From the NCBI GenBank assembly GCA_965249135.1, contig OZ252220.1, forward strand, positions 832,001-896,000: a stretch of DNA of 64,000 bases, read 5' to 3'. The stretch comes from Alphaproteobacteria bacterium. GTDB lineage: Bacteria > Pseudomonadota > Alphaproteobacteria > GCA-2746255. The notes under the pieces were generated by a model. It worked only from the letters and a program-made list of their open reading frames with translations. It was not told the DNA's origin and made no database searches. Position 1 is the stretch's first letter, and every line of letters begins with the position of its first letter. The translations under genes were made by a program, and so were the position numbers. Positions 1-64,000 of this stretch are shown piece after piece.

Positions 1-605
1 GATCGGATCCGATTCATATGAATATTCACAATTTCACTCGAACCGAAATCGACGGCATCGCCAAAGCAATTAAGGAAATAGAGATTCTCGAATTTTGTCC
101 CCCAGTCCGTTCCGGTCCTGCCAATTCGCAGAAAACAATGTTCGGCGATTTTCCTCGACGATACAGAATAGCTGCTCTTTCCGTTGATCGTGAGATTCGA
201 AAAACCTCCCCATGGTGTCGCGCCGGGTCGCTCATCTTCGTAGAAGAGGACGGTGCTGCCGGGCCCGCCCTCGCCATTGTACGCGAGGATGGTGTTGCCG
301 ACCCCGAACCCGACGAGCGCCGTCCTTCCGTTCCATTCCACCTCGTGGCACATGTAATCCCCCGGCGGGAAATAGACCGGCAGAATGCGTTCTGGCGGAT
401 ACGCAGGGCTTTCCGCGATCGCTGCCTGAATGGCCGCCGTATCGTCGGCAAGCCCATTTCCTTTCGCGCCGAAACGCTTCACGTTCAACGGATAGAGATC
501 GAGGCTCACCAAAAGGTCACGCAGCACCTGCGGCGTGATCGCGCCGCTCGTGTTGTCGGACAGAAGCTTGAGGAGATCGGCGTGGGTGCGCGGCGTATCC
601 GCCAT
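1..605 (-). CDS. Pectate_lyase_3/GH28-like beta-helix (tailspike-like) protein, 3' end runs off the window
   Basis: Not in the ORF track. Manual translation from ATG 605 is open to base 1: MADTPRTHADLLKLLSDNTSGAITPQVLRDLLVS...NVKRFGAKGNGLADDTAAIQAAI...VYFPPGDY. NVKxFGAKGxGxxDDTAAIQAAI and VYFPPGxY are the hallmark N-terminal motifs of this family. Confidence 0.8.
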   Translation of the reverse strand, partial: MADTPRTHADLLKLLSDNTSGAITPQVLRDLLVSLDLYPLNVKRFGAKGNGLADDTAAIQAAIAESPAYPPERILPVYFPPGDYMCHEVEWNGRTALVGFGVGNTILAYNGEGGPGSTVLFYEDERPGATPWGGFSNLTINGKSSYSVSSRKIAEHCFLRIGRTGTDWGTKFENLYFLNCFGDAVDFGSSEIVNIHMNRIR

Positions 606-790
606 CACTTAAACCCCGTCCCGAAGGCCGGGCTAAAGGCCGACCCGTTCCAGGAATCCGTGGCGGCCTTGGCCTCACCCACGGTGACGATCCAAAGGCC
701 GAACAAAGAGAAGCCAGCCGTCGTCCGCGCCGACATGGTGAGGAAGTCGCGCCGGTTCAAGGGACCGTCGAGGCTTTCCTGCCCTGGCAT
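605..790 (-). CDS. Small Tat (twin-arginine) signal peptide protein, 61 aa
   Basis: GGAGG precedes ATG 790. NRRDFL Tat motif, hydrophobic h-region, AKA cleavage site. Its TGA overlaps the next ATG (TGATG). Confidence 0.65.
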   Translation of the reverse strand: MPGQESLDGPLNRRDFLTMSARTTAGFSLFGLWIVTVGEAKAATDSWNGSAFSPAFGTGFK

Positions 791-964
791 GCCGCACCTC
801 CGGATGGCCATTTCTCCCATTCGTTATAGGACAGAGACAAGCGGCAAGGCGACCCTTGATATGAGGCGCCTTGAAAAAGCCGAACCGCGCCCCATAATGG
901 ATTTCGAACTCAGGCTGGCCTAAGAACTTCCAACTTGGCGCCCCTTACGGGCAATGGGGGAAAC

Positions 965-1426
965 ATGAAGAACCGCATCTTACGCTGTGCTGCCGTCCTG
1001 TTCGGCCTTGTGCTTGGAGGGCTGCTCGCCATGCCGCCGGGTTGGGCCGGGGAATTGGGACCGAAGGAGACCGTCGAGAAGCATCTGGCGGCCCTGCAAG
1101 ACTACATCTTCGAGGAAGCCTTCGACTACATCTCGAAAGAATCCACGGACGGAAAAACGAAACAGGAATGGGCGGATTCGACCCGCGAGCTCTATTCCAG
1201 CGCCAATGTGAAGGTCATGAAATTCACGCTTTACCCTGCGAAGATCGAAGGCGACAAGGCCATCGTTCCGGACATCCTGAACGCCAGCGACATATTCAAC
1301 AAGGAAGGCAGCACCGAATACGAGCTCTACCACCTCATCAAGGAAGATGGCGTCTGGAAGGTCGACCGTCAGGAACTCCTCTTCGAGGACAGCCAGGTAA
1401 AGGAGTGGTTCCCGGACGTAAAGTAG
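965..1426 (+). CDS. Secreted NTF2-like/DUF4878-type protein
   Basis: Signal peptide; PKETVE..., IEGDKAIV, LIKEDGVWKVD motifs. Confidence 0.65.
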   Translation: MKNRILRCAAVLFGLVLGGLLAMPPGWAGELGPKETVEKHLAALQDYIFEEAFDYISKESTDGKTKQEWADSTRELYSSANVKVMKFTLYPAKIEGDKAIVPDILNASDIFNKEGSTEYELYHLIKEDGVWKVDRQELLFEDSQVKEWFPDVK

Positions 1427-1456
1427 GCGTAGCGAACACCGGGAAAGCGAGAATCG

Positions 1457-2749
1457 CTATTCGGCCGGCAAACAACTCGCGCAGCGGTCCTTCACTGAAT
1501 CGATATTAAGCTCCTGCGGGTCGATCACCAGGTTGAAGCGAAGCTTGTCGTCCGTGATGAAGATGGTGCCGTGGTTGCGCCGGAAGTCAGCGATCATCTG
1601 CCAGGTCGGCCAGACGATGGCGCCCCCCTCCTCTTCCGTCGGCCCCTCCCCCATCGGGAAGACGCGATAGCCAAGAATGCTCGCCTTCCAGAAACGTCCG
1701 CTTTTCGAATAGAACTCGCCGAGATAAGGAATCCAGTTCTCCGCATCGATATAGAGCACCTTGCGGCCATAGGGGTGAAGTTCCGGCGCCGTTGCCTCGA
1801 TGACGAACACTTCGCGCGGCTCCCATGCGTCGACCGGATTCCAATGGGGCGGGTTTTCCAGATCGATCCCCGGAAGCTGTTCGCCAACCGTTTCGCCTTC
1901 CGGATTCCAGAACGGATGCGTCGTGTTTGCGACAACGAGAACTTTCTTCTTCGCCAGGATTTTAAAATCGACGTACCAACTCGGATAGGCATTGAAAATA
2001 AAAACGTCGTCGCCGACGAAATCCGTCACCCCAAGCTGGTACATCCAGTAGCCACCCTTCCAACGGACGATCTTCCTCGCCTCATGGGCGTAGGTGAGAA
2101 GAAGCTCGTCCTCCCCGGTGTCATAGCGGACAAGCACGGCGCCGCTGCCAAGAACGTCCGCCGGTCCCGCCTCATAGACGATGCTCTTCTCGAAGAGACG
2201 GCCCTTCCCCAACACCGGCGCCCCTTCGTGGCGCAACCGTCCCTTCAGGAAAACCCGGATCACCCGTCGCCGGTTTAGTTCTTCAAACCCCCGCTCCCCA
2301 TGGATGGCCGCCGTCACGGCATTGGGAAAGAATTGGGAATCCCCGCGTGGCCGGCCATAGGTGAGATTCCACATCACCTTGCTGGCCGCGTCCTTGTCCT
2401 CAAGGGCTACGTCCGGAAACGGCACGCCTGCTTGCCAGCCGGGAACGAGCCCGCTTTCCGGGTCGATGGCAAGCTTGCCCCGGTTCCGGGCGCTCGCCGC
2501 CTCGAGCCGTGCGTCCTTCGGATGGGCCTTGGCGTGCGTGAGCCGGATGCGAAGGCCCCGCTCCTTGATCTGCCACTGGAAACGCTCCGGGATCAGCTCC
2601 GAGATGGGCGTGCCGTCGAAGCGATCTTCAAGATGCGACTCAAGATTCGCCGCGTCCAGAACCATGCCGGCGGCAAGCTCCTTCGCCCCTACCGGCGCCG
2701 AAAGGAGCGCCGCGAAAAGGATGCCAAGACCGGCGTGCTTCACGTTCAT
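1457..2749 (-). CDS. DUF1329 (LolA-like periplasmic) protein, paralog 1
   Basis: Signal peptide; GWQAGVPFPD, WNPVDAWEPREVFVIEA, HPYGRKVLYID, YSKSGRFWK motifs. ATGA overlap with the upstream methyltransferase. Confidence 0.8.
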   Translation of the reverse strand: MNVKHAGLGILFAALLSAPVGAKELAAGMVLDAANLESHLEDRFDGTPISELIPERFQWQIKERGLRIRLTHAKAHPKDARLEAASARNRGKLAIDPESGLVPGWQAGVPFPDVALEDKDAASKVMWNLTYGRPRGDSQFFPNAVTAAIHGERGFEELNRRRVIRVFLKGRLRHEGAPVLGKGRLFEKSIVYEAGPADVLGSGAVLVRYDTGEDELLLTYAHEARKIVRWKGGYWMYQLGVTDFVGDDVFIFNAYPSWYVDFKILAKKKVLVVANTTHPFWNPEGETVGEQLPGIDLENPPHWNPVDAWEPREVFVIEATAPELHPYGRKVLYIDAENWIPYLGEFYSKSGRFWKASILGYRVFPMGEGPTEEEGGAIVWPTWQMIADFRRNHGTIFITDDKLRFNLVIDPQELNIDSVKDRCASCLPAE

Positions 2750-3363
2750 GCCTGGACCGCGACTCCCCAAGTGTTGAAGCAGAGCGGTTTCCATCCGGGA
2801 ATATACATCGTTTCCATGCTCGTGATCCTAAACCCGCCCGCCCGAATGAGGTCCGGAATCGGACGGGTCAGATGGCAACCGCCGGCCAACCGTTTCCAGA
2901 CGGGCTCGATTCGTTTCTGAACGCGGCGCACCTTCGCATCGGGTGCCAGGCCATGCTCCGTGAAGACGAGTTCGCCGCCCGGCTTTAGCACGCGCCGCAT
3001 TTCCTTCAATGCCGCACCCGCATCCGGGATCGTGCAAAGCGTATAGGTGACGACGACGGTATCGACGCTTGCCTTCTCAAGGGGGATTGCCTCTCCGGAA
3101 AGACCGATGAATTCGACCGGGAAGGCGACCTTGCCCACGGCTTTCTCGGCGATCCGGCGCATCTCGGCGGAAGGATCGAGGCCGATGACCCGTTCGACCT
3201 TGTCGGCGTCATAGAAAGCAAGGTTCAGCCCGCTGCCGATGCCGACCTCGAGGACGCGCCCGCGTGCGAGCGGGATGACCTTCCTGCGCTGGTAGCGGAC
3301 CGGCTTCACGCCACAGGCGAAGTGAAGCCCCCAAGGCAGGATGTGTTTCTCATAAAAGCCCAT
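2746..3363 (-). CDS. Class I SAM-dependent methyltransferase (PmtA/UbiE-like)
   Basis: VLEVGIGSGLN motif I, DTVVVTYTLCT, RVLKPGG, GGCHL. Confidence 0.85.
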   Translation of the reverse strand: MGFYEKHILPWGLHFACGVKPVRYQRRKVIPLARGRVLEVGIGSGLNLAFYDADKVERVIGLDPSAEMRRIAEKAVGKVAFPVEFIGLSGEAIPLEKASVDTVVVTYTLCTIPDAGAALKEMRRVLKPGGELVFTEHGLAPDAKVRRVQKRIEPVWKRLAGGCHLTRPIPDLIRAGGFRITSMETMYIPGWKPLCFNTWGVAVQA

Positions 3364-3507
3364 CTTAAGCTCTCCCAAGGCTTCGCCCTTAGCTTAGCGA
3401 AAAGTCGCCTCCCCGTGGAGGCCGGGAAGGTCGCCCGCTTTGGGGCTGGCTCCCACCCCACCATCCGCTATCATGCCCCATCGAAACAAGGCGGGAGGAA
3501 GTTTCCC

Positions 3508-4287
3508 ATGGGCCGGGGGCTCAAGATCGCGGCCGGCATTTTTGCCACGCTTGCCATCCTCACCGTCGTCGTCTTCTATGCCGGTTCGTCGATCGATTCC
3601 ATCGTCGAGAAGGGGATCGAGAAATACGGCTCGCAAATCTTGCGCACACGCGTGAGCGTCGATGCCGTGGAAATTTCCCCGCGCAGTGGCAAGGGCAGCC
3701 TGCGTGGCGTGTTCATCGGCAACCCGGCCGGCTTCGAGGCGGAAAGCGCCTTCGAACTCGGTGAAGTCACCATCGCCATCGATATGGGGTCGGTGATGGG
3801 AAATCCCATCGTCATCAAAGAGATCAGCGTGAACGCCCCCAGGCTGACCTACGAACTGAACGGGAACGCAAGCAACCTGGACGCCCTTCGGCGCAACATC
3901 GAGGCCTTTGCCGGCGGCAAGGCAAACAAGCCGAATGAGGCAGGCTCTAGGTCAGAAGGCGGCCGCAAGCTCGTCATCGAGAAACTCACGATCCGCAAGG
4001 GCACGATCCGGGTCCGCGCGGCGCTCCTGAAAGGCAAAGAGACGGAAGTCTTGTTTCCCGCCCTTGAATTCAGGAACATCGGCAAGGAACGGAACGGCAC
4101 GTCGCCGAACGAGGTCGCGGCCAAGGTGCTGGACGCCATAACTAGACAGGTGGTCATGGCGACCGCCGGCCTTGGTCTTGAGGCGGTGCACGGACTGGCC
4201 GAAGAGGGCGCCGAAGGCGTCGGTGCCATTCTCGAGGAAGGCATCGAAGGGATCGGCGAGGCGATCGAGGGCCTGTTCGGCGAGTAG
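3508..4287 (+). CDS. AsmA/DUF748-like membrane-anchored protein
   Basis: GGAGG RBS, N-terminal TM helix, IGNPAGF and SNL motifs. Confidence 0.65.
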   Translation: MGRGLKIAAGIFATLAILTVVVFYAGSSIDSIVEKGIEKYGSQILRTRVSVDAVEISPRSGKGSLRGVFIGNPAGFEAESAFELGEVTIAIDMGSVMGNPIVIKEISVNAPRLTYELNGNASNLDALRRNIEAFAGGKANKPNEAGSRSEGGRKLVIEKLTIRKGTIRVRAALLKGKETEVLFPALEFRNIGKERNGTSPNEVAAKVLDAITRQVVMATAGLGLEAVHGLAEEGAEGVGAILEEGIEGIGEAIEGLFGE

Positions 4288-4290
4288 ACC

Positions 4291-5757
4291 ATGCGACGTC
4301 AACTCGCACGCCTCGTCTTCGCCTTTCTGCTCGGCCTTGGCTTCGTCGTCTTAGGGAGGACCTGGCTTCTCGAATCCGGGCAGGTTTTGGTCGAACCCTT
4401 GGCCCCCATCGCCATCGACGCCGAGCTGGCGGCGCGCCACCTGGGAGGCGCCATCCGTATTCGCACGATCTCCCACGGCGGCGGCGGCAAGGTCGAGGCG
4501 AAGGCGTTTCGCGCCCTTCACGCCTATCTCGCGAAAACCTATCCGCGCGTCCATGCCGGGCTCACCCGCGAAACGGTGGCCGATTTCAGCCTTCTCTATC
4601 ACTGGAAGGGAACGGATCCGGCGCTTAAACCCCTCCTGCTACTCGCCCATCAGGACGTCGTTCCCATCGCGCCTGGCACCGTCACCGCCTGGACCCAGCC
4701 GCCTTTCGACGGCGTCGTTGCGAACGGCTTCGTCTGGGGACGGGGCGCGATGGATGACAAAGCCTCTGTGATCGCCATCTTTGAAGCGGCGGAACACCTC
4801 CTCAAAGACGGCTTCCAGCCGAAACGCTCGATCTATTTCGCCTTCGGCCATGACGAAGAGATCGGCGGCTTCAAGGGCGCGGCTGCGATTGCCGGGCTTT
4901 TTGAGGCGCGTGGGCTCCACTTCGAGTTCACCCTCGACGAAGGGCTGGTGATTGCCGTCGACCAGATGCCGGGAATTGAGGCGCCGGTCGCCCTCATCGG
5001 GCTGGCCGAGAAGGGCTACGTCTCCCTCGAACTTCTCGCCAAGGCCGAGGGCGGTCATTCTTCGATGCCGCCGCCTGAGACGGCGGTCGGTCGCCTCGCC
5101 CGGGCCATTCGGCGGCTCGAGGACAACCCGATGCCGGCCAGCCTCAAGGGTCCGGCCGCCGAGATGTTCGCCACGGTGGCGCCCGAGATGGATTTCACCT
5201 TTCGCCTGCAGTTCGCCAATCGCTGGCTTTTCGATCCCCTCCTCCTCCGCCGGCTCGAGAAAAAGCAGGCGACGAATGCGATGATCCGCACGACGATGGC
5301 GCCGACCATGCTTGCGGGCGGCATCAAGGATAACGTGCTTCCCTCCGAAGTTCGCGCCGTCATCAATTTCCGTACCCTGCCGGGCGAGACCAGTGCGGAC
5401 GTGATCAACCATACGACGCGCGTCATCGACGATCCTAGGATCGAGGTTCGAACCCGGGGGCCGGTCTTCGAGCCCTCCCCGATCTCGGATGCAGCTTCAC
5501 CCGGCTTTCGGCTGCTCGCACGCACGATCCGGGAGGTGTTTCCGGACGCGATCGTCTCCCCCGGCCTGGTCTTTGGCGGGACGGACACGAAGCACTATGT
5601 CGGGCTAACGGAGGCAAGCTTTCGGTTTCTGCCATTGCGTCTGACGGCAGACGATTTGAAGGGGATGCATGGCACGAATGAACGGCTTTCCGTCACCAAT
5701 TTCGGCGAGATTGTCCGTTTCTATGCCCGGCTATTCCAAAATGCGGGAGGAAGATGA
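4291..5757 (+). CDS. M20 family peptidase (PM20D1/carboxypeptidase S-like)
   Basis: AHQDVVP, GRGAMDDK, GHDEE, GGHSS, GGTD, HGTNE. Confidence 0.92.
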   Translation: MRRQLARLVFAFLLGLGFVVLGRTWLLESGQVLVEPLAPIAIDAELAARHLGGAIRIRTISHGGGGKVEAKAFRALHAYLAKTYPRVHAGLTRETVADFSLLYHWKGTDPALKPLLLLAHQDVVPIAPGTVTAWTQPPFDGVVANGFVWGRGAMDDKASVIAIFEAAEHLLKDGFQPKRSIYFAFGHDEEIGGFKGAAAIAGLFEARGLHFEFTLDEGLVIAVDQMPGIEAPVALIGLAEKGYVSLELLAKAEGGHSSMPPPETAVGRLARAIRRLEDNPMPASLKGPAAEMFATVAPEMDFTFRLQFANRWLFDPLLLRRLEKKQATNAMIRTTMAPTMLAGGIKDNVLPSEVRAVINFRTLPGETSADVINHTTRVIDDPRIEVRTRGPVFEPSPISDAASPGFRLLARTIREVFPDAIVSPGLVFGGTDTKHYVGLTEASFRFLPLRLTADDLKGMHGTNERLSVTNFGEIVRFYARLFQNAGGR

Positions 5758-6401
5758 GCAAGCCACTGGCAAAAAACGACAATGCGCACCTGCTTGGTAC
5801 CGTCGAGGAAGTGGCGGCCCGCTGGGGCGTGAAGGAAAGGCTGGCGCACGCGTGCCTCTTGGGCACGGCGTACGAGACGTGCCTGGCCTGCAACGTCGAG
5901 GCGAACCCGCGTTCGAAGGTGCAGGCGGGGTCCACCAACACGGAGCTTCGGAAAATCACCCTGAACCTTGCCTTGCTCGAGCCCGGCCGCGAGGCGGATC
6001 GGAACGCGACCCTGCTCCATGAATGCGCGCATATTCTCGCGGACCTCGCCCATCGCCGGAACTGCCGGCATGGCAAGCGATGGAAAGAGGTGATGGCGCT
6101 CTTGGGCGAAGAGCCACTGGTGAATCACGACCTTGCCTACCTTTCGCCGAAGCTGCATGCCCGTGTCACCTGGGTCTGCAAGACCTGCGGCGAGGAATAC
6201 CATTACCTCCGCAAGCCGCGCCGGCGCCTCAAGGATTGCTACTGCGTGCGCTGCGGGCCGCGCCGGGGCCACCTTCGCGTGGCCAAGGCGCCCTATCAAC
6301 TGGAGTTGGATCTGCCGGCCGCGTTCGATGCCCAAAAGGAGATCGGCCTCAATGCCTATCAGCCGACGAAGAAGGGGCAGGCCAAGCCACCCTCGGCGTA
6401 G
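5754..6401 (+). CDS. SprT-like zinc metalloprotease
   Basis: TLLHECAH (HExxH), HGKRW, C-terminal CxxC...CxxC ribbon. Confidence 0.8.
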   Translation: MSKPLAKNDNAHLLGTVEEVAARWGVKERLAHACLLGTAYETCLACNVEANPRSKVQAGSTNTELRKITLNLALLEPGREADRNATLLHECAHILADLAHRRNCRHGKRWKEVMALLGEEPLVNHDLAYLSPKLHARVTWVCKTCGEEYHYLRKPRRRLKDCYCVRCGPRRGHLRVAKAPYQLELDLPAAFDAQKEIGLNAYQPTKKGQAKPPSA

Positions 6402-6786
6402 GCCTTCAAGCAATGCATGAGATGCCCCCAGGTCGTGTTGCATAACGGGTAGGCCCCCGCCGTCGTCGCCAGTCCGTATGCGCGAAGCTGAGCCGGGTCG
6501 CGCCGTCGTCGGCCGGGCTTAAGTCCCAGGAAAGCTGGGTGCCCTCCCATTCCTCCGGTCCACCGATGCACCGCCAGTGCAGGTGCTTGCCGGGCTCGAA
6601 CCCGTCCACCTCCATGCGGAACACGACGGCGCGGCCATTGAATCCGAACTCGGCGATGCCGCCCGCCTTCGGTTCGGCCTGCGCGTCCGCCGTCCATCAG
6701 CCCTTGAGGCCCGCCTCCGTCGTCAACGCCTCGAAGACGCGATCCGCCGGCGCCTGGATCGTGATTTCGTGAAGGATACTTGCCAT
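6359..6786 (-). pseudogene. SRPBCC/AHSA1-like protein, disrupted
   Basis: ATG 6786 gives MASILHEITIQAPADRVFEALTTEAGLKG*WTAD, with TGA at 6697-6699 in the conserved GWW. A 1-nt frameshift at about 6468 precedes the family C-terminus CNTTWGHLMHCLKAYAEG. Confidence 0.8.
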
Positions 6787-6799
6787 CCCGTTCCTCCCC

Positions 6800-9700
6800 T
6801 TAAAAACCGGACCCCTGGTTCTCCTCATCGTCGCGCAACGTCAAGAGGGTCGTGTCCCCGCCCGTCGCCGCCGTGTTCCGGGCAAGCGCGCGCTCGACGG
6901 AAAAACGGTTGAGATACCTGGGCCCGCCCGCCTTCGGACCCGTGCCGGAAAGGCCCTCCCCGCCAAAGGGCTGGACGCCCACCACGGCGCCGATCATGGA
7001 GCGGTTCACGTAAACGTTGCCGACCCGAGCACGATTGGCGATTCTCCGCACGGTCGTGTCGATCCGGCTGTGAATGCCGAGCGTCAATCCATAGCCAGTG
7101 CCGTTGATCGCATCGACGACACCGTCCACCTCGGCGGCGGAAAAGCGCAACACATGAAGGATCGGTCCGAACACCTCCCGTGGAAGAAGGTCGAGGCGCT
7201 CGATTTCGAAGGCCGAGGGTGCAAAGAAGGTGCCGTGCTCCAACCCCTCCGGCAACTTAAGTTCGCACAAGGCCTTGCCTTCCAGCCGCATGCGTTTCGC
7301 ATGGTCCTCGAGCGAGCGTTGCGCGTCCGCGTCGATCACGGGACCCACGTCCGTCGAAAGCAGGGCGGGGTCCCCGATCACCAGCTCCTCCATCGCGCCC
7401 GTCAACATCTCGATCATCTTGGGCGCAATCGCATCCTGAAGAAAGAGTACGCGAAGGGCCGAACAACGCTGGCCGGCGCTTCGAAAAGCAGACGTGACGA
7501 CATCCGCCACGACCTGTTCGGCAAGCGCAGACGAATCGACGATCATCGCGTTCTGACCACCGGTTTCTGCGATCAAGGGAACGATCGGCCCGTCACGTCT
7601 GGCAAGGACGCGGTTGATGGCCTGCGCTGTCTCCGTCGAGCCGGTAAAGGCGACGCCATTGATTCGCGGGTCTTCGATGATCTTTGCTCCAACCTCGCCA
7701 TTGCCGGGAAGAAGATGAAGCACGTCTGCCGGTACGTCGGCACGATGAAGAAGGCGGAGCGCGAAATCCGCAACCAGCGGCGTCTGTTCGGCCGGCTTCG
7801 CCAACACGGCGTGGCCGCCAAGGCCGCCGTCACCTGGCCCAGGAAGATGGCCAGGGGAAAGTTCCAGGGACTGATGCAGGCGAACACCCCGCGCCCATGG
7901 AGCGAGAGCGTGTTCGCCTCCCCGGTCGGGCCGGGGAAAATCTCAAGCCTCGAAAAGTAGCTCCGGGCTTGCACCCCATAGTAGCGGCAGTAATCGACCG
8001 CCTCGCGCACCTCGGCGAGTGCGTCCGGGATCGTCTTGCCGCCCTCCCGCACACAAAGCGCCATGAGGGCAGCCCGATTTTCCTCCAAAAGCCCCGCCGC
8101 ACGCTCGAGGATGGCGGCGCGGGCTTCCGCACCCGTCGCATCCCACGGGCCGGCTGCCTCCGCGGCACCATGAAGGGCGCGATCGATCGCGCGCCCGTCT
8201 GCCTCGACGACGCTGCCCACTCGGCGCCGCCGATCGGCGGGATCGGTGACGGCGCGCGCCTTGCCCTCCAGTCGATTGCCGGCGACGAGAGGTGCTGCTT
8301 CCCATGGCTCGGCCACCGCCTTCGCCATCGAAGGTGCCAAATCGGCCAGCACCAGCGGATCGCTGAGATCCAGGCCCGCCGCATTCTCCCTCCCCTCCCC
8401 GAAAAGGTGACGGGGAAGAGGGATTCTTGGATGGGGCTTTTCTTCGAGTGCCCGAAGGCGCGGGACCGGGTCGGCGACGACCTCCGCGACGGGCAGCTCC
8501 GCATCGACGATACGGTTGACGAAGGACGTGTTCGCGCCGTTCTCGAGCAGGCGGCGAACGAGGTAGGGCAGCAAATCCTCGTGGCTGCCGACCGGGGCGT
8601 AGATGCGGACGGGAATGTCGTACCCTTCGCGCTTGACGACGTCGTAAAGCAACTCCCCCATTCCATGAAGGCGTTGGAACTCGTAATCCTTAGAATCGCC
8701 CGCGAGTTCGAGAACGGCGGCGAGCGTATGGGCGTTGTGGGTCGCGAATTGCGGATAGAGGACGCCGCCCGCCGCCAATATCCGTCGCGCGCAGGCCAGA
8801 TAGGAGACATCCGTCGCAAGCTTGCGTGTGAAAACCGGGTAGCCTTCGAAGCCTCCTACCTGTGCACGCTTGATCTCCTGATCCCAATACGCCCCTTTCA
8901 CAAGCCGCACCGGTACTCGGCGTCCCCTGGCGTTCGCGATCTCGATCAGCCAATCGAGAAGCGGAAGGCTGCGCTTCTGGTAGGCCTGCACGGCCAGCCC
9001 GAAACCTTCCCAGCCGCGAAGGCCGTCGTCGCCATGGACCCTCTCGAAGAGGTCGAGCGAAAGCTCGAGGCGGTCGGCTTCCTCCGCATCGACCGTAAGG
9101 CCGATCCCTTGGGCGCGCGCGAGTTCTGCAAGGTCGAACAGGCGCCCACCCAGCACCTTCGATACCCCCTCCCGCTCGGCGAATTCGTAACGGGGATGGA
9201 GGGCGGAAAGCTTGACGGAAATACCGGGGCCCGCCATCGGCCCCTTTCCCGCCGCGACCCTGCCTACGCTCGCGATCGCCTCCGCATAGGCTTCGAAATA
9301 GCCCATCGCGTCTTTTGCGGTAAGCGCCGCCTCCCCCAACCGATCGTAGGAATGCCTTATCCCACGCCCTTCCGCCTCCTGGCTCCGTTCCAGCGCCTCC
9401 CCCATCGTCCGGCCGAGGACGAACTGGTGAGCAAGGATCGCATGGCCCCCGCGATCGCTTCGCGCACGACGGGCTCTCCCAGCCGGGTGACCAGCCGTCC
9501 GAGAAGCGAGGCGACGTCTGCTTCCTCATCCTCGCCGAGCCGCACGAATCGCCCGGTCAGCATCAATGCCCAGGTCGAGGCGTTCACGAAGAGGGAGTCG
9601 CTGCCCCCCAGATGCGCTGCCCAATCGGCGGTCGCGATCTTGTCATGGATCAGGCGATCGCCGGTCTCGGCATCCGGAATACGAAGCAAGGCTTCCGCCA

Positions 9701-9959
9701 GGCAAAGCAGCGCCACGCCTTCCGCACTCGAAAGCCCGTAGGCCTTAAGGAACGATTCTAAGCCGCTCGCCTCCTTCGTCCGCTTGCGCACCGCCTCGAC
9801 GAACCGGCCGACCCGCTTCACGATGCCTGCGCGGGCCTTGGCGGAAAGATCGGCCTTCGTTAACAAGTGCTCCACCGCGGCCGTTTCGTTGGCCCGGTAG
9901 GCTTTCTGGATCTGGGCCCTGGTTCCGGTCCGGGCCGCCGGCGGTTCCTTAAAGATCAT
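6800..9959 (-). pseudogene. putA: Bifunctional proline dehydrogenase/P5C dehydrogenase, two frameshifts
   Basis: Three ORFs carry consecutive PutA segments (LAEALLRIPD; RLVKGAYWD, RRLLENGANTSF; ETGGQN, SAGQRCSA, QPFGGEG). Frameshifts at about 9439 and 7812. Confidence 0.88.
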
Positions 9960-9990
9960 CTCCCGCCCCAATTCTAAGCCAGGCCCATGG

Positions 9991-10026
9991 CCCTAGCCCT
10001 AGCCCTAGCCCTAGCCCTCGCCCTCG
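9991..10026 (-). repeat. Hexamer array (CGAGGG)2(CTAGGG)4, potential G-quadruplex
   Basis: Plus strand reads ccctag x4 then ccctcg x2. Confidence 0.9.
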
Positions 10027-10361
10027 ACCTTCGGGTCCATCGGGTAGCGCGCGTAAAAGACGGTCGCCGTCGTATCCGTCTCCAGCTCGAAGGCCGTGCC
10101 GGCGGGCGCCCAGAAGATGTCCCCTGGTTCCGCCTCGTATTCCTTGCCTTCCGAACGGGACCGGTAGTGGCCGTCCAGCACGACGATGACCTCATCGAAG
10201 TCGTTTAGCGAATGGATCGTCTGCTTCTCCATCGTCATCACGCCTGCCCCGATCGTCTGACTCGCCTTCGTGCCCACCAGGCGGCGGATGCGGGTTCCCT
10301 CGAGGCCCCGCCACGGCTTCCATTCGCCCTCGCCTTTGCGAAAAAATTTCAGTCCAGACAT
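10011..10361 (-). CDS. EutQ-like cupin
   Basis: DEVIVVLDG and AEPGDIFWAPAG cupin motifs. Confidence 0.8.
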   Translation of the reverse strand: MSGLKFFRKGEGEWKPWRGLEGTRIRRLVGTKASQTIGAGVMTMEKQTIHSLNDFDEVIVVLDGHYRSRSEGKEYEAEPGDIFWAPAGTAFELETDTTATVFYARYPMDPKVEGEG

Positions 10362-10639
10362 GCCGCACTCCCCTAAATATCGAGTGAATCCCAGGCGATT
10401 CGCGGTATTTAAATACCTAATTCCCTGCCGCTTCCGCCAGGACCGTCCTCTTCAAATACTTGTGACAGGTTGTTATTCGCATAATCGGACGGGTTCGCCC
10501 AGATTGTGGCTCGGGCACCTCCGCCGGTCTTTCGTTTTTTTCGTCCGGACTCTCTTTGAGCTCCGGCAGGTCTGACGGTGGTCCGACTCGTTTGGTCCAC
10601 CAAGGGCTATTTGAGAGACAATTTGAGAGGATCTGTCTA

Positions 10640-11953
10640 ATGAAAAGATTTGGAAAGATCCTACAGGCGGGAGCGTTGGTTGTTGCGCTCGGTTTTGTGG
10701 GAGGAGAAGCGCTGGCTGAGGAGGTTCCGGAAGGGACGATCCTGAACGCGTCGAACATCAGCAAGCTGATGAAGGACGGCACGTTCCAGGGGATTCCCAT
10801 CAAGGACATGCTGAGCGAGCGGATGCCGGACATGATCAAGACCTACTCGATGACCTATCCGCTTGGTAAGCCGCTGGAGATGCGGTTTGACAAGGGCTGG
10901 GTTACCGAGACGGCGCGGAACGTCGACGTGCTTCACTACGACGCTTCCGCGAACGACGTGTACGGCAACGACTGCAATTGCGTCGAAGAGTGGCAGGGTG
11001 GCATGCCCTTCTCGGACATCCAGGTCGACGATCCGAATGGCGGCAACAAGTTCATTTGGAACATCTACCTTGGCGAGCCGAGTGGCAACATCACCTACTA
11101 CAACAAGTTCGGCTTCATCTGGATGAACAACAAGGGTGTCGAGCGCATTCAGCACTGGCAGTGGCTGCGTTGGTACAGCTCGGGCCGGTTCGATGGGCTT
11201 GGCATTCCGCGTGGCGGCATCCGGTACAAGACGATCATCAACGCGCGTTTCCCGAAAGACGTGAAGGGAACGGGCGTGTACTTTGTCCGTTACGACCAGA
11301 ACGGCAAGTACGACGACACCTATGCGTACATCCGTTCCGTGCGCCGCGTTCGGCGGCTGTCGGGTGGCGCGTGGATGGACCCGATTGGTGGTTCCGACTG
11401 GCTGCAAAGCGATGCGGAAAACATCAACGTGCATCCGTCCTGGTACCAGTCGTACAAGCTGGTGCGGCGGCAACCGGTGATCCAGAACATCCACAGCAAC
11501 GCGCTGGGGAGCTGGAAGCTGAACCAGTCCGGCACGAAGTTCGAGCATTTCCCGTACTTCGGGCTGGCCAACACGCCACCGTGGGATTTCACGACGGGGA
11601 TTCCGGGCATGGATCTGTATGCCCCCTATCCGTCCTATGCCGTCGAGGCGATTTCCTACGATGACCATCCCTACAGCCGGATGATGTGGTATGCACCGAT
11701 CGCTTTCCCGCGGGCCCAGTTCGTCGAGGCCTATGACCGGAAGGGGCAGTGGTGGAAGTTCTCGGACTACCATCTCGGCAACATCCCGGGTGAGGATGGC
11801 GAGTACGTGATGTCCTCGATCATCGGACACTTCTGTGACGTGCAGAACCTGCACTGCACGGGGTTCTATATGAACGAAGGCATTCGCTTCAACCCGATCG
11901 GGGTCACCGAAAACGACATCTCGGTGGCGCGTCTCGAGAAGGGCGGCGACTAA
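10640..11953 (+). CDS. DUF1329 (LolA-like periplasmic) protein, paralog 2
   Basis: GAGAGG RBS, signal peptide, WQGGMPF, YIRSVRRVRRLSGGAWMDPIGGSD, HPYSR, YDRKGQWWK. Confidence 0.85.
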   Translation: MKRFGKILQAGALVVALGFVGGEALAEEVPEGTILNASNISKLMKDGTFQGIPIKDMLSERMPDMIKTYSMTYPLGKPLEMRFDKGWVTETARNVDVLHYDASANDVYGNDCNCVEEWQGGMPFSDIQVDDPNGGNKFIWNIYLGEPSGNITYYNKFGFIWMNNKGVERIQHWQWLRWYSSGRFDGLGIPRGGIRYKTIINARFPKDVKGTGVYFVRYDQNGKYDDTYAYIRSVRRVRRLSGGAWMDPIGGSDWLQSDAENINVHPSWYQSYKLVRRQPVIQNIHSNALGSWKLNQSGTKFEHFPYFGLANTPPWDFTTGIPGMDLYAPYPSYAVEAISYDDHPYSRMMWYAPIAFPRAQFVEAYDRKGQWWKFSDYHLGNIPGEDGEYVMSSIIGHFCDVQNLHCTGFYMNEGIRFNPIGVTENDISVARLEKGGD

Positions 11954-11977
11954 ACGAAAATCCTTCGTTTAAAGATC

Positions 11978-12013
11978 ACTGGCGGGGCTCAGAAGGCTCC
12001 GCCAGTTTTTTTT
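11978..12013 (+). terminator. Rho-independent terminator
   Basis: ACTGGCGGGGC-loop-GCTCCGCCAGT followed by a T run. Confidence 0.85.
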
Positions 12014-12114
12014 ATGCGCAATTCCCCTTTTACACCCGCCCCTTTGCGTCGGATCGAAGGCGGCATTGAAGACCGCCCCACGAGGCTTCAGAATGGCTTT
12101 GAAGGGAAACAGCG

Positions 12115-12987
12115 ATGGGCGAAGCTCGGTTCCAGGGAAGGTTGGATGACGTAAAGGCGGATCGCCGCCACGGGGCGGGCGAGCTCGCGCGTCTTTCCTT
12201 ACAAATCCTTTCCGAATCTGCAAAGACGGCAGAAGTGGGTTGCGGGCCGGCGTTGAAGCAAACTCTTCTCAAGCGCGCCGATCGCCTGATCCAGGCACGG
12301 CCCAGCATGGTGGCGATCGGGAACCTGCTTGGCCTTTTCAAGGAACGCTTAGGTCCCGCGCCGGACGGCAACCTTGCCGCCTTTCGCGCATTCGCCGCCG
12401 CCCAAGCAAACGCGCTGATCCATGAATCCGAAACCGCCGCCTCCCAGGCGGCTGCCCACGCCGCCGCCGCACTTGGCGAAAGAAGCGTCGTTTTTACCCA
12501 CAGCCTGAGCTCGACGGTCCTTTACGTCTTCCAAGACTTGAAGGAACTGGGCGTGCGCGCGATCGTGACCGAGTCGCGCCCCCTTTTCGAAGGCCATGCC
12601 CTTGCCGAACGGCTTTCGAAATGGGCGATCCCGACAACGCTGATCACGGATGCCGAAATCGGCCTCTTCACTAGGCAAGCGGACGCCGTCCTCGTCGGCG
12701 CAGACGCGGTGCTTAGTGACGGCTCCGTCCTGAACAAAGTCGGCACCTACCCGCTCGCCCTTGCCGCCTTTGATCACGGCATCCCCTTCTTCGTCTGTGC
12801 AGAAGGATTCAAATGGGCGGCGGACGACGGGGAGGCGGGCGAGCTCGAGGCGATGGACCCGGCCGAGCTGGGCGCGCCGGCCCTTGCCCATGTCACCGTC
12901 CGGAACGTCTATTTCGATCGAACCCCTTCCCGGCTGATCACCGCCTACTTCAACGAGAAGGGCCGGATCGAAGGAGCTGCACCATGA
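12115..12987 (+). CDS. eIF-2B alpha/beta/delta family protein (IF-2B fold)
   Basis: HGAGELAR, ARPSM, ESRPLFEG, GADAV...NKVGT, NVYFDRTP. Confidence 0.85.
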   Translation: MGEARFQGRLDDVKADRRHGAGELARLSLQILSESAKTAEVGCGPALKQTLLKRADRLIQARPSMVAIGNLLGLFKERLGPAPDGNLAAFRAFAAAQANALIHESETAASQAAAHAAAALGERSVVFTHSLSSTVLYVFQDLKELGVRAIVTESRPLFEGHALAERLSKWAIPTTLITDAEIGLFTRQADAVLVGADAVLSDGSVLNKVGTYPLALAAFDHGIPFFVCAEGFKWAADDGEAGELEAMDPAELGAPALAHVTVRNVYFDRTPSRLITAYFNEKGRIEGAAP

Positions 12988-13367
12988 ACACAGGCCCTTC
13001 CCCTGCTGTCAGGGACTGGGTCGGTCGGCCCGGTCCTTTTTTGCTTGCCTGGGGTTTGCCGGCCTTGTTGTGGATCGCCGGCATCGCGCTTGCCGATCAT
13101 CGAACCGGCCTTTGGTTCTTCGCCCTTTGCTGGATGGGCGCCGCCTGTCTTTTGAACGCGGCGCGCTGTGGGCGGCGGCATTGTTACTTCACCGGGCCAT
13201 TCTTCTTGAGCCTTGCCGTCGCCACGCTGCTGCACGGGACGGGCGTGCTTTCGCTCGGCGCAAACGGCTGGCTTTGGCTCGGCCTGCTCACGCTCGCAGG
13301 CGGCGGCCTGCTTTGGTGGTTGCCGGAACGCCTAAAAGGCAGGTTCGTAGGCCTCCCTCCGTGCTAG
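12984..13367 (+). CDS. Small 4-TM membrane protein with CxxNAxRCGRxHC motif
   Basis: ATGA overlap with the upstream gene, hydrophobic helices, CLLNAARCGRRHCYFTGPFF. Confidence 0.7.
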   Translation: MNTGPSPAVRDWVGRPGPFLLAWGLPALLWIAGIALADHRTGLWFFALCWMGAACLLNAARCGRRHCYFTGPFFLSLAVATLLHGTGVLSLGANGWLWLGLLTLAGGGLLWWLPERLKGRFVGLPPC

Positions 13368-13388
13368 GCTTCACCACGGAGAAAAACT

Positions 13389-13838
13389 TTGCCGCACGTC
13401 TTCGAAATCGAGCGCCTTGTCGATGCCCCGGTCACGAAGGCTTGGCCGGTCGTCTCCGACGTCGTCGGCTATGCGGACGTCGCCCCCAATTTAAGCCGGG
13501 CGGAAGTCGTAAGCGGCGAAGGCCAGGGCATGGTGCGGCGCTGTTACGACACGAAGGGCAAGGGCTGGAACGAAACCTGCTCGCTTTGGGAGGAAGGCTA
13601 TCGTTACCAGATGGTCGTCGACACCGCCGCGCCGGACTACCCCTATCCCATGAAAGCGATGCAGGGCGCCTGGAGCGTCGAGCCTGCCGGTGACGCGACG
13701 CGCATCCGCATGCGTTTCGAATACACGTTGAAAGGCGGACCGCTCGGCAAGCTGATGGGCTTCCTGATGCGTCCCGTCTTCGCGAAGGTCTGCAACGAGC
13801 TTCTCGACAATTGGGAGAAGAAGATCCTTGGCAAATAA
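13389..13838 (+). CDS. SRPBCC/polyketide cyclase-like protein
   Basis: GGAG plus TTG start; START-fold pattern (APVTKAW...GMVRRC...GAWSVEP). Confidence 0.75.
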   Translation: MPHVFEIERLVDAPVTKAWPVVSDVVGYADVAPNLSRAEVVSGEGQGMVRRCYDTKGKGWNETCSLWEEGYRYQMVVDTAAPDYPYPMKAMQGAWSVEPAGDATRIRMRFEYTLKGGPLGKLMGFLMRPVFAKVCNELLDNWEKKILGK

Positions 13839-13851
13839 AACCCGATGCGTC

Positions 13852-14424
13852 CTAGCTTTCGACCTTCAACTCGGCGTCGAGGCGGATTGGCTGAGAGACG
13901 TTGAAGTAGTTGGGCGAGGTCCGCATCACGTTCTCGTGGATTTCCTGGAACTGCTCGGCCGTGCCGTTTCCCTTGATCCGCACGACGTACTGGATGGAAT
14001 CATAACCAGGCTTCACGTTCTCATCGAGCCCTAAGAAGCCGCGAAGATCAAGCTCGCCGGAGGTCTCGATCTCGAGCCTTTCGAGCGTGATGCCGTTCAC
14101 CGCCGCGCCCGCCACGTAGCCGACCAGGATGCAGGCGTTCAACGCCGTCATCAGGACTTCCTGGGGGTTCGGCGCGGTGTTCCCGCCCAAGAGTTCGAAG
14201 GGCTCGTCGACCGGAATCGTGAAACTCCGTTTCACCTCTTCGCCACCGATCCTGTAGGACTCGACACGCGTTTCGCTCTTCGTCTGGCCCTTCCAGGCCG
14301 AGGTCACCCGAAAGGCGACCTTCGCCTTCGACGGGTCCTTCTGAATTTCCTCGACGACGTTGGCAAGCGCGTCCAGGTCGAGCCCGTTCACCCGGCTTTC
14401 GGCCTTTGTCTCGGCTTCGGCCAC
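13852..14424 (-). CDS. OsmC family protein
   Basis: GAGGAGG plus GTG; DEPFELLGGNTAPNPQE, ALNAC, GELDLRGFLG, TSP. Confidence 0.88.
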   Translation of the reverse strand: MAEAETKAESRVNGLDLDALANVVEEIQKDPSKAKVAFRVTSAWKGQTKSETRVESYRIGGEEVKRSFTIPVDEPFELLGGNTAPNPQEVLMTALNACILVGYVAGAAVNGITLERLEIETSGELDLRGFLGLDENVKPGYDSIQYVVRIKGNGTAEQFQEIHENVMRTSPNYFNVSQPIRLDAELKVES

Positions 14425-14501
14425 CGCTTCCTCCTCTTTGATACCGGTTTCTTGTTCGCTTAAGCCCTTATACTGCGGAAAGCCGGGGAATAGAAGAAGG
14501 G

Positions 14502-15395
14502 CTAGCGCCGCCAGTCCCCATGCTCCTGAAGCCATTCCTCCGTGAAGGTCTCGGCGATGGCGATCTCGGTGGCCGTCATCTCAGCCGCGATCCTGTCCCG
14601 CGCCGCAACCGCGCCCCTAAAGCCCTGGTCGAGCGCGATGCTGAACCACTGATAGGCCTGGATCGCATCCTTCGGGCCGCCGCGCCCTTGCGCATGGATT
14701 TCGCCCAGGTCGAACTGGGCGAAGACGTAGCCCTGCTCGGCCGCCTTATTGAGCCATTCGATGGCAAGCTTTGCATCCTTCGCCACCCCGTTGCCTTCAA
14801 GCAGGTGCGTGCCAAGGCGATGCTGGGCGGCGGCCTGGCCCTGCTTCGCCGCCTTGCCAAACCAGCGAACGGCTTCCTCTTGGTCCTCCGCCACCCCCTT
14901 CCCCTGGCTGTAGGCGAGGCCCAGATTGTGCTGGGCGAAGACGAAGCCCTGGTCGGCGGCTTTCTCGAACCACTTCATGGCCTCTTCCAGACTTTTCTCG
15001 ACGCCGATCCCTTGCGCATGGAAGACGCCCATGTTGCCTTGGGCCTCGACGAGCCCCTGATCGGCCGCCTTGCGGACCCAGGCGATGGCCTTTTCTGCGT
15101 CCGGCGGCACGCCGCGCCCGCGCGCGTAAGCAAGGCCGAGTTTGTTCTGGGCATGGGCATAGCCCTGATCGGCGGCCTTGCGGAAACGCCGCGTCGCCTC
15201 CCCATAGCTTTGCCGGACGCCGCGGCCGTCCTCGTAGCGAAGGCCGAGCTTATAAAGCGCCGCCGGATCGCCGGCTTCCGCCTTCGTGACTAGGCTCTCG
15301 ACACTTTCTTCCGCGCCGGAGCTTATGTACTGGGTGACGGCGAAGACAAGCGCCGCCGCTACCAGCACGCCCACCCATGGCAGCACCTTCTTCAC
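14502..15395 (-). CDS. Sel1-repeat (TPR) protein
   Basis: Repeated AQxxLGxxYxxGxGV...A..W..KAA.QG units; N-terminal TM/signal. Confidence 0.9.
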   Translation of the reverse strand: MKKVLPWVGVLVAAALVFAVTQYISSGAEESVESLVTKAEAGDPAALYKLGLRYEDGRGVRQSYGEATRRFRKAADQGYAHAQNKLGLAYARGRGVPPDAEKAIAWVRKAADQGLVEAQGNMGVFHAQGIGVEKSLEEAMKWFEKAADQGFVFAQHNLGLAYSQGKGVAEDQEEAVRWFGKAAKQGQAAAQHRLGTHLLEGNGVAKDAKLAIEWLNKAAEQGYVFAQFDLGEIHAQGRGGPKDAIQAYQWFSIALDQGFRGAVAARDRIAAEMTATEIAIAETFTEEWLQEHGDWRR

Positions 15396-16099
15396 GGGCG
15401 TTGTCGGCGCTCCCAAAGACGCCAGGCCACCCAAAGATTGACCAGCAAGAAGAGTGGGACGCCGAACATCGGCGCGTTCGACATCGGATAGGTGAAGGCG
15501 GCGCGGGCGTCCGGCAGGCTAGTGAACAGCTGAAGCGGACCGGGAAGCCCGAGCTGCAACACGATCGGGGCGCCCGGCACGATGACCAGGATGCCGATCA
15601 GATTCCAGATGAGGAAGCCCCGCTCGCTCAACCGGCCCCGCCTCGCCTGTGCTGCGATCCAAAGCGCCGAAAGCCCGAACAAAAAGTCCGGGACACCGAC
15701 GACGAACTCGAAGGAGGCCGGAAATTCTCCGATCCACGTCTTATAGGCCGTTCCGATCGCGGCGATGCGAAGCGCGTGAAAGGTGGCGAACCAGTGCATG
15801 GGCGTCGCATCGACGATCCCGCGCATGGCTGCGCGCAAATCCTTGAACAGGAGAACGGGAAGAAGACCTACGAGAAACGGAAACGCAAGCAGGGTTGGCA
15901 TCCAAAGGATCAGCCACTCCTCCAGAAAGAACCCGCGGGCGCCAAGCACGCTTGCGAGGACGCCGTAAGCGGTGAACCAAAGAAGGAGTCCGAAGATGGG
16001 GCCTGGCTTGATGGCCCCCTTGCGGCCGGCCCGCCAGGCCAGCAGCAGCACGAAACCGAGCTCGGCGGCCAGCAGAAAGGGGATGAGCGAAAGTTGCAT
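15392..16099 (-). CDS. Integral membrane protein
   Basis: Multiple TM helices, good codon usage, operonic GTGA overlap. Confidence 0.65.
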   Translation of the reverse strand: MQLSLIPFLLAAELGFVLLLAWRAGRKGAIKPGPIFGLLLWFTAYGVLASVLGARGFFLEEWLILWMPTLLAFPFLVGLLPVLLFKDLRAAMRGIVDATPMHWFATFHALRIAAIGTAYKTWIGEFPASFEFVVGVPDFLFGLSALWIAAQARRGRLSERGFLIWNLIGILVIVPGAPIVLQLGLPGPLQLFTSLPDARAAFTYPMSNAPMFGVPLFLLVNLWVAWRLWERRQRP

Positions 16100-16119
16100 G
16101 AGCGGACCTTACCCGAAGA

Positions 16120-17181
16120 CTAAACCCCGACGCAGTCGAGCACGACCCGCCCCAGCACTTCTCCTGCGCGCAGGTCGTCCAGCGTCCGGCTTGCCTGATC
16201 CAGCGGGCGCGTCTCAAGCGGGATCGGATCGACGCGGCCCGCCTTCACCAGGTCGAGCATCTCTTTCGTCTCCGAAAGCGACCCCACATAGGAGCCGATG
16301 AGCGAGATCGCCCGCAGCGGAAACATCGGGATCGGCATGGAAAAGCGTCCGCCGAAGAGACCGACGATGACGACCTTGCCTCCCTTTCGCGCGACCCGGT
16401 TCGCAAATCCAAGGCTTGCCTCGGAGCCCACGAAATCGATCGCGGCGGCCACGCCCCCCTTCGTCTCCTTCAACAGGCGTTTTGCGGCGTCTTCTTCCGA
16501 CGTGTTGGTGACAAGCGCCGCCCCGGCCTTCGCGGCCACTTTGAGCTTCCGTTCATCGACGTCGGCCCCGATTAGTTGGGCCTTGGGGAAAAGCGCGCGC
16601 GCGAACTGAAGCCCCATCATGCCGACGCCGCCAAGACCGACGATGGCAATTGCTTCGCCTTCGCCTACGTCTCCGATTTTCTTCAAGGCACTGAAGGCGG
16701 TGAGGCCCGAGCACATAGTGGTCGCGGCCAGGTCCGCAGGAATCCCCTCATGGTCGAGCAGGTAGCGCGGGTGCGGCACCAGCACGTGGTCGCTGTAGCC
16801 GCCGTCCAAATTGACGCCAAGGGCGCGAGGCTGGTTGCACATATGCTCCCAGCCTCCTTTACAGACCGCGCATTCGCCGCAACCGATCCAGGGGAAGACG
16901 ACGCACTTCTCGCCGACGCTCACCCCCTTTGCTTGCTCCCCTATTGCGGCGACCTCGCCCTCGATCTCGTGGCCAAGGGTGAAGGGAAGTGCGTGCAGCC
17001 CGGTCGTGTCCAGCTTCTTCTCGAGCCCGAGTGAGAAATAGCCGTCATGGAGATGCACGTCCGAGTGACAGACGCCGCAATGGGCGACGCGTAGGAGGAC
17101 TTCCGTGCCCTTTGGGGCCGGATCCGCCTTCACGACGGCCTCGAGCGGCGCGCCGTGCGCGACGATCACCTGGCTTTTCAA
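16120..17181 (-). CDS. Zn-dependent alcohol dehydrogenase (MDR)
   Basis: CHSD, GHE, CGECAVC...C, GLGGVG. Confidence 0.93.
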   Translation of the reverse strand: MKSQVIVAHGAPLEAVVKADPAPKGTEVLLRVAHCGVCHSDVHLHDGYFSLGLEKKLDTTGLHALPFTLGHEIEGEVAAIGEQAKGVSVGEKCVVFPWIGCGECAVCKGGWEHMCNQPRALGVNLDGGYSDHVLVPHPRYLLDHEGIPADLAATTMCSGLTAFSALKKIGDVGEGEAIAIVGLGGVGMMGLQFARALFPKAQLIGADVDERKLKVAAKAGAALVTNTSEEDAAKRLLKETKGGVAAAIDFVGSEASLGFANRVARKGGKVVIVGLFGGRFSMPIPMFPLRAISLIGSYVGSLSETKEMLDLVKAGRVDPIPLETRPLDQASRTLDDLRAGEVLGRVVLDCVGV

Positions 17182-17220
17182 AGCACGCCTCCCCTCGCCT
17201 GTACCGATCTTAACCGCCGG

Positions 17221-17532
17221 TTATTTCTTCTCGCCGTGCATTTCCTCGACGTGTTGGCGCATACGCTCTCCACGGTGGCCTTTAGGATGGCCATAACGGC
17301 CATCCTGCATCCCTTCCATGAACCCGTGCATCCCCTTGCCCATCATGTGATGGCCAGAGACGGCCATATAGCCGCCGGCAAGGACGGGCAAGGCCGCGAG
17401 CACGAAGATCCAGATGGCCAGGATGCGGCCAAATTTGCCAAGCGTCCCTTCCGCCTTGCCGGCGGCGAAAAGGACGAAATAACCGACCGTCACGATCACC
17501 GTTCCTAAGATCAAGCCGCATAAGATGAACAT
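17221..17532 (-). CDS. Small 2-TM protein with His/Met-rich tail
   Basis: AAGGAGG RBS; two TM helices then HHMMGKGMHGFM...H. Confidence 0.65.
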   Translation of the reverse strand: MFILCGLILGTVIVTVGYFVLFAAGKAEGTLGKFGRILAIWIFVLAALPVLAGGYMAVSGHHMMGKGMHGFMEGMQDGRYGHPKGHRGERMRQHVEEMHGEKK

Positions 17533-17600
17533 CGCTTCCTCCTTAAACCCTTTTGCAGGGCATTGTTTTTCGCCGGAATCATCCCATATAGAACCATAGA

Positions 17601-17771
17601 ATGAAAGTTGACGCCAAATCCATAGACACCGTCTGCGAACGCCCCGATGAGGCGGAGGTGAGGCAGCGCGCCTGCCTCATGTGCGCGGAACTCTTCGAGA
17701 GCGCCTGGGCGGGCGAGCGTATCTGTACAAAATGCAAATCCCGCTCCGGCTGGCGCGGGGGCCGCGGCTGA
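17601..17771 (+). CDS. Small zinc-finger protein, 56 aa
   Basis: Below the ORF cutoff: MKVDAK...RACLMCAELFESAWAGERICTKCKSRSGWRG, with CxxC...CxxC. Confidence 0.75.
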   Translation: MKVDAKSIDTVCERPDEAEVRQRACLMCAELFESAWAGERICTKCKSRSGWRGGRG

Positions 17772-17797
17772 CCGCCCCTCGACGATAGCTAGCAGAA

Positions 17798-18022
17798 GTG
17801 AATAAAATGAATATTGAGGATGTGTTTAAGCTAGTCGAGGATGGAAAGATCACCGAAGCCAAAGCTCTGATGAAGACATTGATTGAGAAAGCAAAGAATG
17901 AGCCCGATGAATTCATAATCAATGCCGACCGTTCGGTCGTTTACAAGCGCCGCGGGAAGCTCGTCGTACAGGATGAAGGTGGCAATTGGAAACTCAAAAA
18001 CCCTCCCCAGCGGAAAAGATAA
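17798..18022 (+). CDS. Hypothetical low-GC protein
   Basis: 74-aa AT-rich ORF between imperfect direct repeats. Confidence 0.5.
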   Translation: MNKMNIEDVFKLVEDGKITEAKALMKTLIEKAKNEPDEFIINADRSVVYKRRGKLVVQDEGGNWKLKNPPQRKR

Positions 18023-18109
18023 AGAGTCGCTCTAAACGCTGACCGCCCATTGACGGCCCACACCTTGCCGTCTACCTCGGCGTGCCGATCCCACCCAAAT
18101 TACCACACG

Positions 18110-19104
18110 TCATTCTTTTTCCACTTCCGGCGTGTCATGCTCCCAAATCGACATGTCAATGTCGGGAAAAACGTGCAGCATGTTGGTCTCGTCTTCTGGA
18201 GTCAAAGAAAGGACTAGGCTCGCAAGTATGCCCCGACCAATTTTCACATGTTTGTGCAGTTCATTGAATTCATCGTACTTCACACTTCCGCTTCCCATAT
18301 ATGCATCGAATCCTTTAAATGGAAACTCGTGATGCAGCAGCAAGATCGGGAATATAAAGCTCGCGTACATAAAGATCGTACCCACTGATCCTCCCGATTT
18401 GTCGCCCCACATACCAAGCCAACTCTCGTCATCATACTTCGCCTTAAGCGGTATGGCGGTGATCATGCCACCCATAAAACTTGGGTGGATCATTGACGAG
18501 AGATCTTTTTTCGAGCTATTGCCCCAATTCGAAAACCATTCCGCCGTTTCACGGTCCCCCTCTCCGAAAAAAATTCTTGCCATGACGCCGGCATCTTTTT
18601 CCGAATCCCGCCACGCCGAAGATGGGTTTTCCAAAATTCATCTGCCGCCTCTGGCTCGCCAGTATTTACGAATTCCCCTGCCAACTGAGGCTCGCTTAGG
18701 ATCGCTATTGGCAATTCCATATATTCCGAAGCCGGGCGCAGCAACGTCCTTGCTGACGCGTCGAAGCCGAGAAAAATCAAGTGACGGATTGCGGTGGAGT
18801 CGCCGATGATTTTCATCAGTAACATCACTACAGACCTATCGAAGTTCGTAAACTCAGCTGTTCCCCGTCGTTCAGGTTAGAAGATAGTGAAAAGGCTTAG
18901 TTGCCAACTAATGAATTCGTCAAGGATAGCCACCCAGAGATCAACGTAAGGCATATCGAGTTTGGCATTTCGCTGCATAGAATGCTCGACAAGCTCGCTG
19001 ACGGCAATCCCCATGCGCTGGTCGTCAGCAAGCTCACAACCATGTTCTTCCCATCTCTCCCGCAAATAGGTTTCAAGGTTATTCTTGGTAAACATGCTCG
19101 ACAT
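18110..19104 (-). pseudogene. Low-GC DUF5677/HEPN-like protein, disrupted
   Basis: Three ORFs join into one by reading through TAA 18877-18879 and removing one base from the A7 run at 18567-18573. Motifs ARTLLR...E and LSSMIHPS. Confidence 0.6.
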
Positions 19105-19293
19105 TCTCCGTCCCAAAGTTCGATGCCACACCGCATCACCCAGACAGGGCGCATACTATCATTTCCGAATGGTAGAGGGCTGGAATAAGACCGACTCGCA
19201 AAGCGGGTTTTATGTGACTCGAGCCCGTTCATGAAAAGGCGTAGGCTGATGGATGCGTTGCGCGCGCGTCTTCTTTGTTCGGGGGGGAACATC

Positions 19294-20574
19294 ATGTTGA
19301 CGTCTTGCAAAACTTGTATCCTTTTTCTTTTCATCGCCTTTTTCGCGTTCGTTTCCGCGCCCGCTTCCGCCGAAGAAGTGGCCGAAGGAACCGTCATCAG
19401 TGCCGCCAACCTCGGCAAGCTGTCGAGCCAGACCTTCGAGGGCGATACGATCGCAAGCCTGTTGCCAGACACGATGCAAACCTGGATCCGGGACCGGGGG
19501 CTGAAGATGGAGCTTGTGTACACGAAGCCTTACCCGAAGGATCCGAAACTGATGGCGTGGACCGAGAAAAACCGGACGGCCGTCACGCTGAACAAGGAGA
19601 GGAAGGTTCAAGGCTGGCAGGCGGGCGTTCCCTTCCCCGATATCGAATTAAGCGATCCGGATGCCGCCATCAAGGTCGTCTACAACATGTATTACGGCAA
19701 GCCGCGCGGCGACAGTCAGGACCTGTCGAAGGTGTGGACGATTTTTGTGGATGGCAAAAGCGGCGTCGAACGCTCCCGCCACGAACGGATCGTCCGGGTC
19801 TTCATGAAAGGCCTGCTGCGTCACGAGGAGGGTCCGGTGCTTGGCGACGGAAACATCCTCGAGAAACGGGTCGGCATCCTCTTGAGCCCGCAGGATCAAC
19901 GAGGCGAGGGCTCGTACCTCATTCGGTACGACAACGGCCAACTCGACGACATCATCGCCTATCCGATCAAGACGCGGAAGGCGCGCCGGATTTCCGGCGG
20001 CACCTGGATGGACCCCTCGCCGCCCACGGATTTCGTCGGCGACGACTTCGTCATCGCCAGCGCCTTTCCGACCTGGTATCCGAGCTACAAGATTCTTGCG
20101 AAGAAGAAGATCCTGGTCGTAGCCAACTCGCAGAATCCGAACTGGAAGCCATACAAAACCGGCGACGAACATCCCTCTTTCGATCTCAAGCATGCGCCCT
20201 ACTGGAACCCGACCGACAAGTGGGAGCCGCGTGAGGTCTACGTCGTAGAGGCGATCGCCCCGAAAGAGCACCCTTACGGGAAGAAGGTCCTCTATATCGA
20301 CGCCAACAACTGGAACCCGTATATCGGAGAATATTACGACAACGAGGGCGCCTACTGGAAAATCGCCATCCTTTCCTACCGCCTTTTCCAACTGAAGGAT
20401 GATCCCGAGGCGTGGATCGTCTGGCCGCCCTGGTCCGTGAACGTGGACTGGAAGCGAAACCATGCGACGGTCGTCCTGGACGACAGCGCGCTTGAGGCGT
20501 ACGCCTTCAACTCCAGCGTGCAGCCGGGAGACCTCAACGTCCAGTTCATCGTAAAGGAAGGAAAGAAAGAGTAA
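19294..20574 (+). CDS. DUF1329 (LolA-like periplasmic) protein, paralog 3
   Basis: Signal peptide; GWQAGVPFPD, RRISGGTWMD, WEPREVYVVEA, HPYGKKVLYID. Confidence 0.85.
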   Translation: MLTSCKTCILFLFIAFFAFVSAPASAEEVAEGTVISAANLGKLSSQTFEGDTIASLLPDTMQTWIRDRGLKMELVYTKPYPKDPKLMAWTEKNRTAVTLNKERKVQGWQAGVPFPDIELSDPDAAIKVVYNMYYGKPRGDSQDLSKVWTIFVDGKSGVERSRHERIVRVFMKGLLRHEEGPVLGDGNILEKRVGILLSPQDQRGEGSYLIRYDNGQLDDIIAYPIKTRKARRISGGTWMDPSPPTDFVGDDFVIASAFPTWYPSYKILAKKKILVVANSQNPNWKPYKTGDEHPSFDLKHAPYWNPTDKWEPREVYVVEAIAPKEHPYGKKVLYIDANNWNPYIGEYYDNEGAYWKIAILSYRLFQLKDDPEAWIVWPPWSVNVDWKRNHATVVLDDSALEAYAFNSSVQPGDLNVQFIVKEGKKE

Positions 20575-20576
20575 GC

Positions 20577-20607
20577 CCGCCAAGCTTAAGGCGGATTCTA
20601 TTTTTTT
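20577..20607 (+). terminator. Probable weak terminator
   Basis: CCGCC-loop-GGCGG followed by a T-rich tail. Confidence 0.4.
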
Positions 20608-20683
20608 ACTGGGCCTGCGTCTGGTTTGGCGGTCGATCCACCCTATATAGATGGACAAATCCCATCGATGCGTGGAGGCAGAC

Positions 20684-21127
20684 ATGTTTGGGAACCCGTC
20701 GCTGGTCACCCGGATCGCCATCGGCAAAGGCGTCGGCCTTGCCTTCGGGCTTCTCGGCCTCCTCCTCTTCCCCGTCTTCGTGCCGGAGGTGGGCTGGCTG
20801 CCGCGCATCGGCATCCTGCTCTGGTACACGACCCTGGGCGCGATCATCGGGGCGTTCGGCATCTTCACCTTCCACCCCGTCCTCAAATTCCCCCTGCCCT
20901 GGTGGTTCCGCGCGCCCTTCCTGGGCGCGTGGATGAACTTCGTCCTCACCTTCTTCGCCTATGACAGCTTCAAGACTTACATGGTTGCCATGTTCGGCGC
21001 CGACGGGGTGCTGCAGTCGCCCTTCTGGTTCACGGCCGAAGGCGCGCTCGTCGGGCTCGCCATCGGCTACTTTGCGACCCGCTATGGCGGCGAAGGCAAG
21101 GAAACGGTCGAGACGGTCGGCAAGTAA
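20684..21127 (+). CDS. Membrane protein (4 TM)
   Basis: GGAGG RBS, hydrophobic helices, strong GC3 bias. Confidence 0.75.
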   Translation: MFGNPSLVTRIAIGKGVGLAFGLLGLLLFPVFVPEVGWLPRIGILLWYTTLGAIIGAFGIFTFHPVLKFPLPWWFRAPFLGAWMNFVLTFFAYDSFKTYMVAMFGADGVLQSPFWFTAEGALVGLAIGYFATRYGGEGKETVETVGK

Positions 21128-21142
21128 GCGTGATTTTTGGCG

Positions 21143-21218
21143 TGGCGTCCCCTAGGGGAGTCGAACCCCTGTTTTCGCCGTGAGAGGGCGATGTCCTGGG
21201 CCACTAGACGAAGGGGAC
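21143..21218 (-). tRNA. tRNA-Glu(CTC)
   Basis: 76-nt cloverleaf GTCCCCTTCGTCTAGTGG...CT CTC AC...GGTTCGACTCC...CCA. Confidence 0.95.
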
Positions 21219-21269
21219 CCTGCGAAGGCGCAGAGTCTTGCCCGATCCGCCGCTTGTGATCAAGCACCT

Positions 21270-21701
21270 TCACTTTATCTTTAAGGGGATCTCCACGAAG
21301 CCGTCGCCGCCCGCGTTCAGCCGGTGGGCCGCGACGTGGGTCACCTCGCCTTTTGCTACGGCGGCGATCACCCAGACGTACTCCTTGTCGTAGGCCATCG
21401 AAAGGTCGATCGCCGAAGGCTCGGCCGGGTGGTCCGGGTGGGAGTGGTAGTGGCCGACGATGTCGTCCGCCTTTCCTTCGCATGCCCGCATGACGTCGAA
21501 GCGAAGCTTCGGATCGATCTCGAAGCGGTCCTTTCGCGCCTCTTGCTCGGCGGCGACGTTCGGGCTGGGCACGACGCGGACGACCTCGACGTCGCCCGTC
21601 CCCGTCACATGCCCGACCAGAAGCCCGCAGGCTTCAAAGGGGTAAGCCTTCTCGGCGTCGCCTTGAAGCTGGGCGAGGTCGGAGGCCCCAATGCGGATCA
21701 C
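21270..21701 (-). CDS. M67/JAB (MPN+) metallopeptidase
   Basis: EACGLL and YHSHPDHPAEPSAID JAMM motif. Confidence 0.9.
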   Translation of the reverse strand: MIRIGASDLAQLQGDAEKAYPFEACGLLVGHVTGTGDVEVVRVVPSPNVAAEQEARKDRFEIDPKLRFDVMRACEGKADDIVGHYHSHPDHPAEPSAIDLSMAYDKEYVWVIAAVAKGEVTHVAAHRLNAGGDGFVEIPLKIK

Positions 21702-21988
21702 GGCTGCCTCTCGATCTCGATCGTGCCCAGTAGCGTGCCGTCCTTGAGGCTCAAGATAAGGATGCGCCCGCCGCCCCCTTCCAGGGCGACGCGCAGGATG
21801 AGCCGGCCGCCTTCCGTATGCGTCTCCTCGATACGCGCGCCTGCAGGCAATGCGACCTTCGCCGCCTCGAATGGCTTCGCACCCGCCGATTGGCCGGGCG
21901 CGCGGCTGGCAATCGTCACGCCAAGGGCGGCCAGGCCGCCCAGGATGATGACCCCCAAGAAAATGACTAGGAACTTGAGCCCCCGCAT
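21698..21988 (-). CDS. DUF6476-like small membrane-anchored protein
   Basis: LKFLVIFLGVIIL N-terminal TM; conserved position divergent from rluD. Confidence 0.7.
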   Translation of the reverse strand: MRGLKFLVIFLGVIILGGLAALGVTIASRAPGQSAGAKPFEAAKVALPAGARIEETHTEGGRLILRVALEGGGGRILILSLKDGTLLGTIEIERQP

Positions 21989-22009
21989 CCTTTCGGCCAA
22001 TCTCCTTTC

Positions 22010-23017
22010 ATGACGAAGCCTCCTTTCATGACGAAAGCAAAGAAGGAAAGGGCGGCGTCTTCCCGCCGGCTCCGTTTCACCGGCTCCAGCCGGGACAAGG
22101 GCGTTCGCCTCGACCGGTTCTTGGCAAACGCCGCGCCAGAACTTTCGCGAAACCGGCTCAAGCAGCTGATCGAAGCGGGCCGGCTTAGCACGAGCGGGCG
22201 CACGATAACGGACCCCTCCTACCGGGTCAAACCGGGGGAGGCCTTCACATTGACGGTGCCGAAAGTTGAGCCGGCCACGCCGGAAGCCCAAGCCATTCCC
22301 CTTTCCGTGCTCTACGAGGATGCGGATCTCCTCGTCGTCGACAAGCCGGCCGGCCTCGTCGTCCACCCGGCGCCCGGCAATCCGGACTTAACGCTCGTCA
22401 ATGCGCTGATCCATCATTGCGGGGAAAGCCTTTCGGGGATCGGCGGCGTGGCCCGGCCCGGCATCGTCCATCGCCTCGATAAGGACACCTCGGGTCTCTT
22501 GATCGCCGCCAAGAACGACGTCACCCACCGCGCGCTCTCGGGCCAGCTTTCGTCGCGAAAACTGAAACGTGTTTACCTCGCCCTTGTCTTCGGCGTGCCG
22601 GTGCCGGCTTCGGGCAAAATCGACCGCCCCATCGGGCGACATCCGAAGCACCGGAAGAAGATGGCGGTGTTACGCTCCGGCGGGCGGGCGGCCCAAACCC
22701 GCTACCGGGTCGTGAGGCGCTTCGGCCAATGGCTAAGCCTCGTCGAGTGCCAGCTTATGACCGGGCGGACCCACCAGATCCGCGTCCACCTGGCCCATCT
22801 TGGCCATCCCCTGGTCGGCGATCCGGTCTATGGGCGCCGGCGCTTGGCCGCAAACCTGCCGGAGTCCGTCGCCCAGGCCCTCAAGGCCTTTCCCCGCCAA
22901 GCCCTACACGCCCATGTGATTGGATTTGACCACCCCCGCAGTGAAAAACGGCTAGACTTCGAATCGGCCTTACCAAAGGATTTCGCAGACTTAATGCAAA
23001 GTTTGGAAATTCTTTAA
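22010..23017 (+). CDS. rluD: 23S rRNA pseudouridine synthase
   Basis: S4 domain RLD, KPAGLVVHP, HRLDKDTSG, TGRTHQIRVH. Confidence 0.93.
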   Translation: MTKPPFMTKAKKERAASSRRLRFTGSSRDKGVRLDRFLANAAPELSRNRLKQLIEAGRLSTSGRTITDPSYRVKPGEAFTLTVPKVEPATPEAQAIPLSVLYEDADLLVVDKPAGLVVHPAPGNPDLTLVNALIHHCGESLSGIGGVARPGIVHRLDKDTSGLLIAAKNDVTHRALSGQLSSRKLKRVYLALVFGVPVPASGKIDRPIGRHPKHRKKMAVLRSGGRAAQTRYRVVRRFGQWLSLVECQLMTGRTHQIRVHLAHLGHPLVGDPVYGRRRLAANLPESVAQALKAFPRQALHAHVIGFDHPRSEKRLDFESALPKDFADLMQSLEIL

Positions 23018-23053
23018 CTTTTTACTTAGTAGATTGAAATACTAGGGTATTCC

Positions 23054-23108
23054 TTGACAAGACCGGCACGAATCGGGTATTTTAGCGCTCAACGGATAAG
23101 AGTGCTAA
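23054..23108 (+). promoter_or_regulatory. Sigma70-like promoter overlapped by a CIRCE (HrcA operator)
   Basis: TTGACA 23054-59, TATTTT 23078-83. TTAGCGCTC-N9-GAGTGCTAA at 23082-23108 has one mismatch to the CIRCE consensus. Confidence 0.88.
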
Positions 23109-23151
23109 ACTGCACCGGAGCCAGAGGGCGAAAGCCAGGAGGATTGAAGCG

Positions 23152-24036
23152 ATGACCACCCTGCCCGTCACGCTTACCTTTGCACCGGAACAAAACCTCA
23201 CCCGCTATCTCCAGCAAATTCGGAAGTTTCCGATGCTGGAGCGGAACGAGGAGTTCATGCTCGCCAAGCGGTTCGTCGAACATGGCGACACGGACGCGGC
23301 CCATCGCCTGGTGACGAGTCACTTACGCCTCGTCGCCAAGATTGCCATGGGCTATCGCGGCTATGGCCTGCCGCTGGCCGATCTGATTTCCGAGGGAAAT
23401 GTCGGGATCATGCAGGCGGTGAAGCGCTTCGATCCGGATCGCGGGTTCCGGCTCGCTACTTACGCGATGTGGTGGATCCGCGCCTCGATCCAGGAATACG
23501 TCCTGCACTCGTGGTCGCTCGTGAAAATGGGTACGACCGCCGCCCAGAAGAAGCTGTTCTTCAACTTGCGCCGGCTGAAGGGTCAGTTGCAGGCGATCGA
23601 CGATGGCGATCTCACGCCGGAACTCGTCGCGGAAATCGCCGAGCGCCTCGACGTGCCCGAGAAAGAGGTCGTCGATATGAACCGGCGGATGGCCGGACCG
23701 GACCATTCCCTGAACGCCCCGCGCCAGCTAGATGGCGAAGAGGAATGGATGGATTGGCTGCAAAGCGAAGACCCCGATCAGGAAACGCTTGTCGCCGAAA
23801 ACGAGGAATTGACGAACCGCCGTCAACTGCTTCAGACGGCGATGACGGACCTTAACAAGCGCGAGCGCCACATCCTGACGGAGCGCCGACTGCGCGACGA
23901 TCCGCTGACCCTTGAGCAGTTGAGCAAGGAATACGGCATCTCGCGCGAGCGGGTCCGCCAGATCGAAGCCCGGGCCTTCACGAAGATTCAAAAGGCGATG
24001 AAGAACGCCGTCATCGAACAGCGGATCAATCCGTAA
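23152..24036 (+). CDS. rpoH: Heat-shock sigma factor sigma32
   Basis: RpoH box QKKLFFNLR, region 2 and region 4 motifs. Confidence 0.97.
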   Translation: MTTLPVTLTFAPEQNLTRYLQQIRKFPMLERNEEFMLAKRFVEHGDTDAAHRLVTSHLRLVAKIAMGYRGYGLPLADLISEGNVGIMQAVKRFDPDRGFRLATYAMWWIRASIQEYVLHSWSLVKMGTTAAQKKLFFNLRRLKGQLQAIDDGDLTPELVAEIAERLDVPEKEVVDMNRRMAGPDHSLNAPRQLDGEEEWMDWLQSEDPDQETLVAENEELTNRRQLLQTAMTDLNKRERHILTERRLRDDPLTLEQLSKEYGISRERVRQIEARAFTKIQKAMKNAVIEQRINP

Positions 24037-24071
24037 AATCGCCGGCGCGGCGGCTTAGTCTTCGTGGCGGC

Positions 24072-24591
24072 TTAGTCCTGCCGCCGCTGCATCGCGCCGC
24101 CGATTTCCTCGCCCCACTCCTCGACGATCTCCTTCCGCAAATCGGCCATCTGGGCCTTGCGGTGTTCGGCGCGCATCTCCATGAAGCCCCCGATGACATG
24201 CGGCATCCCGAGATAGATCAGCCAGCCGACGGCCGCAGACCCATACATGATGAACCACGTAACAGGGTCCGTGAGGATCACATAGGCCTTATCCATCTGT
24301 CCCCGCCCCCCCCATCATCCACAGGTCCATGAGGTAAGGCGCAATCCCGACGAGATTCAGCGACAGCACGCATTTTCCGGCCGCCTTGGCCGGGTTGGGA
24401 TCGACGATGAAGGCGACCCAGGCCGGCAGCATGCCGATGAGCAGGATGACGACGGTCGGCAATGCGAAGGTCGAGACCACGGCCAGCACGATGAGGCCGA
24501 AGACCCACCAAAGGCCGAGCCCCATCTTGTCGCCGGGAGGCAGCTGCTGTGCCTTGCGTCGTGGTATCGATCGGATCGGTGGTTTTGCCAT
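24072..24591 (-). pseudogene. Membrane protein frameshifted in a G8 tract
   Basis: MAKPPIR...LWMMGG and MDKAYVILTDPVTW...EEWG join if one G is removed from the run at 24306-24313. Confidence 0.65.
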
Positions 24592-24599
24592 GTTGCCCC

Positions 24600-26648
24600 C
24601 TAGATATAGCGCGAGAGCATGAGGCTTAAGGAGATCAGCGCGATCAATATGGAAAGCCGGACGGCGAACATGCGGCCAAGGATGAGCGCCGCCAATGGCA
24701 GCCCCCGGATTTTCCGGTCGAGTTTCGCCGTTTCCGCCAGCGAGCGCGTGAACTGGTTGCGGGCGAACGCGTAGGCGCGGCGATCCTCCCGCCTCCGCGC
24801 CGGGTTGCCGACCAGGTTGTAGATGGCGACGAGATTGCCCTTGCCGGCGATCTCCTCCACCTGCTGTTCCAGCTGCGTCGGAACGCCTAGTTGTGATAGC
24901 TCGCGATGACAGGCGGCAGCAGCCGCTGTATCCAGCCGGCAAGCCCGGGCAGTTTCTGAGGCCCGTAACGGTCCTGCAGGCTCGCCAGCAGGCCGAGAAT
25001 CCCGAATACGCGCTCGGCGGAACCTGTCGAGGACGCAAGGGAGACCAGGAACGAATCGATCTTGCCGGGGAAGCGGGACGCGATGAAGGCGGCGATGTGG
25101 CTGTCGATCGGTTCAACCAGCTTCTGTTGTTCGCCGGTCGCGGCTTCGAGCGTCGGCAGCAGCTCGGAGATGCGCACGCAGTAAGTGCGGCAGAATAAGC
25201 GGACTCAGGCACCACATGCCGGGGACCAGTTCGTAGAGGCACCGGTCCAGCCCGAATCCAAGTCCGCGGCGGTTGAGAAAGTGCTGGATTCGGTGCAGGC
25301 GCTGCAGGAGCTTCCGGTTCGACGCCACGCGCGACCCCTGGGCCGTCATCCAATAGTTGAGAAGGTGCAGGCGGATGACCTCGGTGAAATTGCGCCGGAC
25401 CTCGTCTTCGTTGAAACCGGCCGCGAGGCTGTCGCCGAAACCGCCGATCGTGGATGAGAAGTTCTTGTAACGAATGGGGGCTTCCGGATCGAGCAGGATG
25501 CCGACCCGTGCCACTAGGCGTTCCGGGGATTCAGGGCTATGCCGGACCTGAGCGATCTCTTCGGCCATGGCCCGGGCGATATCCGGATTCATGAGGCTGC
25601 GGGCCGTCCAGGACTCGAAGCGATTTTCCTTGATCGTCCGGGATGCCTCCTGGGGATGCTGCAGGAAGGCACGGGCGAGCGTGCGTCCGCTCGTGAACTG
25701 TTCCTTCCGGAAGGTAAAGACATAGGACGCCTGGGTTGGGGCGTTTGGGTTGCCATGTTCCCGAAATTCGTCCAGCCAGCGTTCGATGTAATCCAAATTC
25801 CAGCGAAAGTCCTTGTTGTCCTGAAGCAGCCCCTTCAGCAATTCCATCATCCGAAGCGGCAGCGTTCGGCTGCCCGTCAGGTAACCGTAGGAACCCTTCT
25901 GAATCTTGCCATTCAAGATGGCGTCGTCGCCGATCTCCTGCACGGGCAGTTTGCCCAGAAGAAGGGTGAACACCGTCACCCCAAGCGCATAGATGTCGTC
26001 CCCCTGGCACCTCCGGCCGCGGCCCGCCGGATCGACCATGGCGCTTTCGATGGTCTCGAAAAGAACCGGCTGGTTGTAGGCCACCGGCGCCGTCACGCAT
26101 TCACCGAGCACGGCGCGCTTCTTGTCCTTTTCATCGGCGTAGAAAAGATTGTCCGGCCGAATGCCCCGATGGGTGAGGTCCCGGTCCTCGAGCCCGCGCA
26201 GCGCCTCGACCAGCGGCGCAATCACCACCACGTTGATATCCTTCGGATTCATTGGGGATATCGCCGTCTTGAGCGAGGGCATGAGCTTGGGGCCCGGCCG
26301 GCCGCAAACAATCACCGGACACTCGTTCTTGGCGCCAGGCCACGCTAACGCGCCTTCGTCGACGAAGGTGATGACGCCACGGATATTCTGCTGGCGCTGG
26401 TGCTCGAGAAATTGCCAGCGCAGCGGTAGGGACGACTCGCAGACATAGGCGAGAAGCTGCCGATCCTTACGAAGCGTGTCCTCGGCGGCATAGGCCATCG
26501 CGGTGGGCGAATCGTAGGTCGGCAATCGCGCGTCCTTGCGGATGCGGTATCGCCCCTTCAACAGGTGCCCGCCCGTGGCCGCCGCCTTTTCTTTGGCCTC
26601 TGGGGCCTCCGGCGCCTCCACGGCTTTTGGCTTCTGAACCGCCGTCAT
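24600..26648 (-). pseudogene. Ser/Thr kinase-like (pseudokinase) protein, disrupted
   Basis: GRYRI, HRGIRPDNL, DIYALGVT. Lesions: +1 at about 25183, TAG at 24887-89 and -1 at about 24876. C-terminal TM helix. Confidence 0.75.
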
Positions 26649-26768
26649 TTTTTCCCCGTCTGTCAGACAGAAAGCGTCTTTCGAATTCTGCGACGGGAAT
26701 GGAAAGAAAGCGTTAACGCCTTGCCGGGCCGTGACGGAGTTTTGGAGCCAAACCAACCGGTTATAGCG

Positions 26769-28061
<1,293 letters not shown>

Positions 28062-28077
28062 GGCACCCGTCCCGCTC

Positions 28078-29223
28078 CTATGCCTGCTTTACCGCTACGA
28101 CTTTTCCGGAACGGTAGAGATGCGTACACGCCAGCCGCCGCGCCTCCATCTTCGGATTCCCGCCATTCTCAAGGGCGGCGACGGTCACCCAACCTTCCTC
28201 GCGAAGCCGCGCCCCCTCCTCGGCCGGTGTCTCGAACGGCAGGTAAAGGCGCCGCATCGCGCTCGCCGGCGGCAAGACGCGCAACAACGTATCGAGGAAG
28301 AGCGTAAAGCCGGTCGCCGCCTCGCCCTTGCCCGCCGAATAGCGCCCGCCGCGCCCCAACGAGCCGCGGACGTCGAGCGCAAAGAACGTGAAGCTTAAGC
28401 CCGAATGGTATTCGAAGTTGCGATTCTCGACCGGGTCCACCGTCAGTCCGATGCCCGGCGCGGCTACGCGCAGCCGCTCGACGAGTTTCCCAAGACGCGT
28501 CCGTTCCGGCACCGCCGATTTCGGAAGCTTGATCTTCTCGAGAAGTTCGACGGCGCGCTCCGCCGGCCCCGCCGCCTCCAGAAGCGACCCCAGTATCTTT
28601 GCCGCCTCGCCACCGAGTGCGGCGATCGCCGTTGCGTCCTTGTGATCCAGGTGACCGCAAATCGGCGAGCCGCGACCCAGATCGAGGCCCAAGCTTTCGC
28701 ACACCACCGGCACCACCGTCGGCAGATTGAGGTCGATCGAAAGGTCGGGCACGCCAACCTTCTCCAACGCCTCGACGGCGAGAAGGATGACCTCGAGATC
28801 GGCGTTCTCGGATGCCGATCCGATCAATTCGACGCCGGCCTGGGCAAATTCCCGTTCCGGGCGAAGCTGGCTTCCCAATACGCGAAGCACCTGGCCGCCA
28901 TAGCAGAGCCGGAGTGGCCGCGGCGCGTCCCCAAGACGCGTCTCGGCGATTCGCGCCACCTGCAGGGTCATGTCCGGACGCACGCCCATCATGCGCTGGG
29001 AGACCGGGTCCATGATCTGGAAGGTCGTGTTCGCCACCCCCGCCCCGGCTCCCTCGAGCAGACTTTCCTCGAATTCCACGAGCGGCGGCGCCACGCGCTC
29101 GTAGCCGTGGGCCGTGAAAGAGGCGATCAGCGTTTCCATCACGCGCGCCTCGGCCGCCGCATCCGGCGGCAGGACGTCGCGAAGTCCGGTCGGAAGCAGC
29201 GCCTTCTTGGAATTGTCTGTCAT
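28078..29223 (-). CDS. hisZ: ATP phosphoribosyltransferase regulatory subunit
   Basis: [34 protein letters not shown]. Confidence 0.92.
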
Positions 29224-29365
29224 GGCATCTCCCCAACCCCCAGGGGGACGGCGCGGCTCAACTCTGCCCGCGGGCGGCTTCGGTCTAGCCGGTTTCCAGG
29301 CCCACGGCAAACGGAAATCCCGGCCGCGCCCGGCGGAAACTGGCGGAATCTTCTTGGCGGATTTC

Positions 29366-30943
29366 CTAGAAAGAAAGCGCGTGCGCTTGCAGGACTTCCG
29401 GGATGGCGCGCACTTCCTTGAGCGTGGCATCGTCGACCGGTCCGTCCACCTGAATCAATGCCAACGCATTCCCGTTCGGTGCCTTGCGACCCAGATGAAA
29501 GGTGGCGATGTTCACCCCGTTGTCGCCAAGCACGCCACCCAGTTTCCCGATGAAGCCGGGCTTGTCCTGGTTCGTCACGAAAAGCATGCATGGGCCCAAC
29601 TCGGCCTCGACGGCGATGTCGTCGACCTGGACGACGCGGGGCTTGTCCCCTCCAAACAGGGTGCCGGCCACACTCCGGGTCTGCTTCTCCGTCTTCACGG
29701 CCAGCCGGATCAGCGTTTGATAATCCGTTTCCCGCTCATGCTTGACCTCGGTGATGTCGATATCGCGTTCGCGGGCGATGGTCGGCGCGTTCACCATGTT
29801 CACGGACTCCATGAGCGGCGCCAACAGCCCTTCCAGGGCAAGCGCCGTAAGCGGGCGCGTATTCAGCTCGGTGACCTGGCCTGCGTATTCGATGGTCACC
29901 GCCTCGATTCCCGTTTCCGTCATCTGGCCGGCGAAGCTTCCCAACTGCTGGGCAAGCGTCATGTAGGGACGCAGCCGCACGGCCTCCTCCGCCGTCACGG
30001 ACGGCATGTTGATCGCGTTCGTCACGGCACCGGTGAGAAGGTAGTCCGCCATCTGCTCGGCAACCTGGATGGCGACGTTCTCCTGGGCCTCAGACGTCGA
30101 GGCGCCGAGATGAGGAGTGGCGATGATCTGTTCCATGCCGAACAGGATGTTCTCGTGCGCCGGTTCTTGCGGATAGACATCGACGGCCGCCCCGGCGACC
30201 TTTCCCCCCTCGATCGCCTTCTTCAGATCGGTCTCGTTGATGAGCCCGCCGCGCGCGCAGTTGATGACCCGGACCCCGTCGCGCATCTTGGCGAAGGCCT
30301 CCGCGTTCAGCATATCCCGCGTCGCATCGTTGAGCGGCGTGTGCAGGGTGATGAAATCGGAACGCGCGAAGAGATCGTCGAGTTCGACCTTTTCGATGCA
30401 CAGATCCGTCGCCCGTTCCGGCGCCAGATAGGGATCGTAGGCTAGCACCTTCATCTTGAGACCCAGCGCCCGATCCGCGACGATGGCACCGATGTTCCCG
30501 CAGCCGATGATGCCCAGCGTCTTGCCGGTGAGCTCGACCCCCATGAACCGCGACTTCTCCCATTTCCCGGCCTGGGTCGAGGCGTTCGCGGTCGGAATCT
30601 GGCGGGCAAGCGCGAACATCAGCGTGATGGCATGCTCCGCCGTCGTGATCGCATTGCCGAACGGCGTGTTCATGACGACGACGCCATGGGCGGTTGCCGC
30701 CGGCACGTCGATGTTGTCGACCCCGATCCCGGCGCGGCCGATCACCTTGAGCTTTGTTGCCCGATCCAGGATGTCCGCCGTCGCCTTCGTCGCCGAGCGC
30801 ACGGCGAGCCCATCGTAGTCGCCGATGCAGGCGGCTAGCTCCTCCGGCTTCATGCCGGGCTTGCTGTCGACCTCGATGCCGCGGTCGTGAAAAATTTCCG
30901 CGGCGCGCGGGCTCATCTTGTCGGAAATCAAAACCTTTGGCAT
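29366..30943 (-). CDS. serA: D-3-phosphoglycerate dehydrogenase
   Basis: RAGIGVDN, GCGNIG, TPHLGAST, C-terminal ACT domain. Confidence 0.97.
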   Translation of the reverse strand: MPKVLISDKMSPRAAEIFHDRGIEVDSKPGMKPEELAACIGDYDGLAVRSATKATADILDRATKLKVIGRAGIGVDNIDVPAATAHGVVVMNTPFGNAITTAEHAITLMFALARQIPTANASTQAGKWEKSRFMGVELTGKTLGIIGCGNIGAIVADRALGLKMKVLAYDPYLAPERATDLCIEKVELDDLFARSDFITLHTPLNDATRDMLNAEAFAKMRDGVRVINCARGGLINETDLKKAIEGGKVAGAAVDVYPQEPAHENILFGMEQIIATPHLGASTSEAQENVAIQVAEQMADYLLTGAVTNAINMPSVTAEEAVRLRPYMTLAQQLGSFAGQMTETGIEAVTIEYAGQVTELNTRPLTALALEGLLAPLMESVNMVNAPTIARERDIDITEVKHERETDYQTLIRLAVKTEKQTRSVAGTLFGGDKPRVVQVDDIAVEAELGPCMLFVTNQDKPGFIGKLGGVLGDNGVNIATFHLGRKAPNGNALALIQVDGPVDDATLKEVRAIPEVLQAHALSF

Positions 30944-30955
30944 GGTACGTCCGTT

Positions 30956-32110
30956 TTAAGCGCTTGCTTTCGCTTCGGCAAAGGCCCAGTCCAGCCAGGG
31001 AAAGAGCCCCTCGAGATCGGCCGCCTCCACCGTGCCCCCGGCCCAGATCCGAAGGCCCGGCGGCGCATCGCGGTAACCACCGATATCATAGGCGACGCCT
31101 TCCTTTTCAAGGGCGCCGGTCATTCGTTTCAAGGCCGCCGATTGCGCAGGCCTATCCAGCGAGCCAAACCACGGATCCGCAACCTTGAAGCAGACCGAGG
31201 TCGAAGAGCGGACCTTTGGGTCCTCTGCTAGGAAGGCGATCCACGGCGTCTTCTCGACCCATTTGGTAATCGCTTCGAGATTGGCCTTGCTGCGTGCGAT
31301 GATCGCCTCCAGGCCACCGGCACTTTCCATCCATTTGAGCGCGTCGATCGCGTCCTCGACGCAAAGCAACGACGGCGTGTTGATGGTCGCACCCTCGAAA
31401 ATTTCCTCGATCAGCTTGCCACCTTTCGTCATGCGGAACACTTTCGGCAGCGGCCGGTCCGGCGTGTAACTCTCAAGCCGTTCGACGGCGCGCGGGCTCA
31501 GGATCAAAACGCCGTGAGCCGCCTCGCCACCCATGACCTTCTGCCAGGAATAGGTCGCAACGTCGAGTTTTTCCCAGGGAAGCGCCATCGCAAAGGCGGC
31601 CGACGTCGCATCGCAAAAGGTAAGCCCTTCCCGGTCCGCTGCGATCCATTTCCCATCCGGCACGCGAACGCCCGACGTCGTGCCGTTCCAGGTAAAGACG
31701 ACGTCACGGTTCGTATCCACCTGCCCAAGATCCGGAAGCGCGCCGTAGTCCGCCTCGAAGCTGCGCACGTCCGTGAGCTTCAGCTGTTTCACGATGTCCG
31801 TGAGCCAGCCTTTGCCGAAGCTTTCCCAGGCCAGCACGTCGACGCCGCGCGCGCCCAGCATCGACCACATCGCCATCTCGAAGGCGCCGGTGTCCGAACC
31901 TGGCACGATGCCGATTCGGTAATCCGCCGGCAGTCCAAGCAGATCGCGGCTTCGCGTCAATGCTTCTGCGAGCTTCGCCTTTCCCGGCTTCGAGCGATGC
32001 GATCGCGCGACGACGGCATCTTTCAGGGCATCGAGCGACCAGCCGGGACGTTTCGCGCAAGGGCCGGACGAGAAAAAGGGATTCTGCAGCCGAGAAGTCG
32101 GCTTCGTCAT
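30956..32110 (-). CDS. serC: Phosphoserine aminotransferase
   Basis: [29 protein letters not shown]. Confidence 0.95.
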
Positions 32111-32294
32111 GTGCTTCCCTGTGGAGACGGCCTGCCGGAATAGCAAATTCGCGCGGAGTTTAGTGGGCAGCGGCGTAGGGCGTCAACGGCGGATCGGGCC
32201 CGGATTCGCGATTTGCCGGGCGGTCGAACGACGGGTACTCTTCCCCCCTATGGGCCATCGGGCCCAAAAAATATGACGGGGGAGGAAGGCCTTA

Positions 32295-34073
32295 ATGACG
32301 GTCGACCAAGCCGCCTTGTTCGCCATCTTGCTGGCGGCGCTGGCGTTCTTCATCTGGGGCAGGTGGCGCTACGACGCGGTTGCCGTCGGCGCGCTGCTGG
32401 CTGCCGTCTTCGCCGGCATCGTGCCCGCCGAAAGCGCCTTTTCCGGCTTCGGCCATCCGGCCGTCATCACGGTTGCCGCCGTTCTCGTGATTACGCGCGC
32501 GCTGCATCATTCCGCAATCCCGGATTTGTTGGCCAACGCCATGCAGCCCTTCGGCAGCCACACGACCCTGCAGGTCGCTGCCCTCACCGTCGTCGTCGCC
32601 ATCTTCTCCTCGTTCATGAACAACGTCGGCGCGCTTGCGCTCATGATGCCGGTTGCGCTCCAGATCGCCAACAAGACCGGGCGTCCGACCTCCGTCGTGC
32701 TGATGCCGCTCTCCTTTGGCTCGCTTCTGGGCGGCCTGATGACGATGATCGGCACGCCGCCGAACATCATCATCGCCAATTACCGGACGACGCTCGGTGA
32801 TGAGCCCTTTGGCATGTTCGATTTCTCTCCGGTGGGCATTGGCGTGGCCATCGTTGGCGTGTGTTTCATCGTCATCGTTGGCTGGCGATTGCTGCCGCAA
32901 CGCAAAGGAGCCGTGCATGCCGATACCGTCTTCGAACAGATCGAGGACTACATCACCGAAGCCCGGCTGGGTCCGGATTCGGAATTCGTTGGCGCGACGC
33001 TGCAGGAACTGGAAGCGATCGGCCAGGAAGACGTCGCCATCGTCGGTCTCATCCGGGGGGAACGGAAATTCTTAGCCCCTTCCAGCTTCATCCGGCTTCA
33101 GGAAGGTGACATCCTGATCCTCGAAGCCGATCCGGATGCGCTTCGCACGCTCGTCGATCAGGCAAAACTCGAACTCATCGGAAGCGAGGGGTTGAGCGCG
33201 GAAACCATCCGCTCGGATGACGTTCGCCTGATCGAGGCCGTCGTCCCGCCCGGATCGGCGATGGAAAGCCAGACCTCCCGCAGCCTCAGGCTCCATGCTC
33301 GTTTCGGGATCAACATGCTGGGCGTCGCCCGGCACGGCGTGCCGGTGAAGGAGCGGTTGGGGCGCATCCGCTATCAGGCGGGCGACGTCCTGTTGTTGCA
33401 GGGAGACACGGTGGCGCTTGCCGAGGCGATGTCCGAACTCGGCTGCCTGCCGCTGGCCCGGCGCGACCTTCGGCTCGGCAAGCGCCAGCGGACCCTGCTT
33501 CCGGTCGGCATCTTCGCCGTCGCCATTGCGCTCACCACCTTCGGCGTCCTGCCGGCGGCCATTGCCTTCACCGGTGCCGTGGTGGCCATCGTGTTCTTCG
33601 ATCTCTTGACGCTTCGCGAGGCCTACGAAGCCATCGAATGGCCGATCATCGTCCTGCTCGGCGCCATGATCCCGGTCGGCGAGGCGTTGCGGTACACCGG
33701 TGGGGACGGCCTCATCGGCGGGACGATCGTCGGCTTTTCCGAATTCATGGATCCGACGCTGATCCTGGTGCTGATCATGGTGGCGACGATGTTGCTGTCG
33801 GACGTCATCAACAACGCCGCAACCGCGGTTCTGATGGCGCCGATCGCCGTCAGCGTCGCCATCGGGCTCGGCGTGAACACGGATCCCTTCCTGATGGCGG
33901 TCGCGGTGGGGGCGTCGTCGACCTTCCTGACCCCGATCGGCCATCAATCGAACACGCTGGTGATGGGACCCGGCGGCTACAAGTTCGGCGACTACTGGCG
34001 AATGGGATTGCCGCTCGACATCCTGATCATCGCCGTCAGCATTCCGCTGATCCTGCGCTTCTGGCCGCTTTAG
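32295..34073 (+). CDS. SLC13/CitMHS permease with TrkA-C domains
   Basis: SFMNN, IGTPPN, two soluble RCK_C domains, TPIGHQSN, GGYKFGDY. Confidence 0.9.
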   Translation: MTVDQAALFAILLAALAFFIWGRWRYDAVAVGALLAAVFAGIVPAESAFSGFGHPAVITVAAVLVITRALHHSAIPDLLANAMQPFGSHTTLQVAALTVVVAIFSSFMNNVGALALMMPVALQIANKTGRPTSVVLMPLSFGSLLGGLMTMIGTPPNIIIANYRTTLGDEPFGMFDFSPVGIGVAIVGVCFIVIVGWRLLPQRKGAVHADTVFEQIEDYITEARLGPDSEFVGATLQELEAIGQEDVAIVGLIRGERKFLAPSSFIRLQEGDILILEADPDALRTLVDQAKLELIGSEGLSAETIRSDDVRLIEAVVPPGSAMESQTSRSLRLHARFGINMLGVARHGVPVKERLGRIRYQAGDVLLLQGDTVALAEAMSELGCLPLARRDLRLGKRQRTLLPVGIFAVAIALTTFGVLPAAIAFTGAVVAIVFFDLLTLREAYEAIEWPIIVLLGAMIPVGEALRYTGGDGLIGGTIVGFSEFMDPTLILVLIMVATMLLSDVINNAATAVLMAPIAVSVAIGLGVNTDPFLMAVAVGASSTFLTPIGHQSNTLVMGPGGYKFGDYWRMGLPLDILIIAVSIPLILRFWPL

Positions 34074-34882
34074 GCGGCGCCTCCCTTTCGATCCATGAGC
34101 GGGTGGCCATGGTTGAGCGGCCCATGGCCGCGGCCGAAGCCGGGTGCCGTGCGAATCGCCTCCTGAACGTAAATGCGCGCGCGCAGAACCGCGTCGCGTA
34201 AGCTGAGGCCCTGGGCAAGGCCGGTGGCGATCGCCGAGGCCAGCGTGCAACCCGTGCCGTGGGTATGGCGCGTCTCGATCCTGGGGTGTGCAAACATCTC
34301 GATGCCGTCCGGTGTCGCCAGCACGTCCCGGACCGTCTTCTCCGTGAGATGGCCGCCGGTCAGCAGGACCGCCTTCGACCCAAGGGTGAGCAAGGCTCGC
34401 GCCGCGTGTTCGAGATCGTCGAGCGAGGAAATGCGAAGGCCCGTCAAGGCTTCCGCCTCTGGCAGGTTCGGCGTCATCACGTCGGCCTTAAGCAAAAGCC
34501 GCTCCTTCAGCATCTTGATCCCAGGGCCATCGAGCAAGGGCTCGCCCCCCTTCGCCACGACGATGGGATCGACGACAAGCGGCACGTCTGGCGCCTTCCT
34601 CTCGACGACCTCGACGACCGCCTCGACGACCTCGGCGGTGTGCAGCATGCCGGTCTTCAAGGCATCGGCCCCGATGTCGGAAAGCACGACCTCCATCTGC
34701 CGGCGCACGAAAGAGGCCGGTACGGCAAAGATCCCGGCGACGACTTCTGTATTTTGGGCGGTCAGCGCGGTCAGCGCCGTCGCGGCGTAGCCGCCAAGGG
34801 CGGTCACCGTCTTGATGTCCGCCTGAATTCCGGCACCGCCGCTGGAATCGGAGCCCGCAATGATAAGAACCCGTCCTTGCAT
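34070..34882 (-). CDS. thiD: HMP/HMP-P kinase
   Basis: AGSDSSGGAGIQAD, HTHGTGCTL. Confidence 0.96.
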   Translation of the reverse strand: MQGRVLIIAGSDSSGGAGIQADIKTVTALGGYAATALTALTAQNTEVVAGIFAVPASFVRRQMEVVLSDIGADALKTGMLHTAEVVEAVVEVVERKAPDVPLVVDPIVVAKGGEPLLDGPGIKMLKERLLLKADVMTPNLPEAEALTGLRISSLDDLEHAARALLTLGSKAVLLTGGHLTEKTVRDVLATPDGIEMFAHPRIETRHTHGTGCTLASAIATGLAQGLSLRDAVLRARIYVQEAIRTAPGFGRGHGPLNHGHPLMDRKGGAA

Positions 34883-34902
34883 GTCGCCTGCTGCTTCTGG
34901 GA

Positions 34903-36246
34903 TTAACGTGCGGTGCGTTCGATGGCGGTCACGATGTTATCGACGACGCGGTCGATCAGCGCCTCATCGCTTCCCTCGGCCATGACCCGGATGACGGGCT
35001 CGGTGCCGGACTTACGGATGAGCAGCCGCCCATCCTCACCCAGCGTCGTTTCCCCTTCCTGGATCGCCCGCAACACGTCCTTGTCCTCAAGGGGTGCTGT
35101 CTCGTCGAAACGCACGCTTCGAAGCAGTTGCGGCATCGGGTTGAAGCAACGCACCACCTCGCTCGTCGGCCGCTCCGCGTGCACGATTTCCGCCAGCACC
35201 TGCAGGGCGGCGATCAGCCCGTCGCCGGTCGTCCCGAAGTCACTGAAAATAATGTGGCCGGATTGTTCGCCGCCGACGTTGTAGCCGTGTTTCCGCATGT
35301 ACTCGACGACGTAACGATCGCCGACCTGCACCCGGGCAAGCTCGAGCCCATGGGACTTGAGATAGTGTTCAAGTCCAAGATTCGACATCACGGTGGCGAC
35401 GATCCCACCGCCTTGAAGCCGCTTCGTCTCCTGCCAGGACCGCGCGATCAACGCCATGATCTGATCGCCATCCACCAGCTCGCCGGCCTCATCGGCCAGC
35501 ACCATCCGATCCGCATCGCCATCCAGTGCGATGCCCAGATGCGCTTGCTTAGCCTTGACCGCCTCGCACATCGCCTGTGGGTCCGTCGAGCCGCAGGCGT
35601 GGTTGATGTTGAGGCCGTCCGGCGAAACCCCGATCGGCACGACCTCCGCGCCAAGCTCCCAAAGCACGGTGGGCGCCACCTTATAGGCGGCGCCGTTTGC
35701 ACAATCAACGACGATGCGAAGCCCATCCAGCGTCAGTCCGCGCGGGAAGGTCGTCTTGACGTGTTCCATATAACGCCCAAGCGCGTCATCCAGGCGCATC
35801 GCACGGCCCAACTGGTCGGACGCCACCAGGTCTTCTTCGGTGCCATTGTCGATTCGGTGTTCGATGGTGGCTTCGATCTCGTCGGAAAGCTTGCAGCCGT
35901 CCGGACCGAAAAGTTTGATCCCATTGTCCTGATGGGGGTTATGGGATGCCGAGATCATGACGCCGATGTCGGCGCGCAAGGAACGCGTCAGCATCGCGAT
36001 CGCCGGCGTCGGCATCGGGCCGACCAGGATGACGTCCATCCCCATCGAAACGAAGCCCGCGGTGAGCGCAGGCTCCAGCAAATAACCGGAAAGCCGCGTG
36101 TCCTTGCCGATGACGACCCGATGGCGGTGATCGCCACGGAGGAATTGCCGCCCGGCCGCCATGCCGACCTTCAGCGCCGTTTCCGCCGTCATCGGCTCCC
36201 GATTGGAGGTGCCGCGAATTCCATCCGTCCCGAAGAGTCTTCGCAT
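34903..36246 (-). CDS. glmM: Phosphoglucosamine mutase
   Basis: [27 protein letters not shown]. Confidence 0.97.
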
Positions 36247-36313
36247 GGTCCCTTATCCCTTCCGGAAACGCCGCCCGGGATTGTAGCAGAAGGCCCTGGG
36301 CGGGAAAGGAAAT

Positions 36314-37441
36314 TTAACGATTCCTCCCACTCCGAAGGGCCGACCAGACACGTAATGCCTGCACCGACTCCGGTATGTCATGGACGCGCAAGAATTGCAC
36401 CCCCTGGTTCAAACAGCCAAGTCCCGCCGCGATGGATGCGGACCGCCGCTCTTTCGGCGCGAACTCCGGCCGGGTGCGCGCAAGAAAGCGTTTTCGCGAG
36501 ACGCCGACCAGGATCGCCGTGCCGAGCCCATGAAAGAGCGAAAGCTTCGCGAGGATTTCCAGATTGTCGTTCGCCGTCTTGCCGAAGCCGATGCCCGGAT
36601 CGACGCAAAGGTTGCCGCGCGCCATTCCCGCCTTCTCGCAAGCCTCAACCCGTGCTTCCAGATAATCGAAGATGTCGAGCGCGACGTCGTCGTAAGCAGG
36701 CGCGTCCTGCATCGTTCGTGGGTCGCCCTGCATGTGCATGAGCACGGTGGGCGCTTGCCGTTCCGCCGCCAAGGCAAGGGAGGCGCTTTCATGCGTCAAC
36801 GCCGTCACGTCGTTCAATACACACGCGCCGGCATCAAGTGCTGCCGCCATGACATCGGCGTGCCGGCTGTCGATGGAAACGATAGTGCCTTGCGATGCCA
36901 GCGCGCCGACGACCGGCAGCACGCGCGCAAGTTCTTCTTTGATGCTCACGGGTTCCGCCCCCGGTCTCGTCGACTCGCCCCCGATGTCGACGATGGCAGC
37001 ACCCGCTTGCGTGAGGAAGGCGCCATGGGCGATGGCACTGTCCGGGTCCGCATAGTCCCCGCCATCCGAGAAGCTGTCCGGGGTGACGTTGAGAACGCCG
37101 AAAAGATGGGGGTGATCGAGGGAGACACCGGCAAAGGGCGGGCGCGCGCAGATGAGATTGGCCGCGAGCCGGGCGATCCGTTTTGCGACGCACCCCCCCT
37201 TCGCCTCGGCCCAGTCCCGGACTTGCCCAAGGCTTGCCCGCCAGGCCCGCGTTTCCGCCGTTCCTCTGGTGATGAGCTCGACGCGGCGAAAGGCGAAAGG
37301 CCCGTCGGCCAAGCCTTGGGCCGCGCCCGCCGCCCGCGCGGCCCGCCCGCCCGCACCAGCCAGCAGCTCAACGGGTCTTAAGTAAAGGGCCTCCGCCTCG
37401 ACGGGATCGGGAGGCCGGCTTTCGGGTCGCCAGAACGGCAT
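36314..37441 (-). CDS. folP: Dihydropteroate synthase with N-terminal extension
   Basis: NVTPDSFSDGG, GGESTRPGA, DPGIGFGK, SRK, RVHD. Confidence 0.93.
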   Translation of the reverse strand: MPFWRPESRPPDPVEAEALYLRPVELLAGAGGRAARAAGAAQGLADGPFAFRRVELITRGTAETRAWRASLGQVRDWAEAKGGCVAKRIARLAANLICARPPFAGVSLDHPHLFGVLNVTPDSFSDGGDYADPDSAIAHGAFLTQAGAAIVDIGGESTRPGAEPVSIKEELARVLPVVGALASQGTIVSIDSRHADVMAAALDAGACVLNDVTALTHESASLALAAERQAPTVLMHMQGDPRTMQDAPAYDDVALDIFDYLEARVEACEKAGMARGNLCVDPGIGFGKTANDNLEILAKLSLFHGLGTAILVGVSRKRFLARTRPEFAPKERRSASIAAGLGCLNQGVQFLRVHDIPESVQALRVWSALRSGRNR

Positions 37442-37458
37442 CGGCTTGGGTGTAAGGA

Positions 37459-39405
<1,947 letters not shown>

Positions 39406-39523
39406 CGTTTCCTCTGCTTGACCCCGAACATCCGCGAGGCCTCGCCGCGCCCTTCGCCCAAGCGAAGGATATTAGCACGCAAGGCATGACCGCCCCATAA
39501 AGATAGGGACTCCGCCGCTTCCC

Positions 39524-40861
39524 TTAAACCGGAAAAACCGGGCCCGCCAGGGGCTGAACGGGGCAGAAATCCAGGCGCTTCAGGGCCACCCCCTCGGCAA
39601 GGCCGGCCCGGGCATAGCCGAGATGGGGCACCAGCAAGACCCCGCGGCGGTCCCAAAGTGCTGGCAGCGTCGGCCGCACACTGGCCGGCAGCCGGGTGTC
39701 GCGCAACCCCGGCTCGGCGGCGGCGATCTCGGCCCATCCCTTCGCACCCAGCCGGCGAAGCTTCGTCTGCTTCGCCCGTTTCGCAAGCGCGCTCCCTTGC
39801 CTTGCCGCCGCCACCTCGATTAAAAAGCGTCCGTCCCAATGAAGGCGGGCGCCGGGCACGGGGGTAAGCGGCCCTTCCTCGCCGCGTGCCTCGCGGCAAA
39901 TGAGGAAGCCATCCGCCTCAGGCAACACCCGGCAGCCGCCCAGTGTGCGGCCCTTGCCAAGCCGGCCACGGCAAAGCACATCGTGCAGTCGCTCCAGCCG
40001 TTCCTGCCTCGGCCCATGCGGCGAACCGCCAACCACCCGCAACAGGCGGCCAAGCGCACGCTGCGCCGACGCAGCGGGTGCTGCCAGAAACGGCTCCGCC
40101 TTCAGCTGGGCATAGCCTTCGGGGTAAAGGGTCGCCGTGCTTGCCAAGAGCGTCGCCGTCACCGTCTCGAAATCGGCCCGCACATGGGCCAGGCGTTGTG
40201 CCGTCCCATGCAGGCGCCCCGCCGTCACCCCTTCGCGGGCAAGAATGGGCAGCATTTGGCGAAGCCGCACCCGGGCAAAGGTGCGATCTTCGTTCGAGGG
40301 ATCCTCGATCCAGGCTTGTCCAAACGCCTCGAGGCTTTCCCGAAGACGGGCCTTCGGCGTCGCGAGCAGCGGGCGAAGCAGCCGAAGATCCGGCCGTTCA
40401 CTCTCGCGCGGCATGCCGGCCAGGCCCTCGACGCCGCTTCCCCGGGCCAGCCGGAAAAGAAACGTCTCCGCCTGATCCTCCCGGTGATGGGCGAGCAGAA
40501 GGTGCAGGATGCCTTCCTTGCCACAGCGTTCCATGAGCAGCCCATAGCGGGCATCGCGGGCAGCCGCTTGGATGCCGGTTTTCGGCTTTCTCCCCTGCCA
40601 GCGAAGAATCCGATGGGGCACCTGGCGGGCGCACAGCCATTTGCCGACCTGGCGCGCCTCCGCCGCCGATGCATCGCGCAAGCCATGATCGACCGTCAAC
40701 GCCAGCACGCCGCCGCCCCGGGCCTTCGCCCAATGATCGGCGAGCAGCGCCAGCGCCAGGCTATCTGCCCCTCCGGAAACCGCCACCGCTAGGCGCGGTT
40801 TTGCTTCGAAAGGATCGAACGCGGCCATGAGGTCCGCAAATTCCTTCGCGTGCATGGGCAT
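39524..40861 (-). CDS. tilS: tRNA(Ile)-lysidine synthetase
   Basis: SGGADS, DHGLR, HHREDQAET, RPLL, DPSN. Confidence 0.95.
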   Translation of the reverse strand: MPMHAKEFADLMAAFDPFEAKPRLAVAVSGGADSLALALLADHWAKARGGGVLALTVDHGLRDASAAEARQVGKWLCARQVPHRILRWQGRKPKTGIQAAARDARYGLLMERCGKEGILHLLLAHHREDQAETFLFRLARGSGVEGLAGMPRESERPDLRLLRPLLATPKARLRESLEAFGQAWIEDPSNEDRTFARVRLRQMLPILAREGVTAGRLHGTAQRLAHVRADFETVTATLLASTATLYPEGYAQLKAEPFLAAPAASAQRALGRLLRVVGGSPHGPRQERLERLHDVLCRGRLGKGRTLGGCRVLPEADGFLICREARGEEGPLTPVPGARLHWDGRFLIEVAAARQGSALAKRAKQTKLRRLGAKGWAEIAAAEPGLRDTRLPASVRPTLPALWDRRGVLLVPHLGYARAGLAEGVALKRLDFCPVQPLAGPVFPV

Positions 40862-40885
40862 TGTCTTCGATTGGGTTCCAGAAAA

Positions 40886-41821
40886 TTACGTGCAGGCGTT
40901 CCGTTTGCGTTCGGCCGCGGCGCGCTGCTTGATGGTCGCCGCCGCGTTCGGAAACTCTTTTTTCAGCCGGTTGAGCGTGGTGCAGGCTTCCTTCTTCTCG
41001 CGTAGATTGCCAAGCGATTTTGCCAATTTCAACAGATGGTCCGGCGCCTTCGAGCCCTTCGGGTCCTTCTGGTAGCCTTGAAGAAACGTCACGGCGGCCT
41101 GGCGAAAGTCGTTCCGCACGTAATAGGTCTCGCCAAGCCAGTAGGTCGCGTTCGCGGCCAGCGCGTCGTTCGGATAGGCCTCGAGAAAGGCCTGAAGCTC
41201 CCGTTCCGCATCCGCGTATTCCCGGCTTGAGAGCAGGGAAAAGGCGTGGTTATAGGCCTCCTTCGGCGGCAGGCTCGCCGCTTTCGTCGCAACCTCTTCG
41301 ACGGGCTCGGCCGATGGCACCGTCGCCAGTGGTGGCGGCGGCGCATCGGTTTTCGCCCGTGCCGCACCCGGCGGCGGAACGGTGAAATACCCCGTCTCGG
41401 CACCCCGCGTGGTGCCCGCCGTGGTGCCACCCTGCTCGAGCGCGCCGAGGCGAAGCTCGAGATCGCCGGTCAGGCGATCGAGGCGTTCGGTAAGTTCCGT
41501 CAACTTGAATTGGATCTCTTCGATGCGGCCGGTGAGCTCGCGGATCTGCGATTCGAAGCCCGTGAAGCGAAGCTCGGCGCGGGCGGCCGGCGTCGGCGCG
41601 TCGGCATAGGACGGTGCCGGCGTCGCCTCCGCGCTCGACGGCGGCGCGGAAGGTGGCGTCTTGTCCCGATACGTCTCGCGCTGCAGGATCTGCAGATTCC
41701 GCTCCAAGCGATCGAGACGATCGACCAGGACCCCCACCTCCGGGGACTGGGCAAAGGCAGGCGTGCCGAGCAAAAAGCCGAGAAAGACCGGCATACCGAT
41801 TTTCAGAAGCAGTCTGTTCAT
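40886..41821 (-). CDS. cpoB: Tol-Pal associated protein CpoB/YbgF
   Basis: Coiled coil plus TPR (ANATYWLGE, KAPD); downstream of pal. Confidence 0.9.
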   Translation of the reverse strand: MNRLLLKIGMPVFLGFLLGTPAFAQSPEVGVLVDRLDRLERNLQILQRETYRDKTPPSAPPSSAEATPAPSYADAPTPAARAELRFTGFESQIRELTGRIEEIQFKLTELTERLDRLTGDLELRLGALEQGGTTAGTTRGAETGYFTVPPPGAARAKTDAPPPPLATVPSAEPVEEVATKAASLPPKEAYNHAFSLLSSREYADAERELQAFLEAYPNDALAANATYWLGETYYVRNDFRQAAVTFLQGYQKDPKGSKAPDHLLKLAKSLGNLREKKEACTTLNRLKKEFPNAAATIKQRAAAERKRNACT

Positions 41822-41830
41822 CCTTCAAAT

Positions 41831-41891
41831 ATGCATCGTCCGCCCGACTCGAAAGGTTCCCAAGAACCCGGAAGTCGGACGGACGATGCAT
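41831..41891 (-). promoter_or_regulatory. Long intergenic stem-loop between pal and cpoB
   Basis: ATGCATCGTCCG-C-CCGACT...AGTCGG-A-CGGACGATGCAT with an inner GGTTC/GAACC stem. Confidence 0.75.
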
Positions 41892-41922
41892 TCACTAGAA
41901 GCGCCGATCGCGTTTGAGATGC

Positions 41923-42396
41923 TTAGTTGACTTTCGTTACCCCGCGGCGGTTCTGCGTCCAGGCCGAATCGTTATGGCCAAGGGCTACTGGCCGCTCTTC
42001 GCCGTAACTGATCGTCGTTATCCGGCTCGCGGAAACGCCAAGCGCAACGAGGTAATCCTTCACCGCATTCGCGCGCTGTTCGCCGAGCGCCAGGTTGTAT
42101 TCCCGCGTACCCCGTTCATCACAATGGCCTTCGATGGTGATGCTCAAACTCGAATTCCGCCGAAGCCAGCCGGCCTGCGCCTTCAGCGTCTTCTGGGAGT
42201 CCGCGCGTATCCCGTATTTGTTGAAATCGAAGAAGACCCGATCGCCAACCTTGGCGACAAGCTCTTGCTGGGGGCTCATGCTGCCGGCGCCACCATAGGC
42301 ACCTCCGGCACCTCTGGCGCCTCCCGTACCAGCGGTCTGGGTCTCACAGGCGGTGAGGAGGACGACCGCTGCAACCATCACTAAAAACCGACGCAT
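41923..42396 (-). CDS. pal: Peptidoglycan-associated lipoprotein
   Basis: Lipobox LTAC; GHCDERGTREYNLALG, SYGEERP. Confidence 0.96.
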   Translation of the reverse strand: MRRFLVMVAAVVLLTACETQTAGTGGARGAGGAYGGAGSMSPQQELVAKVGDRVFFDFNKYGIRADSQKTLKAQAGWLRRNSSLSITIEGHCDERGTREYNLALGEQRANAVKDYLVALGVSASRITTISYGEERPVALGHNDSAWTQNRRGVTKVN

Positions 42397-42578
42397 CTAC
42401 TTGTTCTCCCAATCGAAACCTGGCTGGACGGTTAAATCACGTATATGGTTTACAAATCCTAAAGAAACTGTCCGCCGGACCACCGAAACCGCCCGGCGCC
42501 TAGGGTTCACCCCCGTATCCCATGGTTTTGTTAACCATACTGGCCCGGATTCCCGGAATCAAGGGAATCCAAGGAAAA

Positions 42579-43952
42579 TCAGGGAATGAGCGGGGACCAG
42601 GCCGGATCGGAGGCATCCAGCGGCGTGACCACCTCACGTTCGTTGGCGCCGGTGAGGTCGATCGAGTAGAGCCGGATGCGATCGCGAAGGCCGTCCGGAC
42701 CACCGGGAGTCTGGCGGAAAAACATCAGCACACGGCCATTTGGCGCCCAGGTCGGGCCCTCGTCGCGAAAGCTTTCCGTCAATAACCGCTCGCCGCTGCC
42801 ATCCGGTTTCATGACGCCGATGAAGAAGCGGTTCTGATAGATCTTCGTAAAGGCGATCAGGTCGCCCCGCGGCGACCATACGGGCGTACCGTAGCGGCCC
42901 TTCCCGAAACTGATCCGGCGGATGTTCCGCCCGCTCACATTCATCGTGTAAAGCTGCTGCGATCCGCCGCGATCCGAATTAAAGACGATGCGTCCGCCGT
43001 CCGGTGCAAAGGAAGGCGACGTGTCGATGGCCGGATTCGACGTGAGCCGCCTCGAGCTTCGCGCATTTAGGTTCATGATGTAGATGTCGGAATTGCCATT
43101 CTCGGCATAGCTCATGGCGACTTCTGAATCGTCCGGCGAGAAGCGGGGCGCGAACGTCATGCCGGGAAAGTCGCCGAGACGCTCCTGGACTCCCGTTTCG
43201 ATGTCGAAAAGGTAAACCCGGGGAATATCCAGATAATAGGAAAGGAAGACGATCTTCTGCGCCGTCTTCGAAAAACGTGGCGTCAACACGAGCGTTTCCC
43301 CGTCCGTCAGGAAACGGTGGCCCTCGCCGTCCTGATCCATGACCGCCAATCGCTTGATCCGTCGCGTCGCCGGCCCGCTTTCGGCGATGTAAATCACCCG
43401 CGTATCGAAATAGCCCGTCTCGCCCGTGACCCGCTGATAGATCGCATCCGAAATCTTATGGGCGACGCGCCGCCAGTTGCCGGGTTTCGTATGGTAGGCA
43501 AGGCCCTGCATCTGCCGTTCCGCAACCACGTCCCAGAGGCGGAATTCCACCCGCAGGCGCCCATTGCGCAGCAGCTTGACGCCGCCATTGATCAGGGCCT
43601 GCGTGCCGATCACCCGCCAGTCCGCAAAACGCGGCTGGATGTTGAGCGCGACGTTCTTCTCGATAAACGCGTTTGGATCGACCCCCCGGAAGAGGCCCGA
43701 ACGTTCAAGATTGCCAAGGATGACGAACGCGATCTTCTGCCCGATCTCCTTCTCCTGGCTCCTTTTGCCTAAAAAATCCGGAATGGCGACGGGCAAGGGC
43801 TCGACCACGCCGCGCGTGATATCGATGCGAAGCTCGGCGCGCGCCGGCATGGCCAGGAAAACGAAAAGAAAAAGGGCCAGAAAAAGGGCCAGAAAAGGGG
43901 AAGGAACGAATATCCAAAAGTCTCTTTCGTTTCTTTTTATACGGTGGATCAT
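42579..43952 (-). CDS. tolB: Tol-Pal beta-propeller protein
   Basis: TolB_N domain, PD40 repeats, operon position. Confidence 0.96.
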
Positions 43953-44749
43953 GTTCCGAGCATTTCCTTTGGATTGAAGCTAAGCGTGAAGGTCTTCCAC
44001 TGTTCATATTTCCCGGGCGGCAGCCGAAGGGGACTGCACCGCGGGTTGATCACGGCGCGGTAAGCGCTCTCCGCCGCCGTCCGGAAGAAGGTGTCGCGCT
44101 TCATCCGTTCCGAATCCACGATCCGCGCCTTGCGGATCGTGCCGTCCGGATTGACGTGGACTTTAATATCGACGACGAGGTTCTCGGCGTCCTTCGCACC
44201 GACCGGCACGTTCCAGCAGCGGCTGATCTGGCTGCGGATGGCATCCAGCTCACTAAGGGTAAGCGTGGTTGCCGGATCGAAACGTCGCGGCGCGTGGATC
44301 ACCTCCGGCATTGGCTCCGCTGCCGCCGTCTCCGTCTTCTTCTGGCGGAGCTTTTCCACCGTCTTGAGGACGGAGGCGAAGGGATCCGGCGCCTTCGCCG
44401 GCGTGGGCCTAGGCTTGGGCTTCGGCTTAGCCTTCGGTTTCGGCGGCGGCGTGAGCGTTGCCGGCGTCTCCTTGGTCACCTTCTTCGTCCGCTCTAGCGA
44501 CGGGGCGGGCTTTGGTGCTGCCGTTTCTGGCAGGCTCGCCGTTTGCCGCTCGACGGCAGCTTCGCGTCTTGGTTTTTCCCGCGGCGGGCTTGGTTTCGGC
44601 AGGCTCGTCTTGTGGGAGATCGTCACCAAATCGACGACGATGGGATGGTCCTCACCCGGTGTCGGCTCGAAGAGCGCCGGCACCCCGTAATAGGCGACGA
44701 GAAGAATGCCAACATGCAGCAGTGCGGAGCTGACGAAGCCATTGCGCAT
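43949..44749 (-). CDS. tolA: TolA/TonB-like energy transducer
   Basis: SALLH TM motif, Pro/Lys-rich linker, CWNVP...C C-terminal domain. Confidence 0.85.
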
Positions 44750-44755
44750 GGATGC

Positions 44756-45211
44756 CTAACCCCGCTTCGGCCGTCGCCCCTCGCCGCTGCTCCGGGCAAC
44801 GAGGCCAACCCGGTTGAAGCCGGCCGCGCTGATCGTGCTCATCACGTCCATGATGCGTCCATAATTGATCGCCTGATCCCCGCGAATGAAGATTCGCGCT
44901 TCCGGATTGTTGCCGCTGATCGCCACGAGACGCGGGGCAAGCTCCGAGATTTCCACCTGCGTTTCCTGAAGGAAGACCTCGCCTTTCGAGTTGACGGAAA
45001 CGACGAGCGGTTCGTCCCGGCCGCCAAGGGTGCCGGCGTCCGAGCGCGGCAGATCGACCGGCACGCCAACCGTCATCAAAGGCGCCGTCACCATGAAAAC
45101 GATCAGCAGAACGAGCATGACGTCCACCATCGGGGTGACGTTGATCTCGCTCATCGGACGGTAGGTGCTGCGTCCGCCGCGCGCACCGCCTTCCTGTAGG
45201 TAAATCCCCAT
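44756..45211 (-). CDS. tolR: TolR
   Basis: EINVTPMVDVMLVLLIVFM. Confidence 0.95.
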   Translation of the reverse strand: MGIYLQEGGARGGRSTYRPMSEINVTPMVDVMLVLLIVFMVTAPLMTVGVPVDLPRSDAGTLGGRDEPLVVSVNSKGEVFLQETQVEISELAPRLVAISGNNPEARIFIRGDQAINYGRIMDVMSTISAAGFNRVGLVARSSGEGRRPKRG

Positions 45212-45213
45212 GG

Positions 45214-45945
45214 TTACGCCTTTCCCTCAGACCCGCGCGCCAGCACCGCACGGAATTCCTCGGAGAATCCCTCGATGCGGTTTGCGTATTTATTAAGCTC
45301 GTTCGAAATCTTGTTGAAGGCGATGACCGCCGGGATGGCAGCCACCAGCCCCATCGCCGTCGCAAAGAGCGCCTCGGCGATGCCAGGGGCTACGACCGCA
45401 AGCGACGTGTTCTTCGAAATCGCGATCGACTGGAAGCTGTTCATGATTCCCCAGACGGTGCCGAAGAGACCAATGAAGGGCGCCGTCGAACCGACGGAGG
45501 CAAGGAAGGTGAGGTGGCGTTCCAGCCCCTCCATCTCGCGGCCAAGGACCAGGCGCATCGCGCGTTCGACCCGCTGCAACACGGTGCCGGTCCGCCCCTC
45601 CTTTGCCGACTGGCCGTCCCCGGTCGCCCCTTTCCATTCCCGCATGCCGGCGCCGAACACCGCCGACATCGGGTCCTGCGGGTTGAGACCGACGCGCTCG
45701 TAAAGCTTCACAAGCGATCCGCCGGCCCAGAAGGATTCCTCGAAACGGTCGGCAATCCCACGCAACCGGCGCAGCTTCAGAAGCTTGTCGAAGATGATCG
45801 CCCAACTCCAGAAGGACGCCGCAAGCAACAACAGCATGACCAATTTGACGATGGGATCCGCCTGTATGAACAGGGTCCACACCGACATATCCGTCGCGGC
45901 TATCGATTGACCCACGGCAACGGATTCAATGATCTCGTTTTCCAT
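45214..45945 (-). CDS. tolQ: TolQ
   Basis: APFIGLFGTVWGIM, APGIAEAL. Confidence 0.96.
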   Translation of the reverse strand: MENEIIESVAVGQSIAATDMSVWTLFIQADPIVKLVMLLLLAASFWSWAIIFDKLLKLRRLRGIADRFEESFWAGGSLVKLYERVGLNPQDPMSAVFGAGMREWKGATGDGQSAKEGRTGTVLQRVERAMRLVLGREMEGLERHLTFLASVGSTAPFIGLFGTVWGIMNSFQSIAISKNTSLAVVAPGIAEALFATAMGLVAAIPAVIAFNKISNELNKYANRIEGFSEEFRAVLARGSEGKA

Positions 45946-46394
45946 CAAGCACTCCGTCTCATCTTGGATAGGGGTTGGGATGCGAAGGCGTTCAAGGCAT
46001 CCCGTAATTCCACCGGCATGCGGGCGACCTTTCCATCCTCACGAATGCACGCGATGCGCACCTGAAGGCGGACCAGCGCTTCGCCGTCCCGCCGGACCGT
46101 CTGCTCTACCTTCAGGCTCGCGCCGCGAAGGTTAAGAAGGCGTGTCTCGACGTCGAGCAGATCGTCAAGGCGCGCCGGCATCCGGTAATCGATGGTGCAG
46201 TTCCGAACCACGAAGGCGAATCCAAAGCGTTCCTCCCAGCGATCGAAACCAAGGCTTCTCAGGAATTCCGTGCGGGCGCGCTCGGCAAACTTCAAATAGT
46301 TCGCGTAATAGACCATGCCGACATTATCCGTGTCCTCGTAATAGACGCGCACGGAAAAGTGGTGGACGCCCTTAGGCTTATGCGCTTGCGTCAT
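45945..46394 (-). CDS. ybgC: Tol-Pal associated acyl-CoA thioesterase
   Basis: [23 protein letters not shown]. Confidence 0.93.
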
Positions 46395-47440
46395 GCGCCC
46401 TCGCCTTCCTTGCTGGTATCCAGCAGGTCGAACTGGGCGATCGTCTTCGGCGCCTCCAGGCCCAGGTGACGGTAGGCCAGCGCCGTGAGGACGCGCCCGC
46501 GCGGTGTGCGCTGGATGAAGCCCTGCTGAATAAGAAAGGGCTCGATCACTTCCTCGATCGTGTCGCGCTCTTCGGAAAGGCTGGCGGAAAGCGTCTCGAC
46601 GCCGACCGGCCCGCCGCCGTAATGCTCGGCGATGCGCGCAATGTAACGGCGGTCCATCGCGTCGAGGCCAAGGTGATCGACCTCGAGTTGGCGAAGCGCT
46701 GCGTCCGCGGCTTGCGCATCGATCGACGTCACGCCGCCGACGGCGGCGAAGTCACGGACGCGGCGAAGCAGCCGGGTGGCGACCCTGGGCGTTCCCCGCG
46801 AACGCCTGGCGATTTCCTTAGCCCCGTCCGGCGTCAGGCGCATCGAGAGGACTTCCGCACCCCTTCGCACGATGGTCTCCAGCTCGGGCGGCTCGTAAAA
46901 GGTAAGGCGCAACGGAATGCCGAAGCGTTCCCGAAGCGGCGACGTGATCAGGCCGGAGCGTGTCGTCGCCCCGATCAGGGTAAAGGGCGGAAGGTCGATG
47001 CGCACGCTGCGCGCCGCCGGCCCCTCGCCGATCATCAGGTCCAGCTGGAAGTCCTCCATCGCCGGGTAGAGGATTTCCTCGACGGCCGGGTTCAGGCGAT
47101 GGATTTCGTCGATGAACAGGACGTCCCTGGGTTCCAGATTCGAAAGCACCGCCGCTAGGTCGCCGGCGCGCACGATGACCGGGCCCGAGCTTGCCCGAAA
47201 GCCGACCCCCAATTCGCGGGCGACGATCTGGGCAAGGGTCGTCTTGCCCAAGCCCGGCGGTCCATGGAAAAGGACATGATCGAGCGCTTCTTTGCGGTCA
47301 CGCGCAGCATCGATGAAGACGCTTAAATTCTTGCAAAGCGCTGCCTGACCGATGAACTCGGCGAGCCTTTGTGGCCGCAGCGACGCCTCCGGCGCATCTT
47401 GAGGCGCGGCCTCTCCTTTGACGAGGCGATCCTCGCTCAC
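46391..47440 (-). CDS. ruvB: Holliday junction helicase
   Basis: [24 protein letters not shown]. Confidence 0.98.
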
Positions 47441-48039
47441 GAGGCAAGCTCCTTGAGACCGGCCCGGATCAACGCCTCAACCGGCGCCTTGGGGCCCAGC
47501 CCCTGCCGCGCCCGGGTGACGGCGCCATAGGCTTCGTCGCGCCGGTAGTTCAAATTGACGAGCGCCGAAACCGCATCCTTTGCTGCCCCGTCCGCGACCT
47601 CGCCCATCCCCCTTATGCCCGCGAGTCCCGTGGGCAGATCGCCGGCCTTCTCTTTTAATTCGCTCACGATGCGCCCGGCAAGCTTCGCGCCGACCCCTTG
47701 CGCTTCCGTAAGCGCCTGCGCATCCGCGGCCGCGATGACTTGGGCAAGCTCAAAGGGGGCGCGCACGGAAAGGATGGCCAGCGCCACCTTCGCGCCGACG
47801 CCCTGCACGGTGTGGAGAAGCCGAAACCAGTCCCGTTCCGGCGCGTCGACGAAGCCGTAAAGGTGGATGTGGTCTTCCCGCACATGGGTCTCGATAAAAA
47901 GCATGACGCGTTCGCCAATGCGCGGCAGGGAACGAAGCGTGCGCGCAGACGCAAAGACCAGATAGCCGACGCCGGCGACGTCGACGACGAGACGGTCCTC
48001 GTCGGCCGAATCCAGAAGGCCGGCCAGTTTCGCGATCAT
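47437..48039 (-). CDS. ruvA: Holliday junction binding protein
   Basis: [18 protein letters not shown], HhH GVGAK x2. Confidence 0.96.
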
Positions 48040-48548
48040 GCGGACGCCCTTTCTTTCATCGCTTTCGCCCAGCGCGTATTCGTCTCCCGATGGTGGGCGT
48101 GGCACACCGCCACCGCCAGCGCATCCGCGGCGTCGGCCGTTTCCAGCTTCGCACCTGGCAGGAGCGTGCGCACCATCATCGTCACCTGTTCCTTCGTGGC
48201 GTGACCGTTGCCGACGATTGCCTTCTTGATCAGGTTCGCCGAATATTCGGCGACGTCCAGCCCTGCCTTCGCCGGCGCCAGCAGCACGACCCCGCGGGCA
48301 AGCCCGAGTTTCAGCGTCGAGGCGGGATTGCGGTTGACGAAGGTCTCCTCGACGGCCGCCCCTTCCGGAGCAAATTCCGCGATCACCTCGCAAAGCCCAC
48401 CGTAAAGCTGAACCAGGCGCTGGGCCAAGGGTGCCGTCACATCGAGGCGGACGACCCCATCGTCCACATGGGTAAGCCGGTTGCCCTCAACGTCGATCAC
48501 GCCCCATCCGGTGTAACGGATGCCCGGGTCGAGACCAAGGAGTCGCAT
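48036..48548 (-). CDS. ruvC: Crossover junction endonuclease
   Basis: [19 protein letters not shown]. Confidence 0.96.
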
Positions 48549-48575
48549 GTCCACCCCTCTGGCTATCCTAGCCGT

Positions 48576-49325
48576 TTAAGCGCTCAACCTCGCGATGATC
48601 GCGTCGGAAACTTCGTAATTCGCCGAGACTGTCTGCACGTCGTCGTTGTCTTCAAGGGCGGCGATCAGGCGAAAGAGCTTTTCCGCATCCCTTTCGCCGA
48701 CCTTCGTCGTCGTCGTCGGCCTCCAGACGAGCCCGGCGCGCTCGGGACTTCCGAATTTCGTCTCGAGCCCTGCGCGTAAATTATTGAAATCCTCCGGCGC
48801 GCAACTAATTTCGTGAAGGGCGGCGTCCGTCACGATGTCCGCGGCCCCTGCCTCGATGGCCGCTTCGAAGAGCGCGCTTTCCGAAACCGTTGCCGCCGCG
48901 TAACAAATGAGCCCTGCGCGCTCGAACTGGAAGCTCACGCTGTTCGTCTCCCCCAGATTGCCGCCATGCTTGCTGAAGGCGGTGCGAAGCTCGGCCGCCG
49001 CCCGGTTGCGGTTGTCCGTCAGCGCCTCGACGATAAGCGCGACGCCGCCCGGCCCATAGCCTTCGTAGCGGATTTCCTCGTAATTTGCGCCTTCCTCGTT
49101 GCCGGCGCCGCGTGCGATCGCGCGTTCCATCCTGTCCTTCGGCAAATTCGCCGCGCGCGCGCCTACGAGCGCACTCCGAAGGCGTGGATTGGCGGCCGGG
49201 TCCGCGCCGCCCTGGCGCGCCGCCACCGTGAGCTCGCGAATGAATTTCGTGAACAATTTGGTGCGCTTCGCATCCTGAGCGCCCTTGCGGTACATGATGT
49301 TCTTGAACTTCGAGTGGCCTGCCAT
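48576..49325 (-). CDS. yebC: YebC/PmpR family protein
   Basis: MAGHSKF, YEGYGPGG, TDNRNR. Confidence 0.96.
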   Translation of the reverse strand: MAGHSKFKNIMYRKGAQDAKRTKLFTKFIRELTVAARQGGADPAANPRLRSALVGARAANLPKDRMERAIARGAGNEEGANYEEIRYEGYGPGGVALIVEALTDNRNRAAAELRTAFSKHGGNLGETNSVSFQFERAGLICYAAATVSESALFEAAIEAGAADIVTDAALHEISCAPEDFNNLRAGLETKFGSPERAGLVWRPTTTTKVGERDAEKLFRLIAALEDNDDVQTVSANYEVSDAIIARLSA

Positions 49326-49472
49326 CGTGGGTACGCTAGCCCTAAGGGGTTCAACCGCCATCTATACCAGATGCGGGGGGTCAATGCACGAAAGCGGCCC
49401 GCTTCGCCTGGCTGCCAAGCCCCCGCTGGATGGGCCACCGCGCGTGTGCTGACGCGCCTTAAAAGGGCGCGC

Positions 49473-50294
49473 TCACGCCGCATCCAGCGGCCAGGCAGAG
49501 CTAAGCCGCCCGCCCAGGCGAAGCGGCGCGGCATGGGTCGCAAGTCCGGTTTCCGGGTCCGTCTCGACGTAGAATCCGCACAGCGTCGCCTCGCCGTCGG
49601 CCGGGCTGAACGGCTCGGTCCGCATGGGGCGGAGGAAGCGCTTGATCGAGGCCTCCTTCTTCATGCCGATCACCGAATCGTAGTCCCCGCACATTCCGAT
49701 ATCCGAGATGTACGCGGTGCCGCCCGGCAACACCTGGGCATCCGCCGTCGGCACGTGGGTGTGGGTGCCCGCCACCAGGCTGACGCGCCCGTCCAGGTGA
49801 TGGGCAAACGCCATCTTCTCGCTCGTCGCCTCGGCGTGGATGTCGACGATGATCGCGCCCACCGTGCTGCCCAACCGGTGATTGGCAAGCACCTTCTCGA
49901 CGGCTGCGAACGGATCGTCGACGGACTCCATGAACAAGCGCCCCATCACCTGCACGACGAGCGCGCGTTCGCCATTCGACGTCGGGTAAAGGCCGCTGCC
50001 CAGCCCGGGCGTCGTTTCCGGATAGTTCAAGGGCCGCAGCAGTTTCGGATCGTTATCGATGTAGCCGATGATTTCGCGCTGCGCCCATGCGTGGTTGCCA
50101 AGGGTCAGCACGTCGACGCCGACTTCGTAGAATTCCTGGCACAAACGCTCCGTGATGCCGAAGCCGCCGGCCGCGTTTTCCGCATTCACGACGACCAGGT
50201 CCAGCGCCAAGCGCTCGCGAAGTTCCGGGATGCGGCCGTACACCGCCTCGCGTCCCGAGCGCCCCACCACGTCGCCGCAAAAAAGAATCCGCAT
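49473..50294 (-). CDS. TIGR00282/YmdB metallophosphoesterase
   Basis: GDVVG, NAENAAGG, GNH, HAEATSEK, GTHTH. Confidence 0.95.
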   Translation of the reverse strand: MRILFCGDVVGRSGREAVYGRIPELRERLALDLVVVNAENAAGGFGITERLCQEFYEVGVDVLTLGNHAWAQREIIGYIDNDPKLLRPLNYPETTPGLGSGLYPTSNGERALVVQVMGRLFMESVDDPFAAVEKVLANHRLGSTVGAIIVDIHAEATSEKMAFAHHLDGRVSLVAGTHTHVPTADAQVLPGGTAYISDIGMCGDYDSVIGMKKEASIKRFLRPMRTEPFSPADGEATLCGFYVETDPETGLATHAAPLRLGGRLSSAWPLDAA

Positions 50295-50320
50295 GTCTTA
50301 TTCCGCTTCCGCTTCCGTCC

Positions 50321-50896
50321 TTATGGCGTCCTTATGGCTTCGCGTTCCGTAACCACCCAGTCCAGCGCCTCGTCGTCCGCCGCGCGTGGCACAATGGGCA
50401 CTTCCTGGGTCGCATAGGCAAGGCCCACGGCAGTGAGGCGCCCTTGCCCGCGAAGGCTCCGCAGCGTCCGGTCATAATACCCCCCTCCATGGCCGAGCCG
50501 GTGGCCGGATCGATCAAACGCGAGCAGCGGCACCAGAAGCAAGGAGGGCTTGAGCGCCGCGGCCGGGACGGCCGGGACGGGGATGCCGTAAGCACCGGAT
50601 TCCAAAGGGTATCCAGGCCGCCAAGTCCGAAAAATCAAGGCTTCGGTGGTGGCGGCGACGACCGGCAGCGCGCATTTACACCCGGCGCGATCGAGCGCTG
50701 CGAGCAGCACGCGCGGGTCGATCTCGTCCCCGACCGGCCAATAGCCGCCGACGATTGCGCCTTTCTCCCAGGGCACGCGATCCAGGAATCGGGCGGCAAG
50801 TTGTTTCGGGGTCTGCGCATCCGCCGCCTCGGCGGCCGCCTTGCGAAGGGCCTTCGCCTTTTCCCGAACGGTTTCTTTATCGGACCCCGGTGCCAA
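50321..50896 (-). CDS. ygfA: 5-formyltetrahydrofolate cyclo-ligase
   Basis: VPLLAFDRSGHRLGHGGGYYDR; the start (TTG 50896) is approximate. Confidence 0.9.
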   Translation of the reverse strand: MAPGSDKETVREKAKALRKAAAEAADAQTPKQLAARFLDRVPWEKGAIVGGYWPVGDEIDPRVLLAALDRAGCKCALPVVAATTEALIFRTWRPGYPLESGAYGIPVPAVPAAALKPSLLLVPLLAFDRSGHRLGHGGGYYDRTLRSLRGQGRLTAVGLAYATQEVPIVPRAADDEALDWVVTEREAIRTP

Positions 50897-50930
50897 ACTC
50901 GAAAACTTCCTGGAAGGAAAAGTGGGTAAA

Positions 50931-51078
50931 GCTGCGTCAGCCGTTCGGCGCCTTGCATCCTCTGCGACCTGCACTTACAGGTGGGTGCCATATACCGAGA
51001 CCACGGTCCCGGCAGGGACAGCTCCCTTGAGGTAGATATTGGTCCCAGGGATTTCTGCCGCCTGACGGGCTGCGAAGC
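50931..51078 (-). ncRNA. ssrS: 6S RNA
   Basis: Canonical zapA-ssrS-ygfA position; ATCCCTGGG..., GGGAGCTGTCCCTG and GGCACCCACCT motifs; terminal stem. Ends approximate. Confidence 0.85.
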
Positions 51079-51096
51079 CTTACCCGGACTTTCAAT

Positions 51097-51426
51097 CTAT
51101 GCAGAAACGAGCCGGTCGGCAATGTTCTCGATGCGCGCCGCCAACGTATCGAGCTTTGCGGCGATTCGATCCGCGTTTTGCTCGTCAAGCTCGTTGTTTT
51201 CGCTCTTGAGTTTCGCCAGGTCCGCATAGGCATCGGCAAGTTCATCGGCGATCAGGAGGGACACCATGACGAGCAGGCGCGCATCGCCGATCTGGCCGAC
51301 GGACGTAATCAACTCTTCGATCCGCTTGTCGACGAAGGAGGCGAGCCGTTCGAGATGTTCTTCCTGGCCATTGTCGCAGGCGATGTCGTAGCCGCGGCCA
51401 TTGATCTCCACCTTTACCTGGGCCAT
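51097..51426 (-). CDS. zapA: Cell division protein ZapA
   Basis: INGRGYDIAC..GQEEHL, RLLVMVSLLIADE. Confidence 0.93.
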   Translation of the reverse strand: MAQVKVEINGRGYDIACDNGQEEHLERLASFVDKRIEELITSVGQIGDARLLVMVSLLIADELADAYADLAKLKSENNELDEQNADRIAAKLDTLAARIENIADRLVSA

Positions 51427-51427
51427 C

Positions 51428-51712
51428 TCACTCACCCAAGGTGCGTTGCAACCGGTGGATCGCCGAATCGAGACGCACGGTGACGTTGCGAATCTCTTCG
51501 CGCATCTCGTCGCCTTCCGATTTTGCGATGCTGCCTTCCGCCTCTGCGATGGACGTCACGGCCGACGTGTTCGAGGATGGCAGGTTCGAGGATGGCAGGT
51601 TCGAGGATGGCAGGCTCGCGGACGGCAGGGCCGGTTCGCGGGTGGCGAGCGCCGTTTCAAGCCGGGCGACGGCACGCTCCAACCGCTTCTCAGCTGCTCC
51701 CATATCCGCCAC
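51428..51712 (-). CDS. DUF4164/ZapB-like coiled-coil protein
   Basis: RLERAVARLE and RLDSAIHRL; directly upstream of zapA. Confidence 0.75.
   Translation of the reverse strand: MADMGAAEKRLERAVARLETALATREPALPSASLPSSNLPSSNLPSSNTSAVTSIAEAEGSIAKSEGDEMREEIRNVTVRLDSAIHRLQRTLGE
51569..51628. repeat. 15-bp tandem repeat, 3 perfect plus 1 degenerate (codes PSSNL)
   Basis: GTTCGAGGATGGCAG x3. Confidence 0.9.
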
Positions 51713-51814
51713 CGCTCAACCCCGGCCTTTTTTGGATTTTCTCTACGCGCGCCCCTGCTTCGCGTGGCAGGATACGCCTTGCCTCCTTTCGCCGTCAACC
51801 GCGGGCCCCACCGG

Positions 51815-51843
51815 TTGACGCGCATCGAAGGGGGCGGCATTTT
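51815..51843 (+). promoter_or_regulatory. Sigma70-like promoter for the gap operon
   Basis: TTGACG-N17-CATTTT. Confidence 0.5.
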
Positions 51844-51912
51844 CCAGGCAGGCCCCGCCTGAGGCGACATACGATATACATACTATATAAAGTGAGGGGC
51901 ACGCCGTCGGCA

Positions 51913-51956
51913 CTTGGGCGACAGGGAACACTTGGGCGACCTTGGGCGACAGGGAA
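51913..51956. repeat. CTTGGGCGAC(AGGGAA) x3 upstream of gap
   Basis: Copies at 51913, 51931 and 51941. Confidence 0.85.
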
Positions 51957-51971
51957 AAGGAAACCGTAACG

Positions 51972-52979
51972 ATGACGGTTCGGGTTGGAATCAACGGATT
52001 TGGCAGGATCGGACGCTTGGCCCTTCGCGCCATCGCCGAAAGCTCACGGAACGACGTCGTCGTCGTCGGCGTGAACGATTTGGGCTCGGTCGAGACGAAC
52101 GTCCATCTGCTTCGCTACGATTCGATCCATGGGCCCTTCCCCGGCGAGGTGACGATGAACGGCGTTTGCATGGACATCGGCCAGGGGCCGATCCGGGTAA
52201 CGGCGGAACGCGAACCCGCCAAGCTTGCCTGGGGCAAGCTCGGCGTCGACGTCGTCATGGAATGCACCGGGCGCTTCCGGAAACGGGCCCAGGCCGCGCT
52301 CCATCTGGAGGCAGGCGCCGCAAGGGTTCTGGTTTCGGCGCCGGCGAACGATACCGATCTGACGGTCGTCTACGGGGTCAATCATGACCGGTTGGAGCCT
52401 TCGATGACGGTGATCTCGAACGCCTCCTGCACGACGAACTGTCTGGCCCCCGTCGCCGACGTGCTGCACAAGACGGTCGGCATCGAACAGGGATTCATGA
52501 CGACGGTCCATGCCTACACGGCGGATCAACACCTCGTCGATGGCCTGCACACGGATCTGCGGCGGGCTCGCGCCGCGGGCATCTCCATGATCCCGACCTC
52601 GACGGGCGCGGCGCGGGCCGTCGGCCTCGTTTTGCCAGAGTTGAAGGGAAAGCTCGACGGCACGGCGATCCGGGTGCCGACGGCGAACGTCTCGATGGTC
52701 GACCTTACCTTCGTCGCTTCCCGAAAAACCTCCGTCGAAGAAATCAACGGCGCCATGGTGGCGGCGGCGGAAGGACGGCTGAAGGGCGTGCTCGCCACGA
52801 ACGACGTGCCGCTCGTGTCTGCCGACTTCAATCACACCTCCCATAGCGCCATCTTCGATCTGTCCGAGACTCAAGCGATCGAGGGCAAGCTCGCCCGCGT
52901 GCTTGCCTGGTACGACAACGAGTGGGGATTCGCGAACCGCATGCTGGACACGGCGGCCTATATGGGGAACCTCGAATAG
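51972..52979 (+). CDS. gap: Type I glyceraldehyde-3-phosphate dehydrogenase
   Basis: [24 protein letters not shown]. Confidence 0.97.
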
Positions 52980-52981
52980 GC

Positions 52982-53392
52982 ATGGCGCGTGGCACCCTGA
53001 TCGTCCACGACCTCCCCCAGGCCTTGGCCGCGCTGGCCGCCGCGAAGAAGCTGAAGCAGGCGATCACGCTCCGCACCCCTTACGGGGCCGCCAGTTGCGC
53101 CGGCGCCGGCTACTTCCAGAAGGTGGCCGAGCTTGCCCGGCGCGAATACCCCGAGGTGGACGCCCACTTCGTGCTCGATTGCGGCGCCTCCCCCGGCCAG
53201 GCGCTCGGCGCCATTCGCATCGGCTGGAAGCGGATCCGGCTCGAGGCGAAGAAGGCGGCGCTCGCCAAGGTGCTCGACATCGCTACCCAAGCCGACGCCG
53301 CGCTCGACGACGAGGGCGCGCCCGTGCTCGACCTTCTGGAAACGGCGGAGCCGGAAAAAGCCGCCATTAAGTGGCTTCAACACCGCGGATAG
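52982..53392 (+). CDS. Conserved hypothetical protein upstream of class I aldolase
   Basis: Operonic spacing, GC3 bias, LDCG..PG.AL.A.R.G motif. Confidence 0.7.
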   Translation: MARGTLIVHDLPQALAALAAAKKLKQAITLRTPYGAASCAGAGYFQKVAELARREYPEVDAHFVLDCGASPGQALGAIRIGWKRIRLEAKKAALAKVLDIATQADAALDDEGAPVLDLLETAEPEKAAIKWLQHRG

Positions 53393-53433
53393 GCTATGAA
53401 GTGCAAGGAATTGCAACGAAGCCTAGTTTCGTC

Positions 53434-54357
53434 ATGAAACTTACCAAGCGCGTTCAGGAGATCCTCGCGGCCTATGAAGGCGAAAGCCGCGACACCAAGG
53501 AAAACCTCGCGCGCATCCTGATGCATGGCCGTCTCGGCGGGACCGGCCGGCTCGTCATCCTGCCGGTCGATCAGGGCTTCGAACATGGGCCGGCGCGCAG
53601 TTTCGCGCCCAACCCGGATGCCTACGATCCCCACTACCACTACCGCCTAGCGATCGATGCCGGGCTTTCGGCCTATGCCGCACCCTTGGGGCTGATCGAG
53701 GCCGGCGTCGACAGCTTCGGCGACCAGATCCCGACGATCTTGAAGCTGAACAGCGCGAACAGCCTCAACCGGGCGAAGGAAATGGCGGATCAGGCGGTGA
53801 CGGGATCCATCGAGGACGCGCTCAGGCTTGGTTGCTCGGCGGTCGGTTTTACGATCTACCCGGGCGCGGACGCGGCCTATGGCATGTTCGAAGAACTGCG
53901 CGAGCTGGCGCGCGAGGCGAAGAAGATGGGGCTTGCCGTCGTCGTCTGGTCCTACCCGCGCGGCGGCAACCTGTCGAAGGATGGCGAGACGGCGATCGAT
54001 GTCGTCGCCTATGCCGCCCACATGGCCTGCCTGCTTGGCGCCAATCTCGTGAAGGTGAAGCTGCCGACGGCGCACCTGGAATTGGACGCCGCCAAGAAGG
54101 TCTACGAAGCAACGCGGATCGACATTGCCACCCTTGCCGCCCGGGTGCGTCACGTCGTCGAATGCTGCTTTAAGGGCCGGCGCCTCGTCGTCTTTTCCGG
54201 CGGCGCGTCGAAGGATCTCGACGGCCTCTATGAAGAGGCCCGCGCGGTCCGCGACGGTGGCGGCACCGGCTCGATCATCGGGCGCAACACCTTCCAAAGG
54301 CCGCGTGAAGAGGCCCTGAAGATGCTGGACACGGTCATCGGGATTTACCAGGACTAG
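53434..54357 (+). CDS. fbaB: Class I fructose-bisphosphate aldolase (DhnA type)
   Basis: [29 protein letters not shown]. Confidence 0.93.
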
Positions 54358-54361
54358 CCGG

Positions 54362-55021
54362 ATTCAAACCCATCACACCCGTCTTTATCTTCTCACCCCG
54401 CCGAACATCGACCCACAGGCGTTTGCCGAAAGATTAGCCGAAGCGTTGAAAGCGGGCGACGTCGCCTGCCTGCAATTGCGCCTGAAGGAAGCCTCCGACG
54501 ACGCGATCCGTGACGCCGTGAAGACGCTTCTGCCCCTCTGCCACGCCCACGAGGTGCCGCTCATCGTCAACGACCGGGCCGACCTTGCCAACCAGACGGG
54601 CGCAGACGGCGTCCATGTCGGCCAGCGGGACATGGCCTGCGCGAAGGCCCGCGAAATCGTGGGCGAAGAGGCGATCGTCGGCGTTACCTGCCACGATTCG
54701 CGTCATCTTGCGATCCTCGCCGCCGAGGCCGGCGCCGACTACGTTGCCTTCGGCGCCTTCTATCCGACGACGAAGGACACGAAATACCACCCGAACCCCG
54801 AGATCCTCGAATGGTGGAGCGAGACGACGACGGTGCCGTGTGTCGCCATCGGCGGCATCACGCCGGAGAATTGCGCGCCGCTCGTCGCCGCAGGCGCCGA
54901 TTTCCTCGCCGTGCTCCGCGGCGTCTGGGACCACGCGCAGGGCCCGGCGGAAGCGGTCCGCGCCTTCAACCGGGCGATCCGCAAAGCCGCCGATGCGCCG
55001 CCGCCGCCGGAGGCCGCGTGA
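54362..55021 (+). CDS. thiE: Thiamine phosphate synthase family protein (start uncertain, possibly ATT)
   Basis: [29 protein letters not shown]. Confidence 0.88.
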
Positions 55022-55041
55022 CGCGGTTTTCCTCTGTGTCT

Positions 55042-55674
55042 TTAAGCTATCTTAAGATAGGGCCGTGGCGTACTAACATCCGGACTATGAGCAAGCTCAT
55101 CGCTCCATTGATGCCAACCTGGGTGTGGGTGGCGAGCAAACAATTCAAGATATGGCCCAGAACTACATGCTTCTACAAGGTCATACAATTCGTCTGGCTT
55201 TCTGCTGTGTTCACGCTTACGTGTTGACAACAAATTCGGCATGGTTCGACCCGGCTGTTTTGTGCGCGCATTCTTACCACGCATACCAAACAAAATGAGT
55301 TCAGTCACGTTACGGAAATAAAAGCCAACCCCCCGTCTATCTGGGCCGCCATCTTTTCGAATTTTAAACCAAATAAGATTCGTCTTATACGTGAAGCCCC
55401 ATCGCTTCATTACTTCAAGGCCCTCTGCAACAAGCGCATTTGGGACCCAAAGGTAGAGATGTGCAGTCGAATTAGCCAACCGAGCTATGGAAAGCTCCAG
55501 AATATCCGTTAGATTCATTGTTGAATAACGAGACAATCGCCTGTGCTCTGGAGCCATTTTTCCAGTTCGATTCGTAAATTGCCAAGGAGGATCCACCAAA
55601 ACTGTCGAAAACTTTTGTCCATTAACAAATGCAATGAGCTCATCAGCCGGCACAATCTCACTAGTCATCGACAT
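55042..55674 (-). CDS. MT-A70 family adenine DNA methyltransferase
   Basis: DPPW motif, LYLW, WGFTY, HSRKP, LELFAR; low GC. Confidence 0.92.
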   Translation of the reverse strand: MSMTSEIVPADELIAFVNGQKFSTVLVDPPWQFTNRTGKMAPEHRRLSRYSTMNLTDILELSIARLANSTAHLYLWVPNALVAEGLEVMKRWGFTYKTNLIWFKIRKDGGPDRRGVGFYFRNVTELILFGMRGKNARTKQPGRTMPNLLSTRKREHSRKPDELYDLVEACSSGPYLELFARHPHPGWHQWSDELAHSPDVSTPRPYLKIA

Positions 55675-56033
55675 ATGCCTCCTGCTTTATTCCAAAAACT
55701 GCAACGGGGCATCCCCCACCTCCCCCACCTTCAATCCTAGGCAGCAATCGACTCATATGAGTGGTTGATGAGCCATACTTTTTGCCTTTTCCAAGATCAT
55801 CGAAGATTTTCTGTAATTCATCGCAACGCGTGACTATAACTCCAACATCAATGGCCCTTAGATCGAATAAAAGCCGAAAGTTGTTTAAATCGCGATCGAA
55901 GAAAGGATCTTTGTTGTTCCACTCGACCTCAAGAGCAACTCGATTCTTAAAACAGTCAACTTTATGTGTGGGGCTTTCGTAAAGGGACTTGCGTAGCAAA
56001 ATCAGCAAGCCGCCGGTTCAAGCCCATAACTAC

Positions 56034-56219
56034 TCACTTTTTTCTGGTCAATTTGTAGGGTTGCTCGCACTCTTTTTTCGTGGGCTCGCGGTTCTGGCTT
56101 CGCGGGCGGCTGGGCGCCGGGGCCAGCATGATCCGGCGCAGCGCTTCCTCGAACTTTCCCCGTTCGACGGGGTCTCTGTCCGTTGGATCAAGTCTCGGAG
56201 TGTTGGGCTTTCGGGGCAT
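56034..56219 (-). CDS. Small basic protein at the distal end of the IS1595 element
   Basis: GGAAG RBS; 61 aa with FEEALRRIMLAP helix. Confidence 0.6.
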   Translation of the reverse strand: MPRKPNTPRLDPTDRDPVERGKFEEALRRIMLAPAPSRPRSQNREPTKKECEQPYKLTRKK

Positions 56220-56233
56220 TACTTGTCTTCCAA

Positions 56234-56848
56234 TTATGGCAACACTCCGACTAGGACGAGCGGCACCGCTGGGACACCCCGACCTTGCCGCAGTACATTC
56301 AGCAGATCGCGTTCATAGTAGGGAACGCCGCTGGACATTTCCCGCTCCAATTCCTTCATCGGCAATATTTCAATCCCAACGTCAATGATATCAGACACAC
56401 AGAAACTCAGATGCTTCACGAACAAATCGTGTGCCACGAAGACATATTTGCCGAACTGAACCTCAACAGCTACACGATCCTTCACAAAATCGGTCTGATT
56501 GTAGGACATGATCGGCACATGTCCGGCTGCTTGGATCGCCTCTTTTTGCTCATGCTCTGGACGGCCATAGATGCCGCGCAATAGTTTCTCATCATCCGTC
56601 ACCCAAAACGTGTTTCTTCGCTCGCCCCAATCCCGCGCTTCAAGCCCAGCCTTGAATGCGGAATTCATCTCCGGCGGGGAATAGAGCACCCGCCCCATCA
56701 TGGTCTTTTCCTTGGATTCCTTGGTCTTGCACACTGCGGCATCGACTTCCGCTATCACGTCCCGAACCTCTCGCCAAAGTTCGTGCCGATGAACCAACAG
56801 ATATTCCTCGCCGTTAAGGTGAGAATACCGCGCTCCGATCCGCATCAA
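56234..56848 (-). CDS. BstYI-like type II restriction endonuclease (predicted RGATCY)
   Basis: YSHLNG, KESKEKT, YNQTDFVKDRVAVEVQFGKY, EILPMKEL..EMSSG, RQGRGVPAVPLVL closely match BstYI as I remember it. Confidence 0.88.
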   Translation of the reverse strand: MMRIGARYSHLNGEEYLLVHRHELWREVRDVIAEVDAAVCKTKESKEKTMMGRVLYSPPEMNSAFKAGLEARDWGERRNTFWVTDDEKLLRGIYGRPEHEQKEAIQAAGHVPIMSYNQTDFVKDRVAVEVQFGKYVFVAHDLFVKHLSFCVSDIIDVGIEILPMKELEREMSSGVPYYERDLLNVLRQGRGVPAVPLVLVGVLP

Positions 56849-57675
56849 TGTCCGCCGTTCGGCAAGGTGGGGTCATAGATTGGCTTATTCATCGGACGGG
56901 TGCGAAGTTCACCGGCCTCAAGGGCCTTCACCCTCTTTTTCGCTATCTGCACATACTCGCCCATGACATCGCAGCCGTAGGCAAGCCGCTCATGCTTGAG
57001 TGCGGCAACGATTGTCGATCCAACGCCCATGTAGGGGTCGAACACGGCATCGCCCCGGTCTGTCATGGAAAGCACGAGGCGCTCCACCAACTCCACCGGA
57101 AACTGGCACGGATGGATTGTCTTCTCCGGGTGATTGTTCTTGACGTTCGGGAACGCCCAAACGTCGCTGGGATTCTTGCCTTTTGGGTTGCCGGACAACT
57201 TACCTGCGTTCGGCCCCTTGAAGTGCCGCTTGTTCGGGTACTTGGGCGGCACCCGAATTTGATCTAGGTGCCAAGTGTAATCATCGCCCTTTGTCCACCA
57301 GTTGATGGTTTCATAGCGCCCCGACAGGCGCTTGGTGCAGTGCAAGCCGTGTCCGAAATTCCATATAATCCGGTTGCGAAGCTTGAATCCCTGCGCGTGA
57401 AACAATGGATAGAGCAACGCATCGAGCGGCATGATCTCACCGTTCTCGACATAGTTCCCTACCTGCCAGCATATCGAGCCTTGGTCATGCAGGAGGCGGG
57501 CGCACTCGCCGATGACACGTTCCTGCGTGGCGAGGTAGATATCGAGGCTGGATTTGCCTTCGTAGGATTTGCCGAGATTGTATGGCGGCGATGTAACGAT
57601 CAGCTTGAATACCTCATCCGGCAAGGGCCGCATGAATGCGACATTGTCCTTGCAGGCGAGTACGGCCCGACTCAT
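56845..57675 (-). CDS. Beta-class N4/N6 DNA methyltransferase (likely m4C)
   Basis: TSPPYN, HPCQFP, DPYMGVGST in beta-class order. Confidence 0.92.
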   Translation of the reverse strand: MSRAVLACKDNVAFMRPLPDEVFKLIVTSPPYNLGKSYEGKSSLDIYLATQERVIGECARLLHDQGSICWQVGNYVENGEIMPLDALLYPLFHAQGFKLRNRIIWNFGHGLHCTKRLSGRYETINWWTKGDDYTWHLDQIRVPPKYPNKRHFKGPNAGKLSGNPKGKNPSDVWAFPNVKNNHPEKTIHPCQFPVELVERLVLSMTDRGDAVFDPYMGVGSTIVAALKHERLAYGCDVMGEYVQIAKKRVKALEAGELRTRPMNKPIYDPTLPNGGH

Positions 57676-58625
57676 CGTTCCTCCGACTCCGCCACCAAAT
57701 CCCTGTACCGGAGCCGCTTGCCACCGATTCCACTGGCGAGAGCCGCCATGCGGTCCAGGGTATCGACTTCGCAGTTACCCTCGTTCAGCCGGAATGCCGT
57801 CTCATCGACGTAGCGGCTCAGATGCTTTGCGGAAACGCGGTACCACGTTCCGGTGATCGAGCGCTTGAGTACGGCCCATACGCTTTCGATCCCGTTGGTA
57901 TGTACGCCGCCGTCTCGGACGTACTCCTTGGCGCTGTGATTGACCGTCTCGTGATCGTAGGGAAGTTCCTGATAGGCCGAGGCGTCGTCGGTATAAACCG
58001 TGGCGTCCGGCGCGGCATGGGATTTGACGAAGCCGATCAGGGTAGCCACGTCGGTGCGCTCGATTGGCTTGGCGGCGACCTTGCCGCCCCGTTCCCGTGC
58101 GCCTATCACAGGAGTCTTTCCGACTGGACCCCGACCGGCGCGTAGTTTCTTCTTGGAATGTTTGTTGCGCTCGCGGCCGCCGATGTAGGTCTCGTCAACC
58201 TCCACGACCCTTTCAAGGGTGAACTCTCCCCCGGCGCAGGCTTCTCGAATGCGGTGGAGCATATGCCATGCGGTGCGGTACTGGCAACCCAGTTCCTTCG
58301 AGAGTTGCATGGCGCTCACGCCCTTGCGGGCCGTCAGAACCGAGTAGATGGCGAATACCCAGTCCTGCAACGGCTTCTTGGTAGAATGCAGGCACGTCCC
58401 TGTAGTAACCGTGAAGTGATCCCGGCAAGCCTTGCACCAGTAGGCTTTCGGCTTGCTCGGCGACGGCATCCTGATCTCATCAACGCTCCCGCAATTCGGG
58501 CAGATCGGAGTACCGCCCCAGCGCACCAACTCCAACCACTCGCGGCAAGCTTTCTCGTCCGGGAACAGCCGGTAGAGTTGAGGGACACTGATGGTCTCGG
58601 CGGTTCGTTTTTTGTTCTTGCTCAT
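57672..58625 (-). CDS. IS1595 family transposase
   Basis: CPNC...CKAC Zn ribbon, HTH, EVDETYIGG, YTDD, HTNGIE, YVDETAFR. Confidence 0.95.
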   Translation of the reverse strand: MSKNKKRTAETISVPQLYRLFPDEKACREWLELVRWGGTPICPNCGSVDEIRMPSPSKPKAYWCKACRDHFTVTTGTCLHSTKKPLQDWVFAIYSVLTARKGVSAMQLSKELGCQYRTAWHMLHRIREACAGGEFTLERVVEVDETYIGGRERNKHSKKKLRAGRGPVGKTPVIGARERGGKVAAKPIERTDVATLIGFVKSHAAPDATVYTDDASAYQELPYDHETVNHSAKEYVRDGGVHTNGIESVWAVLKRSITGTWYRVSAKHLSRYVDETAFRLNEGNCEVDTLDRMAALASGIGGKRLRYRDLVAESEER

Positions 58626-59217
58626 GGGAATTCCCCTGTTGACTGCTGATTATTATATGTTAAATGAAATCAGATGTCTACAGGTTTTGCTGATTTTGCT
58701 ACATAATTCCCTTCGTAAACCGTTTCGTCGACAACGATGCTGGTTTCAAATCCTTTTTCTTTCCACCCAAGACGGTAGAAATGTCCATCTAACTTGTTGG
58801 CGATTAGCGACTTGCGTCCACCGGGTGCAAGAACATCCGTACGCATCAATTTGAAAGAGCCAAGAACCTTCACTATGTCGCTCCATTCACCTGAATGCGC
58901 CGCCGTCAGAATCGCCATTGCGTTCCGCCACTCGTGAATTGCATAAAGGCGTCTGATCTCTTTCGGGACCATTACGCCTCCTACATCCTGTTACTACAAA
59001 ACACTTTCCCACAAAATGTAGCACTTCTAAAAGTTTGGCTAAACAGATGTCTCTCGAACTAGCCATAAGACACCTATTGGAACAAATCAAGAACGTTCTA
59101 GATTTTGTTGGTATGTGGAAGATTCGGCGTCAAAGACCCGTTTTATTGCCCAAGCCGCGGCGACCTGTTAGGTATCCCCGCGGCGATTCTTCGAAAAACC
59201 TTAACTCACCTACGAAG

Positions 59218-59787
59218 ATGAAGATCAGCGGCAACGCCATCCGTTCCGGCATGGTGATCGAACACAAGGGAAGGCTTTCGGTGGCGGTGAAGACCCAGCA
59301 CACTCAGCCCGGCAAGGGCGGCGCCTATCTCCAGGTCGAGCTGCGCGACATCCGCGACGGCACGAAGCTGAACGAGCGTTTCCGCTCGAGCGAAGACGTC
59401 GAGCGCGTCCGCCTCGACCAGCGGACCTACCAGTATCTCTATCGGGAAGAGAAGCTCCTCACCTTCATGGACACGGAGACCTTCGACCAGGTGACGATCG
59501 ACGAGGCGCTCCTCGGCGAGGCGGTAGCCTTCCTTCAGGACGACATGACGGTTACCATCGAATCCTACGAAGGCGACCCGGTGGGCGTGACGCTGCCCGA
59601 CACCGCCGTCTGCACGGTTACGGAAACGGAAAGCGTGATCAAGGGGCAGACGGCGGCTGCTTCCTACAAGCCGGCGGTTCTCGACAACGGGGTCCGCATC
59701 TCCGTGCCGCCGCATATCGAGATGGGCAATCGCGTCGTCGTGAACACGGCGATGCGAACCTATGTCGAGCGGGCAAAAGATAAATGA
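59218..59787 (+). CDS. efp: Elongation factor P
   Basis: PGKGGA, YKPA.LDNG.RI.VPP, YVER. Confidence 0.96.
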   Translation: MKISGNAIRSGMVIEHKGRLSVAVKTQHTQPGKGGAYLQVELRDIRDGTKLNERFRSSEDVERVRLDQRTYQYLYREEKLLTFMDTETFDQVTIDEALLGEAVAFLQDDMTVTIESYEGDPVGVTLPDTAVCTVTETESVIKGQTAAASYKPAVLDNGVRISVPPHIEMGNRVVVNTAMRTYVERAKDK

Positions 59788-60602
59788 GCACGCGGTCTGC
59801 CATCATCAACGTCATGGAGGGCGCCGCCCGCAAGGCAGCGCGCGCGCTCGTGCACGACTTCGGCGAGGTTGAACAGCTCCAGGTCTCGAAGAAGGGGCCG
59901 GGCGATTTCGTGACGAATGCCGATCTCAAATCCGAGAAGATCCTGCACAGGGAATTGCGCCGCGCCAGGCCCGATTACGGACTCCTGCTCGAGGAAAGCG
60001 GGGCCGAAGAAGGAACGGACCCGGACCACACCTGGCTTGTCGACCCGCTCGACGGCACCTCGAACTTCCTTCACGGCAATCCCCACTTCTCCATCACGAT
60101 TGCGCTCAAACGCGAAGACAAGATCGTGGCCGGGATCATCCTCGATCCGATCCAGGACGAACTCTTCTGGGCGGAACGCGGCGGCGGTGCTTTCCTGAAC
60201 GACCGCCGGCTTCGCGTCTCGGCACGCACCCGGCTGGATGAGGCGCTGCTCGCCTATGGGGAACCCTTCGGCGGCCGTACCGGTAAAGAGATTTTCGCCA
60301 AGGTGCTGCCGCTGGTCATGGAAAGGACGGCCGGCATCCGCCGCACCGGGGCGGCCGCCCAAGACCTCGCCTATGTCGCCGCCGGACGTTTCGACGGCTA
60401 TTGGGAGGACGGCCTCAAGCCTTGGGATATGGCGGCCGGCATCCTGCTCGTCCAGGAGGCGGGCGGTTACGTGACGGAAATCGGTGGTGGCAAGAACATG
60501 CTCGAATCGGGAAGTGTGCTCGCCACGAACGACCGTCTCTACCCTGCCGTCGCCGGATTGCTGCGCGAGGCCTATGCGGCGGCGGGTGAAGTAACGGATT
60601 GA
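59784..60602 (+). CDS. suhB: Inositol monophosphatase family protein
   Basis: EE, DPLDGTSNF, WDMAAG. Confidence 0.93.
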   Translation: MSTRSAIINVMEGAARKAARALVHDFGEVEQLQVSKKGPGDFVTNADLKSEKILHRELRRARPDYGLLLEESGAEEGTDPDHTWLVDPLDGTSNFLHGNPHFSITIALKREDKIVAGIILDPIQDELFWAERGGGAFLNDRRLRVSARTRLDEALLAYGEPFGGRTGKEIFAKVLPLVMERTAGIRRTGAAAQDLAYVAAGRFDGYWEDGLKPWDMAAGILLVQEAGGYVTEIGGGKNMLESGSVLATNDRLYPAVAGLLREAYAAAGEVTD

Positions 60603-60653
60603 TTTTCGGTTCGAATCTTCGCGACCCCATTGTCTGATGCGGGGCTCTGAGTT

Positions 60654-61694
60654 ATGGTCGCCGGCATGTTTCCGCATCATCGCACACGGATCGGCGTCCT
60701 CGCCGTAAGCGGGCTCGTGCTTGCCAGCACCGCCGCGTTTGCCGAGGAACCTGTCGTCGTCGTCGGCAGCGGCAAACCGAGCGTGACGATCGACTATGGC
60801 GTGCTCGATGAACTCAGCCGGTGGCCGGTCGTGCCGCGCCTCCTGATGCCGGGACCGGGCCCGGCCCAGGGCGGCCGCATCACACTTCGAAGGCCGGGCG
60901 AGGCTGCGCCCCAAGCAGAGGCCGCGTCCCAGGCAGCGGTGGCACCGGAGGTGACACCTGCACCGAAGGTGACGCCGGCACCCGCCCCGGTCGAAGAGGC
61001 AGCCCCTGCGCCTGCCCCGGTCGAAGCGGCAGCCGCGGAGAAGATCCTGCTGACGCCCCCGCCGCCGGTGAAGCCGAAAGAAGCGGCGAAGCCGAAAGAA
61101 GCGGCGAAGCCGAAAGAAGTGGCGAAGCCGAAGGCAGTGGCCGAACCGAAGGTCCCACCGCCGCCTCCGATGTTGGAGCCGAAGGCCGTGGCCCCCGAAC
61201 GGCTTAAGCCTGCCCTTCAGATGCCCGACGCCCCGCCGCCTCCGGTCGTGCTTACCGAGCCGATCCCGACCCCGCCGCCGCCCGCACCGAAAGCGGCCGC
61301 AAAGCAGGCGCCCTCGCCCGAAGGCAAGCCGGCGATGGAACAGACGGCAAAGTTGCCACCGGCATCCGCACCGCTTGAGCCCGGCGAGCCCTTAAGCATC
61401 GCGTTTAGCAGCGAAAGCGCGCTTCTGTCCGATAAGGCGAAGGCCGGGCTTGAGGATTTCGCAAGACGGCTGAAGGACAATCCCGCACTTCGAATCCAGC
61501 TGCTGGCCCATGCAAGCGGCACCCAGGAAACCGCGAGCCAAGCGCGGCGCCTTTCGCTTTCGCGCGCCCTTGTCGTTCGCTCCTATCTCATCGAGGCCGG
61601 AGTTTCCAGCATTCGGATCGACGTCCGCGCACTCGGCAACAAGGTCGAGGACGAGCCGGCGGACCGCGTCGACCTCGTCTACGCGAACGGCTAA
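60654..61694 (+). CDS. Pro-rich exported protein with C-terminal OmpA-like domain
   Basis: Signal peptide, Pro/Ala/Lys linker, RRLSLSRA..VRSYL...RIDVRALG. Confidence 0.85.
   Translation: MVAGMFPHHRTRIGVLAVSGLVLASTAAFAEEPVVVVGSGKPSVTIDYGVLDELSRWPVVPRLLMPGPGPAQGGRITLRRPGEAAPQAEAASQAAVAPEVTPAPKVTPAPAPVEEAAPAPAPVEAAAAEKILLTPPPPVKPKEAAKPKEAAKPKEVAKPKAVAEPKVPPPPPMLEPKAVAPERLKPALQMPDAPPPPVVLTEPIPTPPPPAPKAAAKQAPSPEGKPAMEQTAKLPPASAPLEPGEPLSIAFSSESALLSDKAKAGLEDFARRLKDNPALRIQLLAHASGTQETASQARRLSLSRALVVRSYLIEAGVSSIRIDVRALGNKVEDEPADRVDLVYANG
61071..61142. repeat. 18-bp coding tandem repeat (KPKEAA) x4
   Basis: AAGCCGAAAGAAGCGGCG, two perfect and two degenerate copies. Confidence 0.85.
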
Positions 61695-61714
61695 TCCCGA
61701 AGATATAAAGAAGC

Positions 61715-63538
61715 CTAGCCGAGCGACGAACGCCCGAGCGATGAACGAATGAGTTCCGGCTCGAACTGAAGTTCGGCCAGGCGCGCATAAAGGGGCGAGG
61801 TTCCGAGAAGCTCTCCGTGGGTGCCGATGGCGACGATTTTCCCATCCTCCAGGACGACGATGCGATCCGCCTTGAGCACGGTCGAAAGCCGGTGCGCGAT
61901 CACCAGCGTCGTGCGTTCCGCCATCAGCTTTTCCAGCGCGTCTTGAACGACGCACTCGCTTTCCGAATCAAGGGCGCTCGTCGCCTCGTCCAGCAGCAGC
62001 ACGGCGGGGTCTCGTAAAATCGCCCGCGCGATGGCGATCCGTTGTTTCTGCCCGCCCGAAAGCCGGACGCCGCGTTCGCCGAGAAAGCTCGCGAAGCCTT
62101 CCGGCAACTGGTCGAGGAATTCGGCCGCGTGCGCGGCCTCCGCGGCGGCACGGATCGCGGACTCGTCGGCCTCGGGACGGCCGTAGCGAATGTTCTCCCA
62201 GGCATCCGCCGAGAAGATGATGGGGTCCTGGGGAACCAGGCCAAGCCGCGCCCGCACCTCCTTAGGGCTCGCGTCACGAAGCAGGACCCCATCCAGCGTG
62301 ATGCGGCCATTTTGCGGATCGTAAAAGCGCAGCAACAGTTGAAAGACGGTCGACTTGCCGGCGCCCGAGGGACCGACCAGCGCAAGCTTTTCGCCGGGCG
62401 CCACTGCTAGGGTGAAATCGCTGAGCGCCGGATGGCCGGCGCGGGAGGGATAGGTAAAGGTGACACCCTCGAAACCGACCGCGCCACGCGCCGGCGATGG
62501 AAGGGGCTTAGGTCTTTCGGGTGCGATAATCTCCGGCTGCATCGCTAGAAGGTCGAACAATCGCTCCGTCGCACCGGCGGCCCGCTGAAGATCGCCGATG
62601 ACCTCGCTGATCGCGCCGACCGCGCCGGCGACGATGGCAGCGTAAAAGACGAAGGCTGCCAAGTCGCCGGCGCTTAAGTCCCCGGCAAGCACCTCGTGAC
62701 CGCCCACCCAAAGAATGCAGCCGATCGCACTGAAGGTCAGCACGATCACGATGACCGTAAGCATGGCGCGCACGCGCACGCGACGCATGCTCGTACGCAA
62801 CGCGTCCTCGACGCGGCCGGCAAAACGCGTCCGGTCGACGTCTTCGTGCCCGAAGGCCTGCACGGTGCGAACAGCGTTGATGCTTTCTTCGACGTAAGCG
62901 CCGACGTCTGCGACGCGATCCTGGCTTTCCCGCGAAAGCCTGCGCACGCGCCGGCCAAGCAAAAGGATCGGAACGACGAGGGCGGGAACGACGAGGACGA
63001 CGAGAAGCGTCAGTTTCGGGCTCGTGATGGCAAGAAGGACGATGCCGCCGATCAGCATAAGCACGTTGCGAAGCGCCATCGAAAGGCTTGAGCCGACGAC
63101 GACCTGAAGAAGCGTGGTGTCCGTCGTCAGGCGCGACAGCACCTCGCCTGTCTTCGTCACCTCGAAAAAACCCGGGCTCAAGCTCAGGATGTGGTTGAAG
63201 ACCGCGCGGCGAAGGTCGGCGACGACGCGCTCGCCGACCCAGGACACCAGCGTGAACCGCCCATAGGTCGCCACCGCCAACAGCACGATGACGCCAAGCA
63301 ACACCATCAACGCCTGATCCAGCAACTCGGCGTTGTCGGCGCCGAAGCCCTCATCGACCAGCGTGCGCAGGCCTAAGCCAAGCGCAAGCACCGTGCCGGC
63401 AGCCAGCGTAAGGGCGGCCAGCGCGCCCAGGATGCCAAGCGTATAGGGCCGAAGAAAGGGCACGAGCCTTCGAAGGTGGCGAAGATCCCCAGGCGAGCCC
63501 CTTTCCGGGGCGATGGATGAAGGCGTTTCTCGTGCCAT
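61715..63538 (-). CDS. MsbA-related ABC transporter (TMD+NBD)
   Basis: GPSGAGKS, LSGGQKQR, LLLDEATSALD. Confidence 0.93.
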   Translation of the reverse strand: MARETPSSIAPERGSPGDLRHLRRLVPFLRPYTLGILGALAALTLAAGTVLALGLGLRTLVDEGFGADNAELLDQALMVLLGVIVLLAVATYGRFTLVSWVGERVVADLRRAVFNHILSLSPGFFEVTKTGEVLSRLTTDTTLLQVVVGSSLSMALRNVLMLIGGIVLLAITSPKLTLLVVLVVPALVVPILLLGRRVRRLSRESQDRVADVGAYVEESINAVRTVQAFGHEDVDRTRFAGRVEDALRTSMRRVRVRAMLTVIVIVLTFSAIGCILWVGGHEVLAGDLSAGDLAAFVFYAAIVAGAVGAISEVIGDLQRAAGATERLFDLLAMQPEIIAPERPKPLPSPARGAVGFEGVTFTYPSRAGHPALSDFTLAVAPGEKLALVGPSGAGKSTVFQLLLRFYDPQNGRITLDGVLLRDASPKEVRARLGLVPQDPIIFSADAWENIRYGRPEADESAIRAAAEAAHAAEFLDQLPEGFASFLGERGVRLSGGQKQRIAIARAILRDPAVLLLDEATSALDSESECVVQDALEKLMAERTTLVIAHRLSTVLKADRIVVLEDGKIVAIGTHGELLGTSPLYARLAELQFEPELIRSSLGRSSLG

Positions 63539-63684
63539 GAAAGCGGTTTGATCCCCTCTTCGTGTGCTGGCTCAAAACTATCAACTGTCCCCTGAACCAA
63601 CAAGGAAGGCTTCTCCATCCACCCCTTGTTCCGGTACCGCTCCTTCGCTATAAGGTTGACCCCTTGAAGGCTAAGAGGCGAAGG

Positions 63685-63909
63685 ATGAAAAAAGGAGGCC
63701 ACCCCAAGTATCACACGATCAACGTCGTGTGCACCGACGGCACCACGTTCCAGACGCGCTCCACCTGGGGCAAGGAAGGCGACACGCTGAGATTGGACGT
63801 CGATCCGCTCTCGCATCCCGCCTGGACCGGCGTGCACCGCCTGAGCGAGCACGGCGGCCAGCTCGCCAAGTTCAAGAAACGTTTCCAGGATTTCGGCCTG
63901 AAATCCTAG
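63685..63909 (+). CDS. rpmE: 50S ribosomal protein L31
   Basis: MKKGGHPKY...HPAWTG...F.KRF. Confidence 0.95.
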
Positions 63910-64000
63910 TCACTCCGCATTTCTGGCCGCTACTTCTTGAAAAACCGCTCGGCATCGGGCCGATCTCCGTAGAAGATATCTTGCCCACCTACATCAACCC

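Follow-up and report, generated by a model that had tools for sequence, protein, structure and literature searches.

How did one complete restriction-modification (R-M) system come to lie inside the endonuclease gene of another, and was the interrupted system singled out or struck by chance? The question arises in a 64,000-nt window of an alphaproteobacterial genome (GenBank assembly GCA_965249135.1, contig OZ252220.1, positions 832,001 to 896,000 of the forward strand), where the interval between thiE and efp holds a disrupted R-M pair with a mobile element nested in it. The original prediction, drawn from the letters of the window, held that the element had disarmed a resident R-M system and replaced its specificity. 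The features concerned, in window coordinates, are as follows.

55025..59150, no strand: strain-specific low-GC islet in the thiE-efp interval, 4.1 kb, comprising the disrupted R-M pair and the nested element
55042..55674, minus: methyltransferase of the disrupted pair, MT-A70 family, 210 aa, intact (Pfam E 2.8e-29, positions 1-171 of 172)
55661..55983, minus: C-terminal part of the split endonuclease, codons 88-191 (Pfam Endonuc-BglII E 4e-34, positions 68-163 of 163)
55976..55983, no strand: target-site duplication TTCGTAAA, left copy, 8/8 identical to 58712-58719
55984..58711, minus: IS1595-family transporter IS, 2728 bp, GC 56.5%, one full copy in the genome
55984..56008, no strand: terminal inverted repeat, transposase-distal end, 22/25 positions matching the other end
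56034..56219, minus: 61-aa backbone ORF, on the far side of the cargo slot
56234..56848, minus: cargo endonuclease, BstYI homologue, 203-204 aa (PDB, PADLOC and Pfam matches)
56845..57675, minus: cargo DNA methyltransferase, N6_N4_Mtase, 276 aa (Pfam E 2.7e-51, profile positions 2-221 of 221)
57672..58625, minus: IS1595-family transposase, 317 aa, intact (Pfam and NCBIfam profiles)
58652..58680, minus: promoter-like site (TAGACA, 17 nt, TATAAT), just inside the terminal repeat and upstream of the transposase gene
58687..58711, no strand: terminal inverted repeat, transposase end, 22/25 match to 55984-56008
58712..58719, no strand: target-site duplication TTCGTAAA, right copy, 8/8 identical to 55976-55983
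58712..58972, minus: N-terminal part of the split endonuclease, codons 1-87 (Pfam Endonuc-BglII E 2.5e-6, positions 1-62)

Structure of the inserted element

The inserted unit belongs to the transporter ISs (tIS) of the IS1595 family and is present once in the genome. Elements of this kind are described as combining a DDE transposase, 25-bp terminal inverted repeats (TIRs), an 8-bp duplication and passenger genes enclosed by the repeats (PMC5704250), and tIS as a class are stated to occur in the IS1595 and IS66 families only (TnCentral preprint, 10.1101/2021.05.26.445724). The unit studied here has a DDE transposase, imperfect TIRs of about 25 bp, an 8-bp duplication, and passenger genes within the repeats; the length, TIRs and perfect duplication first reported from the sequence were all reproduced, and in a repeat search no inverted repeat of the region was longer than the TIR pair. 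Across the 2.118-Mb genome, exact matches to the 16-nt TIR core occur at the two element ends only, and six further, unpaired matches have 3 mismatches each. The same end type (GGGA..GTAGCAAAATC..) is also present in related elements of other genomes.

The transposase matches DDE_Tnp_IS1595 (PF12762, E 4.9e-42, profile positions 2-153 of 153), an N-terminal zinc ribbon (Zn_ribbon_IS1595, PF12760, E 6.9e-10), and the NCBIfam model NF033547 transpos_IS1595 (198.8 bits; cut-off, 75). The two R-M genes come after the transposase gene and before the distal TIR; along the minus strand the order is TIR, promoter-like site, transposase, methylase, BstYI-type endonuclease, 61-aa ORF, TIR. The promoter-like site agrees with the consensus at 11/12 positions and is the best of 4 such sites, where shuffled sequence yields a mean of 3.0; it is a consensus match only. 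The 61-aa ORF has no Pfam or NCBIfam match.

A BstYI-type cassette as cargo

The predicted cargo, a full R-M pair within an IS1595 element, was borne out by profile matches to all three proteins. The methyltransferase matches PADLOC MTase_II (PDLC03230, E 2.4e-77). The endonuclease aligns with BstYI over residues 1-203 of 203 (PDB 1sdo, E 2.7e-82), a likeness that spans the entire enzyme of the BstYI system (PDB 1sdo, 1vrr, 2p0j), and matches PADLOC REase_II (PDLC03442, positions 1-203 of 203, E 8.9e-86) and Pfam Endonuc-BglII (E 2.3e-33). Its D-x8-E-x-Q stretch, the residues of which we take to be catalytic, equals that of BstYI apart from one conservative change. The cargo is a complete type II R-M pair of BstYI type with a predicted RGATCY specificity, the BstYI site being R^GATCY. 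Genome-wide observed/expected ratios for the corresponding words are 0.59 (AGATCT), 1.01 (AGATCC and GGATCT), and 0.83 (GGATCC); the four are not jointly depleted.

The transposase stop codon and the methylase ATG overlap in the sequence ATGA, and the likely endonuclease start, an ATG at 56845, has one base in common with the methylase stop codon. From these overlaps, the three genes probably form one translationally coupled operon, in which methylase would be made before endonuclease.

The disrupted MT-A70/BglII-family pair

The interrupted gene encodes a BglII-family endonuclease, and the break falls between codons 87 and 88. In-silico removal of the element and one duplication copy restores a 191-aa open frame, as first claimed, and the rejoined frame aligns without gaps across the junction to 10 full-length homologues (191-198 aa; identity 120-154 of 191) hand-picked from 120 matches listed; among those 120, homologues are 75-89% identical to the C-terminal part. 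The 3' end of the split gene overlaps the start of the MT-A70 gene by 14 nt, and an AGGAGG motif stands just 5' of the MT-A70 ATG. The methylase, which also matches PADLOC MTase_II (PDLC03221, E 1.6e-82), is intact as predicted, its profile match running almost end to end. Judged by the split, insertion of the element is likely to have inactivated the endonuclease gene. The two endonucleases had been assigned to one superfamily, and both do belong to the BglII family, with the D-x8-E-x-E of the disrupted enzyme aligning with the D-x8-E-x-Q of the cargo enzyme; the relationship is nevertheless distant (27% identity over 95 aa).

Related pairs exist elsewhere in uninterrupted form. Among 80 loci kept of 592 confirmed relatives, with MT-A70 homologues 62-79% identical, an uninterrupted full-length endonuclease homologue adjoins the methylase gene in 40; it is partial, split or divergent in 21 and absent from 19, which suggests that the same fate has been reached by other routes.

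Origin of the nested arrangement

The nest could in principle be an assembly artefact, misassembled repeat sequence having placed the element in the endonuclease gene. The genome is probably metagenome-derived, and the four public runs examined represent one sample, the only one with runs containing this stretch and probably the source of the genome, so that contig support is not independent. However, separately built contigs cross the left junction in runs X1, X2 and X3 and the right junction in X1 and X2, with 0 differences; the element is single-copy and leaves no repeat to confuse an assembler; and a perfect 8-bp duplication with a restored reading frame is unlike the product of an artefact. 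We consider misassembly extremely improbable. Bridged joints and full-length homologues spanning the rejoined junction are also the two checks on which the original prediction had been staked beforehand, and both came out in its favor.

The central claim of that prediction, a directed takeover in which elements seek resident endonuclease genes, disarm them and replace their specificity, with R-M competition as the driver and excision as the reversal, fares poorly. In its favor, the gene hit does encode an endonuclease and the neighboring methylase is intact, both endonucleases are of the BglII family, and 'RM-on-RM-type' insertions have been discussed as possibly reflecting conflict among epigenetic systems (PMC3467074). 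The distance between the two endonucleases argues against it, as do the other insertions of the same genome, which contains six more IS1595 cargo elements, 5/6 with R-M or defense cargo. None of the six lies beside a recognizable defense gene; their neighbors encode NfeD, Nfu/NifU, Usp, RsmB, acetyl-CoA synthetase and similar proteins, or have no Pfam match. What the targets share is composition. An 8-bp duplication flanks 5/6 of these elements (one of the five matching at 7/8), and target duplications with GC ≤25% make up 5/6 of those in the genome, compared with 5.1% of all genomic 8-mers, and 18/26 of those flanking related elements in other genomes. The rejoined endonuclease gene has about 3.7 times the genome-wide density of AT-rich 8-mers, holding 0.10% of all such 8-mers in 0.027% of the genome length. 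Chance, the AT-rich 8-mer preference and survival bias, rather than targeting, explain the insertion site. Under the AT-rich model, the chance of hitting this gene is about 0.1% per insertion, and with only seven elements, some bias towards such genes may exist. Of the seven, L017 alone is not flanked by a target duplication. Its surroundings are low in GC, with a second MT-A70 gene at a distance of 4.4 kb, and it may have inserted into a defense island. Reversal by precise excision, proposed as a specificity switch, found no backing either, as contigs of these runs contain no excised joint (empty site) and excision in the IS1595 family is described as possibly replicative, a mode in which the donor copy stays where it is (PMC5704250). 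Taken together, these data make directed takeover very unlikely.

A further possibility concerns where the event took place. Islet boundaries were set by blastn against same-genus thiE-efp loci; in 5/5 same-genus genomes, a gap of 14-100 bp separates the thiE match from the efp match, nothing between the two matches the islet, and none of the five has the R-M pair without the element. The islet has a GC content of 45-47%, compared with 64% in its flanks, and its ends lack repeats longer than 6 nt that would reveal an arrival route. The nest may therefore have formed in a previous host and entered between thiE and efp as one 4.1-kb piece, in which case this lineage never saw a 'resident' system disarmed; with its endonuclease gene already dead, an R-M pair could presumably enter a new host harmlessly. 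The perfect duplication and two open halves suggest a young event, and the transposases of the six other elements, 27-51% identical to one another, indicate that these elements were gained separately and that arrival in this lineage is common; neither point is decisive. We regard formation elsewhere as unlikely, and a recent insertion as plausible. The term 'resident' is relative, since the nest could predate its arrival in this lineage.

The most probable account, which we hold with considerable confidence, is that an IS1595 tIS hit an AT-rich 8-mer in the endonuclease gene of an acquired R-M pair, by chance and with survival deciding what persisted, and left an orphan methylase. The DDE transposase inserted the unit at the 8-mer and duplicated it, as the duplication shows; the 8-mer happened to fall in codons 85-87. 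The pair itself is AT-rich and horizontally acquired, and in a genome of 60-64% GC, AT-rich 8-mers are concentrated in spacers and foreign islets. Insertion into the endonuclease gene of a type II R-M system is harmless, and insertion into the methylase gene lethal; only harmless insertions would persist. The endonuclease gene had been described as the only safe place for the element. This is true within the two-gene operon, and it fails as a strategy, since it describes which insertions survive. The older pair would thereby have been reduced to an orphan methylase, the cell would have gained an R-M system of probable RGATCY specificity, and the new system should stabilize its carrier through post-segregational killing.

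Comparison with known systems

Both R-M-into-R-M insertions and IS1595 cargo elements are already in print, and this locus is a further example. The cargo of tISCpe8 and MTnSag1 consists of lincosamide-resistance and mobilization functions. Those elements resemble the present one in transposase type, TIRs, 8-bp duplication and possession of passenger genes (PMC5704250), and differ from it in that this element has a conserved 61-aa ORF and a full type II R-M operon that is apparently coupled to the gene of the transposase. R-M genes flanked by imperfect TIRs and an 8-bp target duplication have also been reported, with a Neisseria gonorrhoeae unit that additionally contains a transposase-motif gene, COG3677 (Furuta, Abe and Kobayashi, 2010; PMC2853133). 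In the passages describing those units, the transposase-like gene is judged probably inactive, an R-M gene is truncated, and the mover is left open; here, in contrast, all three genes, for transposase, methylase and endonuclease, are intact.

A precedent for the nesting comes from Helicobacter pylori, in which insertion of a Type II system has inactivated a Type III system, an event termed 'RM-on-RM-type' (Furuta and Kobayashi, 2012; PMC3467074). In both cases one R-M system is broken by another, horizontally acquired one; at the present locus a complete R-M system lies inside a gene of the other, with inactivation read from the split. The cited passages on the H. pylori case name no transposon vehicle (PMC3467074), whereas here the vehicle, its ends and the duplication are explicit. 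The interrupted gene can, in addition, be rejoined exactly. The IS1595 elements considered here are 2.4-3.7 kb long, encode one transposase and prefer AT-rich 8-mers, unlike Tn7-like transposons, which show site-specific targeting. Tn7-like transposons also carry defense systems (Benler et al., 2021; PMC8649781); they are much larger multi-gene elements with a transposase of another family.

Relatives of the element and its cassette

Near-identical copies of the element were found neither among the plasmid records, genome loci and metagenome loci searched nor as a second copy in this genome. All 485 plasmid records matching the transposase fall below 60% amino acid identity, and the best relatives reach 74% among 76 genome loci and 65% among 24 metagenome loci. 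The 8-bp duplication is present at 26 of the 76 genome loci. Homologues of the 61-aa ORF (tblastn, 31-58% identity) occur in 23 of the 76, mostly just inside the distal repeat, and are also found in cargo-free elements of 1.4 kb; none was detected by tblastn in 80 loci with a BstYI-like cassette. In each of these 80 loci, a methylase homologue lies directly upstream of the BstYI-like endonuclease, and 70/80 have no IS1595 transposase alongside, whereas the cassette studied here rides an IS.

The novelty is therefore modest, and resides in a small conserved backbone gene marking the cargo slot and in a BstYI-type cassette carried by several IS1595 lineages. A broader reading, which we offer as possible though somewhat doubtful, is that the slot between transposase and 61-aa gene makes this IS1595 clade a cross-phylum shuttle for compact defense systems, with R-M cargo stabilizing the IS. 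The cargo range would then include type II R-M pairs, methylase-HNH fusions and the candidate system PDC-S46. If so, the IS would let R-M cassettes invade genomes and occasionally knock out older R-M systems, competition between R-M systems would be carried out by transposition, and such elements would supply about a third of the DNA methyltransferase genes in this 2.1-Mb genome. Movement of entire units is illustrated by loci L207 and L208, two copies of a sister transposase-methylase-BstYI-type element that are identical at 3573/3573 positions. They occupy two sites on one chromosome, where the AT-rich duplications differ and the flanks are unrelated; as judged from these copies, R-M-carrying IS1595 units can transpose whole.

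Structure of the insertion and the interrupted gene

The 2728-bp IS1595-family cargo element at 55984–58711 (minus strand) interrupts the endonuclease gene of an MT-A70/BglII-family restriction-modification (R-M) pair and itself carries a methyltransferase and a BstYI-type endonuclease. The octamer TTCGTAAA is read at 55976–55983 and again at 58712–58719, as the target duplication; immediately inside these octamers lie inverted ends (55984–56008 and 58687–58711), identical to one another at 22 of 25 positions, which a repeat search ranked first by length among the region's inverted repeats. Exact matches to the 16-nt core of the ends occur in the 2.118-Mb genome only at the element's two ends; six further matches, each with three mismatches, have no partner. 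Scripted in silico excision of the element together with one octamer yields a 191-aa frame, the two parts of which cover positions 1–62 and 68–163 of the Pfam Endonuc-BglII profile.

The rejoined endonuclease belongs to a very common family, with 7998 of 8000 candidates scored reaching E ≤0.001, and its homologs are mostly 191–200 aa long among the 120 matches listed. Ten of these, picked by hand, align to the rejoined frame with no gap at the junction (120–154 of 191 residues identical). The left junction is crossed by contigs assembled from three public sequencing runs (X1, X2, and X3) and the right by contigs from X1 and X2, with 0 differences; all four runs derive from a single sample, from which the genome itself probably came, and no RNA run was listed among those containing the stretch. 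The original prediction of an 8-bp target duplication, inverted ends, and a 191-aa rejoined frame inside a BglII-superfamily gene is confirmed, and it had identified the parts correctly. Full-length homologs do continue across the junction, and contigs bridging both junctions argue against misassembly as far as a single sample allows this to be checked. The locus documents with unusual clarity how, in nature, one R-M system has inactivated another: vehicle, ends, duplication, and exactly restorable target are all visible.

Features of the element and the split R-M pair (all genes on the minus strand)
58680–58652, minus: promoter-like site TAGACA-17-TATAAT (11/12, consensus match only)
57672–58625, minus: intact IS1595 transposase; DDE domain (2–153/153) plus zinc ribbon; NCBIfam NF033547 well above cut-off
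56845–57675, minus: N6_N4 methyltransferase (cargo); ATG overlaps the transposase stop codon
56234–56848, minus: cargo endonuclease; likely ATG overlaps the methylase stop codon by one base
56034–56219, minus: 61-aa ORF between cargo endonuclease and distal terminal repeat; no family match
55042–55674, minus: full-length MT-A70 methylase, partner of the split gene; own AGGAGG motif 5' of its ATG

The order within the element is therefore terminal repeat, promoter-like site, transposase, methyltransferase, endonuclease, 61-aa ORF, and terminal repeat. All 203 residues of the cargo endonuclease are matched in comparison with BstYI (E 2.7e-82), as are 203/203 positions of the PADLOC REase_II profile PDLC03442. 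An attC-like site 3' of this gene (inverted repeat 56195–56205 / 56240–56250) was rejected by eye, as the order of its GTT/AAC core is unfit for attC. In the split pair, the stop codon of the endonuclease gene has a 14-nt overlap with the start of the MT-A70 methylase. The split and cargo endonucleases are distant from one another (27% identity over 95 aa); no relative of the split enzyme was found in the PDB (best E 0.63), leaving no structural guide to its specificity.

No further copies of the element were found in the genome. Close copies were likewise not found elsewhere, the best matches reaching 74% amino acid identity among 76 genome loci and 65% among 24 metagenome loci, and plasmid matches (485 records) all falling below 60%.

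Origin of the interrupted pair

GC content delimits three nested layers: the flanking chromosome (64%), the split R-M pair (45–47%), and the element (56.5%). The neighboring genes thiE and efp lie 14–100 bp apart in all five same-genus genomes compared, none of which has a match to the 4.1 kb found there in this genome. The absence of this islet from its relatives indicates that the supposedly resident R-M pair is itself a strain-specific islet of ~1.4 kb. The original description of this pair as resident is too strong. Entry of the element into the endonuclease gene before the islet reached this lineage is less likely than insertion within the lineage, but a realistic alternative. A search of the islet ends (about 55025 and 59150) found no repeats longer than 6 nt, and the 1.4-kb MT-A70/BglII-family pair in the thiE–efp spacer is without flanking repeats or a mobility gene of its own.

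Target choice

The IS1595 DDE domain is matched eight times in the genome (C1), counting the element described here; one match (C1:181474–181650) covers only part of the domain, and the element comparison covers the other seven. The six other elements are 2.4–3.7 kb long with GGG-type inverted ends, and an 8-bp duplication flanks five of them (in one of the five, 7/8 positions match). Transposases of the seven elements are just 27–51% identical to one another, which indicates seven separate arrivals as opposed to the multiplication of one element.

The original prediction read the insertion as a takeover, in which one selfish R-M system disarmed another and replaced its specificity. This reading is too strong on intent. 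None of the six other elements hit or adjoins a recognizable defense gene; their neighbors encode NfeD, a pyridine-nucleotide oxidoreductase, Nfu/NifU, Usp, a nucleotidyl transferase, an ABC auxiliary protein, RsmB, and acetyl-CoA synthetase, or are ORFs without a Pfam match. Targets are instead AT-rich: duplications with GC ≤25%, a class comprising 5.1% of all 8-mers, account for 5/6 in this genome and for 18/26 among related elements elsewhere, in flanks of 49–69% GC. The rejoined endonuclease gene makes up 0.027% of the genome's length yet contains 0.10% of these AT-rich 8-mers, a density ~3.7 times that of the genome; the chance of any one insertion falling in this gene is still small, and the case was picked for being striking. 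In a compact genome, an insertion that breaks a gene the cell requires does not survive. Disruption of the methylase gene of an active pair would be lethal to the cell, a well-established property of type II R-M systems, and the insertion is accordingly found in the endonuclease gene and not in the methylase gene. No strategy is needed to explain the insertion site, and the takeover reading is unnecessary.

Loss of the endonuclease with retention of the methylase is also common by other routes. Where a related MT-A70 gene is present (80 loci), the endonuclease gene is uninterrupted in 40, partial, split, or divergent in 21, and missing in 19. At four loci of other genomes (L042, L045, L086, and L108), a BglII-family endonuclease gene was recovered in two tblastn pieces beside an intact MT-A70 gene; the split appears to result from decay by frameshift, a different path to the state seen here.

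Reversibility and specificity

The proposal that excision could switch restriction specificity back is likewise too strong. An excised joint, linking 55983 to 58720, is absent from the contigs, which drop rare variants, and a review describes excision in the IS1595 family as possibly replicative, with the donor copy left in place (PMC5704250). Precise loss through recombination between the two octamers is a conceivable but unsupported route. The cargo system may have replaced the earlier specificity or simply have added its own.

As a separate observation, AGATCT is clearly under-represented in the whole genome (observed/expected 0.59, maximal-order Markov estimate); AGATCC and GGATCT both stand at 1.01 and other tested 6-nt palindromes at 0.79–1.05. 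Prolonged contact with a BglII-type specificity may have left this mark.

Relation to described systems

The IS1595 family was reportedly defined in a founding paper by Siguier et al. in 2009. A literature search combining IS1595 with defense systems, cargo, passenger genes, or sponge symbionts turned up no paper that treats IS1595 elements as defense carriers; Siguier et al. 2009, which lay outside the search, may list R-M passengers. That work is cited in PMC3467074 among cases of R-M genes with flanking insertion sequences, and also in PMC2853133. Transporter ISs are an accepted class, said to be limited to the IS1595 and IS66 families (10.1101/2021.05.26.445724; PMC3129680), and PMC5704250 describes cargo-carrying IS1595 elements that have 25-bp ends and 8-bp duplications. 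Furuta and colleagues reported R-M units between inverted repeats with 8-bp duplications, including one that has a transposase motif (PMC2853133); the same group named "RM-on-RM-type" insertions in later work (PMC3467074). The present case is a new example of these known kinds, combining an IS1595-family transporter IS with an R-M-into-R-M insertion.

Cargo of IS1595 elements

R-M or candidate defense cargo is present in six of the seven IS1595 cargo elements of the genome, or 5/6 when the element described here is set aside. Five of the genome's ~14 DNA-methyltransferase-like loci lie inside such elements.

IS1595 cargo elements of the genome
Window 55984–58711 (this element): methylase and BstYI-type endonuclease
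L013, C1:33972–36482: type II methylase (PDLC03215, E 9e-117) and 219-aa ORF without match
L014, C1:1281019–1283533: type II methylase and type II endonuclease (PDLC03487, E 7e-41)
L015, C1:1511352–1515017: C5 methylase, HNH endonuclease, and Vsr
L016, C1:671449–674927: candidate defense protein PDC-S46, full-length (E 1.9e-256, profile positions 7–718/719)
L017, C1:1038823–1041284: fusion of a methylase and an Mrr-like nuclease domain
L018, C1:2029855–2032211: small ORFs of unknown identity and a frameshifted transposase

L017 has good inverted ends without a target duplication and sits in a stretch of 49–58% GC; a second MT-A70 gene (C1:1045710–1046204) lies 4.4 kb away. Its surroundings are possibly a defense island, and rearrangement may have occurred at its ends.

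Cargo is less uniform outside this genome than within it. Recognizable R-M cargo occurs in 5 of 17 related cargo elements of other genomes (four methylase-HNH fusions and one SmaI-like endonuclease), and aspartyl-protease-like ORFs occur in two; the cargo of the rest has no match in Pfam or PADLOC. The protease-like ORFs, an odd IS passenger, are weak retropepsin-like matches (L128:6169–6762, E 1.5e-6; L131:6230–6667, E 8.8e-5). An apparent transposase-methylase fusion at L118 (799-aa ORF) was rejected: its frame differs from that of the transposase match, it contains no DDE domain, and its first 300 residues reflect an over-extended ORF call.

Homologs of the 61-aa ORF (31–58% identity) are present at 23 of 76 loci that encode a related transposase, in most cases immediately internal to the distal repeat and some of them in 1.4-kb elements without cargo; none was found at the 80 loci with the BstYI-type cassette. 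Its presence in transposase loci and absence from cassette loci assign the ORF to the IS backbone, with the cargo lying between this ORF and the transposase gene. The ORF appears to be a second gene of the backbone and to delimit the cargo slot on its far side.

The BstYI-type cassette itself (76–85% endonuclease identity) was identified at 80 loci of other genomes (L188–L267), in records whose labels span many phyla, among them Alpha- and Gammaproteobacteria, Dehalococcoidia, Poribacteria, Entotheonella, Binatia, and Nitrospinota. The methylase gene is directly upstream of the endonuclease at all 80 loci. At ten, an IS1595 transposase gene lies within ~2.5 kb upstream of the cassette, in the same orientation in nine; these transposases are divergent, 36–52% identical to that of the element described here, and four of the ten loci have GGG-type ends with an 8-bp duplication. 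A candidate element at L188 was discarded as a chance GC-rich match because its ends do not belong to the GGG type. The cassette apparently passes from one carrier to another.

R-M or candidate defense cargo in 6/7 elements, together with the recurrence of one cassette next to different IS1595 transposases in other phyla, suggests that defense systems are moved by small IS-sized carriers as well as by large islands, phages, and Tn7-like transposons. This wider pattern of defense cargo, slot-marking backbone gene, and cassette common to several IS lineages is the part that deserves systematic survey. Transposition of whole elements of this kind, R-M genes included, is shown directly by two copies of a transposase-methylase-BstYI-type element in another genome (L207:1237–4809 and L208:1237–4809), identical at 3573/3573 bases, which occupy two sites of one chromosome with unrelated flanks and different AT-rich duplications (GAAAAAAG and CTTTTTTT).
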